Part shown: piece after piece, positions 1-32,000 of the stretch
Layout of the letters: each line of letters begins with the position of its first letter
Position numbering within the stretch: position 1 is the first letter of the stretch
NCBI RefSeq assembly: GCF_000011805.1
Contig: NC_006841.2
Direction: 5' to 3' (one strand)
Length of the DNA stretch: 32,000 nucleotides
DNA from: Aliivibrio fischeri ES114
GTDB taxonomy: Bacteria; Pseudomonadota; Gammaproteobacteria; Enterobacterales; Vibrionaceae
Translations under genes and position numbers: made by a program
The notes under the pieces: generated by a model
The model's input: only the letters and a program-made list of their open reading frames with translations
Told to the model about the DNA's origin: nothing
The model's database searches: none

Positions 1-1
1 A

Positions 2-490
2 GGGGCGGTTCGTACTGACTTTATTCTTTCAGCTGAAATTATTGTGATTGCATTAGGTACAGTGCAAGGGCATCCATTTTTAACACAAGTATTGGTCATG
101 AGTTTAATTGCGGTATTAATGACGATTGGTGTTTATGGCTTAGTTGCAGGTATTGTCAAAATGGATGATCTTGGGTTTTACTTACAACGAAAAAGTGAAG
201 GTAAAGGCGTTATTGGTTCTATTGGTAATGGGTTAGTAGCAATGGCACCTAAGCTTATGAAATTACTGACGGTTGTTGGTACCATTGCTATGTTTTTAGT
301 CGGTGGTGGTATTGTGGTACATAGCCTTCCATTTGTTCATCATGCACTAGAAAGTGTGACGAATCTGCTTCCTTCTATTCCTTATGTGTCTGCAACATAT
401 CCAACGATTGGGAATGGATTTATTGGATTATTTAGTGGTTTTCTTTTGCTCTTTATTATGGCTATGTATCAAAAAGTAAAATCAAAATAA
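2..490 (+). CDS. DUF808 (YedI-like) inner-membrane protein, C-terminal part; 5' end lies outside the window
   Basis: The frame-2 ORF is open from the window edge: bases 2-43 read GAVRTDFILSAEIIV before the listed Met. The product is a series of hydrophobic helices. Resemblance to DUF808/YedI is from memory only. Confidence 0.55.
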   Translation, partial: GAVRTDFILSAEIIVIALGTVQGHPFLTQVLVMSLIAVLMTIGVYGLVAGIVKMDDLGFYLQRKSEGKGVIGSIGNGLVAMAPKLMKLLTVVGTIAMFLVGGGIVVHSLPFVHHALESVTNLLPSIPYVSATYPTIGNGFIGLFSGFLLLFIMAMYQKVKSK

Positions 491-492
491 TA

Positions 493-867
493 CTATTGAT
501 CGTCTGTAAACTTAATAGCGATGGCTTCGGCGTTACCGCGTTCGAAGCCTGTATTTCCACCACCTTTTAATCCCCAAGTTCCTTCCTGTGATGCTCTAAC
601 AATAATAGCGTCAGCACCCAACTTTTCAGCTTCATCCTGTAGTTTTGCAACCATTCCTTCGTTACTTCTATCGTGAAAAATTGTTTGGCCAGTTTGGGTA
701 TTAATGATCCCGAGTTCAGTGTAGGTTCTCTCTGTTGGAGGACTATAGAAAACTTCTACAGGATGGGTATTCACGGAATTTTGATTGGTTACAGTTGTCG
801 TCTTTGCACAACCAAAAAGGAATAGGCTTGAGATGATAACGAGAGATTTAATAAAAAATGATTTCAT
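493..867 (-). CDS. small lipoprotein of unknown function
   Basis: 124-aa ORF with an N-terminal signal sequence ending in the lipobox-like LFLFGC. The mature part is soluble, with an LGADAIIV motif. Confidence 0.6.
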   Translation of the reverse strand: MKSFFIKSLVIISSLFLFGCAKTTTVTNQNSVNTHPVEVFYSPPTERTYTELGIINTQTGQTIFHDRSNEGMVAKLQDEAEKLGADAIIVRASQEGTWGLKGGGNTGFERGNAEAIAIKFTDDQ

Positions 868-1129
868 ATTTGCCTCTGTAGTTTTAAAAGAGAAACAAGC
901 CGATGCATGGAATCACCGGTTGTTTGAGGGATTGACGTAAACCTATATTAATTAATGTTCATGTACCGCTTCATAAAGCTTAGCATCGTTCCGCTTTAAG
1001 TAAGCTTTATCTTCAGTATTGATCTACATATTAAAGAAATTGGTGCGTTTAAAAAGAGAGAGCACACTATACTAACTATTTATAATATAAATGTATTGGT
1101 GCGCTATTTAAGTGCAAGTAAGGGAGTTG

Positions 1130-2038
1130 ATGATGTCAAAACAAAAAGATTTTGATATGAATCTATTACGGGTTTTTGTGTCCGTATGTCAAACAGGTTC
1201 GTTTACTAAAGCATCAGAAGAGTTAGATTTAACACAATCCTCTGTAAGTAATGCTATTCGCCGTTTAAAAAAGGCATTAGGCAACGAGTTATTTACGAGA
1301 TCTGGACGTGGTATCGAGATGACGGCTTTTGGAAAACACTTTTTTGAATCTGTGGAGCCGTCCGTTATGTCTCTAGTGAATATCATTGGTCGAGATGATA
1401 GGTTTGAGCCTTTGACATCGTCACGAAATTTTATTGTGTATGCTTTAGAGTCTGCATTACCGCGTCTGCAAATACGTTTAAGAGAGTTACTAAAGGATAG
1501 CAATATTACAGTGACGTTAAAGGAGCTTCCTAGCAATGAAGAAGAAACATTTGATGCATTGATGCGTGAAAAAGTGGATTTGGTACTTGATGTGATGAAA
1601 CCGCATCAATCTTCTTTAAAAAGTGTGATTGTTTCTGAAGATGCCGCTTGTTGCATCGCACGTATTGGACACCCTCGAATACTTGGAGAAATGACTCATG
1701 AATAGTATTTTAATGAGGCTCATGCATTTCTAAATATGCGAAGAGTAAAACAAACGATTACGGAATATTTAGCTAAAGAAGAACTACCAAAAAGAACTAT
1801 GGGGAGCGAACATACGTCCATGCTTGGTATGATGGCTTGTGTTTCTCAATCTGATTTTGTTGGTGTTAACTCTGTTCGATTAGTTTCACAATATAAAGAA
1901 CAATTTAAATTGCAAATGTTGCCATTACCTTTCTCAACACGTACAACTTCAATTCATATGATTTGGTCCATAAAGTCGCAAAGCAATAGTGCAAATCAAT
2001 GGCTGCGAGAATTGATCATCGCAGCCGAAAGAGATTAA
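1130..2038 (+). pseudogene. LysR-family transcriptional regulator interrupted by a single in-frame TAG at 1703..1705
   Basis: ORFs 1112..1705 and 1736..2038 are in the same frame. The first carries the LysR wHTH (FTKASEELDLTQSSVSNAIRRLKKALGNELFTRSGRG). Reading through the TAG gives about 300 aa, the normal LysR length. AGGGAG lies 3-6 nt before the ATGATG at 1130/1133. Confidence 0.7.
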
Positions 2039-2048
2039 ACGCCTTAAC

Positions 2049-3059
2049 TTAAGGAACCAACCAAGCGGTTGCTTTTGATTTAGATAGAAGCCAACTTAAT
2101 AGTAATGCACCAGAACCACTAAGAATAATCCAAACAGGAATAACCCATAAAGGATGGCCTGTATACCAACCATAATTTTTCATTGGCCATAAGAAGATAG
2201 GGTGGAGTAAGTAAATACCTAAACTGTATTTACTGATGAATCCAATGATAGTCTGAGATTTATCAGAGAGTGATTCTCCAAAGTATCTGCATACATAAAA
2301 AAGCATTGCAGCAGCGGCAACGGTATTAATGGTTTTGTAAGAAAGCCATCGCCCTACTGTATATTCGCCTAGCGCTACACTTTGGTTTATTACCATGAAA
2401 ACGGTTGTGATAAGAGCAAAGGCACCTAAGCTGATAGCAATAGTTAGATTCCTCTTGCTCAGGTTAATGCGTTGATAAAGTGTATAACCAAGCAGTAGAT
2501 AACCACTATATAACCAAATTTCCATACTCCAAATACCTTCGAATTTAATTAGATAGAAACAGGTTGTTAGCAACCAAATTCCGAGCAAAGAAAAAAGAGC
2601 AGTATCATCTAATTTCTGCACTAAGACTCTTAGAAAAGGAATAATAAAATAGAGTGGTATAAAGTAATAAAAGAAACCTAAGTGGTAGTACGTATATTCA
2701 AAAGGTAAGTCTATAAGTACTGATTTAGCTGAGTTGAAGTCGTAACCTTGGGCTGTTAATCCTGAAAATAACGCATAGAAAACTGACCAAAAAAGAAAGG
2801 GTATTAATACTTTCCCTAGACGCTTTTTTATATAATAAGATGGATTAAATTCTCGCTGGTCACTCAGCATTAAAGCCCCTGTTATCATGATAAAAACAGG
2901 AACAGCCCAACGACTTAGTCCGTTTATGGTAACAGCGCTTGCCCATTGATCAAAAGGAATTACATTCAACTCATTACGATATGGGGCTAAGACATGAATG
3001 GCTACAACGGCAATTGCAGCTATGCACCTTAGTAAATCAAAAAAGAAGACTCTTCCCAT
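2049..3059 (-). CDS. acyltransferase family 3 (OafA/YrhL-like) integral membrane protein
   Basis: 336 aa and polytopic. The N-terminal FFDLLRCIAAIAVVAIHV motif is typical of acyltransferase_3 proteins. Confidence 0.7.
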   Translation of the reverse strand: MGRVFFFDLLRCIAAIAVVAIHVLAPYRNELNVIPFDQWASAVTINGLSRWAVPVFIMITGALMLSDQREFNPSYYIKKRLGKVLIPFLFWSVFYALFSGLTAQGYDFNSAKSVLIDLPFEYTYYHLGFFYYFIPLYFIIPFLRVLVQKLDDTALFSLLGIWLLTTCFYLIKFEGIWSMEIWLYSGYLLLGYTLYQRINLSKRNLTIAISLGAFALITTVFMVINQSVALGEYTVGRWLSYKTINTVAAAAMLFYVCRYFGESLSDKSQTIIGFISKYSLGIYLLHPIFLWPMKNYGWYTGHPLWVIPVWIILSGSGALLLSWLLSKSKATAWLVP

Positions 3060-3301
3060 AATATTCCATCCTAATTTAGTGAATTTTTAGTGTAGCAAAT
3101 AGATAATCAGTTTTATGTATTAGCTCAAGTATTGTCTCTTTATAACGCAATCCTCTTTAACTGATGTCCTAGAATTGTAAGTTACATAAAAAATGTTAAC
3201 ACAAACGTAAATTAACTAATGTAACTGGGATTGCTTAATAAACAACAATTTTATGATGTATTATTAACATTAGCTATTAAATAATTATTTAAGGAGTGAA
3301 T

Positions 3302-4261
3302 ATGAAAATTGTTGCAGGAGCACTGATTGCACTTTTTGCGTGTTCAATAAGCGCAGAAGAAGATTCTGATTATACTATTAGCCCATATATTGTTGGTGGT
3401 AGTGATGCTAACGTTGCTGATTATGCGTTTATGGCATCCTTAATGTACGAGTATGATAATCAACCTGGTACTATTTACCCGTTTTGTGGTGGCTCTGTCT
3501 TGGATAGTATGCATATTTTAACCGCAGCGCATTGTGTCTATGATGTTCCTAATTTTACTGTTGGTGATATGAAAGTGGTTATTGAAGCAAATGATGGCCA
3601 AGATATGTTGTCTGCCGACAAAGTTCCCGTTGAGAAAATTTATTATCCAAGTGATTATGATGATGATTCATTATTAAATGATGTTGCTGTTTTAAAACTG
3701 AGTCGCCCATTAACTAATTATACGTCAGGACATGTTGCAGAATTAGGGGATTTAGCTGAACAAGGATACCGTACTACTGATACAGATTTTACTATTGTCG
3801 GCTATGGGCGCTTAGGCTCTAATCAAGCAAATTCAAACGTAGATTTCTTATCAGCTACAGTGAAATATGTTGATCCAGGTGCGTGCGATATTTGGTCTAA
3901 TTTTACGACTTCAAACAAACAAGTATGTACAACCGGAAGCTCACTTGGGAACGGATTAGTAACGGCTACCTGCCAAGGAGATTCAGGCGGACCATTGGTT
4001 TGGGACAATAATGGAGTTAAAACTCAAATAGGTATCGTTAGTTTTGGTCCTGGTGTGTGCGGTGATGAAGCTTTAGTAGCACAGTCAGTGTTTACTGATG
4101 TAAGCCAATATAAGTCATGGATACGACAAGCACAAAATGGAGAAATAGCTCCAACTATTACAGCAAGCAGCGGTGGTGGATCTGGTGGTTCAATCTCTTT
4201 TGCTAGCTTTGTTAGTCTCGTTGCATTTGGTTTGTACCGACGAAGAAAAACGAGCTTTTAA
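3302..4261 (+). CDS. secreted trypsin-like (S1) serine protease with GlyGly-CTERM sorting tail (VesB-like)
   Basis: Catalytic triad motifs are TAAHC, NDVAVLKL and GDSGGP. There is a signal peptide. The C-terminus is SSGGGSGGS followed by a hydrophobic helix and RRRK. AAGGAG lies 5 nt before the ATG at 3302, so the ORF-track start at 3296 is probably too early. Confidence 0.85.
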   Translation: MKIVAGALIALFACSISAEEDSDYTISPYIVGGSDANVADYAFMASLMYEYDNQPGTIYPFCGGSVLDSMHILTAAHCVYDVPNFTVGDMKVVIEANDGQDMLSADKVPVEKIYYPSDYDDDSLLNDVAVLKLSRPLTNYTSGHVAELGDLAEQGYRTTDTDFTIVGYGRLGSNQANSNVDFLSATVKYVDPGACDIWSNFTTSNKQVCTTGSSLGNGLVTATCQGDSGGPLVWDNNGVKTQIGIVSFGPGVCGDEALVAQSVFTDVSQYKSWIRQAQNGEIAPTITASSGGGSGGSISFASFVSLVAFGLYRRRKTSF

Positions 4262-4276
4262 TGTTGGAATAAATAG

Positions 4277-4306
4277 AAAAGGCATAGTATTCGACTATGC
4301 CTTTTT
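4277..4306. terminator. bidirectional rho-independent terminator between convergent protease and desaturase genes
   Basis: Hairpin AAAAGGCATAG-tattcga-CTATGCCTTTT, with an A-run on one side and a T-run on the other. Confidence 0.6.
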
Positions 4307-4320
4307 AGTATTAAGAATGC

Positions 4321-5448
4321 TTATACGTATTGAAGAACAAGACGATTCCAAACTCTCTTTTGATGTTCAAATTGCATTTTTATTTGTTTATGTTGGACAT
4401 TTAAAAGTGCTAATTCATATTTTTTCGATAACGTGTCTTTTTTATTCTCGATTAACTGTTTTTTTGAATCGTAGTATTCAGCCATCCTTTCAATTAATGC
4501 GTCATACTCAGCTTCTAAATGTTCTTTAATTGCATGGTAATTATGTAATGTAGCAATTTTACTTTCTGCTTTTTTACGTAACATGAGCGCTTTGGCTTTT
4601 TCTATTTTTGCTTGTGGACTAACACGAAGTTTATGAGCTAGGCCTAGCAATGAGCAGGTTTTAATAAACCATTTTGTTGGATCATATTGCCACCAGTAAA
4701 TTCCATTTCGGTAGTCATTTTCAAAAATGTGGTGGTAATTATGATAGCCTTCACCAAAAGTGAAAATAGCTAAAAATCCGTTATCTCGAGCTGTATTTTT
4801 TTCTGTATAAGGTTGAGATCCCCAGATGTGAGCTAATGAGTTAATAAAGAACGTTGTGTGATGACTTAATGTTAGACGAACAGCTCCTACCATTAATAGC
4901 ATGCCTATGATATCGCCATAGATAACGCCTAATAATAGAGGTACGCCAATATTCATTATAAGCGCTAAGACAATATAGTGTTTGTGTTGCCACATGAGGA
5001 TATTGTCTTTTTGTAAATCTCGACAGTTGCCATAATCGTTATAGGTAGCTGGTTTATAATGACGTAGCATCCAACCAATATGAGAGAACCAAAAACCACG
5101 CTTAGCTGAGTAGGGGTCTTTGTCATTATCATCAACATGACGATGATGAATACGATGATCAGATGACCAATGAAGTGCGCTATTTTGTAATGCAAAAGCC
5201 CCACCTAGAGCGAAAATGAAACGTAATGCTGGATGGGCGTTATATGCTTTGTGCGACCATAAACGGTGATAACCAGCAGTTATGGATAGGTTACAGAAGC
5301 TAAAAGTTAAAAGTAACCAGATCCAATGTTCACTGCCTAGTGGATTGTAATAAGCATAAATAGGGGTCGCAACAAATGCGAGTAGGAAGCTAGATGTAAA
5401 AATAAATACATTTAGCCAAATAATTGATGGTTTGGTTCCTTGATTCAT
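4321..5448 (-). CDS. membrane fatty-acid (acyl-CoA/acyl-lipid delta-9 type) desaturase
   Basis: Three histidine boxes (HRLWSH, HRIHHRH, HNYHH) in a membrane protein, with a C-terminal coiled-coil-like extension. Confidence 0.85.
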   Translation of the reverse strand: MNQGTKPSIIWLNVFIFTSSFLLAFVATPIYAYYNPLGSEHWIWLLLTFSFCNLSITAGYHRLWSHKAYNAHPALRFIFALGGAFALQNSALHWSSDHRIHHRHVDDNDKDPYSAKRGFWFSHIGWMLRHYKPATYNDYGNCRDLQKDNILMWQHKHYIVLALIMNIGVPLLLGVIYGDIIGMLLMVGAVRLTLSHHTTFFINSLAHIWGSQPYTEKNTARDNGFLAIFTFGEGYHNYHHIFENDYRNGIYWWQYDPTKWFIKTCSLLGLAHKLRVSPQAKIEKAKALMLRKKAESKIATLHNYHAIKEHLEAEYDALIERMAEYYDSKKQLIENKKDTLSKKYELALLNVQHKQIKMQFEHQKRVWNRLVLQYV

Positions 5449-5465
5449 TTTGTAATATCCATTTA

Positions 5466-5512
5466 AGCGTACAGTTGTGCGCTAGAATAGTTTGAGATTA
5501 AATTATAGTCAA
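5466..5512 (-). promoter_or_regulatory. candidate desaturase promoter with abutting FabR/DesT-type palindromic operator
   Basis: The plus strand at 5466..5483 reads AGCGTACAGTTGTGCGCT, close to the E. coli fabB FabR site AGCGTACACGTGTTAGCT as I recall it. On the minus strand, TTGACT (5507..5512), 17 nt, then TATTCT (5484..5489) sit immediately upstream. Confidence 0.4.
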
Positions 5513-5580
5513 GAACAGACATTTAAGAATATGTAACAAATGCGATATAATTCAAGTCGAATTAAGTTTAGGGAAACAAC

Positions 5581-5817
5581 ATGAAAATCTCATTTTCTGA
5601 AGGGGATATTATTGCTAATCAACGTGAGATAGTTATTCGATTAAGCAATAAATCAAGAACAACTCTACAAGCCGAAGTGGATGCAATTACTTTAATTGGT
5701 GGAGCAAATGTTATTAATGCTGTAGGCAGTGGTGCAAAATGGTCAGTTAAGCTAGATGATGAAGTGCAACTGCAACAATTGGCCGAAGAGATCGGTATTG
5801 CAGTTGAATACTATTAA
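5581..5817 (+). CDS. small hypothetical protein (78 aa)
   Basis: Isolated ORF with the GGGAAA purine stretch 5 nt upstream of the ATG. No motif recognised. Confidence 0.45.
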   Translation: MKISFSEGDIIANQREIVIRLSNKSRTTLQAEVDAITLIGGANVINAVGSGAKWSVKLDDEVQLQQLAEEIGIAVEYY

Positions 5818-5826
5818 TTGACAATA

Positions 5827-7062
5827 TTAATCCTCAGGTGAAACAATTTGGTTTTTCCCTTGTTGTTTCGCTTGATACATATTCTTGTCCGCCGTTTGAA
5901 TCAAGGATTCAATATTACAATTACTAGTTTGACACTGGCTTATGCCAATACTGGCAGTTACGATGTGGTGATGATCAGAAAATTGATATACTTCTAATTC
6001 ACATTTTTTTAAAATGGTTGTGGCAATAGCTTTTGCTTGTTTCAAACTATGATTTGAAAGAAAAACAATAAATTCTTCTCCCCCCCAGCGACCGACAATA
6101 CCCGATTCGTCAACGGCTTTTTTACATAAATTAGCAAAACGGACGATCACTTCATCACCTGAAGCGTGCCCAAATTGATCATTAATCCATTTAAAATCAT
6201 CAATATCGATGAGCAAGCAGATTTCAGAACAAGTGTCACTATCGATGATTTTTTGGTTAAGCTTTTCAGTTATCGCTCTGCGATTAAATAGGCCTGTTAA
6301 GTCATCATGTGATGCTTGATATTCTATTTGACGTTCAAGATGGTATTTTTCAGTCACATCAATAATTGAGGTCTGTATTGCCGGTAGGCCTCCCCAATCA
6401 ATGACACTTTCAAATAGTTGAAAATAACGAGTTTGACCGTCAAAGCAGATGTTTTCAACAACATCATTGGTTGAGGTTAATTCTTTTGAGATCAGTTGTT
6501 GATATAGATTGCGAGCATTTTTTTGGTTGTACTCAGGTATAAGACACATAAAACTATCTAATGCCATCACTTCTGCCACAGAGTTTGCTTTTATTAGATC
6601 AACAAAAGCAGGATTTACCATTAGTGGTTTGAAATCTCTATGAACCAGAATGCCTTGTAATGAATGCCAAATAAGATCTTTGTATTTCTGCTCCTGCTCA
6701 AGGATTTGTTGGTTAGCCTGATCAATCGTTGACATATCAATTACTGTAATTTGTAGTGCAGGCGACCCTTGCCATTCAACAACATGATCGACAGTCAATA
6801 CAGAAAAAATTCTGCCTTGAGTATCTTGGTTAACGTATGAACGGACTTTAGGTGTTTCTTTACCTTGCATAACATCATTATAAGCTTGTTGGGCTATTTG
6901 ATGGTATTTTGGATCGATAATATCGAATAACGAACTAAGGTTCATCACCTCTTGAGCTGATTCGAAACCAAACAGTTGTGCGTATTTTTCATCAACAAAT
7001 AGCGGAGTGAAATCTCGATGAATAACGACGCCATACATTGAGTCTATATGGATTGGTTTCAT
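5827..7062 (-). CDS. PAS-PAS-GGDEF diguanylate cyclase
   Basis: Two PAS-like repeats (HRDFTPLFVDEKYAQLFGF and HRDFKPLMVNPAFVDLI) are followed by DDLTGLFNRR and an RWGGEEF active site. No RxxD I-site lies 5 residues upstream of GGEEF. Confidence 0.85.
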   Translation of the reverse strand: MKPIHIDSMYGVVIHRDFTPLFVDEKYAQLFGFESAQEVMNLSSLFDIIDPKYHQIAQQAYNDVMQGKETPKVRSYVNQDTQGRIFSVLTVDHVVEWQGSPALQITVIDMSTIDQANQQILEQEQKYKDLIWHSLQGILVHRDFKPLMVNPAFVDLIKANSVAEVMALDSFMCLIPEYNQKNARNLYQQLISKELTSTNDVVENICFDGQTRYFQLFESVIDWGGLPAIQTSIIDVTEKYHLERQIEYQASHDDLTGLFNRRAITEKLNQKIIDSDTCSEICLLIDIDDFKWINDQFGHASGDEVIVRFANLCKKAVDESGIVGRWGGEEFIVFLSNHSLKQAKAIATTILKKCELEVYQFSDHHHIVTASIGISQCQTSNCNIESLIQTADKNMYQAKQQGKNQIVSPED

Positions 7063-7235
7063 GGAATACCTTAGAACGTGAATCAGTGACCTATATGGTA
7101 TACCTTTATGAGAAATAAGGGAAATTTACGAGCTACATTAGTGAGATAGGTAATGATACTACTATCATTATGCAGTTTTTATGTGATCAAAAAGGAGTTT
7201 TAAGAGATTTTTTGAAACCTAGGCGCTAATAAGAT

Positions 7236-7322
7236 CTCGGAAGTATTTTCATTTTCGACAGATACAAAAAAGGCATCGTCTTTGGACAATGCCTTCGTTG
7301 TAGTGGCGGAGCGGACGGGACT
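7236..7322. repeat. reiterated tRNA-array unit (spacer + terminator + tRNA-Asp 3' end); partner copy at 7442..7528
   Basis: By-eye alignment gives 83/87 identical bases at an offset of 206 nt. A related upstream spacer motif (TTTTGAAACCCAGACTxTATCTG) recurs at about 7207, 7415 and 7589. Confidence 0.85.
7266..7295 (-). terminator. rho-independent terminator after the tRNA-like element
   Basis: The minus strand reads AAGGCATTGTC-CAAA-GACGATGCCTT followed by TTTTTG. Confidence 0.55.
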
Positions 7323-7412
7323 TTCTATCTCACCTTGAGAGCAGCACGACCCTCGGCGTGTCAGGCCGCTAAGCTCTCCAATAAAAAGCCTAACCAACTG
7401 AACTACCGCTCT
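7304..7412 (-). pseudogene. tRNA-Asp-derived mosaic element (tRNA-like, no TpsiC arm)
   Basis: 109 nt. The first 23 nt (1 mismatch) and the last 19 nt match the neighbouring tRNA-Asp, and the variable loop GGGTC is retained. The D-stem 3' strand and the T-arm 5' half are replaced by unrelated 21-nt and 26-nt blocks, and the anticodon loop reads CTGACAC. Confidence 0.55.
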
Positions 7413-7471
7413 AATTTTTGCAACCCAGACTTTATCTGGAACTCGGAAGTATTTTCATTTTCGACAGATAC

Positions 7472-7502
7472 AAAAAAGGCATCGTCTTTCGACAATGCCT
7501 TT
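7472..7502 (-). terminator. rho-independent terminator after tRNA-Asp
   Basis: The minus strand reads AAAGGCATTGTC-GAAA-GACGATGCCTTT followed by a T-run. Confidence 0.6.
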
Positions 7503-7509
7503 GTTGTGT

Positions 7510-7586
7510 TGGCGGAGCGGACGGGACTCGAACCCGCGACCCCCGGCGTGACAGGCCGGTATTCTAACCAACTGAACTACCGCTCC
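7510..7586 (-). tRNA. tRNA-Asp (GUC)
   Basis: The reverse complement is GGAGCGGTAGTTCAGTTGGTTAGAATACCGGCCTGTCACGCCGGGGGTCGCGGGTTCGAGTCCCGTCCGCTCCGCCA. It forms a full cloverleaf with anticodon loop CTGTCAC and an encoded CCA, and is near-identical to E. coli tRNA-Asp. Confidence 0.95.
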
Positions 7587-7625
7587 AATTTTTTGAAACC
7601 CAGACTCTATCTGAATCTCGAAAAG

Positions 7626-7716
7626 TGGCGGAGGGATAGGGATTTGAACCCTAGAAGGGCTATTAACCCTTGCCGGTTTTCAAGACCGGTGCTTTCGACC
7701 ACTCAGCCATCCCTCC
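7626..7716 (-). tRNA. tRNA-Ser (UGA)
   Basis: The reverse complement is GGAGGGATGGCTGAGTGGTCGAAAGCACCGGTCTTGAAAACCGGCAAGGGTTAATAGCCCTTCTAGGGTTCAAATCCCTATCCCTCCGCCA. This is a type II tRNA with a long variable arm and anticodon loop CTTGAAA. Confidence 0.93.
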
Positions 7717-7726
7717 AACGCGGTGA

Positions 7727-7755
7727 ATAATAGTAATCTTTAGTTTTTAAGTAAA
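7727..7755 (-). promoter_or_regulatory. candidate sigma70 promoter of the tRNA operon
   Basis: The minus strand reads TTTACT, 17 nt, TATTAT, then the GC-rich discriminator CACCGCG just before tRNA-Ser. The upstream region is A/T-rich. Confidence 0.45.
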
Positions 7756-7798
7756 GTACTTTTTTGAAAAAAGAGTTTAAGCGTTTAAAAAATAAACG

Positions 7799-8296
7799 TT
7801 ATTCTGCATTTTTTTCGACATCGACTAAATAATCGCCTTCTAACCAGTTGCGACCAATAAGTAATTTATAGTCGAGCTTACTGCGATCACGTAAGTTAAC
7901 AGCTACTTTCTTTTCTTCACCATTGAATCGTAAATGCATGCGTACTGCGTATCGACGTTCTACACCTTGTGCATTTCGGATTTTGCTTACTTTAATGATT
8001 CGTCCAGTATGTTCTTTTGCAACGTTGTCTTCGTTATAAGTTGTGAACTTAACAGTATCACCAAGATGATCACGCATATCATCACTTTCATCTTCTTGGT
8101 TTATTATTTGGATATTGGTTGCGTGAATTGACGTTGTTGCTGCACCTGTATCGATACGAGCTTCATAATCGGTATTAAGTTCATCAACGTGAATAGTTTC
8201 AATTTGTCCAACAATGGTTTTATTTGAACAGCTCTCATGAGCAAAAACAGAAGATGATAGTAACAATAGACTAATAGATAAAATGATTTTGTTCAT
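7799..8296 (-). CDS. secreted retropepsin-like aspartic peptidase-domain protein (the family often annotated 'ATP-dependent zinc protease', RimB-like)
   Basis: Contains the ARIDTGAATTSIHA motif and a C-terminal LLIGRNWL. The likely start is MNKIILSISLLLLSSSVFA (ATG at 8296 with AAGG upstream), which gives a signal peptide. Confidence 0.7.
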   Translation of the reverse strand: MNKIILSISLLLLSSSVFAHESCSNKTIVGQIETIHVDELNTDYEARIDTGAATTSIHATNIQIINQEDESDDMRDHLGDTVKFTTYNEDNVAKEHTGRIIKVSKIRNAQGVERRYAVRMHLRFNGEEKKVAVNLRDRSKLDYKLLIGRNWLEGDYLVDVEKNAE

Positions 8297-8400
8297 AACA
8301 ACCTTTATGTAAGTAAAAATAAAGTTCAATAAGGGTGAAGTGTAGACGCTTATTTTGGAAAGGAGTTCAGGTTTGTGTAAAAAGTTTGAACAACAAATAT

Positions 8401-8430
8401 AAAAAAGGCGATAACTATCGCTATCGCCTT
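8401..8430 (-). terminator. rho-independent terminator downstream of the TerC gene
   Basis: The minus strand reads AAGGCGATA-gcgatagt-TATCGCCTT followed by TTTTTT. Confidence 0.65.
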
Positions 8431-8441
8431 AAAAGTTTCTT

Positions 8442-9398
8442 TTAATCTTGTATTTCTTGTTGCTGAGAACGGTTTTTATAGATAGAACCGATAATCGCTA
8501 AGGTAATGATTGCAACGATAGTTAATAATGAGATAACCGTTGGAACTTCGTATTTTGTACCAACCAAGAACATTTTTATACCGATAAAGCTCAGTATGAA
8601 TGCCAATGCAGGTTGTAGGTAGCAGAATTTATCAAGCATGCCTTGAAGAACAAAATACAATGAACGTAAACCCAATAGTGCAAACACATTTGCAGCAAAA
8701 ACCAAGAAAGGTTCTTGTGTAATCGCAAAAATTGCAGGAATTGAGTCTAAAGCGAACATAATATCAGTAAACATAATTACAATAACCACTAGTAATAGAG
8801 GTGTTGCAATTGTTTTTCCGCTTACTTTAGCAAACAGTTGATTGCCATGGTATTTGTCATCAAATGGGATGTGCTTTTTAAAGAACATAACTAATTTTGA
8901 TGATGCAAAATCACTGTTTTCTTCTGTATCTGCAAACCACAACTTCACACCAGTAATGATTAGGAATACAGCAAAAATGTATAGGATCCAGTGGTACTGA
9001 GCTAATAATTCTGCGCCAACAAAAATCATTACTGCACGTAAAGCAAGGGCACCAATAATACCCCATAACAGAATACGTGGACGGCTTGATTCAGGGACAG
9101 CAAATTGACTAAAAATTAATGCGAAAACAAACAGGTTATCGACACTTAACATTTTTTCAAGCAAATAGCCGGTAAGGAAAGCAACACTAGCATCGGTGCG
9201 TGTATAACTACTTTCTGGAGCCATTAATGGCCAGTAAAGATAAATGACAGCACAAAAAACAAATGCAAGAGCAAACCAGAATAAAGACCAAACTAATGCT
9301 TTTTTAAGGCTTGGTGTATCTTTTCTTGTTTGAAATAGATCAAGAGCGAACATAGCGAGAACAACGAAACCAAAAAGTTCCCAAGTTAACGGTGACAT
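8442..9398 (-). CDS. alx: TerC-family integral membrane protein (Alx-like)
   Basis: 318 aa and polytopic, with the SVDNLFVFALIF motif typical of TerC. The size matches E. coli Alx and the gene sits behind a yybP-ykoY-type leader. Confidence 0.8.
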   Translation of the reverse strand: MSPLTWELFGFVVLAMFALDLFQTRKDTPSLKKALVWSLFWFALAFVFCAVIYLYWPLMAPESSYTRTDASVAFLTGYLLEKMLSVDNLFVFALIFSQFAVPESSRPRILLWGIIGALALRAVMIFVGAELLAQYHWILYIFAVFLIITGVKLWFADTEENSDFASSKLVMFFKKHIPFDDKYHGNQLFAKVSGKTIATPLLLVVIVIMFTDIMFALDSIPAIFAITQEPFLVFAANVFALLGLRSLYFVLQGMLDKFCYLQPALAFILSFIGIKMFLVGTKYEVPTVISLLTIVAIITLAIIGSIYKNRSQQQEIQD

Positions 9399-9401
9399 AA
9401 G

Positions 9402-9429
9402 TATTCCTTAAATAGAGGCGAAAGGAATA
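9402..9429 (-). promoter_or_regulatory. RBS-sequestering hairpin in the alx-like leader
   Basis: On the minus strand, TATTCCTT (plus 9422..9429) can pair perfectly with AAGGAATA (plus 9402..9409), which contains the AAGGA Shine-Dalgarno 7-11 nt before the ATG. Confidence 0.5.
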
Positions 9430-9487
9430 GGCATGAATAAAGAGCATAGACCTTCCACCACAAACAATAAAAATTAATGTTATGGTT

Positions 9488-9606
9488 TTGGTCTTGTCAA
9501 AGCGATTGGCAACCTTTGCCCACTTACAGATACCGGAAGCCAAAGCTTCGGGATGACGATATCTGAACAAGATTAAGTATTAAATCTTGTGACTACTCCC
9601 CAATGA
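9488..9606 (-). promoter_or_regulatory. yybP-ykoY (Mn2+) riboswitch
   Basis: The minus strand carries both hallmark conserved blocks: GGGGAGTAG (plus 9593..9601) and TTGACAAGACC (plus 9491..9501). Internal hairpins lie between them (ACAAGATT/AATCTTGT and GGCAA/TTGCC). The element sits upstream of a TerC gene, as in E. coli alx. Confidence 0.7.
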
Positions 9607-9786
9607 TCTGGATAGTAATCCCGATCCTTAAATAATTCAAACAAAAAATAGTCGTAGGAAATTTATTTATCGAGAAAATTGATAATAAGCTGAAAGTTAG
9701 GAGGAAATCACAAACTTTTTTTTATGTTTTTAACATTTATGTCGATAATAAAAAAGGTAACTAAATTTAATAAAATATGGTGTCGG

Positions 9787-10956
9787 ATGAATTGGATTCA
9801 AATAGCAGTCGTAGGATTGTTAATTTTACTCGCAATTGTATGTATTAATTTTTTCTTTGCGAATCAAAAACAGAAGAAGATAGAAAAAAGAAAAGAGCTT
9901 GAAGAGAGCTCGTATCGTCGTGCGCTTGCAGAAGCTCGAGCAGCAGAAAGACAAGAGCGGGTATATAAAGCGCAAACCGGTCATATTTCAACTCAACTCT
10001 TTTTAGCTAAAGAAGCAGAAATGAGTAATTTTGAAGAAGCGCTACATTGGTATGAAATGGCAGCCAATTTAAACAACAGTATTGCTATTCGTTCTGTTAT
10101 TCGTTTATGTGATAGTCGTCGTGATAACCCTGAACTAAGAGAGAAATCGACATTTTGGGGGAAAGTGGTAGCGGCTGAAGAAGGTGGGCCTGAGGATAAA
10201 TTAGCGCTTGGTATTGCGTTTTTACAAGGTAAAGGCGTTGAGGCCAATATTGAAAAAGGCATTGCGTTAATAACAGAAGCCGCAGAAGCGAATCATATTC
10301 CAGCGCAATTGTTTATTGCCGATTGGTATGTTGCAGAAGCGAACCCACAACCGAATGCAAAATTAGCAGCTGAATGGAATTTACGAGCAGCGATGCTTGA
10401 TAATGTTGAAGCGCAGATCCGTATCGGTAAGCAATATGCTGAAGGGAGAGGTGTTGCTGTGGATCCGAAGAAAGCAACATATTGGTTAGAAGTTGCAGCT
10501 GAATCTGGTGATGCTAAAGCACAATACTTCGCTGGTGAAATGGGGGCTGATACTAATGAAAAAGGTAATTCAATAGCTTATATCTGGTTATGGTTAGCTG
10601 CTAAAAATGGCATTGAAGCCGCAGTTTCTCGACGAGATCATGTCGGGCATTTAGTCGGCGTTGATGCGGTAATTGGATTGCAAAGTATGGCAAAACCACT
10701 TTATGAAAAGATGAGTAAAGGTAAGCTTAAAAAGCACGCAATCATTAAATCTTTGGATAAGCTGTATCAACGAGAAAGTTATTTTCCTGATGAGAATGAA
10801 TTTATGGTTGGAGAAGAGTCAAATACTTCAGCGACTGAAAATGAGATTACAGCAGACAATGCAGAAAATGTAGTTTCAGTAACAGAAACAAAAGAAGAAA
10901 TAAAAGAGCCAATGAATTTTAGCCAAACTAAAATGGATAGCGGGGCTAAGTTTTAA
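9787..10956 (+). CDS. membrane-anchored Sel1-repeat (TPR-like) protein
   Basis: N-terminal TM helix (IAVVGLLILLAIVCINFFF), a charged coiled segment, then repeats of the form GxGVxxDxxKAxxWLxxAAxxGDAKAQ. The ATG at 9787 is preferred over 9724. Confidence 0.75.
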   Translation: MNWIQIAVVGLLILLAIVCINFFFANQKQKKIEKRKELEESSYRRALAEARAAERQERVYKAQTGHISTQLFLAKEAEMSNFEEALHWYEMAANLNNSIAIRSVIRLCDSRRDNPELREKSTFWGKVVAAEEGGPEDKLALGIAFLQGKGVEANIEKGIALITEAAEANHIPAQLFIADWYVAEANPQPNAKLAAEWNLRAAMLDNVEAQIRIGKQYAEGRGVAVDPKKATYWLEVAAESGDAKAQYFAGEMGADTNEKGNSIAYIWLWLAAKNGIEAAVSRRDHVGHLVGVDAVIGLQSMAKPLYEKMSKGKLKKHAIIKSLDKLYQRESYFPDENEFMVGEESNTSATENEITADNAENVVSVTETKEEIKEPMNFSQTKMDSGAKF

Positions 10957-10968
10957 TTCTCCATGTGT

Positions 10969-10997
10969 AAAAGGAGCGCCAAGTGCGCTCCTTTTTT
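10969..10997. terminator. bidirectional rho-independent terminator
   Basis: AAGGAGCGC-caagt-GCGCTCCTT followed by TTTT, between convergent genes. Confidence 0.7.
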
Positions 10998-11016
10998 ATA
11001 TGTTTAATAAAGAGAG

Positions 11017-11910
11017 TTAATCATTCATTTCAAATAAAATAGGGCAATGATCACTCAGTTGATATTTTTTGACGTCGCTTTCTATAAATTGTTGCTGAGT
11101 GACTTGGAAAGAACGATTCGAGATATTTGTAATGCCGTGATCGATCAAACGAGTGAATGTCGTGTACTTAGGCCAGTCTCGTTTCCATTGTTTAACTGTG
11201 CAGCGTGCTTTTGTATCTTCAGTTAGTAATAATGGTGTATCAGAAGTATTGTTCTTTATATTCTTCCATAACCAACTTCTCGGATGCGCAAGAGTATGAT
11301 TGAAATCACCTAAAATTAGATACTCTTCATTATTGGCTTCACGAGAGTTAATCCACTCTATTACCTCATCGGTTTGTTGTTTTAACGTCGAACATGAATA
11401 GTTTTTCTTCTTTTGTCCTAAACATCCGGATTTTAGATGCACAGATAAAAGGTGCACAGGGCGTGATGGTTTGCCTATATCAGCCACAATATAGGTAGCG
11501 TAGCGCAACTTGCTGGTTTTTTTCTTTGGTAATAATGAAAAATCATTAGGATCTATAACAGGAATTGACTGATGAACGGCGAAACCTGTGTACTGATTTA
11601 TGTCAGTAAATTGAAGTTTCGAGTTCAAAGAGCGATCAGAGATAAAGATTTTATAATCATTTCCCACTATTTTTTGGATTGCTTCTTTTGAATCGACTTC
11701 TTGAAAAGCTAAAATTTTGCTATTTGATTGCGAAAAATAAAAATTTAGTTGTTCAAAATCTTGTTGACTTCGATCTGATGAGCGAAATTTTTCAGAAGGC
11801 GAAAGCGTTAACCATTCCATATTCCATGTCGATAATGTGATCGCATAGCTTGAAAATGTACTAAAAGTAAGCATTAAAAAAATCAGTGTTCGAGTAATTC
11901 GTTGATTCAT
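11017..11910 (-). CDS. secreted endonuclease/exonuclease/phosphatase (EEP) family protein
   Basis: Motifs LSTWNMEWL, AFQEVD, GDFN and SDHCP. A signal peptide follows the ATG at 11910, which has GGAGG 5 nt upstream, so the ORF-track start at 11988 is too early. Confidence 0.75.
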   Translation of the reverse strand: MNQRITRTLIFLMLTFSTFSSYAITLSTWNMEWLTLSPSEKFRSSDRSQQDFEQLNFYFSQSNSKILAFQEVDSKEAIQKIVGNDYKIFISDRSLNSKLQFTDINQYTGFAVHQSIPVIDPNDFSLLPKKKTSKLRYATYIVADIGKPSRPVHLLSVHLKSGCLGQKKKNYSCSTLKQQTDEVIEWINSREANNEEYLILGDFNHTLAHPRSWLWKNIKNNTSDTPLLLTEDTKARCTVKQWKRDWPKYTTFTRLIDHGITNISNRSFQVTQQQFIESDVKKYQLSDHCPILFEMND

Positions 11911-12050
11911 AAGTCCTCCAGAAATCGCAAGCAGTTTAATTAAAAATTTACCACTTAGCACACAAAAAAATGTTTCATTTTCATACATTGCAACGAAAGT
12001 GAGAACAATCTTAAAGCAGTGGTGAAAGTAGAATCACCCATAAAATTAGA

Positions 12051-12064
12051 TTGATCTAGATCAA
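12051..12064. promoter_or_regulatory. FNR box upstream of nrdD
   Basis: TTGATctagATCAA is a perfect match to the FNR consensus TTGAT-N4-ATCAA, centred about 94 nt before the nrdD start. Confidence 0.7.
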
Positions 12065-12092
12065 AGTATTTTGTTCTCAGATCGAGCCTAAT

Positions 12093-12140
12093 ACCCCACA
12101 TCTTGTGTTGCCTAGTTCAACACCCCCACTATTTAGTATT
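12093..12140. promoter_or_regulatory. candidate pair of NrdR boxes
   Basis: CACATCTTGTGT (about 12097..12108) and CACTATTTAGTA (12127..12138) are imperfect palindromes of the CAC..AT-rich..GTG type. Their centres are about 31 bp apart, the spacing expected for NrdR box pairs. Confidence 0.4.
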
Positions 12141-12150
12141 TGGAGTCACT

Positions 12151-14271
12151 GTGAATATAACTGTAATCAAGCGAGATGGAAGTCGCGCAGCATATAAAAG
12201 TTCTCGTATAATTGACGCTGTAAAAGGTGCTTCAGAGCAGGTGACTCCTGAGATAGAGAGTTACGCTAAATTAGTTGCTCATGCTGTTGAGATTGCATTA
12301 CAGGGACAACAAGAAGTGGGCATTCGCCAGATCCAAGAGCTGGTTGAAAACGAATTAATGCAAGGACCACATAAAGTACTTGCTCGTGCTTATATTGAAT
12401 ATCGTCATGATAGAGATATTGCTCGTGAAAAAATCAGCGTACTAAATAAGGAAATTAGTGGTCTGATTGAACAAAGCAATGCTGAGCTACTGAATGAAAA
12501 CGCGAATAAAGACGGTAAAGTGATTCCAACTCAACGTGATTTATTAGCGGGTATTGTGGCTAAGCACTACGCAACTCGTCATATTTTACCTCGTGATATT
12601 GTACAAGCACACGAGCGTGGTGAGATTCATTACCACGATTTAGATTATGCACCATTTTTCCCAATGTTTAACTGTATGCTGATTGATTTAAAAGGCATGT
12701 TAACGGGTGGCTTTAAAATGGGTAATGCAGAAATTGATACACCAAAATCAATTGCAACTGCAACTGCGGTAACAGCACAAATTATTGCACAAGTAGCAAG
12801 TCATATTTATGGCGGAACTACGATTAACCGTATTGATGAAATTTTAGCGCCTTACGTAACTGTGAGTTACGAAAAAGCGTTAAAACTTGCTGAAAAGTGG
12901 GGCATTCCTGATGCTGAAGCTTTTGCTCAAGCTCAAACAGAAAAAGAGTGTTATGACGCATTCCAATCGCTTGAATACGAAGTAAACACATTACATACAG
13001 CAAATGGACAAACACCATTTGTAACATTTGGTTTTGGTTTAGGTACGAGCTGGGAATCTAAACTGATCCAGCGCTCTATTTTAGAAAACCGTATTGCTGG
13101 CTTAGGTAAAAACCGTAAAACAGCGGTATTCCCTAAATTAGTATTTGCGATTCGTGATGGACTAAACCATAAAAAAGCAGATCCAAACTACGATATTAAA
13201 CAATTAGCATTAGAATGTGCGTCAAAACGCATGTACCCAGATATCCTTAACTATGACAAAGTAGTTGAAGTGACGGGTTCATTTAAAACGCCAATGGGCT
13301 GTCGTAGCTTCCTAGATTTATATGAAGAGAACGGTGAGCAAATTCACGATGGTCGTAATAACCTAGGTGTTGTTAGCTTAAACCTACCTCGTGTTGCGAT
13401 TGAAGCAAAAGGTGATGTAGATACATTCTATAAACTGCTTGATGAGCGTTTAGTGCTATGTCGTCGTGCGCTAGAATCACGTATTTCTCGTTTAGAAGGT
13501 GTTAAAGCTCGTGTTGCTCCAATTCTTTATATGGAAGGGGCGTGTGGTGTTCGTCTAAAACCAGATGATGACATCATTAATATCTTTAAAAATGGTCGAG
13601 CATCTGTATCGCTTGGTTACATTGGCGTGCATGAAACAATTGAAGCACTATTTGGTAGTGATGATCATCTATATGACAATGCAGAGCTTCAAGTTAAAGC
13701 ATTAGAGATTATTCAGTACCTAAAAGATGCAGTTCAAGTATGGACAAAAGAAACTGGCTTTGGCTTTAGCTTGTATGGTACTCCAAGTGAAAACTTATGT
13801 TCTCGTTTCTGTAAGCTTGATAACACACAATTTGGTGTGATTGATAAAGTGACAGATAAAGGCTACTACACAAACAGTTTCCACTTAGATGTACAGAAGA
13901 AAGTGAATCCTTACGATAAGATTGACTTTGAAATGCCATACCCAGAAATCTCAAGTGGTGGCTTCATTTGTTATGGTGAATTCCCTAACATGCAACGTAA
14001 CATTGAAGCATTAGAAAACGTATGGGATTACAGCTATACGCGTGTTCCTTATTACGGCACAAATACACCGATCGATGAGTGCTACGAATGTGGTTATAAC
14101 GGTGAATTTGAATGTACAAGTAAAGGCTTCACTTGTCCTAAATGTGGCAATCATGATTCAACGAAAGTATCAGTAACACGTCGTGTGTGTGGTTATTTAG
14201 GTAGCCCTGATGCACGTCCATTTAACTTCGGTAAACAAGAAGAAGTTCAACGTCGAGTGAAACATTTATAA
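12151..14271 (+). CDS. nrdD: anaerobic ribonucleoside-triphosphate reductase (class III RNR)
   Basis: ATP-cone N-terminus (VIKRDGSRAAYKSSRI aligns with the E. coli VMKRDGCKVPFKSERI), a C-terminal Zn ribbon (CYECG...CPKCG) and the glycyl-radical motif RRVCGYLG. The GTG at 12151 with GGAG upstream is preferred to the TTG at 12103. Confidence 0.95.
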   Translation: MNITVIKRDGSRAAYKSSRIIDAVKGASEQVTPEIESYAKLVAHAVEIALQGQQEVGIRQIQELVENELMQGPHKVLARAYIEYRHDRDIAREKISVLNKEISGLIEQSNAELLNENANKDGKVIPTQRDLLAGIVAKHYATRHILPRDIVQAHERGEIHYHDLDYAPFFPMFNCMLIDLKGMLTGGFKMGNAEIDTPKSIATATAVTAQIIAQVASHIYGGTTINRIDEILAPYVTVSYEKALKLAEKWGIPDAEAFAQAQTEKECYDAFQSLEYEVNTLHTANGQTPFVTFGFGLGTSWESKLIQRSILENRIAGLGKNRKTAVFPKLVFAIRDGLNHKKADPNYDIKQLALECASKRMYPDILNYDKVVEVTGSFKTPMGCRSFLDLYEENGEQIHDGRNNLGVVSLNLPRVAIEAKGDVDTFYKLLDERLVLCRRALESRISRLEGVKARVAPILYMEGACGVRLKPDDDIINIFKNGRASVSLGYIGVHETIEALFGSDDHLYDNAELQVKALEIIQYLKDAVQVWTKETGFGFSLYGTPSENLCSRFCKLDNTQFGVIDKVTDKGYYTNSFHLDVQKKVNPYDKIDFEMPYPEISSGGFICYGEFPNMQRNIEALENVWDYSYTRVPYYGTNTPIDECYECGYNGEFECTSKGFTCPKCGNHDSTKVSVTRRVCGYLGSPDARPFNFGKQEEVQRRVKHL

Positions 14272-14741
14272 TGAACTATCACGTATATCATTCAATTGAT
14301 GTGGTTAATGGACCGGGTACGCGTTGTACCCTGTTCGTTTCAGGTTGTGAGCATAACTGTAAAGGTTGCTATAACAAATCCACACTTAATCCAAATTCAG
14401 GACATCTTTTTACTAAAGAGCTAGAAGATAAGATTATTGCTGATTTGAATGATACACGTATTCCACGTAGAGGATTGTCATTGTCTGGTGGTGATCCTCT
14501 TCATCCAATGAACTGTGAATCTGTTCTTAAGTTAGTAAAACGTGTTAAATCTGAATGTGAAAATAAAGATATTTGGATGTGGACGGGCTACACCCTAAGT
14601 GAGCTAAATCCAACACAAAAAGAGATCGTAGATTTAATTGACACCTTGATTGACGGTCGTTTTGAACAAGACAAAGCGGATCCATCATTGGATTGGCGTG
14701 GTAGTAGCAATCAGATTATTCATACATTCAATGTATTGTAA
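14271..14741 (+). CDS. nrdG: anaerobic RNR activating protein (radical SAM)
   Basis: CX3CX2C motif (CEHNCKGC), 156 aa. The start overlaps the nrdD stop (TAATG). Confidence 0.93.
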   Translation: MNYHVYHSIDVVNGPGTRCTLFVSGCEHNCKGCYNKSTLNPNSGHLFTKELEDKIIADLNDTRIPRRGLSLSGGDPLHPMNCESVLKLVKRVKSECENKDIWMWTGYTLSELNPTQKEIVDLIDTLIDGRFEQDKADPSLDWRGSSNQIIHTFNVL

Positions 14742-14831
14742 GAAAATTGTAAAAATCTAAACAATAAAACGTGATATTTTCCTATCTGAATGGTAACTTA
14801 AATACATTACAGATCATAAGGATATGAAAAT

Positions 14832-16019
14832 ATGCTGCAAAACATAGCAACTCCTGCTAAAGATCCCATTCTTTCTCTTTCTATCGAATACCGAGCTGAT
14901 GATCGTGATAATAAAGTCGATCTCGGCATCGGTGTTTATCGTAACGATCAAGGTTTAACACCAATCATGAAAGCCGTAAGCGATTCGGTTAAATCTATTG
15001 CAGCAGAGCAAACCACAAAAGCTTATGTTGGTCTTGCTGGTTGTGAAGTTTTTAATCAAAGCATGGTTGATTTATTGTTACGTGATACCTCAGCTTATGA
15101 GCGTGTATCTGCGATTCAAACTCCTGGAGCGAGTGGTGCTTTACGCATGCTTGCTGATTTAATTAAATCAACAGAGCCAGGTGCAACTGTTTGGATAAGT
15201 AACCCAAGTTATGTTAACCATCAGCCTGTAATGGAAGCTGCTGGCCTTAACGTTCGTCATTACACATATTTCAATCCTCTGACAAAACAAGTGGATAGCG
15301 AAGCTATGCTTGCTGACTTAGCAAACGCTGGTCCTAAAGACATTATTTTACTGCACGGTTGTTGCCATAATCCGACTGGCGCAGATATTCGTCTTTCTGA
15401 TTGGATAGCTATAACAGAGTTAGCATTAAAAAATGGCTTTATTCCTTTTGTCGATATTGCATACCAAGGATTTGGTGATGGACTAGAAGCTGATGCTGCT
15501 GGTTTACGGTTTATGGCAGACCGTGTACCTCAAATGTTTATAGCAACATCATGCTCGAAAAATTTTGGTTTGTATCGTGAACGAACAGGTGCGGCGATGG
15601 TGATCGCTGGCAATATTGAGATAGCAATGAATGCTAAAGCGAAACTGCTGCAAATGGCTCGTGCGACTTATACTATGCCGCCAGATCATGGTGCTGCGAT
15701 TGTTGGTCGAATTTTAAATGATGAGCAATTAACGTTATCGTGGCGCACTGAATTGGATGAGATGCAAAAACGCTTAGTTGGTTTACGAACTAACTTATGT
15801 GAAGCACTACGTAATGAAACGCAATCAGAGACATTTGATTTTATTGAACAGCATAAAGGTATGTTCTCAGTAATTGGTTTTACGCCAGAGCAGATGGCAT
15901 CTTTAAAATCAGAACATGGTATTTACGCTGTGGGTGATGGTCGAATCAATATTGCAGGAATGCAAGAAAAGCACATTGAGTATATTGCTAAATCTGTTGC
16001 CTCTGTTGCAAATAAGTAA
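14832..16019 (+). CDS. class I PLP-dependent aspartate/aromatic amino acid aminotransferase (AspC/TyrB family)
   Basis: N-terminal DPILSL...KVDLGIGVYRNDQG, the CCHNPTG motif, and the PLP-lysine motif SCSKNFGLYRERTG. 395 aa. Confidence 0.9.
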   Translation: MLQNIATPAKDPILSLSIEYRADDRDNKVDLGIGVYRNDQGLTPIMKAVSDSVKSIAAEQTTKAYVGLAGCEVFNQSMVDLLLRDTSAYERVSAIQTPGASGALRMLADLIKSTEPGATVWISNPSYVNHQPVMEAAGLNVRHYTYFNPLTKQVDSEAMLADLANAGPKDIILLHGCCHNPTGADIRLSDWIAITELALKNGFIPFVDIAYQGFGDGLEADAAGLRFMADRVPQMFIATSCSKNFGLYRERTGAAMVIAGNIEIAMNAKAKLLQMARATYTMPPDHGAAIVGRILNDEQLTLSWRTELDEMQKRLVGLRTNLCEALRNETQSETFDFIEQHKGMFSVIGFTPEQMASLKSEHGIYAVGDGRINIAGMQEKHIEYIAKSVASVANK

Positions 16020-16083
16020 CAGACAAAATAAAGATCTTAACTATACTAATGAAATATAACAGATAAACCGTAAAGGAAAACGA

Positions 16084-16725
16084 ATGAAGATAGCAAAAAA
16101 ATGGTCAACGTTACTTTTACCAATACTGCTTGCTGGTTGTATGTCAACAGCGACAACAACGCCAGAAACTGATGGCGCAACGAATCCATCAGTAGAAGAA
16201 CCATCCACTAAGCCTGATGTAAAACCAGAGCAAAAACCACAAGTAGATCCAAAACCACCTGTAAAACCTGAAGCAAATGAATTAAAAACAGCGGATGGAA
16301 AACTGTTATTGGGTGAAGAAGAGTGGATTTACATTAAAGCCATCAATCATAGCGCTAAAGCTCGTATTGATACGGGAGCGACGACATCTTCTATTTCTGC
16401 TGTAGATATTGAAATGTTTGAGCGTGATGGTAAAAAGTGGGTTAAGTTTAAGTTGGCTCATAATGATAAAGAAACCAAAGAGTTTGAGTCACCTATATCA
16501 CGTATTGTTACGATTCGACAATCAAGTACAGAAAAACGTACCGATCGTCCTGTGATTGAAGCTTGGGTTCAAATTGGTGATTTGAAAACTAAAACTGAAT
16601 TCACTCTGAATGATCGCACACACATGACATTCCCTGTGTTACTTGGCCGTACTTTCTTCCGAGATGTTGCCGTTGTTGATGTAAGTAAGAAGTATATTCA
16701 ACCAAAAGTAAAAGCTGAAAAATAA
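16084..16725 (+). CDS. lipoprotein with Pro/Lys-rich linker and retropepsin-like aspartic peptidase domain (paralog of 7799..8296)
   Basis: Lipobox LLAGC, linker KPDVKPEQKPQVDPKPPVKPE, then ARIDTGATTSSISA and VLLGRTFF. Confidence 0.7.
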   Translation: MKIAKKWSTLLLPILLAGCMSTATTTPETDGATNPSVEEPSTKPDVKPEQKPQVDPKPPVKPEANELKTADGKLLLGEEEWIYIKAINHSAKARIDTGATTSSISAVDIEMFERDGKKWVKFKLAHNDKETKEFESPISRIVTIRQSSTEKRTDRPVIEAWVQIGDLKTKTEFTLNDRTHMTFPVLLGRTFFRDVAVVDVSKKYIQPKVKAEK

Positions 16726-16752
16726 CGCATTTTTTATTGTAGGTTTATGAAT

Positions 16753-16785
16753 AAAAACGCCCAATATAGATTGGGCGTTTTTTTG
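16753..16785. terminator. bidirectional rho-independent terminator
   Basis: AAAAACGCCCAAT-atag-ATTGGGCGTTTTTTT between convergent genes. Confidence 0.7.
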
Positions 16786-16801
16786 TTTAGTCACAGTGAA
16801 A

Positions 16802-18220
16802 TTAAAATAACTTATAATTTGAGGCGTTTCTCTGTTCTCTGTGTGTTTGCAGTTGAGCTATTTGTTTATAAATAACGTAATAGCGACTGATATTTGCAAC
16901 ATAGTGAACAGGCTCTTTACTTACGTACTTCCTTGCCATTATCTCGACGTTATTAAACCAAATATTAGGGTTATAACCGTGTTTTACTGCCATTCTACGC
17001 ATTTTTCGAACGTTAGCAGGGCCAGCATTATAAGCGGCTAAAGAAAAGTACATTTGGTTCTCTTCTGTTATCTCTGGTTTTAAAAAGTAACGTTTATGTA
17101 CAAAATTCATATATTTAACACCAGCATGGATGTTATTTTCTAGTTCTCTGAAGTTTTTGATATTGATATAAGGTTCTCTTGCCGTCTTCGGTAAAACTTG
17201 CATGATTCCAACAGCACCCATATGTGAGACAAGACGGTTATTGAATTTGGACTCTTGATAAGCTTGAGCTGAAATCATTAACCAATCAAATTCATATTTA
17301 TCCGCATATTGCTCAAAGAGCGTCGCTAAACTTTTAAATTGTTTTACTGTTTCAGGGTCTACTGCTTTTTTTAGCCACTTGGTGTTAGCAAGGTATTTTT
17401 TATAAATAACATTACCTAAAAAAGATCCTTGTCGAATAGTTCTAATGTATTTGTTTACTGCTGTTTTTAATTCTGGGCTGTTTTTTCTCATTGCCCAACC
17501 AATATTGGCGTTTTCTCTAATCGGAAGAGTTTCATATATGGTGATATTCTTCATGACTTGAGTCCAAAGACGAGATTTATGACTATCGATAACCGTAATT
17601 GGTAAAATATCTTGGTTGAGCATTTCCATTAATTCATAGTCTTGTAAGTTTTCTTCTAAGAATTGAACATTGATAGGGGAGATCCCTTGGGAAGATAACT
17701 GCTTATTAATTCGCTGTAAGCTCTCAAAATAGCTTGAGCTTGGTCTAACCCATACTTCTTTACCTGATAAATCTTCTAGAGATTCTAAAGGAGGTGTAGA
17801 TGGAGAGCTAACGAGCCACTCTTGGCTGTTACTGATCACAGGATCACTAAAATCGACATATTGTAGTCGCTGCGGGGTAATCGTTAGGTTGGCAACGGCA
17901 AGATCACCAAAGCCTCGTTCTAAAGCGGTAAATAAATCATCCCGAGGGATAGGGATGACTTGAACATTAACGTGAATTTTATTTTTGCGTAAATGTAATT
18001 CGAAATGATGAAGAAATTCGGCAATGATCCCCTTCGGTTGCCCTTTTTCTATGTAATAAAAGCCAAGATCAGCAGATACTAATACTCGTATCGTTCCTTT
18101 TTTCTCTAGTTCCTTCAAATCGCCAACATAAGGTGTTTGAGTTAACGGGGAAAGCTCTATTGCAAAAGCGAGCTGAGGAAGTAGTAATAATACCCAGAAA
18201 ACGCGACGTAAACGATCCAT
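16802..18220 (-). CDS. MltF-like lytic transglycosylase (periplasmic-binding-protein-like N-domain + SLT domain)
   Basis: Signal peptide, a PBP2-like N-terminal half, and SLT motifs ESKFN, GIMQV and AYNAGP. Confidence 0.8.
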   Translation of the reverse strand: MDRLRRVFWVLLLLPQLAFAIELSPLTQTPYVGDLKELEKKGTIRVLVSADLGFYYIEKGQPKGIIAEFLHHFELHLRKNKIHVNVQVIPIPRDDLFTALERGFGDLAVANLTITPQRLQYVDFSDPVISNSQEWLVSSPSTPPLESLEDLSGKEVWVRPSSSYFESLQRINKQLSSQGISPINVQFLEENLQDYELMEMLNQDILPITVIDSHKSRLWTQVMKNITIYETLPIRENANIGWAMRKNSPELKTAVNKYIRTIRQGSFLGNVIYKKYLANTKWLKKAVDPETVKQFKSLATLFEQYADKYEFDWLMISAQAYQESKFNNRLVSHMGAVGIMQVLPKTAREPYINIKNFRELENNIHAGVKYMNFVHKRYFLKPEITEENQMYFSLAAYNAGPANVRKMRRMAVKHGYNPNIWFNNVEIMARKYVSKEPVHYVANISRYYVIYKQIAQLQTHREQRNASNYKLF

Positions 18221-18310
18221 GTTATGAGTCCTTGTTTAACAGTGTATTAACAATTTATGTTGAAATTAGATGAAATTCAAGTCCTCTTCATTCTATGCTC
18301 TCGATTTACA

Positions 18311-19744
18311 TTAGATATTATCAAAGTCGAATGTGGCTTTATTTAACGCATTACGTTGCTCTTTTTGTTCTTTTAACTGAACTATTTGTTTATAAATTAC
18401 ATAGTAACGACTTATGTTTGATACATAATGAACCGGTTCTTTACTGATATATTTCAACGCCATTAATTCCACATTATTGAACCAAACATTAGGGTCATAA
18501 CCTTGTTCTTGCGCTTTTTTTCGAATGCGTCTTATTTTAGCAGGTCCTGCATTATAAGCGGCTAATGAGAAGTAGAGCTGATTATCTGCGGATATTTCTG
18601 GTTTATCAAAATATCGTTTATGCACAAAGCTTAAGTATTTAATACCTGCATGTATGTTGTTTTCTAAGGTATAAATATTGTCTATTTGAACATGCTTATC
18701 TTTTGCTGTGCTCGGTAAGACTTGCATGATTCCAACAGCACCTTTATGAGATACGGCTTTATTATCCAACCTAGATTCTTGATAAGCTAAGGCTGAAGTT
18801 AGCTGCCAATCTAAGTTATACATACTAGAGTAGTGTTTAAATAAATCAGACAGCTCGTAAAGCTTATCGATATTATCGGTTTGTAGAATTTTCGCTAACC
18901 ACTTTTCGTCATTAAGGTATTTTTTATAAATTAAATTACCTAGAAATGACCCTTTTTTTATTTTAGTAATGTATTGATTTACGACATTAGTTAGCTGAGG
19001 GCTATTTTTTCGTACTGCCCATGCGATATTAATATCTTGTTTTAATGGGAATTCTTCATGATATTGAATGTTAGGGATGATCTTTTTCCATAGTATTGCT
19101 CGATAATTTTCTATTACGGTTGCTGGTAATAACTTATTTTCAACCATCTCAAGAACTTCATTATCACCTAATGATTCTTCTAAAAAATGAACATCCATAG
19201 GAGCCATATTATTTGACGTCAGTTGTTCATTAATGTTTTGAAGTGTCTCAAAGTAACTGGAGCTGCCTTTTACCCATATTTCTTTACCTGAAAGATCGGC
19301 TAGCTCAGTGATAGGGGCGTGTCCTTTAGCTGTGATTAACCACTCTTCACTGTCTTTTATTGTGGGAGTACTAAAGTCGATATGGCGTAATCGAGCTTTG
19401 GTGATCGCTAAGTGGCCAACGGCAATGTCTCCAAATCCTGCTTTTAATGACCATATTAAATCATCATCAGAGACGGGAATAATTCGAATATGAGTGTGAT
19501 CATTTTTTTTCGCTAAATGACGCTCAAAGTGTGAGAGAAATTCTGAAATTATTCCGATGGGTTTACCATTACTTACTTGATAAAAACCAACTTCCATTGA
19601 AACCAGAACACGAATTACCCCTTTTTTTGATATTTCATTGTAATCACCCTTATAGGATTTGTTACTTAGAGGGGCTAGCTCAAGTGCTTCAGCGTTTATA
19701 GGTAATATAAGTAGAGTAAAAAATAACTTATGGAATAGATTCAT
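18311..19744 (-). CDS. MltF-like lytic transglycosylase, tandem paralog
   Basis: Same architecture and colinear with 16802..18220, with roughly half to two-thirds identical residues by eye. Motifs ESRLD, GIMQV and AYNAGP. Confidence 0.8.
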   Translation of the reverse strand: MNLFHKLFFTLLILPINAEALELAPLSNKSYKGDYNEISKKGVIRVLVSMEVGFYQVSNGKPIGIISEFLSHFERHLAKKNDHTHIRIIPVSDDDLIWSLKAGFGDIAVGHLAITKARLRHIDFSTPTIKDSEEWLITAKGHAPITELADLSGKEIWVKGSSSYFETLQNINEQLTSNNMAPMDVHFLEESLGDNEVLEMVENKLLPATVIENYRAILWKKIIPNIQYHEEFPLKQDINIAWAVRKNSPQLTNVVNQYITKIKKGSFLGNLIYKKYLNDEKWLAKILQTDNIDKLYELSDLFKHYSSMYNLDWQLTSALAYQESRLDNKAVSHKGAVGIMQVLPSTAKDKHVQIDNIYTLENNIHAGIKYLSFVHKRYFDKPEISADNQLYFSLAAYNAGPAKIRRIRKKAQEQGYDPNVWFNNVELMALKYISKEPVHYVSNISRYYVIYKQIVQLKEQKEQRNALNKATFDFDNI

Positions 19745-19949
19745 AGTTTGTCATCCATGATACAACATGATTACAACTTATGTTTCCATACTGTTAAAGA
19801 CAAGGCGTTATTTTACTGTTTTTCTGTCGTTTTATTTTTGAGACGACAACGATGAGCTAAGCTACAATTAAGTGTTTAATTTATGATTATTTAAGTTTTT
19901 TTTTGAAGGGAATAGTAATAGTGAAAATGTTTATTATTCACTAGATGAA

Positions 19950-19980
19950 TATAAGTCAGCGGTTTTTTTGCTGACTTATA
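19950..19980 (-). terminator. terminator-like hairpin downstream of the OM beta-barrel gene
   Basis: 11-bp perfect stem TATAAGTCAGC/GCTGACTTATA with a 9-nt loop. The U-tract on both strands is weak. Confidence 0.35.
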
Positions 19981-20008
19981 TAGATGGTTATGTTCGTTAA
20001 AGAGGGAG

Positions 20009-20548
20009 TTAGAATGTGAAACGAGCAGTCATCATCATTTGTCCGCCATATACGCCATTAAATTTGGCTTCTGCACCCACAGATAATTGTTCTGTTGAGT
20101 GGAATCGGAAATGAACACTACCAATATTCTTGCTGTCATTACTATCAAACAATTGACCGTATTGTGCACCTACTTCAATTTGCTGCATTAACCACACTCG
20201 GAAACCGATATTAATCTCGGTAAGCATTTCATCGCCAAATTTATCACTTCCTTTGTCTTTCACATTGTGTAGTAATAATTGGCCATAAATATCAGAAAAT
20301 TCGTTAACTGGACCGTTAAAACCAATACCACCGCTAATATCCCAATCACCAGAAAATTTGGTGTCTGCTTTTGCTATCAAATGAGAGTTTTCAGTGAATT
20401 GTTGGTTAACTTGAACCCCATAAGTACCAGGGCTGGTTCCAATTCGTGCTTCAAAAAAGCTGTAAGGAAAGTTATTTGCCATTGCTGTCGAAGAAGATAG
20501 CGCTGTTGCTAATAAGAACGCTTTTTTGATGAATTTTGTTGATGCCAT
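20009..20548 (-). CDS. small outer-membrane beta-barrel protein
   Basis: Signal peptide ending AMA, alternating amphipathic strands, and a C-terminal aromatic signature (...TARFTF). Confidence 0.7.
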   Translation of the reverse strand: MASTKFIKKAFLLATALSSSTAMANNFPYSFFEARIGTSPGTYGVQVNQQFTENSHLIAKADTKFSGDWDISGGIGFNGPVNEFSDIYGQLLLHNVKDKGSDKFGDEMLTEINIGFRVWLMQQIEVGAQYGQLFDSNDSKNIGSVHFRFHSTEQLSVGAEAKFNGVYGGQMMMTARFTF

Positions 20549-20583
20549 AACCTTATAACCTGATATTTATGAATTTTATCTAT

Positions 20584-20609
20584 AAAAAAAGCCTGCAAAA
20601 AGCAGGCCA
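20584..20609 (-). terminator. rho-independent terminator after the ygiW-like gene
   Basis: The minus strand reads GCCTGC-ttttt-GCAGGC followed by TTTTTTT. Confidence 0.7.
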
Positions 20610-20631
20610 GTTTATAAGGAGAGGGTATGTT

Positions 20632-21012
20632 TTATAGTATCTGAATTCGCTCTACTTCAATTTCTGGAGTGCTACCACCTTCATATTCACCAAAAATACG
20701 AACCTTGGTTGTTTCATTGATTGTAGTTGGTTGTGAAATATCATCATCTAACTCGATTTGAATTTCTTTTGTACCATCAGTAAATACATATTTGTCTTTT
20801 CGAATGTGGCGAATGATTCTTCCATCAATAATAGCGTCTTGTTCTGCAAACATACTTGTATCAGTTAATAGTTCCGCAACCGATGTGGTTTCAACCGGTC
20901 CTGTATAGTTAAAAGTTCGAGAGTCGTGATCTTTATTATGTCCTCCATCTGCAAGTGCGATCGTTGGAGATAGGATTAGAGCGGCTGTGATTGCGATAAT
21001 TGTCTTTTTCAT
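20632..21012 (-). CDS. YgiW/YdeI-family periplasmic OB-fold (BOF) stress protein
   Basis: 126 aa with a signal peptide. The FTGPVETTSVAEL...DGRIIRHIRKDKYVFTDGTKEIQIELDDD pattern is typical of the family. Confidence 0.8.
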   Translation of the reverse strand: MKKTIIAITAALILSPTIALADGGHNKDHDSRTFNYTGPVETTSVAELLTDTSMFAEQDAIIDGRIIRHIRKDKYVFTDGTKEIQIELDDDISQPTTINETTKVRIFGEYEGGSTPEIEVERIQIL

Positions 21013-21202
21013 AATGGCTTCCTTTTGTAAATAATTTCTAGTACCTAGTACTTGTCTCGTTTAGTTGTCTCTATTAAAGCAAATACAGTTTGAATCTAGC
21101 GTGAGGGAGATGTTCATATTCCATTCATTTTTAAACAAGAAGCGATAATCGATTGATGTTATTATTCTTGTTCTTAAAAATTTTATGAATTTAGATGGAA
21201 TT

Positions 21203-22690
21203 ATGCGTAAATATTCTCCCTTGATGGTTCAAGGAACCACATCAGATGCTGGAAAGACAGTTCTTGTGGCAGGCTTATGCCGATTACTTGCCAATAAAGG
21301 GATCCAAGTTGCCCCTTTTAAGCCACAGAATATGGCGTTAAATAGTGCAGTAACAGAAGATGGTGGAGAGATTGGCCGAGCTCAAGCTCTTCAAGCTGAT
21401 GCTGCAAGGGTTAAACCGCATGTTCATATGAATCCAATCTTACTGAAACCAAATACAGATATTGGCGCTCAAGTTATTGTCCAAGGAAAGGCGATTGAAA
21501 CCATGGATGCATGGGGCTTCCACGATTATAAAAAGTTGGCAATGCCATATGTATTAGAATCATTTTCTTATTTATCTAATAACTATGAATGCGTAGTTAT
21601 TGAAGGGGCAGGGAGCCCTGCTGAGATAAATTTACGTGAAAATGATATAGCGAATATGGGGTTTGCGGAGGCGGCAGACGTTCCTGTCATTATTGTTGCT
21701 GATATTGATCGTGGTGGGGTATTTGCCCATCTTTATGGCACATTGGCTTTATTGTCTGAATCAGAGCAAGCTCGAGTAAAAGGTTTCGTTATTAACCGTT
21801 TTCGTGGGGATATTTCACTTCTTGTTCCTGGGCTTGAATGGCTAGAAGAAAAAACGGGTAAGCCTGTATTGGGGGTCATTCCTTATTTGCATGGTTTAAA
21901 TTTAGAAGCTGAAGATGCGATAAAAAGTGAGCAATTGGATAAAGGTAAATTTATCGTAAAAGTGCCAGTGGTAACTCGTATTAGTAACCATACGGATTTT
22001 GATCCATTGCGTTTGCATCCAGAGATTGATTTGCAATTTATCGGGAAAGGCGATTCTTTATCTGGCGCTGATTTTATTATTTTACCAGGAAGCAAATCGG
22101 TTCAGGCGGACTTAGAATACATAAAATCTCAAGGTTGGGATAAAGATATTGAGCGCCATTTACGATATGGCGGAAAAGTAATGGGAATTTGTGGCGGTTA
22201 TCAAATGCTTGGTGAGCATCTTGCCGACCCTCTTGGTATTGAAGGTGTCCCATGTCGCGTTAAAGGATTGGGGTATTTATCCATTTCAACAGAACTACAA
22301 AAACAGAAGCAACTAACGTTAGTGGAAGGCACACTAGCACTGCCTAATCAAAATGCGGTCAAAGTAAAAGGGTATGAGATACATGCAGGTGTAAGCACTA
22401 ACTTAGGAAAAGAGCACATACCAATCAGTATTCATACAAAAGATGCGATGAGATATGATGGTACTATTAATGATGAAAATTCTATTTTTGGTACGTACTT
22501 ACATGGCGTTTTTGATGAACCAGAAGCATTTGAAGCGATTTTAACGTGGGCTGGATTAGAAAAATGTCAAGCAATTAATATGCACGATATCCAAGAAGAG
22601 GCCATTGAGCGCATTGCAAAATCAATGGAAGACAGTTTAGATTTATCATTAATTTGGCCTGATGTTTTTGAAAAGAATAAAGCTTATTAA
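21203..22690 (+). CDS. cobQ: cobyric acid synthase
   Basis: [12 protein letters not shown] aligns with the Salmonella CbiP MLQGTASDVGKS. Also [18 protein letters not shown], and a C-terminal amidotransferase domain ([13 protein letters not shown]). The ATG at 21203 is preferred; 21185 is possible. Confidence 0.9.
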
Positions 22691-22701
22691 AGGGAACACT
22701 A

Positions 22702-23439
22702 ATGTTACGAATAACGCTGTTTTTAACTTTAATGATGAGTACATTTTTTGCTTCTGCAAATGTGACGGTTTATGCCGCATCATCATTAACAAATGTAATG
22801 GATGACATTGTTTATGCTTACCAACGCCAAACTGGAAATAAAATTCGTGTAAGTTATGCGGGTTCATCTTCTCTTGCTCGTCAGATAGCTAACGGAGCAC
22901 CTGCTGATATTTATTTATCTGCTAACACTAAGTGGATGGATTATTTACTAAATCAAGGCCAAATAGAACCAGGCACAAATCGAGATTTATTAAAAAATAG
23001 TTTAGTACTCGTTGCTTCAAAAAGTACACCAAAAGTGGATTCGTGGCAGTGGTTTATACAGCAAAAAGATCTACGTTTATCTATGGCTGATCCTAGACAC
23101 GTACCGGCAGGTATTTATGGTAAACAGAGTCTAGAGAACCAAAAACGTTGGGAGTCTGTCAGTCATCGAATTGCATCAGGAAATAATGTCCGTTCTGCAC
23201 TGCTGTTTGTAGAACGTGATGAAGCACCATTAGGTATTGTATATAAAACCGATGCGCTTTCTTCAAAAGGTGTGACGATTGTTGAGGAATTTCCTAATGA
23301 AACACACGATCCGATTATTTATCCTGTAGCTATCGTTAAAGATAAATCATCACAAGAGGTGCTCGATTTTTATCATTACTTACTATCTAAAAAGGCAACA
23401 GATCAATTTATGAAATACGGATTTACCCCTTTCAAATGA
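22702..23439 (+). CDS. modA: molybdate ABC transporter periplasmic binding protein
   Basis: Signal peptide then VTVYAASSLTNVMDDI, PADIYLSAN and a later VPAGIYGKQ motif. It lies directly upstream of modB and modC. Confidence 0.9.
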   Translation: MLRITLFLTLMMSTFFASANVTVYAASSLTNVMDDIVYAYQRQTGNKIRVSYAGSSSLARQIANGAPADIYLSANTKWMDYLLNQGQIEPGTNRDLLKNSLVLVASKSTPKVDSWQWFIQQKDLRLSMADPRHVPAGIYGKQSLENQKRWESVSHRIASGNNVRSALLFVERDEAPLGIVYKTDALSSKGVTIVEEFPNETHDPIIYPVAIVKDKSSQEVLDFYHYLLSKKATDQFMKYGFTPFK

Positions 23440-24125
23440 TACTGACAGATTACGAAATAGAAGCGTTACTGCTGAGTTTAAAAATTGCTGGGATTGCGGT
23501 GAGCTTTTCATTGCCCATCGGGATCTTGCTTGCTTGGTTATTAGCGCGTTGTGACTTCAAAGGAAAGTCTATACTAGATGGTATCATTCATTTACCTTTG
23601 GTATTACCACCTGTCGTTATTGGATATTTATTGCTTATTTCAATGGGGCGACAAGGTATTATTGGTAAATGGCTCTATGAATGGTTTGGGTTAACCTTTA
23701 GCTTTAACTGGAAAGGTGCCGCTTTAGCCTCCGCGATTGTCGCTTTGCCGTTGATGGTTCGTGCGATTCGTTTAGCGTTAGAATCTGTTGATCAAAAACT
23801 GGAACAGGCGGCAAGAACACTTGGTGCTTCACGTTTTAAAGTCTTTTCTACTATCACGCTTCCCTTGATGCTGCCAGGTATTCTTACTGGAGCCGTTTTA
23901 GCTTTCGCACGCAGTTTGGGAGAGTTTGGGGCAACAATCAGTTTTGTATCTAATATTGAGGGTGAAACACGAACTTTACCCCTTGCTATGTTTAGCTATA
24001 TTGAAATTCCTGGAGCAGAAATGGAAGCTGCACGTTTGTGTGTTATTTCAATCATTGTCGCCTTAATTTCATTGCTATTATCTGAATTTTTAGCTCGTGC
24101 AAGCAAAAAGAAGTTGATGGGTTAA
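23436..24125 (+). CDS. modB: molybdate ABC transporter permease
   Basis: MetI-type permease with the EAA-loop region QAARTLGASRFKVFSTITLPL. The start overlaps the modA stop (ATGA). Confidence 0.9.
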   Translation: MILTDYEIEALLLSLKIAGIAVSFSLPIGILLAWLLARCDFKGKSILDGIIHLPLVLPPVVIGYLLLISMGRQGIIGKWLYEWFGLTFSFNWKGAALASAIVALPLMVRAIRLALESVDQKLEQAARTLGASRFKVFSTITLPLMLPGILTGAVLAFARSLGEFGATISFVSNIEGETRTLPLAMFSYIEIPGAEMEAARLCVISIIVALISLLLSEFLARASKKKLMG

Positions 24126-24128
24126 GTC

Positions 24129-25223
24129 ATGTTACTGATTGATATAAAAAAACAACTTGGTGATTTGTTATTAGACGTTAAGTTATCACTTCCTTCTTCT
24201 GGTATCAGTGCGATCTTTGGACGTTCTGGTGCAGGGAAATCCTCACTTGCCAATGTAATTAGCGGATTAACTTCTCCTGAAGAGGGCCGTATTACATTAA
24301 ATAATCGTGTTTTATTTGATTCAGAATCAAAAGTATCGATGCCGCCAGAAAAGCGTAATATCGGTTACGTTTTTCAAGATGCTCGTTTATTTCCTCATTA
24401 TAAAGTGGAAGGTAACTTGTTGTATGGGTGTGGTGGAAAAAGAACACCGCATTTTAACGATGTAGTGAAGTTATTAGATATTGAGTCCTTATTGACTCGT
24501 TATCCACATTCTTTATCTGGTGGTGAAAAGCAACGTGTTGCCATCGGACGAGCCATCTTATCTGAACCAGCACTGCTAATCATGGATGAGCCATTGGCGT
24601 CTTTAGATCTGCCAAGAAAACATGAGGTCATGCCTTATTTGGAGCGCCTTGCAAAAGAGATTAAAATTCCAATCCTTTATGTTTCACACAGCTTAGATGA
24701 AATTTTACGATTGGCCGATAATATGGTGCTGTTAAATCAAGGTAGCGTCAGTTTATCAGGAGATATTACCTCTGTTTGGGGCTCTCCGTTAATGAGACCG
24801 TGGTTAAACGCTTCGGAGCATTCTGCATTATTGGAAGGTACGATTTCTGAATTACATTCAGATCATCCTATGACAAAAGTGACACTCAATAATAGTCAAC
24901 AAGGTATTTGGGTAAAGTCTCCTTGTGATTGTGTTGAAGAAGGAAAAAAAATTCGTTTACGTATCCGCGCTAATGATGTATCACTCATTAAACAGCAGCC
25001 TCAACATAGCTCAATTCGTAATATTTTACCGGTTGTCATTGAAGATCTCAGTGAGGATAAAGAGAATGATGTTGTTGCGGTAAAATTAAACTTATCTGGC
25101 CATGTTTTATGGGCCAATATTACCCTTTGGGCTCGTGATGAGTTGCAGTTAGGTATAGGACAATCTTGGTTCGCTCAAATTAAAGGGGTCAGTGTGACAC
25201 AGTCTGATCTATGTTCAAAATAA
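24129..25223 (+). CDS. modC: molybdate ABC transporter ATP-binding protein
   Basis: Walker A GRSGAGKSS, signature LSGGEKQRV, Walker B LLIMDEP, and a C-terminal TOBE-like domain. Confidence 0.9.
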   Translation: MLLIDIKKQLGDLLLDVKLSLPSSGISAIFGRSGAGKSSLANVISGLTSPEEGRITLNNRVLFDSESKVSMPPEKRNIGYVFQDARLFPHYKVEGNLLYGCGGKRTPHFNDVVKLLDIESLLTRYPHSLSGGEKQRVAIGRAILSEPALLIMDEPLASLDLPRKHEVMPYLERLAKEIKIPILYVSHSLDEILRLADNMVLLNQGSVSLSGDITSVWGSPLMRPWLNASEHSALLEGTISELHSDHPMTKVTLNNSQQGIWVKSPCDCVEEGKKIRLRIRANDVSLIKQQPQHSSIRNILPVVIEDLSEDKENDVVAVKLNLSGHVLWANITLWARDELQLGIGQSWFAQIKGVSVTQSDLCSK

Positions 25224-25233
25224 GGAAAACATA

Positions 25234-25914
25234 ATGAAGTACCAATGGATCTTATTTGATGCAGATGAAACCTTGTTTCACTTTGACGCTTTTGCAGGCT
25301 TGCAACGAATGTTTGCTGGCTATGGTGTTGAATTTGGTAAAGAAGAGTTTATTGAATACCAATTAGTGAATAAACCTTTGTGGATCGATTATCAAAATAA
25401 TGAAATAACGGCTCAGCAATTACAAGAAACACGTTTTGAAGAGTGGGCAAAAAAGGTAGGCGTGACGCCAAAAGCCATGAATAGTGCTTTTATGATGGCA
25501 ATGGCTGAGATTTGTACACCATTGGATGGTGCAAGAGAATTACTTGATTCATTGTTAGCAAGTAATGTGAAGATGGGGATCATTACTAATGGCTTCACTG
25601 AATTACAAAAAATTCGTTTAGAGAAAACTGAATTTAGCCATTATTTTGAGCTTATCGTTATTTCAGAACAAGTAGGAATAGCAAAACCAGATAAGCGCAT
25701 TTTTGAACATACATTTTCTATGATAGGTAATGTTGATTTGTCTACTGTACTGATGGTAGGGGATAACCCGGACTCTGATGTATTAGGAGGCATGAATGCA
25801 GGTATAGATACATGTTGGCTTAATGTTGATGGTAAAGCCTGTCCTGAGGGCGTTGAGCCAACTTATGAAGTGGCTTCCTTATCGGAATTGAAAACGATAC
25901 TTAAGTCGCTATAA
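25234..25914 (+). CDS. yjjG: HAD-family pyrimidine 5'-nucleotidase
   Basis: Colinear with E. coli YjjG as I recall it: WILFDADETLFHFDAF, NKPLWIDYQN, MAEICTPL, GIITNGF, VGIAKPDKRIF, MVGDNPDSD and TCWLN. Confidence 0.85.
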   Translation: MKYQWILFDADETLFHFDAFAGLQRMFAGYGVEFGKEEFIEYQLVNKPLWIDYQNNEITAQQLQETRFEEWAKKVGVTPKAMNSAFMMAMAEICTPLDGARELLDSLLASNVKMGIITNGFTELQKIRLEKTEFSHYFELIVISEQVGIAKPDKRIFEHTFSMIGNVDLSTVLMVGDNPDSDVLGGMNAGIDTCWLNVDGKACPEGVEPTYEVASLSELKTILKSL

Positions 25915-25923
25915 GAAAAAAAT

Positions 25924-25960
25924 AAAAAAGCCCTTAGGATCTTTGTCCTAAGGGCTTTTT
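25924..25960. terminator. bidirectional rho-independent terminator
   Basis: AAAAAGCCCTTAGGA-tctttg-TCCTAAGGGCTTTTT between convergent units. Confidence 0.75.
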
Positions 25961-25994
25961 ATGTAGTAAAACGAATTGGTAGCAATGGTGTTTC

Positions 25995-26171
25995 TTATTC
26001 TTCAGAAGTTGCTGAATCCATCAAATTGTCAGACGCTTGCTCTGCTTCAAGTTCCATTTTTTCTCTATCTGCTTTCGAGATATATTTTGGCTTGTTTGCG
26101 CGACTTTGCTTAGTTTGATTTTTACGGTGTTTCTTTAAAATCGCGTCTTTAACTTTCTTTTTACGACTCAT
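25995..26171 (-). CDS. small basic protein, 58 aa (not in the supplied ORF track; DUF2986-like from memory)
   Basis: My own translation of the minus strand is MSRKKKVKDAILKKHRKNQTKQSRANKPKYISKADREKMELEAEQASDNLMDSATSEE*. The ATG lies 4 nt after the yaiL-like stop, and the shared terminator follows. Confidence 0.55.
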   Translation of the reverse strand: MSRKKKVKDAILKKHRKNQTKQSRANKPKYISKADREKMELEAEQASDNLMDSATSEE

Positions 26172-26175
26172 CGAA

Positions 26176-26694
26176 TTACCACATTAAATCATCAGGAATA
26201 ACAAACTCTGCGTATGGGTCATCTTCGTCTTTTTCTTCTTCAGAAATAACGTTGTTTAACACTACGATAGACTCATCACGAAGTGTGATTTTGTCAGCAA
26301 CACCAGCAGGAACGACTTCGTAATCATCATTAAAGTTCACGATAGCAAGACGACCTGCAACGAGTTGATCTTGCATTGCTTTATCAACGTAAATTTTCTT
26401 CACTAACGTACCATCAGTAAAGTTATAACCGATATCACCATGTGCACGATCAATTTTGTTTACGCTAATTAGTTGCTTAATCTGAGCAGCTAATTCTTTT
26501 TGCTCTTTTTCGAGTTTCTGCTGCAGGCTTAATTCTTTGTCTCTTTCTGCTTGAGCGAGTTTATTTGCTTCAACCGCTGCTTTTGCTTCGCGATTTTGAA
26601 CTCTTGATTTTTTCGATGCTTTTTTTGCTTTCGCTGCTTTCTTTTGGTTCACTAACCCAGCTTTTAGCATTTGCTCTTGTAAGCTCAGTGCCAT
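26176..26694 (-). CDS. yaiL: DUF2058 nucleoprotein/polynucleotide-associated protein (YaiL family)
   Basis: LQEQMLKAGLV...KKAAK, GDIGYNFTDG, GRLAIV, and a C-terminal EDDPYAEFVIPDDLMW that matches the E. coli YaiL ending DDPYADFKVPDDLMW. Confidence 0.85.
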   Translation of the reverse strand: MALSLQEQMLKAGLVNQKKAAKAKKASKKSRVQNREAKAAVEANKLAQAERDKELSLQQKLEKEQKELAAQIKQLISVNKIDRAHGDIGYNFTDGTLVKKIYVDKAMQDQLVAGRLAIVNFNDDYEVVPAGVADKITLRDESIVVLNNVISEEEKDEDDPYAEFVIPDDLMW

Positions 26695-26777
26695 ATGTTG
26701 TTCCTAATTAATATTTGCAGAATTAAAATGATTATCCCATGAGTTGTATGGGATTTAAAGATATAGAGAGAAGTAAG

Positions 26778-27086
26778 ATGAAAAGCCCTTGCCGTGCAGC
26801 GTGTAAAAATGAAGGTGGTATCTGCAGTGGATGCAAACGAACCATGAAAGAAATTCTAGAATGGCGCGATTTAGGAGAAGATGGCAGAGAGAAAATTATG
26901 GGGGTTTTGAGTGGTGAAATTACAACTCATTTATGCCCTGAGTGTGGTGGTTCTGCTCAATGTGATATCGCTATGGGTAAAGCCACATGTTGGTGTTTTG
27001 AGCTTGAACCTCGCTCAGTAAATCTTACATCTGACACATCAACATGCCTTTGTCGACATTGCTTAGTAAAAAAGCCTGTATCCTAG
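26778..27086 (+). CDS. cysteine-rich protein: DUF1289-type N-terminal motif fused to a CWC-type Cys-rich C-terminal half
   Basis: SPCRAACKNEGGICSGCKRTMKEILEW has the DUF1289 pattern. It is followed by CPECGG...CDIAMGKATCWCFE...CLCRHCL. The start is 26778 (MKSPC) or 26739. Confidence 0.6.
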   Translation: MKSPCRAACKNEGGICSGCKRTMKEILEWRDLGEDGREKIMGVLSGEITTHLCPECGGSAQCDIAMGKATCWCFELEPRSVNLTSDTSTCLCRHCLVKKPVS

Positions 27087-27417
27087 TTTTTATGTGCTAC
27101 TCTGTGTGGATTAACTTATAATGATTGATCTAAGTCAATTTTTAAGGGCTTTTTATCCGGTTACTCTTTAGGGGTAATTAACATTATTAACAATTACTAC
27201 ATAAAATTAATTTGTCACATCTATTAATATTTTTATATTTAATTTTTCAATTAAATACATCTCTGGATGAGCTCAAAAAAGTAGTGGATAAAAGGACTTA
27301 TCTTCAAAATTTAATTGAAGCACTATTTGTGAGGGATTAAAATTTACGGCAAATAGGTTCGACAAGTTGTTAACATTTTCTATATTTAACAGTAGAAAAA
27401 TAACTAGGAATATAATT

Positions 27418-27594
27418 ATGAGCAATGTAGTAAAGCAAAGCGATGAAAATAAACGCTCTTCTGAATGGAAAGCATTTTTCTTCATCACAGTTGTTCTTTT
27501 CCCAATTTTAAGTGTGGGTGTGGTTGGTGCTTACGGTTTCTCTGTATGGTTCATGCAGATGCTGTTTTTTGGAATGCCTGGTCACGGCGGTTAA
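27418..27594 (+). CDS. torE: TorE (NapE-family small membrane subunit of the TMAO reductase system)
   Basis: 58 aa with a single TM (FFFITVVLFPILSVGVVGAYGF). AGGAA lies 7 nt before the ATG at 27418. It sits directly upstream of torC and torA. Confidence 0.8.
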   Translation: MSNVVKQSDENKRSSEWKAFFFITVVLFPILSVGVVGAYGFSVWFMQMLFFGMPGHGG

Positions 27595-27651
27595 TTCTTG
27601 AATAAAGAATGCTGTTACTAACGATTTAGAATTATTAGAAGAGATACAATT

Positions 27652-28830
27652 ATGATGTCATTTATTAAAAAAGCTTGGGCTGTTTTTGCACGTCCGAGTG
27701 TTCATATCAGCTTGGGTGTTTTAACCCTTGGTGGTTTCGTTGCCGGGGTGATTTTCTGGGGTGGTTTTAATACTGCTTTAGAAGCAACAAATACAGAAGA
27801 ATTCTGTGTAAGCTGTCACGCAGATAACATTGCACCAGAATACGCTGGTACTATTCACGATAAAAACCGTTCAGGTGTACGTGCGACATGTCCAGACTGT
27901 CACGTTCCACATGATTGGACTTCAAAAATTGCTCGTAAAATGCAAGCAAGTAAAGAAGTATTTGCACACGTATTCGGCTTTATTGATACTCCAGAGAAAT
28001 TTGAAGAGCGTCGTATCATCTTAGCCCAACACGAGTGGGATCGCTTTAGCGCAAACAAATCTCTTGAATGTCGTAACTGTCACGACTACGACGGCATGGA
28101 TTTCTCTAAAATGCAGCCTACGGCTCGTATTCAAATGCAAGGTGCAAAAGAACGAGATCAAAGCTGTGTTGACTGTCACAAAGGTATCGCACACAAACTT
28201 CCAGCAAACATGGATAGCTCTGGTGGCATGATCAGCGAGTTAACTCAACTTGCAGGCAATACTAAGTATGAAGATGGTCAAACTTACGTTTCTGTTCGTC
28301 ACTTACCAATGTATGAAGATGAAAAACTAACTGTTGAAGCGGGTCTATTAAACCCTGCATCTCAAGTTACTGTACTTGAAGAGAAAGGCGATGCAATGAA
28401 AGTTGCTATCGACGGTTGGCGTAAAGTTAAAGGCTTCGGTCGTGTTATCCAAGAAGATTTTGGTATGAACATCGCTGTAGGTTCTTTACTTAAGAGCGTA
28501 TCTCAAAACGACAAATTTGTTCAGAAATTTGAAACTAAAGAAGATGAATTAACAGGTCTACCTTGGCAGCGTGTTACTGTGAATCTATGGATGAAGAAAG
28601 AAGACTTCATGCCTGATTACACAACGGTTTGGCAGAAAGCTGAAGAATCATACAAAACTAACTGTTCTGTATGTCACACACAGCCAGCAGAAGCACACTT
28701 CGATTCAAATACATGGCCTGGTATGTTTGACGGTATGATGGCATTCGTTAACTTCGATACAGACAGCAAGTCACTTGTATTGAAATACCTACAAAAACAC
28801 TCTTCAGATTTTTCTGACGAAAAACACTAA
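27652..28830 (+). CDS. torC: pentaheme c-type cytochrome TorC (NapC/NirT family + C-terminal monoheme domain)
   Basis: N-terminal membrane anchor and five CXXCH motifs: CVSCH, CPDCH, CRNCH, CVDCH and CSVCH. Confidence 0.93.
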
Positions 28831-28853
28831 GAATTAATTGGAGTAGATAGAAT

Positions 28854-31712
28854 ATGTCTATTAGCAGAAGAAGTTTTCTAAAAGGTGTTGCAACAACAAG
28901 TGCAGTATCTTTAGTAGGTCCAAGCCTACTAATGTCTTCAAAAGCAAATGCAGCTGAAACTACAGGTACATGGCGTACGTCTGGTTCACACTGGGGTGCA
29001 TTCCGTGCACACATCTACGGCGGTAAAGTTCAAGAGCTTAAAGCAATTGAATTAGATAAATACCCAACAGATATGTTGAATGGTATCAAAGGTATTATCT
29101 ACAGCCCAAGCCGTGTACGTTACCCAATGGTTCGTCTTGATTGGTTGAAAAAACACAAGTACTCAGCTGAGACTCGTGGTAACAACCGTTTTATCCGTGT
29201 AACTTGGGATGAAGCACTAGACCTTTTCTACCGTGAATTAGAGCGCGTTCAAAAAGACTACGGTCCATGGGCTCTACACGCAGGTCAAACTGGTTGGAAC
29301 CAAACAGGTTCTTTCCATAACTGTACAGCACAAATGCAACGTGCGGTTGGTATGCACGGTAACTTCATTAAGAAAGTAGGTGACTACTCGACGGGTGCTG
29401 GTCAAACGATCATGCCATACGTACTTGGTTCTACAGAAGTTTACGCACAAGGTACATCTTGGTCTGAGATCCTAAAACACTCAGACAACATTATCTTATG
29501 GGCAACGGATCCAGTTAAAAACTTACAAGTAGGTTGGAACTGTGAAACTCATGAATCTTACGCATACCTTGAGCAACTTAAAGAAAAAGTAGCGAAAGGT
29601 GAGATCAACGTACTTTCTGTTGACCCTGTTAAGAACAAAACACAGCGTTACCTACAGAATGACCACATGTACATTAACCCACAATCTGATGTGGCGTTCA
29701 TGCTGGCTGTAGCTTACACGCTATACACAGAAGACATGTACGATAAGAAGTTCATCGAAACTTACTGTTTAGGTTTTGATGAGTTCATGCAATACGTACT
29801 AGGTGAGACTAAAGATAAAGTAGTTAAAACTCCTGAGTGGGCTTCTGAAATCTGTGGCGTATCACCAGAGCAAATTCGTGAGTTTGCGAAAATGATGTCT
29901 ACTGGTCGTACACAGATCCTATTCGGCTGGTGTATTCAACGTCAACAACACGGTGAACAACCATACTGGATGGGTACAGTTCTATCAGCAATGACTGGTC
30001 AAATCGGTCTAGCTGGTGGTGGTGTATCTTACAGTCACCACTACTCAAGTGTTGGTGTTCCATCAACAGGATTCTCTGGTCCTGGTGGTTTCCCACGTAA
30101 CGTGGACCAAGGTCATGAGCCTAAATGGAATAACAATGACTACAACGGTTACAGCAGTACAATTCCTGTTGCTCGTTGGATCGACTGTCTATTAGAACCA
30201 GGTAAAGAGATCCGTTACAACGGTTCTAAAGTTGTACTACCTGATTTCAAAATGATGGTTATCTCTGGTAACAACCCTTGGCATCACCACCAAGATCGTA
30301 ACCGTATGAAGAAAGCGTTCCAAAAACTTCAAACTGTTGTGACAATTGATTTCACTTGGACTGCAACATGTCGTTTCTCAGACATCGTGCTACCAGCGTG
30401 TACGCAATGGGAACGTAATGATATTGACCAATACGGTTCATACTCTGCACGTGGTCTAATTGCAATGCATAAACTGGTTGATCCTCTGTATCAATCAAAA
30501 TCAGACTTCGAGATCATGACTGAGCTAACACGTCGTTTTGGCCGTCATAGCAGTACAATTCCTGTTGCTCGTTGGATCGACTGTCTATTAGAACCAGGTA
30601 AAGAGATCCGTTACAACGGTTCTAAAGTTGTACTACCTGATTTCAAAATGATGGTTATCTCTGGTAACAACCCTTGGCATCACCACCAAGATCGTAACCG
30701 TATGAAGAAAGCGTTCCAAAAACTTCAAACTGTTGTGACAATTGATTTCACTTGGACTGCAACATGTCGTTTCTCAGACATCGTGCTACCAGCGTGTACG
30801 CAATGGGAACGTAATGATATTGACCAATACGGTTCATACTCTGCACGTGGTCTAATTGCAATGCATAAACTGGTTGATCCTCTGTATCAATCAAAATCAG
30901 ACTTCGAGATCATGACTGAGCTAACACGTCGTTTTGGCCGTCATAAAGAATACACTCGTGGTATGGATGAAATGGAGTGGATCCGTTCACTTTATGCAGA
31001 ATGTCGCACAGCGAACGAAGGCAAGTTTGAAATGCCTGAGTTTGATGAGTTCTGGGAAAAAGGTGTTCTAGACTTCGGTGAAGGTAAGCCATGGGTACGT
31101 CATGCTGCGTTCCGTGAAGATCCAGAAGTTAACGCATTAGGTACACCATCAGGCTTCATCGAAATTTCAAGTCGTAAGATTGAACGTTTCGGTTATGAGC
31201 ACTGTCAAGGTCACCCAATGTGGTTCGAAAAATCAGAACGTTCACATGGTGGTCCTGGTTCTAAGAAACACCCATTCTGGATGCAATCTTGTCACCCTGA
31301 CAAGCGTCTGCACTCACAAATGTGTGATTCAGAAGAGTTCCGTGCAACTTACACAGTTCAAGGTCGTGAGCCGGTATACTTAAACCCACAAGATGCTAAA
31401 GAAAAAGGCATCAAAGATGGTGATTTAGTACGCGTATTTAATGATCGTGGTCAACTACTAGCTGGTGCAGTTCTAACTGATAGCTACCCACGTGGTGTTA
31501 TCCGTATTGAAGAAGGTGCATGGTACGGTCCATTGAACGAAAAAGTAGGTGCTATTTGTACTTACGGTGATCCAAACACATTAACGCAAGATATCCCATC
31601 ATCTGAGCTAGCTCAGGCGACATCTGCAAACACATGTTTGGTTGATTATGAGAAGTTCACAGGTAAAGTTCCACCAGTAACGTCATTCGGTGGTCCAATT
31701 ATTATTGAATAA
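28854..31712 (+). CDS. torA: trimethylamine-N-oxide reductase catalytic subunit (molybdopterin, Tat-exported) carrying an internal 132-codon tandem duplication
   Basis: Twin-arginine signal [12 protein letters not shown]...ANA, with DMSO-reductase-family sequence throughout. The ORF is 952 aa because residues SSTIPVARW...RRFGRH occur twice in succession. Confidence 0.93.
30153..30944 (+). repeat. perfect 2 x 396-bp direct tandem repeat inside torA
   Basis: Compared base by base by eye, 30153..30548 is identical to 30549..30944. The unit starts at the first base of torA codon 434 and is 132 codons long. Confidence 0.97.
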
Positions 31713-31732
31713 TCATAATAATAAATAATATT

Positions 31733-31761
31733 AAAAAGCACCTAATTTAGGTGCTTTTTTT
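31733..31761 (+). terminator. rho-independent terminator of torECA
   Basis: AAAAAGCACCTA-att-TAGGTGCTTTTTTT, starting 21 nt after the torA stop. Confidence 0.75.
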
Positions 31762-32000
31762 ATATATATAATTCATGATTTATAATATATATATCCAAGT
31801 TAAATTGATAACTAAATAACATATTCACAGAACTTATCTAATGCCGTTTTTTTTCTAAACTCGTGTTATTTCTCTATGAGAAATCATAAACTTGTATTAT
31901 TCTCTCGCCGAAATTTCACATTGCGTGAAATGTGCAGGATATAGCAAGAATGTCACACAAATTATTAACTAATCTAAAAACAAAATATCAAATATTAGTC

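What the first reader, a model, noticed from the sequence alone, without database searches (positions are those of the whole stretch)
30153..30944. Base-perfect, codon-exact 396-bp tandem duplication in the middle of torA
Seen in the sequence: 30153..30548 and 30549..30944 are identical at every base I compared. The unit begins exactly at codon 434 of torA and is 132 codons, so the frame is preserved and the ORF grows to 952 aa. Removing one copy gives 820 aa, the usual size for TorA/DMSO-reductase-family catalytic subunits (established knowledge). The repeated block ([24 protein letters not shown]...[10 protein letters not shown]) lies in the interior of the molybdopterin-binding fold, not at a tolerant terminus. 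TorA must also acquire its cofactor in the cytoplasm and pass Tat folding proofreading. An intact-looking ORF may therefore encode a non-exportable or inactive enzyme (inference). Zero divergence between copies means the event is very recent, is continually homogenised, or is an assembly or editing artefact. The junction shows only 1 nt of microhomology (A), which is unusual for spontaneous duplications. If real, two perfect 396-bp direct repeats are an efficient substrate for homologous deletion. The locus could then act as a reversible on/off switch for TMAO respiration within a population.
Basis: partly seen in the sequence, partly recalled or inferred. Interest (0 to 1): 0.8.

Follow-up and report, generated by a model that had tools for sequence, protein, structure and literature searches.

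The report
Assembly-error repeat inside torA gene
The perfect 396-base repeat inside the TMAO-reductase gene torA is really in this sequence, but it is almost certainly a leftover assembly error in the Aliivibrio (Vibrio) fischeri ES114 reference genome, because independent sequencing of the same strain shows one copy.

Summary
Bases 30153-30548 and 30549-30944 are identical at all 396 positions. The repeat is in frame at codon 434 of torA and gives a 952-aa ORF.

The window is chromosome II of Aliivibrio fischeri ES114. The 952-aa product is exactly AAW87369.1 / WP_011263185.1 / Q5E0S7. Removing one copy gives an 820-aa protein that is residue-for-residue the TorA seen on 145 other A. fischeri contigs.

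Four independent Logan assemblies of public sequencing runs are 100.000% identical to the de-duplicated window, with no mismatch or gap over 9.5-20.4 kb. One of these contigs is seen in 20 or more samples. They carry a protein variant whose only NCBI accession is from ES114. All run straight through torA with one copy and none of the 29 junction 31-mers.

All 96 related loci have one copy. The ES114 assembly is documented to have held 14 PCR-disproved tandem "artefactual expansions" of 318-1264 bp (Mandel, Stabb & Ruby 2008). That screen relied on split ORFs, so an in-frame repeat would escape it.

Verdict: an uncorrected assembly artefact, not a biological duplication or switch. The biological interest is low. 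The practical value is a correction to a heavily used reference genome.

The parts
28854..31712 (+). torA ORF as written in the window. It is 952 aa including the extraneous repeat, and the true gene is most likely 2463 bp / 820 aa. Residues 4-10 read SRRSFLK, a Tat signal motif.
   Evidence: ORF list. The product is an exact match to AAW87369.1 / WP_011263185.1 / Q5E0S7, TorA of A. fischeri ES114. Pfam finds PF18364, PF00384 and PF01568. The 820-aa form aligns end to end with Shewanella massilia TorA, 1TMO.
30153..30548 (+). Copy 1 of the 396-bp unit (codons 434-565, SSTIPVARW...TRRFGRH).
   Evidence: Identical to copy 2 at 396 of 396 bases.
30549..30944 (+). Copy 2 of the 396-bp unit. This is the extraneous sequence; either copy can be deleted with the same result.
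   Evidence: It is absent from ES114-identical assemblies L091, L092, L094 and L096. It is also absent from all 96 related loci.
30520..30578 (+). Novel junction (...CGTCAT|AGCAGT...), covered by 29 junction-specific 31-mers starting at 30520-30548.
   Evidence: De Bruijn check. None of the 29 junction 31-mers is present in L091, L092 or L093-L096. The 40-mer junction is absent from the first 92 loci. The 32-mer junction is absent from the metagenome contigs.
27652..28830 (+). torC, the pentahaem c-type cytochrome (392 aa), immediately upstream of torA in the same operon.
   Evidence: ORF list. Exact match to AAW87368.1, TorC. Pfam Cytochrom_NNT in the orthologous loci.
27418..27594 (+). torE (58 aa, NapE/TorE family), the first gene of torECA.
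   Evidence: Called as a 58-aa PF06796 NapE gene in all orthologous loci. The sequence is identical in 11 of 11 strains checked.
31733..31759 (+). Terminator-like hairpin followed by a T run, just after the torA stop codon.

Best explanation
The second 396-bp copy is not in the organism. It is an uncorrected 'artefactual expansion' in the published assembly of Aliivibrio fischeri ES114 chromosome II. During assembly or finishing, which was done around 2001 with Sanger reads, two sequence pieces that overlapped by 396 bp were joined end to end instead of being merged. This wrote the overlap twice. The overlap happened to be a multiple of three and error-free, so torA stayed one open reading frame (952 aa instead of 820 aa). 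It therefore escaped the 2008 clean-up of this genome, which found such errors mainly through split ORFs. The real locus is an ordinary torECA operon with an ordinary 820-aa Tat-exported TorA.

Shown here: the repeat, the strain identity, the single copy in independent data from the same strain and in all relatives, and the precedent in this assembly. Inferred: the exact finishing step that produced it.
For: 1. Strain identity. The 952-aa product is exactly AAW87369.1 / WP_011263185.1 / Q5E0S7 of ES114. It is seen on one record of 1,330,333 bp.

2. Independent sequencing of the same strain shows one copy. The 501-aa product of window 21185-22690 has ES114's AAW87359.1 as its only NCBI accession and is otherwise seen only in Logan run assemblies (61 contigs). 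Contigs carrying it or its neighbour ModC come from four different runs.
- SRR3826859: contig of 30 kb.
- SRR27724182: contig of 56 kb.
- SRR3826902: contig of 89 kb, the same contig seen in 20 or more samples.
- SRR28016261: contig of 74 kb.
These are 100.000% identical to the de-duplicated window over 20,420, 11,937, 15,476 and 9,464 bp, with 0 mismatches and 0 gaps. Each has one copy of the unit and 0 of 29 junction 31-mers. The closest other strain differs at 17 to 47 positions over the same stretch.

3. A k=31 de Bruijn graph of the duplicated sequence has branch nodes at both unit borders. The single-copy version has none. A real duplication should therefore break such contigs at the unit rather than let them run through.

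4. The de-duplicated protein is residue-for-residue the TorA seen on 145 contigs of other A. fischeri strains.
- All 120 best database homologues are 818-825 aa.
- All 96 related loci hold the unit exactly once. They comprise 80 GTDB species-representative genomes and 16 A. fischeri contigs.
- The 820-aa form is colinear with the crystal-structure TorA 1TMO, with no gap at the unit.

5. Precedent in this very assembly. Mandel, Stabb & Ruby 2008 (PMC2330054) showed by PCR that 14 regions of 318-1264 bp of unique DNA had been 'incorporated in tandem'. All 12 genic cases were found because they split an ORF. torA is not in their Table 1 or supplements.

6. Zero divergence and essentially no junctional homology are what concatenating an overlap produces.
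Against: - No raw reads, read depth or PCR were available here. Single copy is inferred from assemblies, and short-read assemblers can in principle collapse perfect tandem repeats.
[quoted passage not shown] This repeat is perfect.
- The 2008 authors also compared ES114 with MJ11 visually in Mauve and did not list this site.
- The SRA runs are assigned to ES114 by sequence identity and by an ES114-only protein variant, not from their metadata.
- Dunn & Stabb 2008, the ES114 torA genetics paper, could not be read.
Confidence: 0.9

Rival explanations
1. The duplication was real, but only in the particular ES114 culture or clone library sequenced around 2001. It would be a spontaneous, unstable tandem duplication that is absent from, or has been lost by homologous deletion in, the laboratory stocks sequenced later.
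For: The repeat is perfect and head to tail, as a very recent duplication would be. It is not among the 14 artefacts that were PCR-checked. No data from the original traces are available.
Against: - Every independent ES114-identical assembly examined has one copy. That is four runs, one of whose contigs is seen in 20 or more samples.
- For a shotgun consensus to carry the repeat, a spontaneous 396-bp duplication with only 1 nt of junction homology would have had to be fixed in the sequenced culture.
- The same assembly has 14 proven artefacts of identical form.
- The event would also disrupt the interior of the molybdopterin domain.
Confidence: 0.06
2. The duplication is a stable, genuine feature of ES114, and every short-read assembly has silently collapsed it to one copy.
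For: Perfect tandem repeats longer than the read or k-mer length cannot be resolved by de Bruijn assemblers. All four ES114-type contigs are Logan (k=31) assemblies.
Against: A real junction contributes 29 unique 31-mers and creates in- and out-branches at both unit borders. This should end contigs there. Instead, contigs of 30-89 kb pass through with no junction k-mers. Complete 820-aa TorA products identical to the de-duplicated one are on record in 191 blocks of the collection. I did not inspect the assembler's behaviour directly, so this rival is not fully excluded.
Confidence: 0.03
3. The locus is a population-level reversible switch. Cells would alternate between a two-copy (TorA-off) and a one-copy (TorA-on) allele by recA-dependent recombination.
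For: Only the formal possibility that two perfect 396-bp direct repeats recombine efficiently (established knowledge of RecA-dependent deletion between direct repeats).
Against: No independent data set shows the two-copy state. No other strain or species shows one, two or more copies varying at this site. Re-creating the duplication from a single copy with only 1 nt of homology would be very rare, so the 'switch' would run one way only.
Confidence: 0.01

Closest known systems
The 14 'artefactual expansions' of the V. fischeri ES114 version 1.0 assembly (Mandel, Stabb & Ruby 2008, BMC Genomics 9:138, PMC2330054)
   Same: - It is the same genome assembly.
- It is a tandem direct repeat of otherwise unique DNA.
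- Its size, 396 bp, falls in the reported 318-1264 bp range.
- It is absent from conspecific strains.
- It is absent on independent re-examination of ES114, by PCR in the paper and by independent assemblies here.
   Different: - It is not in their list of corrected loci.
[quoted passage not shown]
- It is in frame, so it lengthens one ORF instead of splitting it.
- It is still present in the record that carries AAW87369.1 / WP_011263185.1.
- It has not been PCR-tested, to my knowledge.
TorA, the periplasmic TMAO reductase of the DMSO-reductase family (Shewanella massilia 1TMO; E. coli TorA 9H4T)
   Same: After one copy is removed, the protein is 820 aa. It aligns from residue 4 to residue 820 with 1TMO at 1295 bits. 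It has the PF18364/PF00384/PF01568 architecture and a SRRSFLK Tat motif, and it sits in a torE-torC-torA operon.
   Different: As written in the window, residues 434-565 occur twice. None of the 120 best homologues is longer than 825 aa, and none of the 96 related loci holds the unit twice.
Genuine spontaneous tandem duplications in bacterial genomes (RecA-dependent or microhomology-mediated, unstable, lost by homologous deletion)
   Same: Head-to-tail arrangement and zero divergence between the copies.
   Different: Genuine duplications leave junction reads in independent sequencing of the strain. None is seen here. The junction has only 1 nt of homology.

Membership tests
Artefactual expansion (assembly error) of the ES114 reference, as defined by Mandel et al. 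2008 | Unique DNA written twice in tandem, a few hundred to about 1300 bp long | tested here: met
   396 bp x 2, 100% identical. The paper's range is 318-1264 bp.
Artefactual expansion (assembly error) of the ES114 reference, as defined by Mandel et al. 2008 | The extra copy is absent from conspecific strains | tested here: met
   The A. fischeri contigs L006, L081-L090, L093 and L095 all have one copy and an 820-aa TorA. The 820-aa sequence is seen on 145 contigs.
Artefactual expansion (assembly error) of the ES114 reference, as defined by Mandel et al. 2008 | The extra copy is absent when the same strain is re-examined independently | tested here: met
   L091, L092, L094 and L096 come from four SRA runs. 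They are 100.000% identical to the de-duplicated window, with one copy and 0 of 29 junction 31-mers. This rests on assemblies, not on PCR or reads.
Artefactual expansion (assembly error) of the ES114 reference, as defined by Mandel et al. 2008 | The PCR product from unique flanks is smaller than the published sequence predicts | not testable with these tools
   This needs wet-lab PCR across 30100..31000. The expected product is about 505 bp, against about 901 bp if the repeat is real.
Artefactual expansion (assembly error) of the ES114 reference, as defined by Mandel et al. 2008 | A few aberrant bases at the repeat ends (described as typical, not obligatory) | tested here: not met
   The copies and flanks are error-free. 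The de-duplicated window has 0 mismatches to L091 over 20,420 bp.
TorA (TMAO reductase, DMSO-reductase family) | N-terminal twin-arginine (Tat) signal | tested here: met
   Residues 4-10 read SRRSFLK, followed by a hydrophobic stretch and ANA (translation; the motif is established knowledge).
TorA (TMAO reductase, DMSO-reductase family) | Molybdopterin_N, Molybdopterin and Molydop_binding domain order, with full-length colinearity to a solved TorA | tested here: met
   Pfam. The 820-aa form aligns 4-820 to 1TMO residues 2-828 at 1295 bits. The 952-aa form needs two PF00384 stretches.
TorA (TMAO reductase, DMSO-reductase family) | Encoded next to the pentahaem cytochrome TorC (and TorE) | tested here: met
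   torE 27418-27594 and torC 27652-28830 lie directly upstream.
TorA (TMAO reductase, DMSO-reductase family) | TMAO reductase activity | not testable with these tools
   This needs an enzyme assay or growth test. The ES114 genetics paper (Dunn & Stabb 2008) is not held.
Genuine intragenic tandem duplication or copy-number switch | The junction sequence is present in independent data from the strain | tested here: not met
   0 of 29 junction 31-mers in four ES114-identical assemblies. The junction is absent from the first 92 fetched loci and from the metagenome contigs.
Genuine intragenic tandem duplication or copy-number switch | Copy number varies among related strains or species | tested here: not met
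   One copy in 96 of 96 related loci. Homologue lengths are 818-825 aa.

The most novel reading that the evidence does not exclude
The two-copy torA allele existed in the ES114 culture that was sequenced and coexists at low frequency with the one-copy allele. It would then be a naturally arising, revertible knock-out of the main TMAO reductase in the squid symbiont.
Probability: 0.03. Interest if true: 0.45.

Novelty: not a real feature. Interest (0 to 1): 0.08.

Why it matters
Biologically this matters little, because the locus is an ordinary torECA operon. Practically it matters for four reasons.

- ES114 is the reference strain of the squid-vibrio symbiosis model. The erroneous 952-aa TorA is propagated in protein databases as AAW87369.1, WP_011263185.1 and Q5E0S7.
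- The 792-bp perfect repeat makes short reads multi-map. RNA-seq, Tn-seq and variant calls over the middle of torA may therefore be distorted when this reference is used (inference).
- The 2008 clean-up of this genome had a blind spot for in-frame, ORF-preserving expansions. A genome-wide scan of the reference for perfect tandem repeats of 300 bp or more could reveal other survivors.
- More generally, base-perfect, homology-free tandem repeats in Sanger-era 'finished' genomes should be suspected as artefacts before they are interpreted as biology.

Tried and rejected
- Exact look-up of the 952-aa product among called genes found nothing. The cluster look-up, however, shows it is the ES114 GenBank protein.
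- A scan of metagenome contigs for the 32-nt junction gave 0 hits. This is uninformative beyond 'not seen'.
- Literature searches found nothing relevant.
  - The search for torA + duplication + ES114 gave 0 papers.
  - Searches on torECA and TMAO reductase in V. fischeri returned only citing papers.
  - The search for ES114 misassembly gave nothing relevant.
  - The SRA run ids appear in no held paper.
- Dunn & Stabb 2008 (J Bacteriol 190:5814, PMC2519543) is not held. From memory only, it reports that torECA encodes the principal TMAO reductase of ES114. If so, that would fit an intact gene, but I could not verify it and give it no weight.
- The main text and supplements of Mandel et al. 2008 contain no mention of torA or TMAO.
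- The first batch of long contigs carrying the 820-aa TorA were all other strains, at 98.1-99.86% identity. ES114-type contigs were reached only by querying an ES114-specific neighbouring protein.
- I considered predicting the structure of the 952-aa protein. I dropped it because it cannot distinguish an artefact from a real duplication.
- I considered a planted or edited sequence. I rejected it because the 952-aa protein is in GenBank, RefSeq and UniProt.

Full report
**1. The observation**

The window carries a base-perfect tandem duplication. Positions 30153-30548 and 30549-30944 are identical at 396 of 396 bases. Tandem Repeats Finder reports period 396, 2.0 copies, 100% matches and score 1586. 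The match extends 0 bases to the left and 1 base (A) to the right, so the junction ...CGTCAT|AGCAGT... shares a single nucleotide with the right flank.

The unit begins at codon 434 of the ORF 28854..31712 and is 132 codons long. The ORF therefore stays open and reads 952 aa. Deleting one copy gives 820 aa. No other long repeat exists in the window; the next longest exact direct repeat is 48 bp, near two tRNA genes.

**2. What the gene is**

The ORF is torA. It has an N-terminal SRRSFLK twin-arginine motif. Pfam finds Molybdopterin_N, Molybdopterin (87-560) and Molydop_binding domains. It lies directly after torE (27418-27594) and torC (27652-28830), and a terminator-like hairpin follows at 31733-31759.

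The 820-aa form aligns from residue 4 to 820 with the crystal-structure TorA of Shewanella massilia (1TMO, 1295 bits), with no gap around residues 434-565. In the 952-aa form Pfam needs two PF00384 stretches.

**3. Where the window comes from**

The 952-aa product is exactly AAW87369.1 / WP_011263185.1 / UniRef100_Q5E0S7. This is the 'TMAO reductase I, catalytic subunit' of Aliivibrio fischeri ES114, seen on one record of 1,330,333 bp. The neighbouring TorC is AAW87368.1. So the repeat was not planted in the window. It is in the public reference genome of the squid symbiont ES114, chromosome II.

**4. Comparison with relatives**

- All 120 best database homologues are 818-825 aa and none is 952 aa.
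- The de-duplicated 820-aa sequence is residue-for-residue a TorA on record on 145 contigs of other A. fischeri strains.
- In 80 loci from GTDB species-representative genomes (mainly Aliivibrio, Vibrio and Photobacterium) and 16 A. fischeri contigs, the 132-aa unit occurs exactly once per locus. Only the window has it twice.
- There are therefore no diverged second copies anywhere, which rules out an old, tolerated insertion.

**5. Independent sequencing of the same strain**

This is the key test. The first ten long contigs carrying the 820-aa TorA were other strains, 98.1-99.86% identical to the window.

To reach ES114 itself I looked for a neighbouring protein variant specific to it. The 501-aa product of 21185-22690 is found in none of those strains. 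Its only NCBI accession is ES114's AAW87359.1, and it is otherwise seen only in Logan assemblies of public sequencing runs, on 61 contigs.

Contigs carrying it or the adjacent ModC come from four different runs:

| Run | Locus | Contig length | Aligned to the de-duplicated window |
|---|---|---|---|
| SRR3826859 | L091 | 30,344 bp | 20,420 bp |
| SRR27724182 | L092 | 56,302 bp | 11,937 bp |
| SRR3826902 | L094 | 88,645 bp (same contig in 20 or more samples) | 15,476 bp |
| SRR28016261 | L096 | 74,208 bp | 9,464 bp |

All four alignments are 100.000% identical, with 0 mismatches and 0 gaps. Each contig has one copy of the unit and an 820-aa TorA.

A k=31 de Bruijn check shows what a real duplication would do. 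The duplicated sequence creates 29 junction-specific 31-mers and in- and out-branches at both unit borders. The single-copy sequence has none. A real duplication should therefore end such contigs at the unit. Instead they run through, with 0 of 29 junction 31-mers.

**6. Precedent**

Mandel, Stabb and Ruby (2008, PMC2330054) re-examined this same assembly. [quoted passage not shown] They attributed these to contig ends assembled in tandem rather than as overlaps, and every one was disproved by PCR.

Their screen looked mainly for one MJ11 gene hitting two adjacent ES114 ORFs, or for odd ORF ends. All 12 genic expansions in their Table 1 are listed as ORF fusions. torA is not in the table, text or supplements. 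An error-free overlap whose length is a multiple of three keeps the ORF intact, and that is exactly what such a screen cannot see.

Writing a 396-bp overlap twice also explains zero divergence and the near absence of junction homology.

**7. Conclusion**

The second copy is most likely an uncorrected fifteenth artefactual expansion (confidence about 0.9).

The remaining probability is spread over three rivals:
- A duplication that was real only in the sequenced culture (about 0.06).
- A real duplication that every short-read assembly has collapsed (about 0.03). The unbroken contigs argue against this, but I could not inspect reads.
- A reversible switch (about 0.01).

It is moot if the insertion does not exist.

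**8. Limits**

- No reads, depths or PCR were available.
- The four runs are assigned to ES114 by perfect identity and an ES114-only protein variant, not by metadata.
- This repeat lacks the 'few unique base pairs' at the ends that were typical of the 14 published cases.
- The ES114 torA genetics paper (Dunn & Stabb 2008) is not held.

**9. Value**

The biological interest is low. The practical interest is a correction to a much-used reference genome and to its RefSeq and UniProt protein entries. There is also a hint that other in-frame expansions may have survived the 2008 clean-up.

Noticed in passing
window 7304-7412 (- strand), next to tRNA-Asp 7510-7586 and tRNA-Ser 7626-7716: There is a degenerate tRNA-Asp-like copy here. 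The acceptor, D and T arm segments match the intact tRNA-Asp, but there are two insertions of about 16 nt and GTC is changed to GAC at the anticodon position. Neither ARAGORN nor Rfam calls it. It could be a tRNA pseudogene or another flaw in the reference. The ES114-type contigs I fetched do not cover this region.
   Followed up: partly
whole ES114 reference (outside the window); Table 1 of PMC2330054: All 12 genic 'artefactual expansions' corrected in 2008 were detected as split ORFs. In-frame, ORF-preserving expansions such as this one were invisible to that screen, so more may remain in the reference.
   Followed up: no
window 21185-25223 (+): A 501-aa cobyric-acid-synthase-like gene (CbiA/GATase_3) and a modABC-type molybdate transporter (245, 229 and 364 aa, the last with a TOBE domain) sit a few kb upstream of torECA. 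Molybdate uptake is a plausible neighbour for a molybdoenzyme. The 501-aa sequence variant is specific to ES114 among named NCBI entries.
   Followed up: partly
window 26611-26646, inside ORF 26176-26694 (- strand, DUF2058): A short 18-bp tandem repeat, 1.9 copies, 88% matches. It is probably a low-complexity coding repeat.
   Followed up: no
window 16802-18220 and 18311-19744 (- strand): Two adjacent paralogous genes (472 and 477 aa) with SBP_bac_3 and SLT domains. They share a 23-bp exact match. This is a genuine, diverged tandem gene pair, in contrast to the perfect torA repeat.
   Followed up: no
tool behaviour: The gene-position index holds no record of the 952-aa product. Yet the cluster tables show it as AAW87369.1 on the 1,330,333-bp ES114 record, and the neighbouring AAW87359.1 is indexed on a contig of that length. 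I cannot explain this. It has no bearing on the conclusion.
   Followed up: no
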